A stretch of 64,000 bases of DNA from an uncultured Trueperaceae bacterium (lineage in GTDB: Bacteria; Deinococcota; Deinococci; Deinococcales; Trueperaceae), in assembly GCA_963815215.1 (NCBI GenBank), contig CAWFFU010000003.1, positions 992,001 through 1,056,000 on the forward strand, given 5' to 3'. Made by a program: the position numbers and the translations under genes. Of the stretch, positions 1-64,000 are shown in pieces. Each line of letters begins with the position of its first letter. Positions within the stretch are counted from its first letter, which is position 1. The notes below the pieces were generated by a model. It was not told the origin of the DNA and ran no database searches. It was given only the letters and a program-made list of their open reading frames with translations.

Positions 1-1461
1 CTGGCCGGCACCGTGTCGGGGGTTCACCTGCTCCCGTTCTGCCCGTCATCGTCCGACGACGGTTTCAGCGTTGTCGACTACCGCGCCGTCGACCGGGATC
101 ACGGCGACTGGGACGACATCGCTGCGCTGGCACGCGACCACCGGCTGATGTTCGACGCCGTCGTCAACCACGTCTCGGCACGCAGCGCCTACCTGCGGGG
201 GTTCCTGGCGGACGATCCACGCTACGCAGGCTTCTTCCTGGAACTCACGCCGGGGATGGACCTGAGCACCGTGGTGCGACCCCGCACCACGCCGCTGGCC
301 ACCGCCTTCCACGACGCGAGCGGACGGCGTCGGGACCTGTGGACCACCTTCAGCGCCGACCAGGTCGATCTGGACTACCACACACCCGAGGTGCTGCTGG
401 AGGTCGCGCGGGTGCTGCTGAACTATGTGGCACGCGGTGCTCAGCTGCTGCGACTCGACGCCGTGACCTACCTCTGGAAGGAGTCGGGCACGTCGTGCGC
501 AAGCCTCCCGCAGACGCACGCCGTGCTCAAGATCCTGCGCGCCGTGCTGGAGGTCGCCGCCCCCTGGGTGGTGGTGCTGACCGAGACGAACGTTCCCCAC
601 CGCGAGAACATCGACTACTTCGGCGACGGCCACGACGAGGCGCAGATGGTCTACAACTTCGCGCTGCCGCCGCTCGTCCTGCACAGCGTGCTGTCCGGCG
701 ACGCCACAGCGTTACGGAGCTGGGCGGCGGGGCTGACGACGCCGTCCGATGCGACCTGCTTCTTCAACTTCCTGGCCTCGCATGATGGCATCGGTCTCCG
801 TGCCGTCGAGGGGATCCTGGACGATGCGGCGGTGGACGCCATGGTCGAGGCGACGCTGGAGCGCGGGGGCCACGTGTCGAGCCGCACCACCGCGGACGGC
901 GAGCGGCCCTACGAGCTCAACGTCAACCTCTTCGACGTTCTCACGCCCCCGGAGGAACCGCTCGACGCCGGCGTGCGGCGCTTCGCCACCGCGCACGCCG
1001 TCATGCTCGCACTCGCCGGCGTGCCCGCGCTGTACGCCCACAGCCTGCTCGGATCGCGCGGCGCCCCCGGCGAGGTCGCGCGCACCGGCCGGGCGCGCAG
1101 CATCAACCGCGAGAAGCTCGATCTGGACCGGCTCGTCGCCGAGCTCGACGACGGACCGGGGCGCCGCGCCCGCGTGCTGGCGGCCCTACGCGGGCTGCTC
1201 GAGGTCCGGCGTCACCACCCGGCCTTCTCGCCCCAGGCCGGTCAGGCGATCCTGCCGACCGAGGGAGGCGTCTTCGGCGTGCGCCGCGAGGCGGCAGGCC
1301 GCAGCGTGTGGTGCCTGCACAACCTCTCCGACCACGCCGTCGCGGTGCCGCCGCGCGCCCGGCCCCGGCGCGGTCGGGACCTTCTCGGCGGCCGTGAGCT
1401 CGAGCCTTCCGACGAGCTCTCCCTGGAGCCCCTCGAGACGCTGTGGCTGGAGTCGAGCTAG
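1..1461 (+). CDS. GH13_18 sugar phosphorylase, probably glucosylglycerate phosphorylase; 5' end lies outside the window
   Basis: Frame 1 is open from base 1. Motifs VHLLPF-PSSSDDGFSV, RLDAV (nucleophile), ETNVPH (acid/base), FLASHDGIG and PYELN. ETN and YELN fit glucosylglycerate phosphorylase better than sucrose phosphorylase (YQVN). Confidence 0.85.
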   Translation: MAGTVSGVHLLPFCPSSSDDGFSVVDYRAVDRDHGDWDDIAALARDHRLMFDAVVNHVSARSAYLRGFLADDPRYAGFFLELTPGMDLSTVVRPRTTPLATAFHDASGRRRDLWTTFSADQVDLDYHTPEVLLEVARVLLNYVARGAQLLRLDAVTYLWKESGTSCASLPQTHAVLKILRAVLEVAAPWVVVLTETNVPHRENIDYFGDGHDEAQMVYNFALPPLVLHSVLSGDATALRSWAAGLTTPSDATCFFNFLASHDGIGLRAVEGILDDAAVDAMVEATLERGGHVSSRTTADGERPYELNVNLFDVLTPPEEPLDAGVRRFATAHAVMLALAGVPALYAHSLLGSRGAPGEVARTGRARSINREKLDLDRLVAELDDGPGRRARVLAALRGLLEVRRHHPAFSPQAGQAILPTEGGVFGVRREAAGRSVWCLHNLSDHAVAVPPRARPRRGRDLLGGRELEPSDELSLEPLETLWLESS

Positions 1462-1599
1462 GCGTTGCCGGCCGGCCGATCGAGAGCGCCGTGCACGGCG
1501 CGGCGCCGCAGCGAGCTCCGAGGCCGGTGTCATGCGACGGCGGACAACGCCGCGAGCACGGCGCTCCATCTGCTTCAATGGAGACGAAGGAGCGCCTCC

Positions 1600-2808
1600 A
1601 TGAGTAGTGAACGCCGTCTTCACTTCGCGACGCGCGCGGTCCACGAGGGTCAGCATCCGGACCCCGGCACCGGCGCGCATGCAACCCCCATCTACCAGAC
1701 GTCCACCTTCAGCTACGGAAGCTACGCCCGCGGCGCGGCGCTGTTCGCCGGCGACGCCGAGGGCTACGTCTACAGCCGGATCGGCAACCCCACCACGCGT
1801 GCGTTCGAGGAGAAGCTCGCGTCGCTCGAAGGCACCGAGGACGCGGTCGCCTTCGCGTCCGGCATGGGCGCCATCAGCGCCCTGCTGCTCACCACGCTGC
1901 GCCCGGGCGACGAGGTGCTCACGCTCGGTCCGCTCTACGGCGGCACGGAGGGCCTGCTACGGGACCTGCTCGTGCCCTACGGCATCCGTCACCGCGACCT
2001 CGACGACGCCGACCTGGCTGACGCCATCGGTCCGGCGACCCGCATGATCTACCTCGAGACCCCGACCAATCCCACGCTCGGGCTGCACGATCTCGGCCAC
2101 GTCTCCGCCATGGCCCGGGGCAAGGGGATCCTCACCGTCGCCGACAACACCTTCAGCACGCCCTACCTGACACGCCCGGTCGAGCACGGCATCGACGTGG
2201 TGGTCCACTCCGCCACCAAGTACCTGAGCGGCCACGGCGATGTCGTCGCCGGGGTCGTCGCCGGACCCTCGGAACTGATGGCGGAGCTTCGCAGCCACGG
2301 GCTGCGCCATGTGGGCGCCGCCCTCGGCCCGTTCGAGAGCTTCCTGCTGCTGCGCGGCTGCAAGACGCTGGCGGTCCGCATGGAGCGCCACTGCGACAAC
2401 GCCGAGAGGGTGGCGCGCGGCGTGGAGGGCCACCCGGCGGTGGCCGCGGTGCACTTCCCCGGCCTCGAGCACCACCCCCGTCATGCGCTGGCCGCCCGCC
2501 AGATGGCGCGACCCGGGGGCATGCTGGCGCTCGAGCTCCGTGGCGGGACCGCTGCGGCCGAGCGCTTCCTCGACACCCTCACCCTCTTCGTCCAGGCGGT
2601 CTCGCTGGGGGACGTGGAGTCCCTCGCCACCCACCCGGCGAGCACCACCCACCAGCTCCTGGCGCCGGAGGCGCGGGCGCGCCACGGCATCACCGACGGC
2701 CTCGTGCGCTTGTCGATCGGCATCGAGGACGGCGACGACCTGCTCGAAGACGTGTTGCACGCCCTGGACGCCGTCGCCAAGGACGTCGCGGCGACCGTCG
2801 ACGCCTGA
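1600..2808 (+). CDS. Methionine gamma-lyase / Cys-Met metabolism PLP enzyme
   Basis: PIYQTSTF, YSRIGNPT, FASGMGAI, DNTF, HSATKYLSGHGD (PLP Lys), AVSLGDVESL and RLSIGIE. ATG at 1600 follows a GAAGGAG RBS. Confidence 0.88.
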   Translation: MSSERRLHFATRAVHEGQHPDPGTGAHATPIYQTSTFSYGSYARGAALFAGDAEGYVYSRIGNPTTRAFEEKLASLEGTEDAVAFASGMGAISALLLTTLRPGDEVLTLGPLYGGTEGLLRDLLVPYGIRHRDLDDADLADAIGPATRMIYLETPTNPTLGLHDLGHVSAMARGKGILTVADNTFSTPYLTRPVEHGIDVVVHSATKYLSGHGDVVAGVVAGPSELMAELRSHGLRHVGAALGPFESFLLLRGCKTLAVRMERHCDNAERVARGVEGHPAVAAVHFPGLEHHPRHALAARQMARPGGMLALELRGGTAAAERFLDTLTLFVQAVSLGDVESLATHPASTTHQLLAPEARARHGITDGLVRLSIGIEDGDDLLEDVLHALDAVAKDVAATVDA

Positions 2809-2846
2809 GCCCTCGGCGCGGCGTCGTGCGCCCACCGCTTCCCGGA

Positions 2847-3146
2847 TCAGACCGTCAGGACGGCGTTCTCCGTGCCCATGACGTTGCCCACCAGGCCGTC
2901 GGGGCGCTCGTCGTTGCGGTAGTCGACCGCTCCGTCCTTCAACAGCCGGTAGCGGTACTGATAGCTGCGGCCCGGCTCGAGCTCCTGAACGAGCTTCCAG
3001 CGCCCGTTCTTGAGGCGCCCGAAGGCCACGGGTCGCCAGTCGGTGAAATCGGCGACGAGCTGGACCTCGTCGGCAGCGACATCGGCGGCGACCTCGAAGG
3101 TCACCTTGGCCACGTTGCGTGTCTTCACGAACTGCTTCTTGACCAT
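2847..3146 (-). CDS. Isoamylase early-set (CBM48-like) domain protein
   Basis: MVKKQFVK...KVTF...VADFTDW...LEPGRSYQYRY...ND..D..V.N..G.ENAV. GGAAGGA RBS upstream. Confidence 0.8.
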   Translation of the reverse strand: MVKKQFVKTRNVAKVTFEVAADVAADEVQLVADFTDWRPVAFGRLKNGRWKLVQELEPGRSYQYRYRLLKDGAVDYRNDERPDGLVGNVMGTENAVLTV

Positions 3147-3319
3147 GGGAGGTCCTTCCCGGGGACCGGCCCCGCGGGCGTAGCGCACGCCCCCACCCGC
3201 CGGGCGGCAGGCCCGGGGACGGTTCGAGGAAGTCTAGGGTCCCTGTCCGCCAAGGTCAAGCGCCTGCCGCCACGTTTCGCGCCGGACGCTCGTGGGCTAG
3301 CCTGGACGCAGGAGGCGAT

Positions 3320-3754
3320 GTGGCTCAGCTCAGCGACGGCGAGATCACGGAGCACTACGTAGTGGCGGTAGCGGCGGCCGTCTTCCGAGACGGGCGGGTG
3401 CTGGCCATGCGCCGCTCCGCCACCCGCCAGGCCGGTCCCGGCCTGTGGGAGACCCTCTCGGGCCGCCTGCGCCTGGACGAGGATCCCGTGGCGGCGGTGG
3501 CGCGCGAGATCACCGAGGAGTGCGGCCTGCGGGTGCGCGTGCACCCGCGGCCCGTCACCGCCTATCAGGCGCGCCGCGCCGGCGAGCCCATGGTGGTGGT
3601 GGTCTACCGAGCGGACGCCGAACCGGGCGAAGTGGTGCGCACCGACGAGCACGACGATCACGCATGGCTGACGCCGGAGGCGTTCGCATCCGTCACCACG
3701 CTGGCTCCGCTGGCGCAGGCGGTATCCGCCGCGGCGGCGCTGACGGAGGGCTGA
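3320..3754 (+). CDS. NUDIX hydrolase
   Basis: Nudix box GRLRLDEDPVAAVAREITEECGL and EH...W motif. GGAGG RBS. Confidence 0.85.
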   Translation: MAQLSDGEITEHYVVAVAAAVFRDGRVLAMRRSATRQAGPGLWETLSGRLRLDEDPVAAVAREITEECGLRVRVHPRPVTAYQARRAGEPMVVVVYRADAEPGEVVRTDEHDDHAWLTPEAFASVTTLAPLAQAVSAAAALTEG

Positions 3755-3763
3755 GTCCCGCCC

Positions 3764-4153
3764 ATGACGCGCGTCGAGGCGACCGAACGTCTGAGCGAGC
3801 TGGCGTTGCCTCCCGGAGGTTACGTCGTCCACGGCAGCGGCGCGCTGCTGCTCCGGGGCCTGATCGACCGCACCCGCGACCTGGACGTGCTGGCACGCGG
3901 CGACGCCTGGCAGGCCGCCTGCCGGCTGGCGGCGCCTCAGCGCGGCCTGAACGACCCGGTGGTCCGACCCGCGCCCGACCTCGAGATCTGGGGTGGCTGG
4001 CTGGGAGACGACGTCGACGCCCTGATCGACGGTGCCGAGCTGGTGGACGGTTGGCCCTGTGTCGAGCTGCGCGCGCTACTCGCCTTCAAGGAGCGCCTCG
4101 ACCGGCCCCAGGATCGCGAGCACATCGCGCTCTTGCGCGCCATGCTGGGCTGA
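3764..4153 (+). CDS. Small nucleotidyltransferase-fold hypothetical protein
   Basis: VVHGSGAL...TRDLDVL (GS plus DxD) and C-terminal K..LDRPQDREHI. Confidence 0.6.
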   Translation: MTRVEATERLSELALPPGGYVVHGSGALLLRGLIDRTRDLDVLARGDAWQAACRLAAPQRGLNDPVVRPAPDLEIWGGWLGDDVDALIDGAELVDGWPCVELRALLAFKERLDRPQDREHIALLRAMLG

Positions 4154-4212
4154 CCCGTCGTCCCGGGCGCGGCCGTCCGCAGCCGGGCCGGCGCGTCCCG
4201 GCGCCCCCGCCG

Positions 4213-4241
4213 TTGACACGCCCGCGGACGCCTGCTAGATT
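4213..4241 (+). promoter_or_regulatory. Sigma70-type promoter of the aspS leader
   Basis: TTGACA (4213-4218), 17-bp spacer, TAGATT (4236-4241) with an extended -10 TG. Confidence 0.8.
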
Positions 4242-4251
4242 ACCGCCCAAG

Positions 4252-4314
4252 ATGGGTGCGCCCCGGAACCTTATGGTTGACGACAATTTCCCCGCGAGGT
4301 GGCTCGGGGCGTAG
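4252..4314 (+). CDS. Putative aspS leader peptide MGAPRNLMVDDNFPARWLGA (alternative start at 4273)
   Basis: Short ORF just after the promoter, with GAC GAC AAT (Asp-Asp-Asn) at 4279-4287. It overlaps alternative hairpins. Confidence 0.7.
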   Translation: MGAPRNLMVDDNFPARWLGA

Positions 4315-4334
4315 GCCGCGGTTCGGCCCTTTGG

Positions 4335-4367
4335 ACACCCCGAGGTTCCCCTCGGGGTGTTTTTCTT
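4335..4367 (+). terminator. Attenuator terminator upstream of aspS
   Basis: ACACCCCGAGG-ttcc-CCTCGGGGTGT stem followed by TTTTCTT, directly before the aspS RBS. Confidence 0.85.
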
Positions 4368-4380
4368 GGAGGAGCGTAGG

Positions 4381-5673
4381 ATGCAGACCTTGACCGACGA
4401 GCGAACGCTCACACGCGCGCTGCCGACCCAGCTGGGCGAGACCGTGACCCTGCAGGGCTGGGTCCACAACCGCCGTGACCTGGGCGGCATCCAGTTCCTG
4501 CTGCTGCGCGACCGGAGCGGCCTGGTGCAGTGCGTGTTCGAGCACACCGAGCTGCCGTTGCACGAGAGCTGCGTGCGGGTGCGGGGCACCGTGGTCGCCA
4601 ACGAACGCGCGCCCGGTGGCGTCGAGGTGCAGGCCGACGGGCTGGAGGTCCTCAGCCGTGCGCTGGTCCCGCCGCCGGTGGAGATCTCCAAGGAGGAGTG
4701 GCACGCCAACCCCGAGACGCTGCTGGAGTACCGCCACATGACCGTCCGCGGGCTCAAGGCGCAGGCGGCGCTGAAGGTGCAGGCCGAGCTGGTGAGCGCC
4801 TTCCGCGCCTACCTCGATGCCCGTGACTTCACCGAGATCTTCACGCCCAAGCTGGTGGCCGCGGGCGCCGAGAGCGGCGCCAACCTCTTCGAGGTCGACT
4901 ACTACGGCAAGCGCGCGTACCTGGCGCAATCGCCGCAGCTCTACAAGCAGATCATGGTCGCGGTGTACGAGCGCGTCTACGAGGTGGCGCCGGTGTTCCG
5001 GGCCGAGCCCAGCCACACCACCCGGCACCTGGCGGAGTACCTCTCGCTCGACGTGGAGTTCGGCTTCATCCGCGACGAGGGGGACGTGATGGACCTGCAG
5101 GAGGGGCTGTTCAAGGCGATGATGGCGCGGGTGGCGGAGCGCTGCGCTCCCCAGCTCGAGCTGATGGAGGCTGCGGCGCCCCCGCTGGACCCGGCCATCC
5201 CACGCATCCCGTTGCTCGAGGCGCGCGAGCTCGTGGCCGAGCGCTACGGCCACCGGACCGGCGGCAAGGACCTCGACCCCGAGGCCGAGCGCCTGCTGGG
5301 CCGCTGGGCACGCGAGGAGCACGGCAGCGACTTCGTCTTCGTCACCAAGTTCCCGCAAGCGGCGCGCCCCTTCTACACCTACCCCGAGCCGGACGGCGAG
5401 CTGACGCGCGGCATCGACCTGCTGTTCCGCGGCGTGGAGATCACCTCCGGCGGGCAGCGCGTGCACGACTACGACATGCTGCTCGGAGAGTTGGAGAAGC
5501 GGCACATGGACCCGGAAGCCTTCAGCGGCTACCTCGACGTCTTCCGCCACGGCATGCCGCCCCACGGCGGCTTCGCGGCCGGAGCAGAGCGACTCACCGC
5601 CCTGCTGCTCGGCATCCCCAACGTCCGCTTCGCGCGCGCCTTCCCCCGCGACGGCAGCCGGCTCCAGCCCTGA
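4381..5673 (+). CDS. aspS: Aspartate--tRNA(Asp/Asn) ligase, non-discriminating archaeal-type AspRS
   Basis: OB fold GWVHNRRDLGG, RAPGG loop (His and Pro typical of non-discriminating enzymes), YLAQSPQLYKQ, FRAE, PFYT, EITSGGQR and GMPPHGGF..GAER. 430 aa with no GAD insert. Confidence 0.93.
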   Translation: MQTLTDERTLTRALPTQLGETVTLQGWVHNRRDLGGIQFLLLRDRSGLVQCVFEHTELPLHESCVRVRGTVVANERAPGGVEVQADGLEVLSRALVPPPVEISKEEWHANPETLLEYRHMTVRGLKAQAALKVQAELVSAFRAYLDARDFTEIFTPKLVAAGAESGANLFEVDYYGKRAYLAQSPQLYKQIMVAVYERVYEVAPVFRAEPSHTTRHLAEYLSLDVEFGFIRDEGDVMDLQEGLFKAMMARVAERCAPQLELMEAAAPPLDPAIPRIPLLEARELVAERYGHRTGGKDLDPEAERLLGRWAREEHGSDFVFVTKFPQAARPFYTYPEPDGELTRGIDLLFRGVEITSGGQRVHDYDMLLGELEKRHMDPEAFSGYLDVFRHGMPPHGGFAAGAERLTALLLGIPNVRFARAFPRDGSRLQP

Positions 5674-5855
5674 GCCGCGAGCGGCCTCGGGGCGCCGCGC
5701 GAGCGACCGCAGGTCCGAGCGCTTGCGTGCGCCGCCCGCTCGCCGGACGATTGCGCCCCGGGAACGCGGCCTGCGGAGCACGATGGGACGGCGTTCGCCC
5801 CCTGAAGACCGCGCACGTGCACGTTCCGAAAGCGGGTTCGCCCCAGACTAGGGGC

Positions 5856-6230
5856 ATGGCAGGGACGAGCCCCAGGGCCGACTGCGCATCGGCGCACCGT
5901 GCACGCGACGGCGCCGCTTCGGCGGGCGGCGCCCCCATGGTCGGGCCGGCCGCAACCTTGAGAGAGGCGCGAGTCGTTCCGCGGGGCCTTCGGAGCTGCC
6001 TCGAGCACGAGCTGGAGAACCTGCGGCGACTGCTGCGCTATCGCGGCCTGGAGCGCAGGTTCGGCGATCAGCTCGGGCCCGTCGACGAAGCCGTGCGGGA
6101 GGCGCTGGATGCAGGCTCCCGAACCCTCTCGCTATCCGCTCTGCGAACGATCACCGCGTTGACGACCGAAGTGAACCGCGAGCCTTCGAAGCGTGTGGCT
6201 TCCGGCGACGGCAACGCGGACCGAGCCTGA
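5856..6230 (+). CDS. Hypothetical protein, possibly degenerate
   Basis: Open frame with a helical-looking segment LEHELENLRRLLRYRGLE. No family recognised. Confidence 0.3.
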   Translation: MAGTSPRADCASAHRARDGAASAGGAPMVGPAATLREARVVPRGLRSCLEHELENLRRLLRYRGLERRFGDQLGPVDEAVREALDAGSRTLSLSALRTITALTTEVNREPSKRVASGDGNADRA

Positions 6231-6469
6231 GCCGCTCTCCGGCAACGGGCGACCGTCGGTTCGAAGCGTCCTCGCGGGCCGCTCTGCTGAGGCCTCGCCA
6301 GGGTCTGCGCCACCACCACCGGCCGGGTCACGGTCCGGGCGCGGCTTCGCCTTCGTAAGCATGTCCATGACGACGGCCTCAGCGCGCCTCCTGGTGCGCC
6401 TCCTGGGATGCCAAGCTCACGCCACTCCGTCGATCGGCCATCGAGCTGCCAGTACGTGCGGTGGCAGGA

Positions 6470-6501
6470 TTGACGGCCGATTGACGGCCCTCCGCTACGC
6501 T
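6470..6501 (+). promoter_or_regulatory. SARP-type activator boxes plus -10 upstream of the CsgG-like gene
   Basis: TTGACGG at 6470 and 6481 (11-bp period), 8-bp gap, then TACGCT at 6496-6501. Confidence 0.7.
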
Positions 6502-6527
6502 CGCCGAAACCTGGAAGGAGGGTAACG

Positions 6528-7214
6528 ATGCGTCGAGGTGTCGTCTCGCTACTCTTGTCGATCGGTGTTCTCGGGCTGGGGGCGTGCGCCCCCGGAGCTA
6601 CCCGTGTTGCCGCGAGCCCTGCCGACAACGGATCCGCCGCCGCTCCCGCTGACACCATGGCGGCGGCTGACCAACCCTGCGCGTCACCGGACACGCCGGT
6701 GGTGGCGGTGATCCAGTTCGACAACACCACGGCGCAGTACGGCACCACCGTCACCGGCGTCGAGGACGCGGCCACCGCCCGCCTCATCACGCTGATGAAG
6801 GAGTCGGGCTGCTACACAGTCGTGGAGCGCAGCGTGCTGCAGGACCTCATCGCCCAGCAGGGCCTGGAGTCGACGGACCCGGTCGAACTCGCCAAGGCCG
6901 CGGGAGCCGGCTACGTGGTCACCGGCGTCGTCACGCGCGCCACCATCGCCAAGCCGCAGGTGGGGCTGTTCGGCGTGTCCGTCGGCGCCGCCACCGCCCG
7001 GGTCGAGGTAGACGTGCGCGCCACCGACATCATCACCGGCGAGGTCGTGGTGTCGATGACCGGCGGCGGGGACGCCTCGAACCCCAAGCTGGCCCTCAAC
7101 AGAACCCCTGTCGGCCGCATCTCGTACGACGATCCGACGCTCGGGCCGCTCCTAGCCGAGGCGTCGACGCAGGCGGTGGATCAGGTTGTGGCGGCGATCC
7201 GGGCGGAGTTCTGA
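6528..7214 (+). CDS. CsgG/HfaB-family lipoprotein
   Basis: Lipobox LGAC, then VAVIQFDN, YTVVERSVL..LIAQQ, YVVTGVVT and VDVRATDIITGEVV. GGAAGGAGG RBS. Confidence 0.8.
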   Translation: MRRGVVSLLLSIGVLGLGACAPGATRVAASPADNGSAAAPADTMAAADQPCASPDTPVVAVIQFDNTTAQYGTTVTGVEDAATARLITLMKESGCYTVVERSVLQDLIAQQGLESTDPVELAKAAGAGYVVTGVVTRATIAKPQVGLFGVSVGAATARVEVDVRATDIITGEVVVSMTGGGDASNPKLALNRTPVGRISYDDPTLGPLLAEASTQAVDQVVAAIRAEF

Positions 7215-7319
7215 CGCCCACCCTACCTGTCCTCGGTTCGGTCACCCGCTGCGTCCAGCCCGGAGGACGACCACGGGGAACACCTGGGTCGTGGCCGAGT
7301 CCGAACCAATTCGGTCTCG

Positions 7320-7780
7320 CCGTGCGCCCTCGATGGCCCACAGGCGCCTTCTAGGAGCGTGCTCGCAAACGCTGCGGGGCATGCAGCGGTACACGAAGGC
7401 GGAAGTGCCCGCGCTCCCCGTCGGCGGAATCCACCACCGAGAGGGTGTGCGAAGCCCTGTGCGTGTCGACCCCGATGACGAAACCCATCCTGTCCACGAG
7501 CCCACCAGCACGCATGCCGCAATTCCCGTAGGCATAGTGGTGCGTCCGGTGTGGGCGCCGCAGGCAGGACTGTAGCGGGTCACGCCGATTCGAGTGCGGA
7601 CAGGCTTCCGATCAAGCCAGTCCCGGTGTTCGCGCCGGCGCCCCGGAAGACGAAATCTATCCTGAGCAAGAGCAGTCGCTCCCGACCGCCAATGCGTATA
7701 CAAGTTGCAGCCGGCGGTTTCCTGGAACCACCCTGACAGACAGTCCGCTCCCAAGAGCGGGATTGAGCGACCATTACAGC
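7320..7780 (-). mobile_element. Degenerate IS110-family element: truncated, frameshifted transposase N-terminus plus upstream non-coding end
   Basis: The minus frame from 7515 reads MRAGGLVDRMGFVIGVDTHRASHTLSVVD (DEDD RuvC start), hits a stop, and RRLWAIEG continues in another frame. About 265 bp of non-coding DNA lies upstream. Confidence 0.7.
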
Positions 7781-7789
7781 GTCCTTTCC

Positions 7790-10210
7790 TCAACCTCCTA
7801 CGACGGCCGCGATGCAGGCGTCCATGTACGCATCGTATGTCTCACCTGATAGGGCAGGCAGATTCCTCAGTTTCTTCAAGACAGCGATGACAATCCCGAG
7901 TCCGAACTTCACCCCGACCCCCGGCACCGTTGCGATGAGCGCGGCGAGCCCAAGGTACACCGCGATCTCGAACAGCACGAGGACCACGAGCACGCCCGCG
8001 CACAGCAGTCGCACGCCGAACGCCTCCTCGACCTTGATGAGATCACCTTCGGGGATCGTCTGGAGATCCAACTCTTCGGTGTCATCCTGCGCGAGGAGCG
8101 GTCGTGGCGGCACCCGCGGTTCGGAAAGCACGCTGCGTTGTTGGACTGCACCTCCCATGCCATTCCACAGCATGCCAACGGTCTCACCGGTTTGCGGATC
8201 GATTCGCCACCATGCCGGTGTTGCCGGTCGTGAAACAGGTGGAAGTACGATCACGTAACCAGCGGCCAGCTCGTGCTCGATCAACTCCTGAACGTGTGAC
8301 GGCAGTTGCGACACTGCGCTCGAATCTACGACGTCAGGGCGCAGTACCACGGGCAGCCCATTGGGACTCTCGACGAAGAGGCTTGCTGCCGTCACAGCCG
8401 GCGAGCCAGACAGGGCCGAAAGGTAGACGCCCTCCTGGAGTCCTTCGCGCACACCTGCACGGAGAGCCAGATCGGCACGGGCCTCAACGACCGAGCCACT
8501 CGCGTCGAGGACCCGCCAAGGGCTCTGAGCGAGGTCGATCGACCGATTCGTCGCGGGACCAGCCATCCCCTGCTGAAAGAGCACCACGGCCGGAGCGTTT
8601 CGGAACCGGACCACACCGTCATCAATGGGACCACGGTCGAAGCTCGCCATCAAGTACGAGAGCTGGGCGGTTCGCGCGTTGATACGGCCGAGTTCGCCTC
8701 GCACGTAGCCCTGCGGGATAGGTCCGATCGTTGGCGCACCGTTCCCTTCAACCATGATGCGCTTGAGCAAAGGTTCGGCGTCGACGAGATCACTCAACAA
8801 GTGATCGAGCACGTATGCGTCGGGGAAGCGAGCTCCGTCAGCCGCTATGGCCACGCGCGTCCACAAGCGATCTCCGAAACCGTCATCGGGCTCATTCAGT
8901 CCGCGCGATGCGATGTCGTGGCGATGGCTCGTCGCTTCGCCGTCCGGACCTACGACCGAGACTTTGAGCCAGACGGATGTCACGCGTCTCGCTCGCGCGT
9001 CCTGGTCAGCAACGTTGCCGCCACCGATTCCGCCGAGGGCACCGGCCGCTCGGTTCGTGGCTTTGGCCTCAGCCTGGAACACCCCGGCAAACGGGCTCGC
9101 TGCGGCCTCAAGCGGAGCCACGTTGCCATCGAGGTCGAATGCTTGCGCACCGGCTGGGATCGCACCAGACACCAGAGGGAAGAACATGTTGGGCGTGCCG
9201 GGGCCCGCTTGTGGGTCGCGGCCCAAAATGGAATCTGGGACCAGGGTGACTGAAACGGTGGAGCCATTCAGGTTCGCTACCGGGCGTTCCCACGGAGCTA
9301 TGAGGGCATGGGACTCCGTCTTGTCACCAGAGGTGACGTCCACGAAAGCCTCAACGCGCAGCCGGAACAACAGCCCTTGAGGGATCGTGTCCGTGAACGT
9401 TTCGTCCGGCCCGACCTGTGGCGGCTCGCCCGCAGGAAAACCAAGATGCACGTCCGTCCACGGAGCCGTCGGCGCGAGGCGATAGCGGACCCAGCAGTAA
9501 TCGCGGGCTTCCGCCACCAATTCGTCCGTTGACTGACTTCGCCCGAGTTGGACACCGGCGGTCGAGAGACCATCTGTGATTCGCGCTGTGATGTCTGCGA
9601 CGTACGTGTCGACTGCATCGGGCGATACCGGTCCCCACGCACCAGAAAGGTCCACAACTCTATCCACGGCGGTTTCGTCTGAACCGTTCGAGGTGCCCGC
9701 GATTGCATCGAGTTTGGACGAGTCTACCGAATCCGGGCGGGGCTCGACCTTCCTCCACATCGCGTTGACCAGACGTACGGCATCGTCCGGCCCGAGATTC
9801 CCCCGCGCGATAACGACGTCAAGGCCCGCGTCACGCAAGAGGTGCGCAAGCAGGAGGGATTGATCGAGGGAGTTGCCGGCCCGGCTCCTTAAGGTACCCG
9901 CCGCGCCGCGAAGCGCACCAGAGTAGTCTTCGTACGCAATGTTGGACCGAACCCAATTCACGATCTCATCCGGCCCCGAGAACGCGAAATCGGATGAAAG
10001 GAGATCAACGTCGAACTGCCTTCGGTCGACGGCGTCTCGGACAGCTCGTATCCGGGTCATCGCCGTGTCGAAGTCGACCGGTGCCGATCCCTGGGGGTTG
10101 CCAGCCGCTTGGGCGATCGCGAACTGCGAAGCTCCTGGGGACAGCAGAATCAAGCCAAAGATCAGCCGCAGAACCAAGACGGAGCGGGTCGGCAATGGCG
10201 GGAAACGCAT
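7790..10210 (-). CDS. Secreted transglutaminase-like domain protein with a hydrophobic C-terminal region
   Basis: Signal peptide, then WVRSNIAYEDYSGALRGAAGTL...GNSLDQSLLLAHLLRDAG (transglutaminase-like core with Ser in the usual Cys position), WWRIDPQTGETVG and two C-terminal hydrophobic helices. Confidence 0.7.
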   Translation of the reverse strand: MRFPPLPTRSVLVLRLIFGLILLSPGASQFAIAQAAGNPQGSAPVDFDTAMTRIRAVRDAVDRRQFDVDLLSSDFAFSGPDEIVNWVRSNIAYEDYSGALRGAAGTLRSRAGNSLDQSLLLAHLLRDAGLDVVIARGNLGPDDAVRLVNAMWRKVEPRPDSVDSSKLDAIAGTSNGSDETAVDRVVDLSGAWGPVSPDAVDTYVADITARITDGLSTAGVQLGRSQSTDELVAEARDYCWVRYRLAPTAPWTDVHLGFPAGEPPQVGPDETFTDTIPQGLLFRLRVEAFVDVTSGDKTESHALIAPWERPVANLNGSTVSVTLVPDSILGRDPQAGPGTPNMFFPLVSGAIPAGAQAFDLDGNVAPLEAAASPFAGVFQAEAKATNRAAGALGGIGGGNVADQDARARRVTSVWLKVSVVGPDGEATSHRHDIASRGLNEPDDGFGDRLWTRVAIAADGARFPDAYVLDHLLSDLVDAEPLLKRIMVEGNGAPTIGPIPQGYVRGELGRINARTAQLSYLMASFDRGPIDDGVVRFRNAPAVVLFQQGMAGPATNRSIDLAQSPWRVLDASGSVVEARADLALRAGVREGLQEGVYLSALSGSPAVTAASLFVESPNGLPVVLRPDVVDSSAVSQLPSHVQELIEHELAAGYVIVLPPVSRPATPAWWRIDPQTGETVGMLWNGMGGAVQQRSVLSEPRVPPRPLLAQDDTEELDLQTIPEGDLIKVEEAFGVRLLCAGVLVVLVLFEIAVYLGLAALIATVPGVGVKFGLGIVIAVLKKLRNLPALSGETYDAYMDACIAAVVGG

Positions 10211-10415
10211 TTGTCACCACCCCTTTCGTGTTGTGGCGGACACGATGCCCGCTCGAGCCAACGAAGCGCCAAGACCCCGGGAGCCGTGTGGGCGCCAGCG
10301 CGGGAACCTGGTCCACCGAACTGACGCGCCTACCAACCGGGCGATCGCGCACCGCTCAACGTCGCACGGAGGTGCTGAGCCCGTTGCACGTACCCATGCG
10401 TGCATCAGGGGGCCA

Positions 10416-13400
10416 TCAGCGTCCATTGGCCGTCACCTCGACCTCCTCTTCGGCCGACACTGCAACTGACCGAGATTCGGACTCGCCTCGAATTTGCAGC
10501 TGGTAGTGCCCGGCTGGCACCTGGACAGGGGGCCCGCCGACGTACCCTTCGTCGACCAGCGAGCCCTGGGTCGATATGATCTCGAAGATGATCCGCGAGC
10601 CCGATTTGATCTCCGCTCGCAGCTCGCTTGCGGAAGCCAGATTAGAGTAGCTAGCACCGGCCGCCTGCGCCAAGGATCGGAACCTGTCCTGGACGGCACC
10701 GTCTTCGATGCCGAGGGACACCATAGAAACACTGATACCAGCGCTAGCGAGGGTCTGCAGGGCAACGAGGGGATCACCCCCACACGACTCCTCACCGTCG
10801 GTCACCAGGAAGAGACGTGATCCACTTGGCGCTCTCCGCAGATCGTCGCCAACCGCCGCGATCGAGTCCGCCAACGGCGTCTGCGACAGCAGCTTCGGTT
10901 GGATGGCATCGATCGCCTTCGTGGCGGATGCCGGGTCGAGCGGCGCCAGCGGCACCTCGAGCCGGGTGTCGCACGACGAGGGCTTGATGTGGCCGAACAC
11001 GCGCAACGCGAAGGGTGTGCCCTCGGGCAGCACGTTGGTCACGAAGTCCTTCAGCACCTCGCGGGCGGCGTCGATGCGCGATGTACCATCGGGCAGCTTC
11101 TTGCCCATCGAGCCCGAGGCGTCGAAGATCACCTCGACCGCCGGCTGCGCGGCGCCCTCCGCCCGCACCACCCGGATCGAGCCGGGCCCGGGCGGGGCCT
11201 CGGCGCTCGTCGTGACCTCGACGCGGTAGCGCTTGGGGCGCCGCAGCAGGCAGCTCGCGCGCGCGAAGCCGACGTCGAAGTCCCCGACGTTGCGGGCGTA
11301 GTCGTAGAACCCGTGGTTCGCGTCGGCCCAGGCCTGCATGAGGTCCTGGGAGTAGTCCGAGCCGCCGGTGCTGATCTCGAACGTGAACACGCGTGCGCGC
11401 GAGGCCTCGAGGCTGCGCCACAGCTTCGGCGTCAGACCGTAGCCGGGCGACTCGGCGTCGGTGATCAGCAGTACGGCGCGCGTACCGTCGCGCTGGGCCA
11501 GCGCGTCGCTCGCGGTCAGCAGCGCGTTCTCCGAGTTGCTCGATTCGGCGCTGTCGCGGTCGAAGGTGTTGATGGCCTGCTGCGCCCGCACCGGATCGGC
11601 GCTCCAGTACGGCAGCAACCAGATCGGGCCGGGCTCGTTGTAGGCCAGCAGCTGCACGAACTCGCGGTCGGGATCGGTCCCGCGCGTGAAGCGCGCCAGC
11701 GACGCATAGGTGATGGGGATGTACGGTCCCACACTGCCGCTCGTGTCCCACGCGAAGATGACGGAGCGCTTGGGCTCCGCGAGGTGCAACGTGTACTCCC
11801 CGGGGTCGACATACGCGTCCAGCACGACGGCGTCGCCATCGTGGCGCTCGTCATACGCAACGGCATCGCCGGCCGCGCTCGTCAGCGCATAGTTGTACGC
11901 CAGCGTCGGGTCGCCCTCGAGCCGCAGGCTTAGGTGGTTCTGGCCGTCCGGAACGGTGATCGTGAACCAGTCCTCGTCCTCGGCCACGGCCACGGTGCCC
12001 TCCACCACGTCACCCGACGCCAGGGGGCGCGGGGCGTCGCGGCTGTCGCTGTCCGCGGCGTCCGGCCCGGTCTGGCCGGTCGCTGCGCCGTCGGCGCCCC
12101 CCTGCTGCCACTCGTACACGGCCTCCTTCCTGTACTGGCCCCACTCCCCCACCGCCGAACGGTACCCGTCGCCCGAGGGGCGTTCGAGGATGCGGAGGGT
12201 GTCGGGCGGGAACATCGACCTCACGCCCTGCTCCGGACCCGTGGCCGTGAAGCGCACGAAGCGCGCCCAGCTCGGCTCGGGCAACGCCAACGCCGCCGTG
12301 CCCGCTGCGTCGCGCTCCAGGTGCCAATCCGCCAGGTGTTCCCACGGACCGACCGGCGAAGACAGGCTCACGTCGACGGCGACGTCGGAGAAGGCTCCCT
12401 CGGACGTGCTGTCGCTCGACTCGACCCACTCGAGCCGCGTGAACTGAGCGGCCCGGTCGTCCCGGAAGCCGACCACCCAGGTGGCCCGCGGATTGCCATG
12501 CCCGTCCACGCGCGGCCGGTCGGCCTGCTCGTCGAGAATCATCGAGTGTCGTTGCGACTCGGGGATGAGCGGGTCCGACCAGAGGACGTGACCGCCCAGT
12601 GCGGGGTCCGCGAGGTTCAGCTCGCCCAACGGGTCGTCGGCCGCGGCCACGAGCTTCCACTCGCCGATCCACGCCCCGCTGTTCCCGGCCTGATCGGGGC
12701 CGAAGACCAGGCGCGCGTAGCGCGCTTCGACCGCTTTCGGGAACGCGAACGCCTGCTCGACACGGGCGGCCCGCAGGGACGATTCGAGCACCGTCTCGAA
12801 GGTCTCGCCGTCGAGCGACACCTGGATCGAGAAGTCGCGCAACTGCCGGCGCACGTCCGGGCCGCCCTGCGGTTGCAGAAGAGCGCCGGCCAGCGTGATC
12901 GGTTCGTCACCGGCGAGGTCGACGGTGATCGCCTCGCCGACCTCGTGGTGGGCGCCGGTCGCGGGCGACGTGAGGGCGTCGACGGTCTGGGCGTCGCGGC
13001 CGGCGTCGTCCACGATGGTGGCGCCGAGTCCGGACCAGGCCACGTCAAGGCGTCCGAGCATGGCGTCGGGCACGGCCCAGGAGGCCTTCGGGGCGACGGG
13101 CGCAGCTTCGCAGCGGGGCACGAGCGTGAGGCTCGTGGTCGCGATCCCCGCATCGCTGCGCGCGCCCACGGTCACGCGCACGGGCTGGTCGTCGCGGGCG
13201 TCCGGGGCGACGGTGACTGACAGCGGCACGCTCGCGCGTTGCCCCGGACCCACCGTCACCGTGGCGGGGACGTGGGGTGTGACGGCGACGCTGCTCGTGG
13301 CCACCTCCAAGGCGTACGTCTGCTTGCGATCGGAGGTGTTCTCGATCGTCAACTCGTCATCGAGCGCCTGTCCCTCGTACCAGTAGGCAGCCACGTCCCG

Positions 13401-15743
13401 GGCCGACCGCTCGAGCGCGAGGCTGGCCCCGGGATCACCGTTCGGCGGACGAAGCTCCGAGGCGTCGGGCGCGGAGCCGAAGCGAGCGACGAAGCGGTAG
13501 TCTCCCCTACCGTTCATGCGCAGGAACAGGTGTGCCCCGGCCGGGAGGTCAGCGTCGAAAGAGCCATCATTGTTGCGCACAAGACGCGGAGCGCCGTCAC
13601 CGAGCAGCGCGATGCGCGTGTCCTCACCGAGCGTCCCGTCGACATGAAGCGTGGTCGGAGCGTCGAATGCGGGCAGTGCGTAGAAGTCGGGGCCCGTGAT
13701 GTCGCCCACCTTCCCCTCCACGTCGAGGTCGGCGGGCAGCCGATTGGCCGTCGCGGGACTGTCGTTGGGCTCCACATCGTCGGGCAGAGTGAAGGGGTCG
13801 AGCTGGCTCATGCGGAGTTGGTAGTACCCGTCGGAGGCGGTATCGGCGCGCAACCACAGGTCGTAGTTCCCGGCCAGCAGCCGACGCTGGAAGACCACGG
13901 GCGAGCCCGGACCCTGGGACTGGGCGCGCACCCCTGCCTCGCGCACGTCGAAGAAGAGACTCCCGTCCTCAGGCGGCACCGCCTCGATGCGCACGTACTG
14001 GTCGCTGGCGAGGTAGAAGCGGTAGGCATCCACGTCGTTCGTGCCGGTGAGCACGCCGACGCGGGTCTGGCCGACCCGGAGGAGCTCGGCGCGGCTATCG
14101 TCGTCGTTGGGCTCGAGCTCGATCACGCCCGGGGGAGGCGGCGGCCCGGACGGCTCGATCGCCTCGGGCTCCGCCTGTGGCGGTGGCGCCGCGGCCTTCA
14201 GGGGCAGTTGCTGAGCGCCCGCATCTTCGGCCGAAGGCGGAGCCGGCTTCTCGTCGGGCACCGGGCCGAGCGCGAGCGCGCGCAGCGCGTAGGCGCCAGC
14301 GTTGCCGCCGACCTCGATGAAGTGCTCGCCCGGTAACAGCGCCACGTTGTCGAGCCGGATACGCCGCTCACCCTGCAGCGACGCCTGGCGCGCTCCGCCG
14401 GCGTCGTACGTGGTCAGCGAACGAACGCCCGAGCCGACGGCCTGGATGCGCCAGAGCTGCGCCGGACCCGTGGTGGTGAAGCGGTACACGTCCTTGTCCT
14501 GCACCTCCAGCCCCCCGCGCACCGTGAGCCCGTCGGAGAGCGGATCCGCGACCGCGAGGACGTCGTTCGGCTCGCTCTCGTGTCCGTCCTCGGGGGGGCT
14601 CGCCTCGGAGAACACCAACGTGTACGACGCGTCGCCGCCCACGCCCACGGTTACCCCGTAGCGGGGGGCGTCGAGGACAAGGCCGCGCATCGCTCCCGAC
14701 GCCCCGTGACGGGTCTGGATCTCCTCGTGGTCGGCGCTGAAAAGCGAGAGGTAGGCGTTGGCGTCCGACTCCAGGCTCAGGTCGTAGGTCTTGCCGCGCG
14801 CCGCGTCGGGCACGTCGAGCACGAAGTAGTCCTTGTCCGGTCCGGAGCCGTGCATCGCTCGTCCCAGCGACAACACATTGGCCTCGTCCCAGCCGTTGTT
14901 GGGCTCCACCTCGTTGCCGTCGGTGACGCGCCCGGCCGAGGTGGCGCTCAGGGTGAACGGGGCGCCGGACGGTAGTCCCGTAACGCTCACGGCTACCTCA
15001 CCGGCACCGACGCCGAGCGAGCGCAGCGTCGCCCGACCCAGCTCACCCGTGCCGCTCGCGGCCACCTCCGCCCCGTCGGCGCCTCGGAGCGCCAACCTGG
15101 CGTCGCTGCCCACCGCGGCTACGAGCTCGAGGTCCCACCGCAGCGACGCGTCGTCCGCGGCGAGCCGCCATGGCAACGCCACCTCACCGTTCGCCATGCC
15201 GAAGATCGCGAACGCTCCGTCGACGCCGTCGAGACCGTCGACGCCGCGTCGACCACGGCGAAGCGCATCGCCCGGATCGAGGTGGACAACGTAGGCGCCT
15301 TCACCCCCGCTCTTGGACACACCTAGCACGTACCTTCCCGGTGCCACGAGGACCGGCGCAGACTCGGTCAGGGCGCCGCCCGGCGACGTGAACGAGGCGA
15401 GCGTGTCGGCCGCCGTGACGTCGACACCGTTGTCCGCCAAGGTCACGCGGATCAGGTCGACCTTCGTGAGGTGACCCGGGATCCCCTCCATGCTCACAGA
15501 CCACCAGCGAGCCGCCGCCTCATCGTCGACCACCCACAGGTAGGCGTCCTGATCCTGCGCCGCCATCGACCCCGCGATGCACAGGGTGTCGCTCACATCC
15601 TGCGCCGTCGCGGGCGTGTCGTTGGGCTCAGCGTCGACGGTGCACACCTGGGCACCGGCCGTTGCAGCCAGGAGGATCGCGGTCACGGCGACGGCCACCC
15701 GTAGCACGCCGGGTGGGGCCTCACCCAGGTACGGCTTCGGCAT
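10416..15743 (-). CDS. Large secreted/surface protein (1775 aa) with PPC-like repeats, discoidin-like domains and two vWA domains
   Basis: Signal peptide, five xxEPN(D/N) motifs, F5/8-like segment (FSIQVSLDGETF...ARYARL), and MIDAS motifs DTSGS...TDAE and DASGS...TDGEE. ATG at 15743 follows GGAAGGGAGAGG. Confidence 0.8.
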   Translation of the reverse strand: MPKPYLGEAPPGVLRVAVAVTAILLAATAGAQVCTVDAEPNDTPATAQDVSDTLCIAGSMAAQDQDAYLWVVDDEAAARWWSVSMEGIPGHLTKVDLIRVTLADNGVDVTAADTLASFTSPGGALTESAPVLVAPGRYVLGVSKSGGEGAYVVHLDPGDALRRGRRGVDGLDGVDGAFAIFGMANGEVALPWRLAADDASLRWDLELVAAVGSDARLALRGADGAEVAASGTGELGRATLRSLGVGAGEVAVSVTGLPSGAPFTLSATSAGRVTDGNEVEPNNGWDEANVLSLGRAMHGSGPDKDYFVLDVPDAARGKTYDLSLESDANAYLSLFSADHEEIQTRHGASGAMRGLVLDAPRYGVTVGVGGDASYTLVFSEASPPEDGHESEPNDVLAVADPLSDGLTVRGGLEVQDKDVYRFTTTGPAQLWRIQAVGSGVRSLTTYDAGGARQASLQGERRIRLDNVALLPGEHFIEVGGNAGAYALRALALGPVPDEKPAPPSAEDAGAQQLPLKAAAPPPQAEPEAIEPSGPPPPPGVIELEPNDDDSRAELLRVGQTRVGVLTGTNDVDAYRFYLASDQYVRIEAVPPEDGSLFFDVREAGVRAQSQGPGSPVVFQRRLLAGNYDLWLRADTASDGYYQLRMSQLDPFTLPDDVEPNDSPATANRLPADLDVEGKVGDITGPDFYALPAFDAPTTLHVDGTLGEDTRIALLGDGAPRLVRNNDGSFDADLPAGAHLFLRMNGRGDYRFVARFGSAPDASELRPPNGDPGASLALERSARDVAAYWYEGQALDDELTIENTSDRKQTYALEVATSSVAVTPHVPATVTVGPGQRASVPLSVTVAPDARDDQPVRVTVGARSDAGIATTSLTLVPRCEAAPVAPKASWAVPDAMLGRLDVAWSGLGATIVDDAGRDAQTVDALTSPATGAHHEVGEAITVDLAGDEPITLAGALLQPQGGPDVRRQLRDFSIQVSLDGETFETVLESSLRAARVEQAFAFPKAVEARYARLVFGPDQAGNSGAWIGEWKLVAAADDPLGELNLADPALGGHVLWSDPLIPESQRHSMILDEQADRPRVDGHGNPRATWVVGFRDDRAAQFTRLEWVESSDSTSEGAFSDVAVDVSLSSPVGPWEHLADWHLERDAAGTAALALPEPSWARFVRFTATGPEQGVRSMFPPDTLRILERPSGDGYRSAVGEWGQYRKEAVYEWQQGGADGAATGQTGPDAADSDSRDAPRPLASGDVVEGTVAVAEDEDWFTITVPDGQNHLSLRLEGDPTLAYNYALTSAAGDAVAYDERHDGDAVVLDAYVDPGEYTLHLAEPKRSVIFAWDTSGSVGPYIPITYASLARFTRGTDPDREFVQLLAYNEPGPIWLLPYWSADPVRAQQAINTFDRDSAESSNSENALLTASDALAQRDGTRAVLLITDAESPGYGLTPKLWRSLEASRARVFTFEISTGGSDYSQDLMQAWADANHGFYDYARNVGDFDVGFARASCLLRRPKRYRVEVTTSAEAPPGPGSIRVVRAEGAAQPAVEVIFDASGSMGKKLPDGTSRIDAAREVLKDFVTNVLPEGTPFALRVFGHIKPSSCDTRLEVPLAPLDPASATKAIDAIQPKLLSQTPLADSIAAVGDDLRRAPSGSRLFLVTDGEESCGGDPLVALQTLASAGISVSMVSLGIEDGAVQDRFRSLAQAAGASYSNLASASELRAEIKSGSRIIFEIISTQGSLVDEGYVGGPPVQVPAGHYQLQIRGESESRSVAVSAEEEVEVTANGR

Positions 15744-15821
15744 GGTCCTCTCCCTTCCGCGGGCGCGCTCGCCGCACCCAGGCGAACGACGCGCTCGGCC
15801 CGGCACCCAGGGGCCGCGTCG

Positions 15822-16019
15822 TCACTGCTGATCTGGCATGAGGGCGTCGACCTCGAAGTGGCCCTCACTCGTCGTGAGCCCGAGGGTGCTCCAACTCCGC
15901 TCTTCGCCGCCCCGGGTCGCCGATACGGTGCCGGTGACCTGCGCCTGGCCAGCCACGGCGCCGACGACCGTGAGCGCCAGGATCACGAAAGCGCCATCCA
16001 GCCAGGCTCGCTGTCGCAT
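15822..16019 (-). CDS. Small secreted protein, probably an internally deleted remnant
   Basis: AAGGAGG RBS and signal peptide (..AVAGQAQ), leaving only ~40 mature residues. Confidence 0.5.
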   Translation of the reverse strand: MRQRAWLDGAFVILALTVVGAVAGQAQVTGTVSATRGGEERSWSTLGLTTSEGHFEVDALMPDQQ

Positions 16020-16268
16020 GGTTCCCTCCTTCGTGTGCCAGGCACCCTCTCGCACTGCTCCGAGGCTTCCTCCCACGACGCGCGCTGCGTGAAGCGCCGG
16101 ACGAGCGCCGCCAGGTCACGGACGTGGCGCAACGCACCCCTCCGTAGATCCGGCAGGGTGGCGCGCCAAGCTTCCTCAAGGCGCACATACCGCTACACGC
16201 GCAGCGCGAAGCGCCGGTCCGTCACCTGACGGCCGCTCGACTCCAGGTCGGCACATCGGCACGGAACA

Positions 16269-16300
16269 AGGCTAGGCGGGGGCCGTCAATCGGGCGTCAA
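16269..16300 (-). promoter_or_regulatory. SARP-type activator boxes plus -10 upstream of the small-ORF/vWA operon
   Basis: Minus strand TTGACGC (16300-16294) and TTGACGG (16289-16283), 8-bp gap, then TAGCCT (16274-16269). Confidence 0.7.
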
Positions 16301-18840
16301 ACGCTTCGAGGCACGTAGCGATCGAGGGACGCGGCGAGCGAGGCGGCCAGCTCCTGCGGGAGGCCCCTCGCCATCTCCAGGGCAAGACGTTCGGCTTCTC
16401 CCCGAAGGGCATCGGCGTCCAGGTCCGGGCAGCGCGCCAGCGCACCCAGCAGGCACAGCAGAAAGGGCGCCTCTGTCACCCGTGAGCCGCGCACCATCGC
16501 CGCTAGCTCCGCCGCCTCGGCGCAATCACCGTCGCCTGGTGCACCCCATCGCACCCGGAAGCGTCCTGCGCGCATCAACAGGGCACGGTGCGGGTTGATC
16601 GCAGTGGCGGTGACATCCCGCTCGCCATCCGCTGCAGGGGGGCGGTTGCCAACTCCCTCCTTTCCGAGCAGCGCGCTGGCCACTCCGGGTGGCGCAGTCA
16701 TGGCAAGGCCGCACGCGAGCCCTGTGGCCGCGTCGTCGAGGTTGGCACGGCGCAGCGCGTCGAGGAGCAGCATCGCGCGCGCCCAGGCACGGTCGCCAGG
16801 TGGGTGCGATCGCCCCGAGACCTCGAGCAACGTCTCGGCCGCCTGGAGTTGGAGCGAACGGCTTGGGTCGTCGTCCCCGAGTGCCGACCGGGCGCGTGCG
16901 AGGCAGGCGCGGGCCCGCTCGAATGCGCCGCACTGCCGCGCCACGTCGGCTTGCACGTCTGCCGCCTGGACCGCTACATGCCCATCGCATCGCTCGAGGG
17001 CCGATGCTTCGACCTCGGCTGCGGTGTTCCAGGCCGGCCCCAGCTCGCCTATCTTGGCGTTCACCGCAGCGAGGTTCACGAGGACCTGATCCTCATGAAG
17101 GCGGCTCGCGTGCCGGCGGGCGAGCCGGACCGCGTCGGCCAGGTGGTCATGAGCGCGGCCGTAGTCGCCCTGCCGTTCGGCGGTGGCCGCTAGGTTGTTG
17201 ACCGATTCCGCCACATCGTCGTGGCGGCCCGTCGCCCGGGCCAGCGTCAGGGCCCGCTCGAAGTATCGATACGACGTCTCCAGGTCACCTTGGAGTCCGG
17301 TGAGCGCACCGAGGTTGTTGAGCGCCCGGTAGCGCTCGACCGCCTCCTCAGCACCTTCGTTCTCGGCGAAGGCCTCGCGTGCCGCTGCGAGCTGACCGCT
17401 GAAGAAGAGCGCTGCGCCTACGGCGTTCCCGGCCCGCGCAACCAGTGCCGGCTGCGCCAGGCGCTCAGCGGAAGCGGCGGCGCGCCGGGCCAGCTTCAAC
17501 GCCTCCTGCGGGCGCCCACGTCGAAGATGCACCCGCGACCGGCGCAATCGCACCTCGAGCAGGGAGCGGTCGTCCTGCGACGCCCACGCCGACTCCTCAG
17601 CGGCAGCGAGCGCGGCATCCTGGAGGTCCCTATCCCGCCTCACCTCAGCCACGCCCTCGAGCAGCAGGAGCGCATCGAAGCGCACGCCCCGGTCGGTGCT
17701 GGCCCATAGGGCGCGGTATGCCCGGCGTTCGGCGGCTACGTCGGCGCCCTCCTCGGCGGCGGCGCGCGCGGCGCGCAGCAGCAGCGGCGCGGCGCGATCG
17801 GGCTCGTGTGCCCCGAGCCAGTGACGCGCGACGCGCGTCTCGCTGCCGCCGCCCGCCTCGAGGGCGGTGGCGATCCGCTCGTGGAGTACGCGTGCGACCG
17901 CAGGGGGCGCCAGGGTCCGCGCCTCCAGCAGCATCTCGCGCGGCAACTCGTGGTGGGCGTCGAGCACGCCCACCCGCATCAGGCGTTCGAGATCATCTGC
18001 GACGTCCAGCGAGTCACGGCCCACCACGGCCGCCAACACGCGCGGCCGAAGCGCTCCCCTAGCGACCGCGAGCGCCTGGACCACGCGCCGAAGGCGATCG
18101 TCGAGGCTCCAGAGCGATGCGCTCATCGGCAGCGGGCGACCGCGGTCGATGGCGTCGGCGAGCTCCACGGTAGCCTGCTGCGGCGCCACGTCGAGATCTC
18201 GACGCAGGCGCTCGCGACACCTGGCGAAGAGCGCCTGCGCGTCTCGGCGCCGCCCCAGCCGGTACAGCAGTCGCATGCCGACTCGATACGCGGTCTCGTT
18301 CAGCGAGTCGATCGCGATGAGCTGTTCGACGCGGCCGAGGGCCTCACTCTGGAGGCCCTCGGACTCGAGCTCGAGCGCGCAAGCCAGAAGGGCGTCGATG
18401 CGCATGGTGTCGAGGCGCGCACGTTCGACGTCCAACCATTCCACGAAAGGGGGCGCCGCAACGCTATCGAGCACCTGCGCCAGCGCCCCCCGCCAGAGCT
18501 CCAGCGCCGCGACATGCTCGCCATCGGCACAGAGGCGCTCGAACTCGGCGACGTCGGTGCGGGCGAGCACCCGCACACGGGAACCGTCGAGCTGCAACCA
18601 CGCCTCGGCTCCTCGCAGCTTGCGGAGCTCGTACAGGGCCTGGCGGACGCTTCCCAACCTGCCCGGACTCCACAGCAGCTCGGCGAGCTCGCCCCGGTCC
18701 GCACCGTTCGGCCGCAGCGCCAGAAACACGAGCAGCGCCAACGCCTTGCGGGCCGCGGGCCGAACCTCGGCGTCGCCCCAGCGGAACGCCGTTCCCCCGA
18801 ACAATGTGACGGAGAGCGCGGCGCGCATGGAGCGTGGCAC
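16297..18840 (-). CDS. SARP/AfsR-like transcriptional regulator (wHTH-BTAD plus TPR repeats)
   Basis: RKALALLVFLAL...RGELAELLW, TDVAEF, ALELWRG, EWLDVERARL, DSLNETAYR..MR and TPR motifs (ALNNLG, SVNNLA). No P-loop. Start may be 18828. Confidence 0.85.
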   Translation of the reverse strand: MPRSMRAALSVTLFGGTAFRWGDAEVRPAARKALALLVFLALRPNGADRGELAELLWSPGRLGSVRQALYELRKLRGAEAWLQLDGSRVRVLARTDVAEFERLCADGEHVAALELWRGALAQVLDSVAAPPFVEWLDVERARLDTMRIDALLACALELESEGLQSEALGRVEQLIAIDSLNETAYRVGMRLLYRLGRRRDAQALFARCRERLRRDLDVAPQQATVELADAIDRGRPLPMSASLWSLDDRLRRVVQALAVARGALRPRVLAAVVGRDSLDVADDLERLMRVGVLDAHHELPREMLLEARTLAPPAVARVLHERIATALEAGGGSETRVARHWLGAHEPDRAAPLLLRAARAAAEEGADVAAERRAYRALWASTDRGVRFDALLLLEGVAEVRRDRDLQDAALAAAEESAWASQDDRSLLEVRLRRSRVHLRRGRPQEALKLARRAAASAERLAQPALVARAGNAVGAALFFSGQLAAAREAFAENEGAEEAVERYRALNNLGALTGLQGDLETSYRYFERALTLARATGRHDDVAESVNNLAATAERQGDYGRAHDHLADAVRLARRHASRLHEDQVLVNLAAVNAKIGELGPAWNTAAEVEASALERCDGHVAVQAADVQADVARQCGAFERARACLARARSALGDDDPSRSLQLQAAETLLEVSGRSHPPGDRAWARAMLLLDALRRANLDDAATGLACGLAMTAPPGVASALLGKEGVGNRPPAADGERDVTATAINPHRALLMRAGRFRVRWGAPGDGDCAEAAELAAMVRGSRVTEAPFLLCLLGALARCPDLDADALRGEAERLALEMARGLPQELAASLAASLDRYVPRSV

Positions 18841-19080
18841 CCCTCAAGCGCGAGCTGGAACGACGGCATGACCCTTGGAGGGCACGCCATCACGCGACTC
18901 GAGCGGCGGCGCGGCTCGCAACGCCCCGCAGCTCCTACCGGAATGATGCGGCCATCATAGCCGGAAGGTCGCGCGACGGATAGCTGTGATGTGCCCGCAG
19001 GTAGATTCGTCGCAGTGGCGGCACGGGATCTCATGCCGGGAGGTGTCATCCCGGACCTCGGCCATGCGCCGCTGGCGTGG

Positions 19081-19692
19081 CTAGGACGCCAGGTCGAACA
19101 GCGGAGTGTCGCGCGCTTCCTTGAGCACCACGTGGCAGCTGCGGCAGCGCGGCTCGTAGCGCTCCGAGGCCCCCACCAGGATCACCGGATCGTCGTAGTG
19201 AGCGGGCCGCCCGCCGATCAGCCGCTGCGTGCGCGTCGCAGCGCGCCCGCACGAGCAGATCGCGGTCAACTTCTCCACCACCTCGGCCTGCGCCAACAGC
19301 GTAGGCATGGGGCCGAAGGGCTCGGCCCGGAAGTCGAGGTCGAGCCCGGCCACGATGACGCGCTTGCCGGCATCGGCGAGGTCCAGCGCCAGCCCCACCA
19401 GCGCGTCGTCGAAGAACTGGGCCTCGTCCACCGCCACGACCTGGGTGTCGTCGGCGAGGAGCCGCCGAATTCCGGCGGTGTCGTCGACGGGGATGGCCTT
19501 CAGAGAGCGACCGTCGTGCGAGGCCACCGCCTCCGGCACGTAGCGGTCGTCGATGGCAGGCTTGAACACCTGCACCTGCTGCCGGGCGATGAGGGCGCGG
19601 TTCACGCGCCGGATGAGCTCCTCGGACTTGCCGCTGAACATGGGGCCGACGATCAGCTCGATCCAGCCTCCACCGAAGGCGTGCGCTAGCAT
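19081..19692 (-). CDS. tdk: Thymidine kinase
   Basis: [28 protein letters not shown], and Zn motifs CSCG and CRSCH. Confidence 0.95.
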
Positions 19693-19804
19693 GCCGCCAT
19701 GCTACCGCAGCACCCTGCCGGCACCCGGAGGACCACGCCGGCGGTAGCGGACCCCGCTCCACGCGAGTAGACTCCAGGGGAATCGTTCCGCCCGGGAGGC
19801 ACAT

Positions 19805-21805
19805 ATGCGTCGCGCTATCGGCATCGTTGCGGTGGTTCTCGTCATCGCCCTGGCTTCGGCCCGGGCGCAGACCCAGGTCGAGCTCATCCTTGACGCCTCG
19901 GGTTCCATGTGGAACCGGGTCGCCGACGGCCGCTATCGGATCGATGCGGCCAAGGATGCTCTCACCACGTTCGTCCGCGGCCTTCCCGACGGCGGTCTGG
20001 ATGTGGGGCTGAGGATCTACGGTTCCACCGTGGACGCGCTGGCGCCGGGCGCCTGCGACGACACCCGGCTGTTCGTGCCGCTCTCGGGCGTGGACAAGGC
20101 GGGCCTGCAGAAGGCGGTCGACGCCGTCAAGGCCCGCGGGGCGACACCGATCGTCGGCTCCCTGCTGGCCGCGGCCGGCGACTTCAGCGGCACCTCGGGC
20201 CAGCGCATGATCGTGCTGGTCACCGACGGGCAGGAGTCGTGCGGCGGTGACCTCGCTGCGGCCGTGGCGCGGCTCAAGGCCATGCAGCCCCCGGTGGCGC
20301 TGCGTGTCATCGGCTTCGATCTCCCGCCCAAGGCGGCCAAGACGTTCTCCGACCTGGCGACCTTCGTCAACGCCGACGACGCCGCCACGCTGGTCAAGGC
20401 CCTCGCCGGCGCAGTCGAAGCCGTAGCGCCTGCCGCACCCGCGGCCAGCACGGCGCCGGCTCAGGTGACGCTCGAGGCTCCCGACGCGGTGCCGGCAGGC
20501 ACCGACTACAGCGTGCGCTGGAAGGGTGCGCCCGTCGCCGGCGACGCCGTCGTCGCCGTACCGCCCGGCGCGCCGGACGACGCCCAGGGACAGCTCCTCG
20601 GCTACGTCGAGGGCGTCGACCATCTCGCTGCGGTGGCTCCCCTGGAGGCCGGCACGCTGGAGCTGCGCTACCTGAGCGTCGGCACCGTCGCGGCGCGCCG
20701 CACGCTGAGCGTCACGCCCAGCCCCGCCACCTTGAAGGTCGTCGACGACGCCGTGTTCGCCGGCAGCACCTTCCACGTCGCGTGGACCGGGCCGAACGGT
20801 CCCAAAGACTACGTCACCCTGGTCAAGCCCGACGCCAAGGCCGGCGACTACGGAGACTACGTCTACACCCGCGACGGTACGACGGTCGCCTTCGTCGCGC
20901 CGTCCGATCCCGGCACCTACGAGCTGCGTTACCAGTCCGACGACGATCCCGGCACGGTGCTGGCGCGCACCCGCTTCGAGGTGCTGCCGCCCAAGCCGAT
21001 CACCCTCGAGGCCCTGGGCGAAGTGATCGCCGGCGCCGACTTCCAGGTGAGCTGGACCGGGCCCGACGCCGTGCAGGACTACATCACCATCGTGCCCAAG
21101 GGCGCGCCCGACGGCGACTACACGTCGTACCAGTACACCCGGGACGGCAGTCCCCTCACGCTCACGGCGCCACTCGCGCCCGGGGCGTACGAGCTGCGCT
21201 ACTCGACCGACCGCGCCGACGCCAAGGGTAGGGTGTACGCCTCCTACCCGATCACGGTGGTGGCGGCCGCCATCACCCTCACGCCCGCTCCCGAGATCCA
21301 TGCCGGATCGCCGTTCGACGTCCAGGTCAGCGGACCCGCCCACAGCCAGGACTACATCACGATCGTTGCCAAGGGCGCGCCCGACGGCGACTACCAGGCC
21401 TACGCCTACGTCGACCAGACGCGCGGGACCTTCTCGCTGCTGGCGCCTTCCCAGCCCGGGGCCTACGAGATCCGCTACCAGAACGACAACGATCCCACGC
21501 GGGTGCTGGCGCGCACGGCGGTCACGGTGGGCCAGGCCATCCCGGTGACGCTTGACGCCCCGGACAGCGCCGATGCCGGGGGCCAGATCGAGGTGCGCTG
21601 GACCGGCCCCGACGGTCCGCAGGACTACCTCACCATCGTGCCCAAGGGCGCGCCCGAGGGCGACTACGGCCCGTATACCTACACCGCGGACGGCTCACCG
21701 CTGACCCTCGACGTGCCCTCCGACCCCGGCGCCTACGAGATCCGCTATCAGAGCGATCGCACCGAGATCGGCGTGCTCGGCAGGCGCCCCCTGACCGTGC
21801 ACTGA
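19805..21805 (+). CDS. Secreted vWA-domain protein with five tandem Ig-like repeats
   Basis: Signal peptide, LDASGSM...TDGQESCGGD, and repeats of W.GP...DY.TIV..GA..GDY..Y.YT..G...L.AP..PG.YE.RY. Confidence 0.85.
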   Translation: MRRAIGIVAVVLVIALASARAQTQVELILDASGSMWNRVADGRYRIDAAKDALTTFVRGLPDGGLDVGLRIYGSTVDALAPGACDDTRLFVPLSGVDKAGLQKAVDAVKARGATPIVGSLLAAAGDFSGTSGQRMIVLVTDGQESCGGDLAAAVARLKAMQPPVALRVIGFDLPPKAAKTFSDLATFVNADDAATLVKALAGAVEAVAPAAPAASTAPAQVTLEAPDAVPAGTDYSVRWKGAPVAGDAVVAVPPGAPDDAQGQLLGYVEGVDHLAAVAPLEAGTLELRYLSVGTVAARRTLSVTPSPATLKVVDDAVFAGSTFHVAWTGPNGPKDYVTLVKPDAKAGDYGDYVYTRDGTTVAFVAPSDPGTYELRYQSDDDPGTVLARTRFEVLPPKPITLEALGEVIAGADFQVSWTGPDAVQDYITIVPKGAPDGDYTSYQYTRDGSPLTLTAPLAPGAYELRYSTDRADAKGRVYASYPITVVAAAITLTPAPEIHAGSPFDVQVSGPAHSQDYITIVAKGAPDGDYQAYAYVDQTRGTFSLLAPSQPGAYEIRYQNDNDPTRVLARTAVTVGQAIPVTLDAPDSADAGGQIEVRWTGPDGPQDYLTIVPKGAPEGDYGPYTYTADGSPLTLDVPSDPGAYEIRYQSDRTEIGVLGRRPLTVH

Positions 21806-21852
21806 CTGACTGTGCACGGACGGACCGTGCACGGACGGACCCGTGCACTGAG
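21793..21852. repeat. Four tandem 15-bp units, each containing GTGCAC
   Basis: gaccgtgcactgact / gactgtgcacggacg / gaccgtgcacggacg / gacccgtgcactgag, spanning the vWA gene stop codon. Confidence 0.85.
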
Positions 21853-21910
21853 CAGCGTCCGCGTGACGGATACCGGGCCACCAGCGGCGCTCTGATACGC
21901 TGCGGAACGT

Positions 21911-22528
21911 ATGAAGCGCATGCACGGCACTACCATCGTGGCCGTCCACCGGGACGGCAAGACCGCCATCGCGGGGGACGGCCAGGTCACGCTCGGCGAC
22001 ACCGTGGTGAAGCGCGGCGCCGTCAAGGTGCGGACCCTGGCGGACGGCCGCGTGCTCACCGGCTTCGCGGGCGCCGTCAGTGACGCCTTCACCCTGCTCG
22101 ACAAGTTCGAGGGCTACCTGAGCTCGGCCCGGGGGAACCTGCTGAAGGCCGCCGTCGACACCGTCAAGGAGTGGCGCACCGACCGCGCCCTGCGCAATCT
22201 GGAGGCGATGTTGATCGTGGCCGACGACGAGCAGATCCTCACCCTCTCCGGCGTCGGTGACGTGATCGCGCCGGACGACCCGGTCGCAGCGGTGGGCTCC
22301 GGCGGCCCCTACGCGCAGGCGGCCGCCACCGCGCTGCTGCGAGAGACCGACCTGAGCGCCGAGCAGATCGCCCGCAAGGCGCTCGCCATCGCCGCGGAGA
22401 TCGACATCTACACCTCGGGCACCGCCACCGTGCTCGTCACCGGCGGGGAAGCGGACGATGGAGCGGGAACCGAGGCGGACGACGACGCGGGCGACGACGA
22501 CCGCTCCGCCGAGGAGGCACGACCGTGA
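21911..22528 (+). CDS. hslV: ATP-dependent protease subunit HslV
   Basis: [30 protein letters not shown] and IAAEIDIYT. Acidic C-terminal tail. Confidence 0.95.
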
Positions 22529-23832
22529 GCGCCGACACGCTGATGACCCGCGCCGCGGAGCTCACGCCCCTGCAGATCGTGGAGGAACTCGACCGCCACA
22601 TCATCGGCCAGAGCAAGGCCAAGCGCTCGGTAGCGGTGGCGTTGCGCAACCACTACCGACGGCGGCGCCTGCCCGAGGAGCTGCAGGCCGAGATCACCCC
22701 CAAGAACATCCTCATGATCGGTCCCACGGGCGTCGGCAAGACCGAGATCGCGCGGCGCCTCGCGCGCCTGGCCAAGGCCCCCTTCCTGAAGGTCGAGGCC
22801 ACCAAGTTCACCGAGGTGGGCTACGTGGGTCGCGACGTCGAAGGCATCGTGCGCGACCTGGTGCGCTCGGCCACCGCCATGGTGGAGGCGGAGAAGAAGG
22901 AGGAAGTGCGCGGCAGCGCCCAGGCTGCGGCCAAGGAGCGCCTGCTCGACGCCCTCCTGCCGGGCGGCACCACCGAGGGCCGCGAGCGCATGCGCGTGCT
23001 CCTCGATGCCGGCTCCCTCGACGAGCGCAGCATCGAGATCGAGGTCGCGGACGAGAAGCCCGCCGGGGTGACGATGCCGGGCATGGAGGAGATGGGCCTC
23101 AACCTGCAGGACATGCTCTCGAACCTCATGCCCCAGCGCCGCGTGAAGCGCACCGTTCCGGTGCGCGACGCCCGCCGCATCCTGGAGGACGAGGAGGCCA
23201 ACCGTCTCATCGACCACGACGCCGTCGGACGCGATGCGGTCTACCGCGCCGAGAACATGGGCATCGTCTTCATCGACGAGATCGACAAGATCGCCGGCTC
23301 CGAGGGCAGCAGCGGCGGCGACGTCAGCGGCGAGGGCGTCCAGCGCGACCTGCTGCCGGTGGTCGAGGGCACCCAGGTCAACACCCGGCAGGGACCCGTC
23401 AAGACCGACCACATGCTCTTCATCGCGGCCGGCGCCTTCAACGTCTCCAAGCCCAGCGACCTGATCCCCGAGCTGCAGGGGCGCTTCCCGATCCGCGTGG
23501 AGCTCGAGGACCTCGACGCCGGCGACTTCCAGCGCATCCTCACGCAGCCGCGGCACGCCCTCACCAAGCAGTACACCGAGTTGTTGGCCGTCGACGGCAC
23601 GCACATCCGCTTCGACGAGTCGGGCATCGTCGCCATCGCGGAGTACGCCGAGCGCGTCAACCGCGAGCTCGAGGACATCGGCGCACGCCGCCTGCACACG
23701 ATCCTGGAGACGGTGCTCGAGGACGTCTCCTTCGGGACCGATCTCGGAACCGTCACCATCGACGACGGCTACGTGCGCCGCAAGCTCGACGGCATCGTGG
23801 ACAACGAGGATCTCAGCCGCTACGTGCTGTAG
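22525..23832 (+). CDS. hslU: ATP-dependent protease ATPase HslU
   Basis: [42 protein letters not shown] and C-terminal DLSRYVL. Confidence 0.96.
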
Positions 23833-23938
23833 AGCGCAGCCGCCGCGCCGCGGCTCAGGCGTACGCGCGAAGCGCCCCCAGCTGCCCTGCTAGCATGTGG
23901 GTGGCGCCAACGGCGCCGCTCCTGGAGGGAAGGGACCC

Positions 23939-25354
23939 GTGAGCGTACGCCTTCTCGGCTGGCTGGAACGACTGCGCTCGGGCTACTGGTTCCTCCCCGC
24001 GCTCATGGCCTTGGGGGCGTTGGCGCTGGCAGCCGCCACCCTCACGGTCGACCACTCGATCACTCTCGCGAGAATGCCCGCCCTGCGGGCGCTCGGTGGC
24101 CTCAACGGGCCCGCCGGAGCGCGCTCCCTGTTGAGTACGGTGGCGGGCTCGCTCATCACGGTGACCGGCGTGGTCTTCTCCATGACGCTGGTGGGGCTGT
24201 CGCTGGCCTCGCAACAGTTCGGCCCCCGGCTGGTGGGCAACTTCATGCGCGACCGTGGCAACCAGCTCGTCCTGGGCTCCTTCATCGGCACCTTCCTGTA
24301 CTGCCTCATGGTGCTCGTCACGGTACGCAGCGCCGACACCCAGCTCGGCATCCAGGCCTTCGTGCCGCATCTCTCCGTAGCCGTGGCGATGGTGCTCACC
24401 CTGCTGAGCCTCGGGGTGCTGATCTACTTCATCCATCACGCGGCCGAGAGCGTCCAGGTGAGCTACGTGCTGGCGCGTGTCGGCCGCGGCCTGACGCAGC
24501 AGATCCTGTCGTTCCCGGAAGCCGAGGAGCAGGAGGGCGAGGAGCCAGAGGACGAGGAGCCTGAGGACGACGAGGACGGCCGGAACGGCACCGGTGGCGA
24601 CGCCGAAACCGCTCGGGAGGGTGGGCCCCCCTCCACCCCGCCCGAGCTGCCGGAGGACTTCGGCCGGGAGGCGATCACCGTTCGGGCCACGCGCGCCGGT
24701 TACGTGCAGGCCATCGACCTCACGGGGCTGGTGAAGCTCGCACGGGAGAACGACGCCGTGCTGCGGCTGCACCACCCGCCGGGCAGCTTCCTCATGCTCG
24801 ACGGCCCCCTCGCCGACATCTACCCTCCCGGCGCCGGCGAAGCGCTCACCGGCCGCATCGAGCCGTACTACGTTCTCGGCGCAGTGCGGACTCCCCAGCA
24901 GGACCCCTACTTCCTGTTCGATCAGCTCCTCGAGGTGGCGCTGCGGGCGCTGTCACCCAGCATGAACGACCCCTTCACGGCCGTGACCTGCATCGACCGC
25001 ATGTCCGAAGCCCTCAACCTGTTGGCCCGCCGTCGCCTCCCCGACTCCTACATGACCGATGAGGAGGGCGCCCTGCGACTGGTCGTGCCACGTCCCGAAG
25101 TAGGCGAGCTGCTGGAGCACCTGTTCGGGGAGCTTCGCGCGAACGCCGCCGGCGATCCGATGGTGGCCCGCCACCTGGCACTGAGCCTGCGCCGCATGCA
25201 GGCCAGCTCCTCGCACAAGGAACTGCAACGTGCCGCCGACCGCGAGGTCCGCCGCTTGCTGGAGAGCGCCGTGACCCGGCTCTCCGTGTCGGACTACGAG
25301 GCCCTCAGGCTGGCCTCGCGCAGGGTCACCGCCTGGATCCGGCTGGAGGACTGA
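23939..25354 (+). CDS. DUF2254-family membrane protein
   Basis: YWFLPAL, LASQQFGPRL, GTFLYCL, GYVQAID and RALSPSMNDPFTA..CID. Confidence 0.85.
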   Translation: MSVRLLGWLERLRSGYWFLPALMALGALALAAATLTVDHSITLARMPALRALGGLNGPAGARSLLSTVAGSLITVTGVVFSMTLVGLSLASQQFGPRLVGNFMRDRGNQLVLGSFIGTFLYCLMVLVTVRSADTQLGIQAFVPHLSVAVAMVLTLLSLGVLIYFIHHAAESVQVSYVLARVGRGLTQQILSFPEAEEQEGEEPEDEEPEDDEDGRNGTGGDAETAREGGPPSTPPELPEDFGREAITVRATRAGYVQAIDLTGLVKLARENDAVLRLHHPPGSFLMLDGPLADIYPPGAGEALTGRIEPYYVLGAVRTPQQDPYFLFDQLLEVALRALSPSMNDPFTAVTCIDRMSEALNLLARRRLPDSYMTDEEGALRLVVPRPEVGELLEHLFGELRANAAGDPMVARHLALSLRRMQASSSHKELQRAADREVRRLLESAVTRLSVSDYEALRLASRRVTAWIRLED

Positions 25355-25379
25355 GGCCGCCGTCAGGCGAGAGGGCGCT

Positions 25380-27527
<2,148 letters not shown>

Positions 27528-27540
27528 CCTTGGCTCCGTC

Positions 27541-28407
27541 TCAGAGGTCCCAGAACCGTAGCTGCGCGTCCTCGAAGGTGGGGTCGCTGGCCTTGGCGAA
27601 CGCCAGCAGGCCGTCGCGGTCGGGGAGCTCGAGGTAGTAGCGGAAGTTAGCGAGGTAGCGCTGCACCACCTGAAGCGACAACCCCAGGCGCTCGGCCTCG
27701 ACCTGCGCGACCTCCGCCAGCCGGCCCAGGCCGGCCTCCCGCGCCGCCCGGAAACGGGCGACCAGCATCTCCGACGGCGGCCGGTCGTCGAGCGACGCCC
27801 ACACCGCGAACGTGAACGGCAGGCGCGTGTGCTGGTACCAGGCCTCGCCCAGGTCGGTGACGAGCGGCCGTCGGCCGCCCAGCTCGCGCTGCGCCACCGC
27901 CTCACGCAGGGCGGCGTCGCCGATCAGCAGCGCCGCGTCGCAACGCGAGAGCATAGCGTCCAGATCGGGCTCGACGGGCACCAGCTCGGCCCGAAGGCCA
28001 TCGGCTTCGAGCAGCACCTGCAGCAGCTGCACGCTGGTTGCCGAGTGGGTGGTGACGGCGATGCGCGCACCCTGCAGCTCCCGCCAGGGGCGCCAGTGGA
28101 ACAGCATCACGCTGTACACCGGCCCCAGCGTGGCGATGGAGAAGTCGGGCAGGGCGCGCAACCGCTCGCGGTTGCGCACGAACTCCACCGAGGAGATCAG
28201 GGTGAGGTCGATGGCGCCGTCCATCAGTGCGGCATTGAGCTCGGTGGGCACGCCACGCACGAACTCGGCGCTCCCCTGGCGCGTGGTCCAGGGGGTGAGG
28301 CCCCAGTGCAGCGGCGCCACGTTGGTATAGGAGACGATGCCGAGACGTTCGACGCGCCCGGACGACGCACCCGACGCTTCCGGGGACGGCCGCGCGCACC
28401 CGTTCAC
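27541..28407 (-). CDS. mqnA: Chorismate dehydratase (futalosine pathway)
   Basis: [30 protein letters not shown] and DLGEAW...T.LPFTFAVW. Directly downstream of mqnE. Confidence 0.9.
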
Positions 28408-28423
28408 GACCGACGCTCCCGCG

Positions 28424-29554
<1,131 letters not shown>

Positions 29555-29648
29555 TGGGCCGAGTATAGCTCCGGTCCGGCGGCGTCCCGGGTCGCCGACG
29601 CGCACGTCGGCGACCCGCGCGAACGCGTCGACCGCCCGGGGACCGCGC

Positions 29649-31046
29649 TCACATGTGCAGCGCACGGCCGTCGACGGCCAGCGCTGCTTCCTTCACGATC
29701 TCCGACAGCGTCGGGTGCGCGTGAACGGTGCGCGCGAGGTCCTCGGCGCTGGCACCGTAGGTCATGGCCGCCACCGCCTCGGCGATGAGATCGCCGGCTC
29801 GGGCACCCAGGATGTGCACACCGAGCACGCGGTCGGTCTCCTCGTGGGCGAGGATCTTCACCCGGCCCTCGGTCTTGCCGAGCGCGCGGGCGCGCCCGTT
29901 GGCGGAGTACGGGAACACCCCCTTGCGGTAGGGCACCCCGTCCTCCTTCAGGCGTTCCTCGCTGCGCCCCACCGTGGCGATCTCGGGGTCGGTGTAGACG
30001 ATCCCAGGCACCAGATCGTAGTCGACACGGCCGGCTCCGCCGGCGAGGCGCTCCATCAGTGCCACGCCGTCCTCCTCGGCCTTGTGCGCGAGCATGGGAC
30101 CCTCGACGAGGTCGCCGATGGCGTAGACGCCGTCGGCCGAGGTGCGGAAGCCGTCCTCCACCCGCACGCGGCCGCGCTCGCCGAGATCGACGCCGGCGGC
30201 CTCGAGGCCCAGGCCCTCGGTGGCAGGCCTGCGCCCGACCGCGACGAGCACCTTTTCCGCCTCGACCGGCTCGCTTCCTTCGATCTCGACGGTGACCTTG
30301 CGGTTGCCGCCGCGCCCCGACACCCTCGCGCCGGTGACGCGCGCGCCGAGCTGGAAGTCCAGCCCCTGACGCTTGAAGACCTTCAGGGCCTCCTTGGCGG
30401 TCTCCAGGTCCATGCCCGGCAGGATGCGGTCGAAGTACTCGAGGACCGTCACCTCAGCGCCCAGGCGCGACCACACCGAGCCCAGCTCGAGCCCGATGTA
30501 CCCCGCCCCGATGACGACCAGACGCTCGGGCACCGACGCGAAGTCCAGTGCCTCGCTGCTGCTCACCACCGCACTGCCGTCGAAGGCCACGCCGGGCAGG
30601 GATGTCGGTACCGACCCGGTGGCCAGCACGATGTTCGGCGCCTGGAGCTCCTGCTCGCCGTCGTCGCCGTGGACCGCCACCTTGCCGCCGCCGACGAGCT
30701 CGCCCCTGCCCCGGTAGCGGGTGATCTTGTTCTTCTTGAACAGGAAGGCGACCCCATCGGTGTTCTGCTTCACCACGCTGTCCTTGCGGCTCAGCATGGT
30801 CGCGAGATCCAGCGTCACCTCCTTGGCGATGACGCCGTGCTCGGCCAGCCGCTCGCGCGCCTCGAGGTAGCGCTCGCTCGACTCCAGCAGCACTTTGCTG
30901 GGGATGCAACCGACGCGCACGCAGGTGCCGCCGAGCGCCTCCTCCTTCTCCACCACGGCCACGTCGAAGCCGAGCTGCGCGCCGCGCAGGGCGGCGACGT
31001 AGCCGCCCGGCCCGGCACCGAGGATGACGATGTCGTGCTTGGGCAT
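29649..31046 (-). CDS. lpdA: Dihydrolipoamide dehydrogenase (E3)
   Basis: GAGPGGYVAA, GGTCVRVGCIPSK, GAGYIGLE and HAHPTLSE. Confidence 0.96.
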   Translation of the reverse strand: MPKHDIVILGAGPGGYVAALRGAQLGFDVAVVEKEEALGGTCVRVGCIPSKVLLESSERYLEARERLAEHGVIAKEVTLDLATMLSRKDSVVKQNTDGVAFLFKKNKITRYRGRGELVGGGKVAVHGDDGEQELQAPNIVLATGSVPTSLPGVAFDGSAVVSSSEALDFASVPERLVVIGAGYIGLELGSVWSRLGAEVTVLEYFDRILPGMDLETAKEALKVFKRQGLDFQLGARVTGARVSGRGGNRKVTVEIEGSEPVEAEKVLVAVGRRPATEGLGLEAAGVDLGERGRVRVEDGFRTSADGVYAIGDLVEGPMLAHKAEEDGVALMERLAGGAGRVDYDLVPGIVYTDPEIATVGRSEERLKEDGVPYRKGVFPYSANGRARALGKTEGRVKILAHEETDRVLGVHILGARAGDLIAEAVAAMTYGASAEDLARTVHAHPTLSEIVKEAALAVDGRALHM

Positions 31047-31049
31047 GCT

Positions 31050-32309
31050 TCAGACCTCCAGCAACATGCGCGCCGGGCTCTCGATGGCGTCCTTGATGCG
31101 CTTGAGGAAGGTGACCGCTTCGCGGCCATCGACGATGCGGTGATCGTAGGTGAGCGCAAGGTACATCATCGGCCGGATCTCCACCTGACCGCTCACCGCC
31201 ACCGGGCGCTCCTGGATACTGTGCATGCCGAGCACCCCGGACTGGGGCGGGTTGACGATGGGCGTGGACATGAGCGACCCGAACACGCCGCCGTTGCTGA
31301 TGGTGAAGGTGCCGCCCTGGAGCTCCTCGGGGCTGAGCTTGTTGTCGCCGGCGCGCTTGCCGAAGTCGCCGATGACGCTCTCCAGCTCCGCGAAGCTGAG
31401 CCGCTCGGCGTCGCGTACGACCGGCACGACCAGCCCCTTCTTGCTGGAGACCGCCACCCCGATGTCGTAGTAGTTCTTGTAGACGATGGCATCGTCGCGG
31501 ATCTCGGCGTTGAGTTGCGGGATGCGCTTGAGCGCGTCGATGGCGGCCTTGACGAAGAACGACATGAAGCCCAGGCGCACGCCATAACGCTTCTCGAAGT
31601 CGTCGCGGTAGGCCTTGCGCAAGGTCATCACCGCGCTCATGTCCACCTCGTTGAAGGTCGTGAGCAACGCGGCCGTTCGTTGCGCCTCTACCAGCCGCTC
31701 GGCGATGCGGCGGCGGAGCGGGCTGAGGGGAACCGTCTCCTCCTGCCGCTCGTAGCCGCCCTGCCCCTCCGCCGCTCCGCTCCCGGCCGGCTCCGGAACA
31801 CGCCCGCGTTCGGCGGCCCGCCGCTCGCGCTCGGCCACGAAGCGCTGCACGTCCTCCTTCAAGAGGCGCCCGCCCGGCCCGCTGGCGGGCACGTCGCCCG
31901 CTGACAGGTCGTGCTCGTCCAACAGATGCTGGGCGGCCGGCATGACGATGGGGACGTCCCCGCCGGAGGGGCTGGGCGCCCCGGCGGCCGGGGCCGGCAC
32001 GCCCTTCGTGGGCTCGGCGGCCCCCTCGGGCTGTGCGGCCGTCGCGGCGGCCGCACCCGCGCTCGGCGCCGCGCCCTCCTCGATGCGCGCGATGACCTCA
32101 CCGACCTGGGCGGACTCTCCGTCGTGCTTCAGCACCTCACTGAGCACGCCCGAGACCGAGGCCGGAACCTCGAGGGTCGCCTTGTCGGTCTCCACCTCGA
32201 CGAGAGGCTCGTCCTTCTCGACGGCCTCGCCTTCGCGCTTGAGCCAGCTCCCGATGAACACCTCGGTGATCGACTCGCCCACGGAGGGCACCTTCAGGTC
32301 TACAGCCAT
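31050..32309 (-). CDS. sucB: 2-oxoglutarate dehydrogenase E2 (dihydrolipoamide succinyltransferase)
   Basis: Lipoyl domain [10 protein letters not shown]3-binding domain, LTTFNEVDM and [12 protein letters not shown]. Confidence 0.95.
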
Positions 32310-32340
32310 GACGCATCGCTCCTCACGGTCGTGGGCCGCA

Positions 32341-35142
<2,802 letters not shown>

Positions 35143-35493
35143 GGCCTCACTCCGGCGGCTCGCGGCGCCGTACCGCGTCGGCCCCCGCCCTCGGCGCCCC
35201 CGCTCCGCCACCGATGCGCCCAAGCGCACGCGGCCCACGCCCGGAAGGCTCTGTGAGAGCCCGTCGCGAACGGGGTCATGGGGAGCGAAGGCAGGCTACC
35301 GCGGGGGGTGACCGGCGAAGGATCGTGCCTAGGCATGGTGGATTCGCGCGGCGGGCGGGAGCGCCTCCAACGCGCGCGGGACCTCCTTCATGCGCCCTAC
35401 GTTGTATCACGGGGCTCCCAGCGGTGGCCCCTCCCACACGACGCTCCTGGCAGGCGTGCGAGCGCCGCGGGCGGGCTGCGGTACCCTTGCGCC

Positions 35494-36462
35494 ATGACCG
35501 CATCACCGCAGGCCATCGCCTTGGGGGAGCTTCTCGTCGACTTCGTCCCGGAGGAGAACGGGCGCTCGCTGGCCGACGCGCGGTCCTTCGTCAAGGCCCC
35601 CGGGGGCGCTCCCGCCAACGTCGCCGTGGGCCTCGCGCGACTGGGCGTCGAGGTCGGCTTCATGGGCAAGGTCGGCGACGACCCCTTCGGCCATTTCCTG
35701 AGCGACGTCCTCAGCGACAACGGCGTGGACGTCCGTGAGCTCCGGTTCGACGCGCAGGCCCGCACCGCGCTCGCCTTCGTGTCGCTGACGAGCGCAGGCG
35801 AGCGTGACTTCCTGTTCTACCGGAATCCCAGCGCGGACATGCGGCACCGTCCCGAGGAGGTGAGCGAGGCGTACCTGGCCGGAGCATCGTTGCTCCACAT
35901 CGGCAGCATCAGCCTCATCCAGGAGACCTCCCGCAGCGCCACCCTGCGGGCGCTCGAGCTGGCTGCGGAGCACGGGCTGTGGGTGTCGTACGACGCCAAT
36001 CTGCGTCTGCCCTTGTGGCCTTCGCCGGACGCCGCCCGCAAGGGCATCCGCAGCGTGTGGCGCCGCGCCCAGGTGGTGAAGATCAGCGAGGACGAGCTCG
36101 AGTTCCTCACCGGCGCACGCGACATGGCGGCGGCCCGGACGTTGCGCCATGAGGGCCTGCGGCTGCTCGTCATCACGCGCGGCGATGCCGGCGTCTCGTA
36201 CCTCACGCGTCAGGGCGAGGGCGAGGTGAGCGGCTTCCGGGTCGACACCGTCGACACCACCGGAGCAGGCGACGCCTTCACCGCGGCCCTGCTCGCCAGC
36301 CTGCTGGAGAACGACGCCCTGGAAGCCTCGCGCGGGGCGCTCGAGGCCGCCCTGCGGCGCGCGAACGCCTTCGCGGCCCTCACGACCACGCACCGCGGCG
36401 CCATCCCGGCGCTGCCCTCACGCGAGGCGCTGGAGGCGTTCCTCGCCGAACGCAACGCCTGA
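35494..36462 (+). CDS. PfkB-family carbohydrate kinase (fructokinase-like)
   Basis: GELLVDF, PGGAPANVA, GKVGDDPFG, YDANLR..LW and VDTTGAGDAF. Confidence 0.9.
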   Translation: MTASPQAIALGELLVDFVPEENGRSLADARSFVKAPGGAPANVAVGLARLGVEVGFMGKVGDDPFGHFLSDVLSDNGVDVRELRFDAQARTALAFVSLTSAGERDFLFYRNPSADMRHRPEEVSEAYLAGASLLHIGSISLIQETSRSATLRALELAAEHGLWVSYDANLRLPLWPSPDAARKGIRSVWRRAQVVKISEDELEFLTGARDMAAARTLRHEGLRLLVITRGDAGVSYLTRQGEGEVSGFRVDTVDTTGAGDAFTAALLASLLENDALEASRGALEAALRRANAFAALTTTHRGAIPALPSREALEAFLAERNA

Positions 36463-36582
36463 TCCCGCCCTTCCGCCCCGCTGCCCGCGCCCATGGGAGC
36501 GGTGGCGCAGTTGGCGGCGCCACTGGGAACGGCGGAGACGACCCCCAGCCGGACGTGAAGATCTCCGGCGCGGATCCGACAC

Positions 36583-36622
36583 GAAAACGGCGCCCTGCGG
36601 GCGCCTGTCCTTGATTCGATGT
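36583..36622 (-). ncRNA. Candidate ~40-nt small RNA ending in an intrinsic terminator
   Basis: Follows a consensus promoter. Predicted sequence ACAUCGAAUCAAGGACA-GGCGCCC-gca-GGGCGCC-GUUUUC, with no start codon. Confidence 0.5.
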
Positions 36623-36628
36623 GAAGGT

Positions 36629-36657
36629 ATTATACGGCGTTATGCAGCATTCGTCAA
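36629..36657 (-). promoter_or_regulatory. Near-consensus sigma70 promoter with ATGCAGCA direct repeats flanking the -35
   Basis: Minus strand TTGACG (36657-36652), 17 bp, TATAAT (36634-36629). Repeats at 36642-36649 and 36662-36669. Confidence 0.8.
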
Positions 36658-36774
36658 GATGATGCAGCAACGCGTCGCCCGGAGCGAGCCAAACGTGGTG
36701 CGATCGGTCCCGAACGACCGAAGTCTGCCTTCGACGGCGCCACTTCGCGACCGTGCCCGTGGCAGACTGATGGG

Positions 36775-37791
36775 ATGAGCCCGGCCGCCACCCCTGCGTT
36801 CCCCACCCCCGCCGACCTCGAACGCGCCCAGGACCACGTAGCGGGCGCCGCACTACGCACGCCGCTGATCCGCCTCGATGCCGAGGGGCCGGGCGGCGGG
36901 CCCGTCTACGTCAAGCCCGAGAACCTGCAGCGCACCGGGTCGTTCAAGCTGCGGGGCGCGCTCAACTTCCTCGCCTCGCTCCCCGATGCGACCCGCGCCC
37001 GCGGCGTGGTGACGCACTCCAGCGGCAACCACGCCCAGGGTGTCGCCTACGCGGCCCGCCACTTCGGAGTCGACGCCACCATCGTCATCCCCGAGGGCGC
37101 GCCGCGCGTAAAGGTGGAAGGCACGCGGGCGCTCGGCGCCGAGGTGGTGCGGTGCGCGAACACGCAGGCCTCACGTCACGAGACGGCGGAGGCCATCGCG
37201 CGGGCGTCCGGCGCTACGCTCGTTCCCCCCTACGATCACCCTTGGATCGTGGCCGGCCAGGCCACCGTCGGCCTCGAGATCGCCGACGATCTCCCCGACG
37301 TCGCCAACGTGTTGGTCCCCATCGGTGGCGGCGGCCTGTCGTCCGGAGTGGCCCTGGCGCTGGCGCACCGTGCGCCGGGCGCGCGCGTGGTCGGTGTCGA
37401 GCCCGAGCTCGCGGCCGATGCCCGCGCCTCGCTGCTGGCGGGCGAGCGCATCGCCTGGCCGGCCGAGGACGTGACGCGCACGCTTGCCGACGGCGTCCGC
37501 ACGCAGAGCATCGGCGAGCTCAACTTCCGCGTCCTGCTCCGTCACCTCGCCGGCGTCCAGACGGTGCGCGAGGACGAGATCCGCAGCGCGACTCGCTGGT
37601 ACGCACGCCGTGCCCGGCTGGTGGTCGAACCGACCGGAGCTCTGACGCTGGCGGCGCTGCGCCGCCTGCTGGACGGCTCCGGCGACGGGCCCGTCCTCGC
37701 CGACGGCCCGACCGTGCTCGTCATCTCGGGCGGGAACGTCGACGACGATCTGCTGTGCAGCTTGCTGCTGGAGACGTCCGCGCGACCCTGA
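36775..37791 (+). CDS. Threonine/serine dehydratase (catabolic type, no ACT domain)
   Basis: KPENLQRTGSFKLRGA, SSGNHAQG, PIGGGGL, VVEPTGA and SGGN. Confidence 0.9.
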   Translation: MSPAATPAFPTPADLERAQDHVAGAALRTPLIRLDAEGPGGGPVYVKPENLQRTGSFKLRGALNFLASLPDATRARGVVTHSSGNHAQGVAYAARHFGVDATIVIPEGAPRVKVEGTRALGAEVVRCANTQASRHETAEAIARASGATLVPPYDHPWIVAGQATVGLEIADDLPDVANVLVPIGGGGLSSGVALALAHRAPGARVVGVEPELAADARASLLAGERIAWPAEDVTRTLADGVRTQSIGELNFRVLLRHLAGVQTVREDEIRSATRWYARRARLVVEPTGALTLAALRRLLDGSGDGPVLADGPTVLVISGGNVDDDLLCSLLLETSARP

Positions 37792-37851
37792 TCGTGGCGG
37801 CGCGCGGCGGCGCGCATTGTCCTCCAGGATGCTCTGGACTATCCTGGGAGG

Positions 37852-38130
37852 GTGTCGGCACTCGTGGTCATGCTCCTTCTCGGCTTCCTGCTTGTGATCG
37901 CCGCGAGCCTCACGATCTGGGCCGCGTTGACCGTCAACGAACACGCGGGCGCTCCGCCGCGCGCGGCGGAGGCCGAGCGCCCGGCGATGCCGCTCGCCGG
38001 CGTCGAGCCCCCCAGCAACGACGACGTCCGCGGCGCGCGGGCCCTCGTGACGCGGCGCCCGACCGGATCCGACGACGCCTTCGAGCGCTTCCTACGCTCG
38101 GATTCCCGCCGCGACGAGACCGACTTCTGA
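37852..38130 (+). CDS. Small single-TM hypothetical protein
   Basis: N-terminal hydrophobic helix and C-terminal DDAFERFL. TATCCT sits 6 nt before the GTG. Confidence 0.6.
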   Translation: MSALVVMLLLGFLLVIAASLTIWAALTVNEHAGAPPRAAEAERPAMPLAGVEPPSNDDVRGARALVTRRPTGSDDAFERFLRSDSRRDETDF

Positions 38131-38140
38131 GGTCGCGGGG

Positions 38141-39661
38141 TCACCGGTCCGGACGTTCGGGAGGGCGAGGCCTCGGTGGACCGGACGCGGGAGCCAGGTC
38201 TCGGCGGCCCGGCGCCGCGTTGGCGGCGACCTGCCGGATCCTCGACCGGCGCCCGGCGAGGCGGACCAGCAAGTGGATCACCCCGGCCGCCAGCAGCGCG
38301 GAGACCACGACCAGCGTGGCCGGCAGCAACTCGTTCATCCAGCCGGGCTTCGCCAGCATCACCACGGCAAGGAACAGCATCACCATGCCGCCCACTAGCT
38401 TGAGAAGTCGTCCCTGACGCTCTTCTAGCCGCGTCACGCGCAACGTCACCACGGCCGCGCCGAACAGCGCCATCTCGTCGATCAGGAACACCACCAGGTA
38501 GACCAGCAGCAGGCCGCCGAACGCCGCCGGACCCGGATTCCACTGGACCATCAGATTGGCCCACAGCATCGGGAAGCCCACCGTGCACGGCAGCTCGAAG
38601 ATCGTGACGCCGGCCGCCATGGCCGCGGTGGCGCCGAGCATGGCCACGGTGCTGCGTTCGCGGGCCATCACCCCGCGGATGCCCCGGTAGATGCCGGGCT
38701 TGCTGCCCTCGGGGATCGTCAGCGACGGTCCCCGCCCCCACCAGACATAGTCTTTGAGGTTGATCGCGGCGAATGTCAGTGCGATCAGCGCTACCCCCAC
38801 ACGCACCCACGGCAACATCGCTACCAGCGCGAGGAGGTTGACCAAGCCCGCCAGCAGCAGGGCGTAGACGACGGCGGCGACCACCAGGAAGGTCGTGCCG
38901 ATGAGCAGCACCTTGCGGCGCGAGCGGGTGTTGATGACCACCGCCAGCAGCAGCGAGAGCACCCACAGCGAGCAGGGGTTGAAGCCGTCGATGAACGCGA
39001 TCAGGGCGGTGGTGGCGAGCTCCGAGCGCCCCGCCAGCGCGACCTCGCCGATCAGCGGCAGCGTCAGCGGCTCGAGCGTCGCAGCGCTCGCCGCCGCGCC
39101 GGAGCCGGCCGCGGCCGGCGGCGACCCGGGCGACGATCCGGCGGTCGGCCCCGCTACCGATCCCGCGGCTTCCGTCACGCGCTGCCACGCGTCGGGACAA
39201 CCGCGCTCCAGGCAGTCCGTCACCCGCGCCTCCACGCGCCGGGCCACCGCATCGGAGAAGCCGATGTAGACCTCGTCCCCGACCAGGATGGTGGGGACTG
39301 AGCCGGGCTCGAACCCGAACGAACGTCCGGCGGCGGCGAACAGGCGGCGGTTGCCCTCGTCGTTGTACACCTCGAGGCTCCGCAAGGTGACACGGTCGTC
39401 GGCCGCCAGGCCCTCCAGGAAGGGCTTGGCGACGGCGCAATGAGGGCAACTCTCACCGTAGAACAGCACGATGTCGGCCCCCGCGGCACGGGCGCCCGGC
39501 CCCAGCAGCGCCAGAGTCGCCAGCAGCGCCAGGGCCGGCCATGCGAGCGCGCGGCGCTGCCTGGACGAACGGGCGCCTCCGGCTTCCTCGATCGACGGCC
39601 GCCCCATCCCCACCGCGACCGGACGCGGACGACCCCTGTCGCTCCAGCGCATCGGACTCAT
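38141..39661 (-). CDS. Thioredoxin-fold (CPHC) plus DsbD/CcdA-like transmembrane redox protein
   Basis: Signal-like segment, FYGESCPHC...SVPTI, and TM domain with DGFNPCSLWVL and FELPCTVGFP. Start uncertain. Confidence 0.8.
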   Translation of the reverse strand: MSPMRWSDRGRPRPVAVGMGRPSIEEAGGARSSRQRRALAWPALALLATLALLGPGARAAGADIVLFYGESCPHCAVAKPFLEGLAADDRVTLRSLEVYNDEGNRRLFAAAGRSFGFEPGSVPTILVGDEVYIGFSDAVARRVEARVTDCLERGCPDAWQRVTEAAGSVAGPTAGSSPGSPPAAAGSGAAASAATLEPLTLPLIGEVALAGRSELATTALIAFIDGFNPCSLWVLSLLLAVVINTRSRRKVLLIGTTFLVVAAVVYALLLAGLVNLLALVAMLPWVRVGVALIALTFAAINLKDYVWWGRGPSLTIPEGSKPGIYRGIRGVMARERSTVAMLGATAAMAAGVTIFELPCTVGFPMLWANLMVQWNPGPAAFGGLLLVYLVVFLIDEMALFGAAVVTLRVTRLEERQGRLLKLVGGMVMLFLAVVMLAKPGWMNELLPATLVVVSALLAAGVIHLLVRLAGRRSRIRQVAANAAPGRRDLAPASGPPRPRPPERPDR

Positions 39662-39775
39662 GACCCAACGCTAGGCCGCCGCGACCCACCTCGTCGTCGG
39701 TCCCTCCTGGACACGCGCCGTAGGAGCTTGTCCGACAGCCCGCCGCACGCCGCCCCGCCACGATAGACTCGCCGG

Positions 39776-40930
39776 GTGAAGGCCCCCACCCGCCTGCAAC
39801 GGCTGGCCACGTTCAACGCCATCGGTGAGGCGTTGAACGCCGCGCCGACGTTCGCCGAAGGGGCGCCCGAAGCGCTCCGCCGGCTGCTCTCGCGTGTGGG
39901 CCTCAGCACCGGTTGGCTGTTCCTCTCCAACGTCGACGAGGGCGATACCCACCGTGGGAGCTTCCGACTGGCGGCCTCCACCGGCCTGCCTCCCGCCCTG
40001 GAGAGCAACGACCAGGGCCCGCTCCGGGAGGCGGGGTGCGAGTGTCAACGGTTGCTCGAGCGTGGGCAGCTCGATCGCGGCGTCAACATGGTGGCCTGCA
40101 GTCGGTTACGGGACGCCGCCGGAGACACGGGTGGGCTCGCGATCCACGCCAGCGTGCCGTTGCCCGGACGCCACGGGCCCGTCGGCATCCTCAACCTGGC
40201 GGCGCCCGGGGAGAAGCGCTTCGACGAGGAGACGCTGGCGTTCCTGTCCGCGGTAGGCAGACAGCTGGCGGTGGCCTTCGAGCGCTCGCGCCTGCTCGAC
40301 GAACGCACCCGTCACGCGCGCTACACCGCCACCCTGGAGGAGCGCCAGCGCCTCGCCCGCGACATGCACGACTCCCTGGCGCAGCTGCTGTTCGCCGCCG
40401 ACCTGTCCCTGAACGTTGCGGCGCGGCATCCGGAGGCCGACCGTCGCCAGGCCGCCCTCGCGGATGCGGGCGAGGCGGTACGGGCTGCACTCGGGGAGCT
40501 GCGCTCGCTGGTGGAGGTGATGCGCCCGGCGGATCTGTCGGCCGGGCTGCAGGCTGCGCTCGAGCGGCTGGCGCAACGCACCCGCGCCGCGCTCCGGGTG
40601 CAGCTCGAGACGGTGGCGGCCGAGCCGTCCCCCGAGCTGGCCGAGGTCCTCTACCGCGTCGCCCAGGAAGCCGTGCACAACACCCTCCGCCACGCCGACG
40701 CCGAGCACGTATGGCTGCGCCTGGACGCCTTGGGCCCGGGCCTGCGCCTGAGCATCGAGGACGACGGCGTCGGCTTCGGCACGGACCCGGCCGCCTGCGT
40801 CGGGCGCGGCTTCGGGCTCGCCGGCATGCGTGAGCGCGCCGCCGCCGTGGGCGGCAGCGTGCGGCTCGAGCACCGGCCGGGCGGTGGCGCCCGCGTCGTC
40901 GTCGAGGTCCCGTGGCAACCCGCGTCCTGA
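39776..40930 (+). CDS. GAF-domain sensor histidine kinase (HisKA_3)
   Basis: Cys-containing GAF (CECQ...VACSRL), EERQRLARDMHDS, QEAVHN..RHA, DDGVGF and GFGLAGMRERA. Confidence 0.92.
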   Translation: MKAPTRLQRLATFNAIGEALNAAPTFAEGAPEALRRLLSRVGLSTGWLFLSNVDEGDTHRGSFRLAASTGLPPALESNDQGPLREAGCECQRLLERGQLDRGVNMVACSRLRDAAGDTGGLAIHASVPLPGRHGPVGILNLAAPGEKRFDEETLAFLSAVGRQLAVAFERSRLLDERTRHARYTATLEERQRLARDMHDSLAQLLFAADLSLNVAARHPEADRRQAALADAGEAVRAALGELRSLVEVMRPADLSAGLQAALERLAQRTRAALRVQLETVAAEPSPELAEVLYRVAQEAVHNTLRHADAEHVWLRLDALGPGLRLSIEDDGVGFGTDPAACVGRGFGLAGMRERAAAVGGSVRLEHRPGGGARVVVEVPWQPAS

Positions 40931-41517
40931 TCGTCGACGATCACCCGGTGGTGCGGGCGGGTCTCCGTGCCTTCCTCGATCTCCAGCAGGACTTCGAGGT
41001 CGTCGCGGAGGCGGGCTCGCTGGCCGAGGCTCGCGAGCGCGCCCGCCGGCATGCCCCGGAGCTCGTTCTGCTCGACCTCCAGCTGCCCGACGGCAACGGC
41101 CTGGCGATCATCGGAGAGCTCGCGCGGATCGGTCGTGTGCTGGTGCTCACCAGCTTCCTCGACGAGGGCAAGGTACGGGAGGCGATGCGTCGGGGCGCCT
41201 CCGGCTACCTGCTCAAGCACGCGGGGCCGGACGCCCTGCTCGACAAGCTTCGCGCGTCCCTGCGGGGGGAGGTGCCGCTCGACCCCGAAGCGGTTCGCGC
41301 CCTGGCCGTGCCCGACGTCGATCCGCTCGAGACGCTGACGCCGCGTGAGCGCGAGGTGCTGGGTCTGATGGCGGAAGGGATGTCCAATAAGCGCATCGCC
41401 CGGCACCTCGGCATCAGCGAGAAGACCGTCAAGACGCACGCCGGCCACGTCTTCGCCAAGCTGGCCGTGGACGATCGACTGCAGGCGGTGCTCGTCGCCA
41501 AGGAGCACGGGCTCTAG
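40912..41517 (+). CDS. NarL/LuxR-family response regulator
   Basis: VDDHPVVR, LLDLQLP and LTPREREVL...SNKRIA..L.ISEKTVKTH. Confidence 0.94.
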   Translation: MATRVLIVDDHPVVRAGLRAFLDLQQDFEVVAEAGSLAEARERARRHAPELVLLDLQLPDGNGLAIIGELARIGRVLVLTSFLDEGKVREAMRRGASGYLLKHAGPDALLDKLRASLRGEVPLDPEAVRALAVPDVDPLETLTPREREVLGLMAEGMSNKRIARHLGISEKTVKTHAGHVFAKLAVDDRLQAVLVAKEHGL

Positions 41518-41541
41518 TTAGCCGGGCAGGGCGGCGACCCT

Positions 41542-42408
41542 TCAGTGCGGGCCGCGGTCCATCGCCACCACCGGATCGGTGCTCTCGACGTTCAACTCGA
41601 TCACCGGCGGCGCCTCGCGCAGTAGGCGCCGCCGCAGGTCGCGGGCCACGCCCGCCAGCATGCGCCGGGGGGTCAGCATGCTGCGCGTCAGGCCGGTCCT
41701 GCCATCGGTCGCGGCGGACGCCAGCTCGAGCACGATCTCGGCCGGTACCGAGGGATCCTCACCCCACAACCGCAGCACCGTCGCGAACGGCCGCAGCTTC
41801 GCTTCGTAGCCCCGGACCGCGCGCACCTCCCCCACCAGATCGGTGAGCATGAGGCCGGGGTTGAAGGCGAACACGCCGACGCCGCGCCCCTGTGTCTCGC
41901 GGGCGAGCGCAAGCGTGAACGATCGCACCCAGGCCTTGGACGACGCGTAGGCGTTCTGGTTGACCACCGGACCGCGTTCGCCCCGACCCAGGATGTTGAT
42001 GAGCTTGCCCCCGCCCAGCGCCAGGAAGTGGCGGCTGGCCGCCATCGAACCGAAGTAGACGCCGCGAACGTTGGTGTCGAGCACGCGCAGGAAGTCCTCG
42101 TCGGCGATGGCCGGCGTGGGGCCGTAGGCTCCGGAGACACCGGCGTTGTTGACCCAGACGTCGAGGCGCCCGAATCGCTCCAGTGCCGCGCCCAGCAGCG
42201 CCTCGTGAGCTTCCCTGCGCGACACGTCGGCTACCACGCCTTCCACGACATCGGGCCCCAGCATGGCGACGGCGTCCTCCACGGCGGCGGCCGTGCGCGA
42301 GCTCACCACCACGTGGGCGCCTTCCCGAACGAACGCCCTGGCGATGGCGAGGCCGAGCCCACGCGTGCTCCCGGTAACGACGGCGGTCTGCCCCTGCAAG
42401 CGCATCAT
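41542..42408 (-). CDS. SDR-family oxidoreductase
   Basis: TGSTRGLG, WVNNAG and YASSK. Confidence 0.9.
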   Translation of the reverse strand: MMRLQGQTAVVTGSTRGLGLAIARAFVREGAHVVVSSRTAAAVEDAVAMLGPDVVEGVVADVSRREAHEALLGAALERFGRLDVWVNNAGVSGAYGPTPAIADEDFLRVLDTNVRGVYFGSMAASRHFLALGGGKLINILGRGERGPVVNQNAYASSKAWVRSFTLALARETQGRGVGVFAFNPGLMLTDLVGEVRAVRGYEAKLRPFATVLRLWGEDPSVPAEIVLELASAATDGRTGLTRSMLTPRRMLAGVARDLRRRLLREAPPVIELNVESTDPVVAMDRGPH

Positions 42409-42436
42409 GCTCCTACCCTACCTCCCGGCACCGGCC

Positions 42437-42452
42437 TGCGACTTTGGTCGCA
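42437..42452. promoter_or_regulatory. Inverted repeat TGCGAC-tttg-GTCGCA, candidate response-regulator site
   Basis: Perfect 6-4-6 palindrome in the divergent intergenic region, with an extra TGCGAC half-site at 42461. Confidence 0.6.
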
Positions 42453-42524
42453 CGCGCCCCTGCGACGCTCCGCCGAGGCGCCGGTCCCGGCGCGCCGCCG
42501 ATACTTCGGGCTGGAGGTGCAGCC

Positions 42525-42848
42525 ATGCCCTTGGAACATGCCCCCTCGACCGAGATCCTCTTCCGAAGCCTGCAACACGACCGCGCGCGGAACGCCCGGC
42601 ACCACGCGCGCCGGCAACGGGCGCACGCGATCCTCCGCGGCGCTCCGGTCGGCCACCGGCTCGCCGTGGCCCTGCGACACATCCGGTCGGCGGCCGCTCG
42701 TGCTGCCGGCCGGGCCGGCGACAACGCTGGCGACAACGGTCGCACACGCTCGACGAGCGAGAGCGTCACGCGCCCCCCGGCCTCGCATCCGGAGCCGGGC
42801 GCCCACCGCTCGACGACCACGGGCGTCCCCTGCCCGAGCTGCGCATGA
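42525..42848 (+). CDS. Small hypothetical protein, first gene of the SDR-queA-like operon
   Basis: GGAGG RBS. The stop overlaps the next ATG (ATGA), and the protein ends in CPSC. Confidence 0.5.
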   Translation: MPLEHAPSTEILFRSLQHDRARNARHHARRQRAHAILRGAPVGHRLAVALRHIRSAAARAAGRAGDNAGDNGRTRSTSESVTRPPASHPEPGAHRSTTTGVPCPSCA

Positions 42849-43588
42849 CCGCCACCGCCACCACCGGCGCGCGACCGCGCGCGCTGGTCACGGGTGCCAG
42901 CCGAGGGCTGGGCTTCGCGCTCGCCGGCCTGCTGTCCGAGCTCGGCTACGACCTGGTGCTCACCGCCCGGGGCGCGACCGCGCTCGAGCTCGCCGCCGCG
43001 GGCCTCGGCGGCGGCGGCGCGGTGCACGCGCTCGCCGGCGACGTCACCGATGCCGGGCACCGCGCGCGCCTCGCCGAGCGCGTCGGCGAGCGCCTCGACC
43101 TCCTCGTCCACAACGCCTCATCGCTCGGGCCGAGCCCGCTGCCGGCATTGGCCGACGTCGACCTCGCGGCCGTCCGGGGCGTGCTGGAGACCAACGTCGT
43201 CGCCCCGCTGGCCCTCACCCAGGCGCTGCTGCCGGCGCTGGAGCGTGCCGGGGGAACGGTGGTGGCCGTCAGCTCCGACGCGGCGAACGGCGGCTACCCC
43301 GGCTGGGGGGTGTACGGCGCCAGCAAAGCGGCCCTCGAGCTGATGGCGAGGACCCTGGCTGCCGAGCTCGAGGGGGTGAACGTGGTGCGCGTCGACCCCG
43401 GCGACATGGCCACCGTCATGCACCAGCAGGCCTTCCCCGGCCAGGACATCAGCGACCGGCCGGCACCGGAGGCGACGCTGCCGTTCTGGGCGTGGTTGCT
43501 CGCCCAACGCTCCGAGGACCTCGACGGACGCCGCTTCGAAGCTCAGGCCGATGCCTGGACCCTGAGCGCAGAAGCGGGCGCTGCGTGA
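42845..43588 (+). CDS. SDR-family oxidoreductase
   Basis: TGASRGLG, HNASSLGPSP, YPGWGVYGASKAAL and VDPGDM.T.MH. Confidence 0.9.
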   Translation: MTATATTGARPRALVTGASRGLGFALAGLLSELGYDLVLTARGATALELAAAGLGGGGAVHALAGDVTDAGHRARLAERVGERLDLLVHNASSLGPSPLPALADVDLAAVRGVLETNVVAPLALTQALLPALERAGGTVVAVSSDAANGGYPGWGVYGASKAALELMARTLAAELEGVNVVRVDPGDMATVMHQQAFPGQDISDRPAPEATLPFWAWLLAQRSEDLDGRRFEAQADAWTLSAEAGAA

Positions 43589-44661
43589 GCGGCACCGCCC
43601 CCGGCGCCGACTTCGGCGTAGCGCGGCCGGTCGCAGCGCCCGCCACCTTGCCGGCGGAGTTGCGCGGCACCGGCCGCGACGCTGTGCGCCTGTTGGTCAC
43701 GGACCCACACCGCCATCGCCACCTGCGCTTCCGCGACCTCCCGCAGGCGCTCGCCCCGGGGGACCTGCTGGTGGTCAACGACAGCGCGACGCTGCCCGCC
43801 AGCGTGCCGGCCGAGGGACCCGTCGGCCGCTTCCGCGTGAGCCTGTCCACGCGCTACGGGCCGCTCCTGTGGGTCGCCGAACCGCGCCGCAGCCACGCCG
43901 AGCCGGGACCGCTCCCGCTCGCTGCCGGTGCGATCGCGACGGTCGGCCGCCGCCACCGCGTGCGGGTGCGTTTCGTCGCCCCCCACCCCGGGCTCCCGCG
44001 TCTATGGTTCGTCGCCGCCGACGCGCCCCTCGAGCCGGTCATGGCCGCCGACGGCGAGCCCATCCGCTACGCCTACCTCGAGCGGCCCCAGCCGCTGGAG
44101 GCCTACCAGAGCATCTTCGCCCGCGTGCCGGGGAGCGCGGAGATGCCGTCGGCGGCCCGCCCCTTCACCCATGCCACGCTCGCCGCCCTGCAGGCGCGCG
44201 GGGTAGGCGTGAGCGCACTCACCCTCCACACCGGGGTCAGCAGCCTCGAGCTCGAGCCGCGGCAGGCCGAGCGTACCGGGCTCTACGCCGAGCCCTTCGA
44301 GGTCGGCGCGGCGACCGCCGAGCGCATCGACGCCACACGGCGCGCCGGAGGCCGCGTCATCGCCGTGGGCACCACCGTGGTCCGGGCCCTGGAGACCGCC
44401 TTCGAAGGGGGCCGCGTGCGGCCGATGCGGGGCTTCACCCGGCGCTTCGTGCGCCCGGGCGCAGTGCGCGGCGCGGCGGACGGCCTGCTCACCGGCTTCC
44501 ACGAGCCCCGGAGCACCCACCTGGCGCTGCTCACGGCCCTCGCCGGCGAATCGCTGGTGCTCGACGCCTACCGTCAGGCACAGGCGCGGCCCTACCTGTG
44601 GCACGAGTTCGGGGACGTGCACCTGTGGCTGCCCGAGCGGGAGCCCGAGGCTGCACAATGA
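43585..44661 (+). CDS. QueA-like (SAM:tRNA ribosyltransferase-isomerase family) protein, non-canonical
   Basis: GDLLVVNDS, YQSIFA, LHTG, AVGTTVVRALE and GFHEPRSTHL. Carries SAEMPSAARPF and YLWHEFGD in place of canonical AAPTAGLHF and YRF.SYGD. Confidence 0.85.
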   Translation: MSGTAPGADFGVARPVAAPATLPAELRGTGRDAVRLLVTDPHRHRHLRFRDLPQALAPGDLLVVNDSATLPASVPAEGPVGRFRVSLSTRYGPLLWVAEPRRSHAEPGPLPLAAGAIATVGRRHRVRVRFVAPHPGLPRLWFVAADAPLEPVMAADGEPIRYAYLERPQPLEAYQSIFARVPGSAEMPSAARPFTHATLAALQARGVGVSALTLHTGVSSLELEPRQAERTGLYAEPFEVGAATAERIDATRRAGGRVIAVGTTVVRALETAFEGGRVRPMRGFTRRFVRPGAVRGAADGLLTGFHEPRSTHLALLTALAGESLVLDAYRQAQARPYLWHEFGDVHLWLPEREPEAAQ

Positions 44662-45572
44662 GGCTCGAGGAGGTCACGCATGCTCGGTCCTTGGAGTCCC
44701 CGGCCGTGGAGCCCCCGGCCGTGAGCGCCGCCACCACCTTCGCCTGCGCCACCTGCGGCACCCTGTACCCGGCTGGCGCGGTGCCGCCCGTTGCCTGCCC
44801 GATCTGCCAGGACGTGCGCCAGTACGTCCCGGAGGCGGGGCAGCGCTGGACCACCCCGGTGGAGCTGGCCTCCCGGCACCGCAACGTCATCGAGCGGCTC
44901 GAGCCAGGTCTCTACGCGATCCGCAGCGAGCCGCGCGTGGCCATCGGGCAGCGCGCGTTCCTGCTGCAGACGCCCGCGGGGAACGTATTGTGGGACTGCA
45001 TCACGGTCCTCGACCGAGCCACCGTGGAGGGGGTTCGGGCGCTCGGCGGGGTCGACGCCATCGCCATCAGCCATCCTCACTACTACAGCGGCCAGCGGCT
45101 CTGGTCCGAGGCCTTCGATGCACCGGTCTACCTCCACGGCGCCGATCGGGAATGGGTCGTCGACCCGCACCCGCGACTCAGGTTCTGGGAGAGCGAATCC
45201 AAGCACCTGCTGGAGGGGGTGACCCTGGTGCGTGCGGGCGGACACTTCCCCGGCGGCACGGTGCTGCATTGGGGTGCCGGTGCGGGTGGTGCCGGAGTGG
45301 TGCTATCGGGCGACATCCTGCAAGTCACCCCGGATCGCGGGGTGGTCGGCTTCATGTACTCGTTCCCCAACCACCTGCCCCTCCCCTCCTGGGAGGTGGA
45401 CGCGGTGGCCGACGCCGTCCTACCGCTGGCCTTCGACCGGATCTACGGCGCGTTCGAGGGCGGTCGCATCGGCCAGGGCGCGCGTGAGGCGGTGGAGCGC
45501 GGCCGCCGCCGCTACCTCGAGGCGCTCCGCGGCGCGTTGCCCGGCCTGCGCCCGCCGCCTCCGCGCGGCTGA
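44658..45572 (+). CDS. MBL-fold metallo-hydrolase with an N-terminal Zn-ribbon
   Basis: CATCG...CPICQD.RQY, IGQRA, SHPHYY, GGHFPG, GDIL and MYSFPN. Confidence 0.85.
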   Translation: MRLEEVTHARSLESPAVEPPAVSAATTFACATCGTLYPAGAVPPVACPICQDVRQYVPEAGQRWTTPVELASRHRNVIERLEPGLYAIRSEPRVAIGQRAFLLQTPAGNVLWDCITVLDRATVEGVRALGGVDAIAISHPHYYSGQRLWSEAFDAPVYLHGADREWVVDPHPRLRFWESESKHLLEGVTLVRAGGHFPGGTVLHWGAGAGGAGVVLSGDILQVTPDRGVVGFMYSFPNHLPLPSWEVDAVADAVLPLAFDRIYGAFEGGRIGQGAREAVERGRRRYLEALRGALPGLRPPPPRG

Positions 45573-45663
45573 GCGCACGCCGGCGGCGGCGTGCGACGGC
45601 AGCGCGCCGTCCCCGACCGGACGCCGGCGGGTCGCTCCACCGGACCGCACGCATACGACGGAA

Positions 45664-45697
45664 CGGCCCGGCCGCGCCCGTGGGCGCGGCCGGGCCG
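45664..45697. terminator. GC hairpin between convergent genes
   Basis: CGGCCCGGCCGCGCCC-gt-GGGCGCGGCCGGGCCG. Confidence 0.6.
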
Positions 45698-45722
45698 CAT
45701 GATCATGAAGGCGTCGCCCGAC

Positions 45723-46376
45723 TCAGGCGGGGGCCTGCGCCAGCTCGACGAGCTGGTCGTAGGCCGCCTGGGCCCGCGCGCGCAGCTTGGCGTTGTCCGC
45801 CTTGCCGGCCATCATGAGGTGCATGTTCATGTGCTGATCGACGTCGCCGAAGATGCTGTTGAGCGCCTCCACCTCGGCGCGCGAGCGCAGGGCGTCGTCG
45901 TCACGGAACATCTGCGTGTACATCGCTTCGAACTGGCGCTCGTCGATGACGCCCGTGAGGTACTGCTCGAGCATGTCGAGGTACGGCTTCAGGCTGGTGC
46001 CCGTGCTGCCGCTCTCGGCGGTGACCGGCGTTCCCTCGGGAACACGCTCGAAGCCCTCGGACAGGGCGTCCGGGGTGATGCCCCAGTTGTTGGCCTCGAA
46101 CACCGGGGTCCCGTCCTTGAACAGGATGACCTGGGGCGACTCGTGGCGGAGCCCCGTCCTCTGGGCCACCAGGTCGCTCGCGGGCCGCGCCTCCACCACG
46201 CGGATGACGCCGCACATCAGGTCCTCGCGGCCGGCCAGCCGGTCCTCGAGGAATCCGAACCCCTGCATCGTCTTGTGGCAGGTCCCCGCCTTGAAGAGGA
46301 CGCTCGATGGAAAGCGGCCGATGAACGCCTCCACGGCCTCTGGACTGGTGAGTAGGACAACACGGTCATTGAGCAT
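45723..46376 (-). CDS. Monothiol bacilliredoxin BrxC/YtxJ-family protein with a C-terminal extension (Deinococcus AbxC-like)
   Basis: FKAGTCHKT, RPASDLVA...HESPQVILF, and a helical C-terminal domain. AGGAGGAG RBS. Confidence 0.8.
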   Translation of the reverse strand: MLNDRVVLLTSPEAVEAFIGRFPSSVLFKAGTCHKTMQGFGFLEDRLAGREDLMCGVIRVVEARPASDLVAQRTGLRHESPQVILFKDGTPVFEANNWGITPDALSEGFERVPEGTPVTAESGSTGTSLKPYLDMLEQYLTGVIDERQFEAMYTQMFRDDDALRSRAEVEALNSIFGDVDQHMNMHLMMAGKADNAKLRARAQAAYDQLVELAQAPA

Positions 46377-46462
46377 ATTCGCTCCTCCTGCGCACCCTGA
46401 TTGTAGGTGAACGGGCCGCCGGGGCGATGTCGTGTTGCACACCCTTCCCGGCGACCCGTTCG

Positions 46463-46491
46463 TTGACCGGCGGCAGGACGCCTGATACACT
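46463..46491 (+). promoter_or_regulatory. tRNA promoter
   Basis: TTGACC, 17 bp, TACACT. Confidence 0.7.
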
Positions 46492-46512
46492 CATCGGTGC
46501 CACCGACGGGAC

Positions 46513-46605
46513 GGAGAGGTGTCCGAGTGGTTGAAGGAGCACGCCTGGAAAGCGTGTAGGTGGGCATTCCCTGCCTCGCGGGTTCGAATCCCGCCCTCTC
46601 CGCCA
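46513..46605 (+). tRNA. tRNA-Ser(GGA)
   Basis: GGAGAGG/CCTCTCC acceptor stem, CACGC-ctGGAaa-GCGTG anticodon arm, long variable arm, GGTTCGAATCC and encoded CCA. Confidence 0.97.
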
Positions 46606-46767
46606 ACTGCAAGGCGCGTGCGGCCGCCGAGCCCCGGTTCGGCGGCGCTGTCGTGGATGCCCGGGCGCGTTCCCTTCGCTCCCCGGCGCGACATCGGACG
46701 CGCCTCCGGGAGCGGGTCCCGGAGGCGCGCGTCGAGGACCTCGCAGGCCCTCGACCGAGTCGGCCGT

Positions 46768-47454
46768 TCAGGCCTGGGCCGCGGCTCCCTGGCTCACCTG
46801 CATGAGCGCTTCGGCGAAGGCGTGCTCGGGCTGCGCGCCCAACACGCGGGTCGCGTTGGCGCCGGTGACGATGGTGTCGGGCACGCCCGAGATGCGGTGC
46901 TGCTGGGACAGGGTGGGGAACTCGTTCGCTTCGATCCCCTCGGCGACGATGCGATCGTTCACCAGGGCGAAGCGGAAGGCGGTGAGCACCGCCCGCGGGC
47001 AGTAGGGGCAGGTCGGCGTGACGAACGTCTGCAGGCTGATGGCGTCGTCGATCCCCTTGATGCTCTCCAGCGTGGGCGTGAGCTCCGGTTCTTCGCCACC
47101 GAGCATCAGCAGCGTCTCGAGCAGGGTGGTGAACTCGTAGCCGCTGGGGATCCCCAGGAAGCGCATGTTGCTGCGCGTGGTGCCTTTGCGTCGGAACAGC
47201 GTCGTGGGCGCGCGCGTGATGCCGAGCGCCTTGGCTTCGTCGTCCGCGGCCAAGCTGCGCTCGACGACCTCGACGTGGTCGTTGAGCTCGGCGACTTCCT
47301 TGAGCAACTGGATCGTGGCGTCCTGCTCTCCGACCGGATCTTGCCCGGGCACGACGACCTGACCGCCCTTGTAGACGATCATCTCCACGTCGTTCTGAAG
47401 GGCGCTCAGCGCGTCCCGGACCTGGCCCCGGATGTCATCATCGAGAAAAGCCAT
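46768..47454 (-). CDS. Protein-disulfide oxidoreductase (two thioredoxin folds, AhpF-NTD/PDO-like)
   Basis: FLGIPSGYEF..L, FVTPTCPYCP and VPDT. The N-terminal CxxC is missing. Confidence 0.85.
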   Translation of the reverse strand: MAFLDDDIRGQVRDALSALQNDVEMIVYKGGQVVVPGQDPVGEQDATIQLLKEVAELNDHVEVVERSLAADDEAKALGITRAPTTLFRRKGTTRSNMRFLGIPSGYEFTTLLETLLMLGGEEPELTPTLESIKGIDDAISLQTFVTPTCPYCPRAVLTAFRFALVNDRIVAEGIEANEFPTLSQQHRISGVPDTIVTGANATRVLGAQPEHAFAEALMQVSQGAAAQA

Positions 47455-47498
47455 GATTGGCTCCCTTCCATCCAAACTAACCTCTGCTACGCTACCAC

Positions 47499-47515
47499 AT
47501 ACCCCTGGTGGGTAT
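47499..47515. promoter_or_regulatory. CsoR/CstR-type operator upstream of the PDO gene
   Basis: ATACCC-ctggt-GGGTAT palindrome next to a minus-strand TAGCGT -10. Confidence 0.6.
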
Positions 47516-47641
47516 CCAGTGACGGGCGACAGCGCCGGTCTCACCCTCGTCATGGATGTCCTAGGGTGGTCTCACGCCCCTCGGCTAGGCTGAACGCGTC
47601 GGAACGAGCGCTGACGCCGGCGCCGGAGAGGAGCCGTTCTC

Positions 47642-47860
47642 ATGGGTCCACGCGAGCGTGTCTGGATACGCGACGATCGCGGCGTTCACGCCACTGCCGC
47701 CGTACCACCGGCCGCCTGGAGCGGCGAGCGCGGATGCATCGTGGGGCCGTTCAGCAATGCCCAGTGCGCCCGCGCCTTCCTGTTCCTGCGTCAGCGAGGC
47801 CGCGGCGGAGTCCGCATCTTCCCCGCCGGTACCGCCTTCTACGTCGAGATGCTGCCGTGA
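47642..47860 (+). CDS. Small hypothetical protein
   Basis: GAGAGGAG RBS and a globular-looking sequence (CIVGPFS..A..F). Confidence 0.45.
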   Translation: MGPRERVWIRDDRGVHATAAVPPAAWSGERGCIVGPFSNAQCARAFLFLRQRGRGGVRIFPAGTAFYVEMLP

Positions 47861-47936
47861 GGTCCTCGGCCGACCCGGCGTCGCCCACGCGGATTTGTCC
47901 ACGCCCGCGCCGCGGGGTGGGTGGTAAGCTGCGCCC

Positions 47937-48752
47937 GTGCCGGATCTCGCCAACCAGCCGCTCGGCGTCTTCGACTCCGGCGTCGGTGGCCTCACGGTCC
48001 TAGGCGCCCTGCAACGGGCGCTCCCGAACGAATCCCTGCTCTACCTGGGTGATACCGCCCGCGTTCCCTACGGCTCCAAGCCGCTCGACATGGTGCGCGG
48101 CTTCGCGCGGCAGATCAGCCACGAGCTGCTCCGCCGCGGCGTCAAGGGCATCGTGGTCGCGTGCAACACGGCCTCGGCGGCCAGTCTCCCGCAGCTCGCC
48201 GACGAGTTGCCCGTTCCGGTATGGGGTGTGGTGGACCCCGGTGTCGAGGCCGCCCTGGCGGCGACGCGCTCGGGCCGCGTGGGGGTCCTCGGCACGGTAG
48301 GCACCATCGCGGCCCGCGTCTACCAGGACCGTCTGGAGGCCGCCGGAGCGCTCACCTGGGGCAAGGCCTGCCCGCTGTTCGTGCCGATCGTGGAGGAGGG
48401 GATCTCCGACTCCGCCATAGCGACCCTGGTAGCCGAGCACTACCTGTCGGAGCGTCCGGCCCTGGACACAGTCATCCTGGCCTGCACCCACTACCCCGCC
48501 CTTCGCGCCACCCTGCAGTCGGTGCTCGGCGACGACGTAGCGCTGGTCGACTCGGCCGCATCGACCGCCGCGGTGGTGGCGCGCGATCTCGCCAGGGCCG
48601 GACTGGCTGCCCCGGCCGGCATCGACGGCGAGGTCCGCCACCTCGTCACCGGCGACGTCGACGCGTACGTACACACCGCTCGCGTCCTGGGCGGCCCCAT
48701 GGGCCCCGCCGAACGTGTCGTCCTCGATGCGCTCGAGCCCACTCCCGGCTGA
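47937..48752 (+). CDS. murI: Glutamate racemase
   Basis: FDSGVGGLTV, ACNTAS and LACTHYP. Confidence 0.95.
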   Translation: MPDLANQPLGVFDSGVGGLTVLGALQRALPNESLLYLGDTARVPYGSKPLDMVRGFARQISHELLRRGVKGIVVACNTASAASLPQLADELPVPVWGVVDPGVEAALAATRSGRVGVLGTVGTIAARVYQDRLEAAGALTWGKACPLFVPIVEEGISDSAIATLVAEHYLSERPALDTVILACTHYPALRATLQSVLGDDVALVDSAASTAAVVARDLARAGLAAPAGIDGEVRHLVTGDVDAYVHTARVLGGPMGPAERVVLDALEPTPG

Positions 48753-48764
48753 GGAAGCGACCCC

Positions 48765-49475
48765 ATGCGCAGCGACCGACGCCCCGACGAACTCCGGCCC
48801 ATCACCGTCACCCCCGGCTACAACCGCTACGCCGAGGGCTCGGCGCTGGTCGAGTGGGGCGGGACGGTCGTGCTGGCCACCGTCACGCTCGACAACAGGC
48901 TGCCCCCGCACCTGCGCGGGCAGCGGGCCAAGAACGGCTGGCTCACGGCCGAATACGCGTTGCTGCCCCGCAGCACTCAGGAGCGAAGCCAGCGCGAGCG
49001 GCTCTATGCGGGCGGCCGCACCCAGGAGATCCAACGCCTCATCGGGCGCGCGCTGCGCAGCGTGGTCGCGCTGGAGATGTTCCGCAACCGGACGCTCATC
49101 ATCGATGTCGACGTGTTGCAGGCCGATGGAGGCACGCGCTGTGCAGGCATCACGGCGGGCTACGCTGCACTGCACCACGCGGCCAGTCGCCTGGTGTTCG
49201 ACGGTACGCTCTCCGAGTGGCCCCTCAAGTACGAGCTCGCCGCCGTGAGCGTGGGGCTCGTCGACGGCGCGACGCTCGTCGACCTCCAGTACAGTGAGGA
49301 CGTGCAGGCCGAGGTCGATCTCAACGTCATCGCGACGCGCGAGGGGGACGTGGTAGAGGTGCAGGGCGGTGGCGAGGACCGTCCGATCCCCGCCGAGACC
49401 TACGTCACCCTCGTCGCCAACGGCGTAACGGCGGTGCAGCGCGTGATCGACATCATGAGGCCGCAGCTCTCGTGA
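48765..49475 (+). CDS. rph: Ribonuclease PH
   Basis: AEGSAL, GWLTAEYALLPRST, GRTQEIQRLIGRALR and QADGGTR. Confidence 0.95.
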   Translation: MRSDRRPDELRPITVTPGYNRYAEGSALVEWGGTVVLATVTLDNRLPPHLRGQRAKNGWLTAEYALLPRSTQERSQRERLYAGGRTQEIQRLIGRALRSVVALEMFRNRTLIIDVDVLQADGGTRCAGITAGYAALHHAASRLVFDGTLSEWPLKYELAAVSVGLVDGATLVDLQYSEDVQAEVDLNVIATREGDVVEVQGGGEDRPIPAETYVTLVANGVTAVQRVIDIMRPQLS

Positions 49476-50116
49476 GCCGCCTGCGCATCGTTATCGCCAC
49501 CGGCAACGCCGGCAAGCTGCGCGAGTTCCGGCGCGCCCTCGCGCGCCTCGATGTGGTGCTGGTCTCCGCCCAGGATGCCGGCGTCCGCCGCTTCCCCGAC
49601 GAAACGGGAGCGAGCTACGAGGAGAACGCCCTGCTGAAGGCTGGCTACGCCGCCCTGCAGAGCGGGCTGCCAGCCCTGGCCGACGATTCCGGCCTGGAAG
49701 TCGACGTGCTCGACGGAGCCCCCGGAGTGTACTCCGCCCGCTTCGGCGGCAAGCTGCGCGACGGCGAGCGCATCGCCTACCTGCTCGAGAAGATGCGCGA
49801 CGTGCCCCGGGGAGCGCGCGGCGCCAGCTTCGTGAGCACGGTGGTGCTGGCGACGCCCGGCGGAGAGGTGAAGAGCTTCGTCGGGGAGTGCCGCGGCGAG
49901 ATCCTGGAGGGTCCGCACGGCGAGGGCGGCTTCGGCTACGACCCGGTGTTCTTCAGTCCCGAGCTCGGCAAGACCTTCGCCGAGTCCGACGCCGACGCCA
50001 AAGGCCGGGTAAGCCACCGAGGGCGTGCGCTGCAACGCTTCCTGGAGTGGGCCCTCACGCCCGTCGGCAAGCGCACCATGCAGGAGACCTCCCCGCGGCG
50101 CGACTCCAAACTCTGA
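49472..50116 (+). CDS. rdgB: Non-canonical purine NTP pyrophosphatase
   Basis: ATGNAGKLRE, ADDSGL, PGVYSARF, GFGYDPVF and SHRG. Confidence 0.95.
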   Translation: MSRLRIVIATGNAGKLREFRRALARLDVVLVSAQDAGVRRFPDETGASYEENALLKAGYAALQSGLPALADDSGLEVDVLDGAPGVYSARFGGKLRDGERIAYLLEKMRDVPRGARGASFVSTVVLATPGGEVKSFVGECRGEILEGPHGEGGFGYDPVFFSPELGKTFAESDADAKGRVSHRGRALQRFLEWALTPVGKRTMQETSPRRDSKL

Positions 50117-50130
50117 GCTGCGCGCTCGGC

Positions 50131-50889
50131 TCACCAGTCCGTCGGCGGCGTGTCCCTCACCGTGTCGGCGGCATGCCTCAGGTCGGCAGCGAAGCGTTCC
50201 TCCCAGCCCGCCAGCGTCGTCGACGTGACCTGCTCAAGGGTCTGCTCGCCGTCGAGCTCCGCATGGGCGGCGAGGCGTGCCCGCCACTGCCGCACCCAGT
50301 CCGGGTGGTAGCGCGTCAGTGTCTGGCCGCGCAGTAGGCATTGAGCGGTGGCGACCACGCGCTGACGCGGGTTGAGCCGTCCCATGTCCCGCAACAGCGG
50401 CTCCGCGAACGGCTTGCGCCAACGGAACAGCGCCACCTGTTCGGCGACCGCTTCGATCCAGGCGCCCCGGTCGTCCCACATGTGTCGCAGCGGTAACAGC
50501 GCGGCGTCCAGCAACCAGTCGGGGTGACGCGGGCCGGCCCCCGGGAAGGCATCCTCACGGGTCGCCCGGTAGAACAGGATGCGACCGAGCTCGTAACTCA
50601 GCGCACCGGCCGCGCGCGGCGAGCGCTCGTCGAAGCCGCGCAACGCATGTCGGAGCGTTCCCGTTACGGGATTGGCGCCGCTCGCCCGCGGTTTCTCGAG
50701 CAGCTCGAGCCGGACCGGGCCCCGCCAGGTCGTGCCCAGGTAACGCGCCACAACCGGCCGGAGGACCTCGACGAGCGCGGCCGCCGCCTCCGCGCGCACC
50801 TCCTCGCCGCGCGGGTAGCGGAGGTCGATGTCGGCGTGCCGGCCCTCGGCGACGCCGTCCAGCCGAAGCGGTTGCGGTGCGGGGTCCAT
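50131..50889 (-). CDS. Hypothetical protein
   Basis: GGAGGGG RBS, downstream of glpX. No family recognised. Confidence 0.6.
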   Translation of the reverse strand: MDPAPQPLRLDGVAEGRHADIDLRYPRGEEVRAEAAAALVEVLRPVVARYLGTTWRGPVRLELLEKPRASGANPVTGTLRHALRGFDERSPRAAGALSYELGRILFYRATREDAFPGAGPRHPDWLLDAALLPLRHMWDDRGAWIEAVAEQVALFRWRKPFAEPLLRDMGRLNPRQRVVATAQCLLRGQTLTRYHPDWVRQWRARLAAHAELDGEQTLEQVTSTTLAGWEERFAADLRHAADTVRDTPPTDW

Positions 50890-50914
50890 GCCGTGTCCCC
50901 TCCGGGGAAGGCCC

Positions 50915-51955
50915 TCAGACCTGGATGGTGACGCGCGCGCCGTCACCCAGGAGGTGCACGGCGTCGCTGAAGCGGATGACACGCGACTGCAGGCCCATGG
51001 TCACGCTCTGGGTCCGGGCGCCGTTCTTGAAGAACTTGACGCCCCGCAAAAGGTCACCGTCGGTGATGCCCGTTGCGCTGAAGACGATGGTCTCGCCCGG
51101 CGCCAGGTCGTTGGTGCGGTAGACCTTGTCCACCGAGGCCCCCATGGCCTCGAGACGGGCCTTCTCGTCGTCGTTGCGGGGCCGGAAGCGGCCCTGGATC
51201 TCACCGCCCAGGCACTTCAGGGCGGCGGCCGCCAGCACGCCCTCGGGCGCACCGCCCGTCCCCATCACCGCGTGCACGCCGGTGCCCCGCACGGCTGCCG
51301 ACAGTGCGGCGATGACGTCGCCGTCACCGATCAGCTTCACGCGGGCACCGGCATCCCGGACCTCCTGGATGAGCTCGGCGTGACGGGGCCGGTCGAGGAT
51401 GACCACGGTCAGGTCGTCCACGGCGCGGTCGAGCGACAGCGCCACCGAGCGCAGATTCGCGGCCACCGGCCACAACAGGTCGACCGTGCCTGCGGCCGGC
51501 GGACCCACCACCAGCTTCTGCATGTAGGTGTCGGGGGCGTGGAACAGCCCGCCGCGCTCGGCCAGCGCGATCACCGCCACCGAGTTGGCGACCATGCGGG
51601 CGGTGATGTTCGTGCCCTCCACCGGGTCCACCGCGATGTCCACCCGCCAGGTACCTTCGCCGGCGCGGCCGAGCCGCTCCCCGATGAACAGCATGGGAGC
51701 TTCGTCGCGCTCGCCCTCGCCGATGACGATCTCTCCGTCGATGTCGAGCTCGTTGAGTACCCGCCGCATCGCGTCGGTGCCGGCCTGGTCGACCAGATCG
51801 GCGTCACCCTTGCCCGCCACACGGCTGGCGGCGATGGCCGCCTGTTCAGTCACGCGGACGGTGTCGAGCACCAGCGCGCGTTCCATGTCGACACTGCTAC
51901 TCACGGCCGCAGGGCGCTTCGCCCGCGGCCCCACCGTCTTCTTCGAGGACGCCAT
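50915..51955 (-). CDS. glpX: Class II fructose-1,6-bisphosphatase
   Basis: [29 protein letters not shown] and ATGITDG. Confidence 0.95.
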
Positions 51956-52060
51956 GCCTTGCATTGTGTCAGCCGGGGGGTGTCCTTGTCACCTGGGCCG
52001 GAACGAGCACCGCTGCCCGTCGACGCCGGACCGGCCCCCTCGCGCGCTGCGATGCCGGCT

Positions 52061-52759
52061 TCAGGAGCGCAGCGACGCGTCGCTGTGGCGCCGGGCGAGC
52101 TCGGCGGCGACGTCGTCCAGGGTCACGCCGCGTTCGCTCAGCAACACCGTCAGGTGGAACAGCAGGTCGGCCGCCTCGGCGACCAGCTCTTCGTTCCTGT
52201 GCTCGAGCGCCGCGACGATGCTCTCGCCCGCCTCCTCCACCACCTTCTGCGCCACGTACCCGAGTCCGCGCTCGTGCAAGCGCCGCACGTAGCTCCCTTC
52301 GGGAAGGTCGCGCAGGCGCTCGTTCACTACGCGCTGCAGGAGCGGAAGCACGGAGCCCAGGGAGGTCGCGGGCGCGGCGCTGGGCGCGCCGCTGACGGGC
52401 TCGCTGGCCGCGTCGGCCGGCGCCGTCGCGGAGGCATCGGCCGCACCGGCGATCCGGTAGAAGCAGCTACGATTCCCCGTGTGGCAGGCCGGCCCGGTCT
52501 GCTCCACCCGGTAGAGCAGGGCGTCCTCGTCACAGTCGTAGCGCACCTCGACCACGTGCTGCACGTGCCCGCTGGTCTCCCCCTTGCGCCACATCGTGCC
52601 GCGGGAGCGGCTGTGGTAGTGCGCCTGACGGGTCGCTAGGGTGGCCTCGACGGCCTCGGAGTCGGCATAGGCGAGCATCAACACCTCGCCGGATGCGGCG
52701 TCCTGCGCGATGACCGGCAGCAGGCCGTCGTCGTCGAAGCGAAGGGGTGGAAGCGTCAT
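52061..52759 (-). CDS. hisIE: Bifunctional phosphoribosyl-AMP cyclohydrolase / phosphoribosyl-ATP pyrophosphatase
   Basis: [35 protein letters not shown] and EAADLLFH. Confidence 0.93.
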
Positions 52760-52800
52760 GCCGACCAGTCTAAGGCGTGGCGTCGCGCGATCCCGTCGGC

Positions 52801-64000: not shown

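Follow-up and report, generated by a model that had tools for sequence, protein, structure and literature searches.

A putative leader-peptide attenuator with aspartate and asparagine codons upstream of aspS2 in Trueperaceae and related Deinococcales

The aspS2 locus

The window analysed here is a 64,000-nt stretch of DNA from an uncultured Trueperaceae bacterium. The aspS2 gene that it carries encodes a putative non-discriminating AspRS, as the original prediction had proposed: its product scores above two curated NCBIfam equivalog cut-offs, with 547.2 bits against NF003483 (aspartate--tRNA(Asn) ligase; cut-off 353) and 387.3 bits against TIGR00458 (cut-off 368.4). The gene upstream is co-directional and ends with a stop codon at 4153. 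Between that stop codon and aspS2 we found all the elements that had been proposed: the promoter, the 20-codon leader ORF with a second in-frame ATG at 4273 as alternative start, the codons GAC-GAC-AAT and, in computed folds, the four pairing segments, the enclosed GGCCG/CGGCC hairpin and the terminator with a U-tract in front of the aspS2 RBS (Table 1).

Table 1. Features of the aspS2 leader region (positions within the window)
Feature	Position	Strand	Description
Sigma-70-type promoter	4213–4241	+	−35 TTGACA 4213–4218, 17-nt spacer, extended −10 TG 4233–4234, −10 TAGATT 4236–4241
Leader ORF	4252–4314	+	20 codons and TAG (4312–4314), ATG at 4252
Regulatory codons GAC-GAC-AAT (Asp-Asp-Asn)	4279–4287	+	Proposed ribosome stall site
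Segment 1	4290–4298	+	Pairs with segment 2 (4303–4309): 7-bp hairpin, 1-nt bulge, −10.3 kcal/mol
Segment 2	4303–4312	+	Antiterminator 5′ strand; adjoins the leader stop codon
Spacer hairpin GGCCG/CGGCC in antiterminator loop	4314–4328	+	−8.0 kcal/mol
Segment 3	4335–4345	+	Shared strand: partner is segment 2 (antiterminator) or segment 4 (terminator)
Segment 4 and U-tract	4350–4360 and 4361–4367	+	3′ half of intrinsic terminator; U-tract TTTTCTT
aspS2 with RBS	RBS 4368–4374; gene 4381–5673	+	RBS GGAGGAG; ATG at 4381; 430-aa non-discriminating (archaeal-type) AspRS

The promoter, situated between the upstream stop codon and the terminator hairpin, matches the consensus at 10 of 12 positions and has the TG extension. 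No other promoter-like site occurs in 3500–6500, where the mean number in shuffled sequences was 0.0. The leader ORF encodes MGAPRNLMVDDNFPARWLGA; its ATG begins at the 11th base past the −10 element (10 nt between) and has no Shine-Dalgarno sequence. Because of this spacing, the predicted transcript would probably start 2–3 nt before the ATG, so that translation could initiate only if the start site is unusual or a 2–3-nt 5′ extension is tolerated. The leader stop codon is 66 nt from the aspS2 ATG, with the full terminator in between. In this genome AAT makes up 6% of all Asn codons.

We found no such leader in the regions upstream of asnS, gatB and aspS1 of the same genome, and a leader common to any of these genes was rejected for that reason. 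The genome also has an asnB-family gene scoring over its curated cut-off; therefore, the tRNA-dependent route need not be the sole source of asparagine here. GC-rich genomes, it should be said, have plenty of spurious open frames. A search for sequencing runs gave two RNA runs, containing 4% of the sampled sequence words.

Predicted RNA structures

The leader region folds better than most shuffled sequences (z = −2.54; 2 of 200 shuffles were equally good). Segments 2 (4303–4312) and 3 (4335–4344) make 9 of 10 possible pairs (−22.2 kcal/mol) around the spacer hairpin, a stretch whose sequence differs between relatives. The competing terminator consists of 11 perfect, GC-rich pairs closed by the loop TTCC (−23.5 kcal/mol). 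In the minimum free energy fold of the window the partner of segment 2 is 4257–4266 instead of segment 1.

Folds were also computed with ribosome positions masked. When the RNA ended at 4349 and a masked ribosome occupied the AAU codon, the 2:3 antiterminator was predicted; when the mask was moved to the stop codon, or no ribosome was included, segment 3 was predicted to be free or to form the terminator. At equilibrium the terminator is favoured even with a stalled ribosome, which means that antitermination would have to be kinetic. The aspS2 RBS is unsequestered in the predicted folds.

A simple terminator scan of 3500–6500 called no terminators; a separate terminator scan of the loci did recover the hairpin of the window, with the tail TTTTCTTGG. 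Our guess is that the simple scan missed it when a G-U extension of the stem consumed the T-run. An Rfam search of 3900–4700 with E-values up to 10 produced neither a T-box, in agreement with the original prediction, nor any other cis-regulatory family; the best matches were partial ones to sRNA models, mainly over the terminator hairpin, with 21.6 bits (gathering threshold 112) and 19.6 bits (49.5).

Leader ORFs upstream of aspS2 in Deinococcales

To the comparison we took the upstream regions of aspS2 orthologues in 136 Deinococcales genomes (84 Trueperaceae loci and 52 from four other families), Deinococcales being the only order of Deinococcota sampled. Leader ORFs were defined by a rule blind to their content, as starting with the first ATG located 5–12 nt past the −35/−10 match nearest the gene. 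By this rule a promoter-adjacent short ORF is present in 114 of the 136 loci, across five families, with Asn codons in 113 and Asp codons in 109 of these leaders; the genomes are related and not independent, and the locus counts overstate the number of independent events. The ATG lies 6–11 nt after the −10 element in the related loci, mostly at the 8th–9th base.

Among the Trueperaceae loci, 66 of 84 have the short ORF (Asn and Asp codons in 65 each, an Asn-containing N/D run in 57), and among the loci of the four other families 48 of 52 (48 with Asn, 44 with Asp and 46 with an N/D run). The rule yielded no promoter-adjacent short ORF at 18 of the 84 Trueperaceae loci, three of which are merely cut by sequence or contig ends; the absence of the leader at some loci indicates that the element is dispensable.

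A blind tally anchored on the terminator gave a similar contrast with control ORFs: N/D runs were found in 58 of 69 leaders versus 10 of 158 other short ORFs of the same regions, both strands included. Asn and Asp account for 9.7 and 10.8% of the codons in these terminator-anchored leaders versus 1.9 and 5.5% of the codons in the genome that holds the window. In the promoter-defined leaders, the Asp share is 11.4% of residues in Trueperaceae (155/1360) and 16.5% in the other families (86/521). The choice of synonymous codons differs from that in the adjacent aspS2 genes as well. In Trueperaceae, AAT makes up 72% of Asn codons in leaders versus 20% in aspS2, and GAT 43 versus 23% of Asp codons; in the other families the figures are 43 versus 16% for AAT and 41 versus 14% for GAT. 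The N-terminal part of the leader peptide is not conserved.

A nhmmer profile of the Trueperaceae element matches 67 of the 84 loci of its own family and none of 16 loci of other families. The other-family loci have N/D-rich ORFs followed by a hairpin; of the first 16 scanned, 13 had a T-tailed terminator. Between families the codon content is kept and the RNA sequence changes. Asn codons without any Asp occur in some Thermus-like leaders, and in some Thermus-like versions the hairpin is directly before the RBS, with no U-tract.

Conservation of the reading frame and RNA helices

The Trueperaceae alignment has 53 distinct sequences from the 84 family loci. Left out were loci where the terminator was missed by the scan or cut by a contig end (L004, L009, L021, L024, L052, L060, L065, L067, L070, L081, L082, L084, L085, L089 and L095) and loci without the element; L014, L068 and L090, where the family element was not evident, were removed by hand. 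One unpublished genome (G118) was counted only in the tallies of AspRS2 presence.

The third triplet of the conserved motif is AAT in 46 of the 53 elements and GAT or GAC in six. In 52 of 53 elements the conserved triplet shares the frame of the stop codon, and its distance from the ATG takes 15 different values, from 18 to 84 nt. At the nucleotide level, GAYGAYAAUU is conserved in Trueperaceae with third codon positions included. A conserved helix involving the D-D-N stretch was looked for in the family alignment (with RNAalifold) and none was found; placement of the stretch inside such a helix was rejected.

The terminator helix is 89.7% paired in the family and 9 of its 11 pairs show compensatory changes, as many as in none of 500 shuffles. 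In the seven-pair core of the 2:3 antiterminator, each pair is a standard one in 48–53 of 52–53 sequences; double changes occur in six of the pairs, and by that measure too none of 500 shuffles did as well. When segment 4 was removed, the RNAalifold consensus structure was the 2:3 helix. The antiterminator of the Deinococcus type is 96% paired yet invariant, hence uninformative for covariation.

The segment 1:2 helix, drawn in the original prediction as part of the switch, fared differently. Although present in the window, it is paired at 62.7% across the family, its covariation does not exceed that of shuffles, and it was rejected as a conserved part of the switch; this stem is genus-specific at best, and the alternative partner of segment 2 at 4257–4266 is also genus-specific. 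Of the trp/his-type geometry that had been proposed, the conserved N/D ORF, the kept frame, the covariation of the terminator and antiterminator core (the two helices that covary in the Trueperaceae alignment) and the masked-ribosome folds all speak for the attenuator; the 1:2 stem as drawn is not supported by the family comparison.

Proposed mechanism and alternative explanations

The reading best supported by these comparisons, and one that we consider highly likely, is that aspS2 is controlled by a ribosome-mediated (leader-peptide) transcription attenuator. The element is real and probably functional; the most likely outcome would be a rise of aspS2 expression when charged tRNAs for Asp and Asn run short.

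The transcript would begin a few nucleotides ahead of the leader ATG; a ribosome would load on the leaderless, or nearly leaderless, 5′ end and trail the RNA polymerase. With ample charged Asp-tRNA(Asp) and Asn-tRNA(Asn), it would reach the UAG codon and cover segment 2; segments 3 and 4 would then pair, and the hairpin with the U-tract would end the transcript near 4362–4368, before the aspS2 RBS. If either charged tRNA were scarce, the ribosome would stall with GAC, GAC or AAU in the A site and a footprint expected to extend to about 4297–4299, leaving segment 1 covered and segment 2 free. Segment 2 would pair with segment 3 once the latter emerges, no terminator would form and transcription would read through into aspS2. 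With no ribosome, segment 2 would be held upstream by segment 1, or by 4257–4266 in this genome, and termination would be the default. The AspRS under this control would make Asp-tRNA(Asn) for GatCAB and could also charge tRNA(Asp).

A broader proposal is tentative and, taken as a whole, rather unlikely to hold: an order-wide two-signal attenuator, built on RNA scaffolds that were replaced between families, in which one leaderless peptide would read both Asp-tRNA(Asp) and Asn-tRNA(Asn) and U-ending wobble codons would sensitise the device, possibly with a role for tRNA modification. The order-wide conservation and the bias to U-ending codons are results of the comparison; that this bias tunes the sensitivity of the sensor is speculation. 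As tRNA(Asp) and tRNA(Asn) are both among the tRNAs modified with queuosine, their modification state could influence readthrough too; dependence on queuosine is likewise speculative.

We think it quite improbable that the same attenuator senses asparagine only, with Asp codons as bystanders kept, for instance, by sequence context. Asn is indeed the more universal of the two in the promoter-defined leaders, some Thermus-like leaders dispense with Asp, and AspRS2 of Deinococcus and Thermus reportedly has its physiological role in asparagine formation (work by Min et al. from 2002 and by Becker and Kern from 1998 is named for this). Bystander codons would nevertheless sit poorly with an Asp share of leader residues well over the 5.5% of genome codons, with the enrichment of GAT over GAC in the same manner as AAT over AAC, and with the six of 53 elements where GAT or GAC replaces AAT at the conserved position, so that Asp can substitute for Asn.

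The nucleotide-level conservation of GAYGAYAAUU, third codon positions included, might instead point to a switch made of RNA only, be it a riboswitch, a tRNA sensor like the T-box or a leader that binds a protein, in which GAYGAYAAU would contact a ligand or an anticodon and the ORF would be incidental; T-box-like leaders on distant relatives of the synthetase in candidate-phyla-radiation bacteria would fit as well. We give this very little credence. The stretch lies outside every conserved helix, Rfam returned no T-box or other cis-regulatory family, an ATG is at the promoter in 114 of the 136 loci, the frame survives 15 length variants, and other families retain the codons and not the RNA sequence.

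A post-transcriptional action of the short ORF, by ribosome delivery to aspS2, by an active peptide or by the terminated leader as a trans-acting sRNA, appears very doubtful too. The Thermus-like hairpins located directly before the RBS without a U-tract would suit it, and terminated trp leaders are described as acting as sRNAs in Sinorhizobium (PMC7968998); on the other side, the 66 nt between the leader stop and the aspS2 ATG hold a full terminator, the RBS is unsequestered in the predicted folds, and the N-terminal part of the peptide lacks conservation. That the hairpin is a constitutive terminator or insulator of the upstream operon and the ORF a chance frame is scarcely credible, even with a co-directional upstream gene and the many spurious frames of GC-rich genomes, given the promoter between the upstream stop codon and the hairpin, the recurrence of the element before aspS2 in five families, the rarity of N/D runs in control ORFs and, in Deinococcus deserti, an immediately upstream neighbour on the opposite strand (PMC4007540, Table S2).

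If true, the leader-peptide attenuator would put a translation-coupled sensor on aspS2, which would be the feedback loop of tRNA-dependent asparagine synthesis. The five families offer a natural experiment in which the Asn/Asp codons, the promoter-adjacent ATG and the terminator are kept and the RNA sequence is swapped. In Deinococcota the element could be used as a simple reporter of Asn/Asp-tRNA charging and as a test case for the coupling of leaderless translation to transcription. In Deinococcus and Thermus, AspRS2 together with GatCAB is reported to be the route to asparagine, and asparagine is not known as one of those amino acids for which textbooks describe a leader-peptide attenuator.

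Comparison with known systems

The original prediction knew of no description of such a leader for aspS in this lineage; at the level of the phylum this was wrong. In de Groot et al. (2014; PMC4007540), Table S9 has an entry for Deide_10019, a leaderless ‘putative leader peptide’ rich in Asn and Asp that belongs to the non-discriminating AspRS gene Deide_10020 of D. deserti; the TSS was mapped to the A of its ATG. The paper gives the peptide and the prediction alone, with no structure, comparison or test. In the untreated library of Table S2, 117 sense reads fall on the 45-nt leader and 118 on the 1290-nt gene, counts that fit premature termination in libraries that are possibly 5′-biased. The element of the window thus adds to a device already predicted in 2014 and is no new category. 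In the literature covered outside PMC4007540 we found no description of this leader; subscription papers (attenuation surveys, for example) lay beyond its scope and may hold one. Neither aspS nor Deinococcus nor asparagine comes up in the main text of Naville and Gautheret (2010; PMC2965389), and a Shewanella paper (PMC2659441) merely lists an aspS leader motif.

As listed in Table S9, Deide_10019 resembles the leader of the window in the regulated gene (the same archaeal-type AspRS2), in the Asn/Asp-rich short ORF at the 5′ end of the transcript and in the proposed transcription attenuation. A peptide identical to it is encoded in one of the sampled genomes, and the sampled loci of the Deinococcus family have the same ORF-hairpin layout as the window. 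The dimensions differ: in the family of the window, leaders have 15–38 codons, with D-D-N about eight codons before a stop that lies 3′ of the antiterminator strand, whereas the Deinococcus type has 12–21 codons, with the N/D run two to three codons before the stop and the antiterminator strand beginning at the stop codon. The peptide and RNA scaffold of the Deinococcus loci are also unlike those of the window, and these loci are not matched by the Trueperaceae profile.

Classical leader-peptide attenuators are those of E. coli trp, his, leu, thr, pheA and ilv, and also pheST, the precedent for an aminoacyl-tRNA synthetase under such control (Yanofsky 1981, as cited in PMC4007540). The leader of the window shares with them codons for the sensed amino acids in a short ORF, mutually exclusive antiterminator and terminator, a stop codon at which a ribosome completing the ORF would mask the antiterminator strand, and the use of rare codons (as in leu). 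It differs in that its ORF has little or no untranslated leader and no Shine-Dalgarno sequence, that no conserved 1:2 pause hairpin and no match to an Rfam leader family were found, and that it has two kinds of regulatory codons, matching both tRNAs charged by the regulated enzyme.

The T-box (RF00230) of Firmicutes aspS and asnS likewise raises a synthetase when its tRNA is uncharged and does so by a terminator/antiterminator switch in the 5′ leader, but there the uncharged tRNA is sensed by RNA-tRNA pairing without translation, and the window has no T-box match. In distant relatives of this enzyme, T-boxes appear to take the place of such leaders: matches below threshold (E-values 4e-10 to 3e-5) were found upstream of a related synthetase in three of the four candidate-phyla-radiation loci scanned. 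The mycobacterial leaderless cysteine-rich short ORFs, described as attenuators in bioRxiv 10.1101/834739, are from another phylum and involve another amino acid; in them a leaderless short ORF with codons for a single amino acid controls the genes downstream, a principle that the leader of the window is proposed to share.

A probable translation-coupled leader before aspS2

On comparative evidence, the element directly before aspS2, the gene for a non-discriminating archaeal-type AspRS (AspRS2), is likely a translation-coupled attenuator that would respond to Asn and probably Asp charging. The window corresponds to positions 992001–1056000 of contig C3 in the genome, designated G000 (3.3 Mb, 70% GC). 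The promoter, the 20-codon ORF with its GAC-GAC-AAT (D-D-N) codons and the four pairing segments of the original prediction were all found in the sequence exactly where they had been placed, and the product of the downstream gene, there called non-discriminating, indeed scored 547 bits on the NCBIfam aspartate--tRNA(Asn) ligase model (cut-off 353).

Features of the aspS2 leader region in window coordinates
Feature	Position	Strand	Description
Upstream neighbours		+	alpha-amylase-like gene, Cys/Met PLP enzyme gene, NUDIX gene, 129-aa ORF ending at 4153
Promoter, −35	4213–4218	+	TTGACA
Promoter, −10	4236–4241	+	TAGATT; 17-nt spacer with TG
Leader ORF	4252–4314	+	20 codons, peptide MGAPRNLMVDDNFPARWLGA
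GAC-GAC-AAT codons	4279–4287	+	inside leader ORF
Segment 1	4290–4298		1:2 hairpin
Segment 2	4303–4312		1:2 hairpin or 2:3 antiterminator
Segment 3	4335–4345		2:3 antiterminator or 3:4 terminator
Segment 4	4350–4360		3:4 terminator
Tail, RBS, aspS2 start	ATG at 4381	+	TTTTCTT, then GGAGGAG, then ATG; 430-aa product
Downstream neighbours of aspS2			unknown ORF; CsgG-like gene

The promoter is the sole promoter-like site within 3 kb (shuffles, 0.0). The 20-codon leader is hidden in a bare ORF list because a 289-aa open frame (3445–4314, plus strand), which crosses the intergenic region and looks like a GC-rich artefact, overlies the leader's frame; a 513-aa open frame antisense to aspS2 (4240–5781, minus strand) has the same appearance.

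The leader folds with z = −2.54 relative to shuffled sequences (2 of 200 were equally good), and predicted energies are −10.3 kcal/mol for 1:2, −22.2 for 2:3 with its inner hairpin and −23.5 for 3:4. A simple terminator scan of 3500–6500 called no terminators, which counts against the prediction; a second scan, with our own rule, found a stem of 11, a loop of 4 and the tail TTTTCTTGG in the leader. Also against it, segment 2 is paired in the MFE fold with 4257–4266 instead of segment 1. This 10-bp helix (4257–4266 with 4304–4313) sets leader codons 2–5 against segment 2 and the stop codon; 4256–4314 including it is predicted at −26.2 kcal/mol, and its 5′ strand shows no conservation among relatives. 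Rfam searches at E up to 10 returned no T-box, in agreement with the original prediction, and just partial sRNA-model matches, mainly over the terminator hairpin.

Conservation of leader codons across families

AspRS2 orthologues were located in 40 relatives; for the family (Trueperaceae) the tally was 112 of 128 genomes, and for the order 217 of 221. Upstream DNA was compared at 136 loci (84 from the family, 52 from four others), picked by order of search matches and contig room regardless of content, with genome G118 left out; since relatives are non-independent, the leader tallies are descriptive counts, not probabilities. Two content-blind tallies were made. The first took the ORF whose end is nearest a detected terminator: an ATG ORF of 7–50 codons was present at 69 of the 71 loci with a terminator, and 58 of these 69 leaders had an Asn-containing N/D run, versus 10 of 158 other short ORFs from both strands of the same regions. 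Asn and Asp make up 9.7% and 10.8% of residues in these leaders, and 1.94% and 5.47% in the G000 genome. The second took the first ATG 5–12 nt past the −35/−10 match nearest the gene. Within the family it gave an ORF at 66 of 84 loci (Asn in 65, Asp in 65, a run in 57; residues 8.2% Asn, 11.4% Asp), and in the four other families at 48 of 52 (Asn in 48, Asp in 44, a run in 46; 20.3% and 16.5%). An nhmmer profile of the family element alignment (53 sequences) matched 67 of 84 family loci and none of 16 loci from other families, where an N/D-rich ORF nonetheless sits next to the promoter with a hairpin after it. By this comparison, the order-wide common features are codon content and layout, not sequence.

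In the family alignment (n = 53) the conserved triplet reads AAT in 46 sequences, GAT in four, GAC in two and AAC in one. It shares the reading frame of the stop in 52 of 53, and its distance from the ATG, which takes 15 values between 18 and 84 nt, is a multiple of three in all but one. That the D-D-N stretch belongs to a conserved RNA helix was ruled out, since no consensus helix in the family alignment includes it. AAT accounts for only 6% of Asn codons and GAT for 18% of Asp codons in the G000 genome. For family leaders versus their adjacent aspS2 genes the shares are 72% versus 20% (AAT) and 43% versus 23% (GAT), and in the other families 43% versus 16% and 41% versus 14%. An attractive reading of these shares is that wobble codons at the proposed stall site may have been selected for slow reading; the leu leader is a precedent for slowly read codons in an attenuator leader.

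Conservation of the alternative helices

Terminator 3:4 is 89.7% paired across the family alignment, with compensatory changes in 9 of 11 pairs, and on four of the five measures used none of 500 shuffles did as well. Antiterminator 2:3 has a conserved 7-bp core with double changes in six pairs, which no shuffle of 500 reached; its percent paired was reached by 26 of 500, and its three outer pairs occur only in the window's genus. With segment 4 removed, the RNAalifold consensus is the 2:3 helix. Stem 1:2, proposed originally as part of the switch, is 62.7% paired in the family, no better than shuffles. The expectation of conserved Asp/Asn codons and covarying stems held for the codons (order-wide), for 3:4 and for the 2:3 core; for 1:2, covariation did not exceed that of shuffles. 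In the Deinococcus-type alignment the candidate antiterminator begins at the G of the leader stop codon and is 96.4% paired, though uninformative on covariation because it is invariant; the terminator is 90.1% paired with some covariation.

Of the 66 family leaders 52 end in TAG (UAG), as do 36 of the 48 from other families. The G after TA adjoins, begins or sits inside a pairing strand in both scaffolds, and its position there may account for the preference for TAG; release factors may also play a part.

Predicted switching geometry and start of translation

In the family alignment 15 nt separate the conserved triplet from segment 2, and the stop comes 3 nt past the segment 2 core. The ribosome footprint usually extends ∼15 nt beyond the P-site codon on its 3′ side. 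Paused at AAU, a ribosome would cover segment 1 and leave segment 2 free, while one at UAG would cover segment 2; folds with these stretches masked gave the antiterminator at AAU and the terminator at UAG. At equilibrium, predicted folds of the full leader favour the terminator even when a ribosome is stalled, and the choice between the two structures must therefore be kinetic. Structure choice is kinetic in classical attenuators.

Among the 66 family loci that have an ORF next to the promoter, 53 place the A of the leader ATG at the 8th–10th base past the −10 hexamer. This is the usual transcription start, and therefore the leader mRNA at these loci is predicted to be leaderless, in agreement with the aspS2 leader of D. 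deserti, whose mapped TSS coincides with the A of its ATG (PMC4007540 Table S9). The ATG falls on the 11th base in the window and in four close relatives, and therefore the window RNA probably has 2–3 extra 5′ bases. At this position a sister genome carries a tandem pair of ATGs.

Losses and variants

The element is missing from about 15 of the 84 loci of Trueperaceae (L016, L020, L066, L073; L080, L092, L097; L018, L061, L063, L064; L068, L090, L098, L099). At some of them aspS2 abuts the upstream gene or shares its open frame (582 aa, L016); others have the promoter directly at the aspS2 start, so that aspS2 itself is leaderless; and in one genus and some low-GC genera the upstream region is unrelated. 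In a Thermus-like genus (g19; L035, L215, L217) a hairpin follows an Asn-containing leader, then CCAA... and the RBS, without a U-tract; the switch there may work differently, or termination may be independent of a U-tract.

Upstream of related archaeal-type AspRS genes (42–45% identity) in Paceibacterota/Saccharibacteria-like MAGs, Rfam T-box matches were obtained at three of four loci scanned: L172:216–335, L176:192–346 and L179:175–342, with sub-threshold scores of 54.9, 36.5 and 36.2 bits (gathering score 93; E 4e-10 to 3e-5). T-boxes seem to control this enzyme family in those MAGs, and leader peptides in Deinococcota.

Asparagine context and other candidate leaders in the genome

The G000 genome has asnS, gatB and a bacterial-type aspS (aspS1); asnA was not found in it. 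An asnB-family gene (G000:C7:19587–21281) scored 496 bits, above the cut-off of 267, so the tRNA-dependent route need not be the sole Asn source; the gene may encode an asparagine synthetase that works independently of tRNA, or a paralogous amidotransferase, alongside the AspRS2/GatCAB route. The asnS, gatB and aspS1 genes begin directly at promoter-like −10 hexamers (TAGACT for asnS, TAAGCT for aspS1), and no N-rich leader was found upstream of them.

A strict whole-genome scan (promoter, ATG within 4–13 nt, ORF of 5–45 codons, terminator) gave five candidates, the aspS2 leader among them. The other four, outside the window at C3:639778(+), C3:517109(−), C3:423727(−) and C11:327154(+), putatively precede leuC-, pheS- and ilvB-like genes (by eye) and one unknown gene; the leuC-type candidate leader is Leu-rich. 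The scan suggests that leaderless leader peptides are in wider use in G000, as in D. deserti.

Comparison with known leaders

Fourteen putative leaderless leader peptides for attenuation were listed for D. deserti (de Groot et al. 2014, PMC4007540), among them Deide_10019, labelled 'Aspartyl-tRNA synthetase, non-discriminating', with its TSS at the A of the ATG. Such a leader had already been predicted for aspS2 within the phylum, although the original prediction knew of no description in this lineage. That paper gives Deide_10019 as a peptide prediction, without structure, comparison or test of the leader. Sense reads for the 45-nt leader and the 1290-nt gene were 117 and 118 in the untreated library and 724 and 36 in the TEX-treated library (PMC4007540 Table S2), which fits early termination, although the libraries may favour 5′ ends. 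One sampled genome encodes a peptide identical to Deide_10019. Our search of the open-access literature found no other description of an aspS2 leader.

The predicted attenuation mechanism at aspS2 is well supported by the sequence comparisons. New here are the persistence of the codons across the order while the RNA scaffold turned over, the frame test of the conserved triplet, the bias to U-ending codons in leaders, and the finding that the switch does not include 1:2 as a conserved stem. The window's element has its own RNA scaffold and is a device of a type already predicted in D. deserti.
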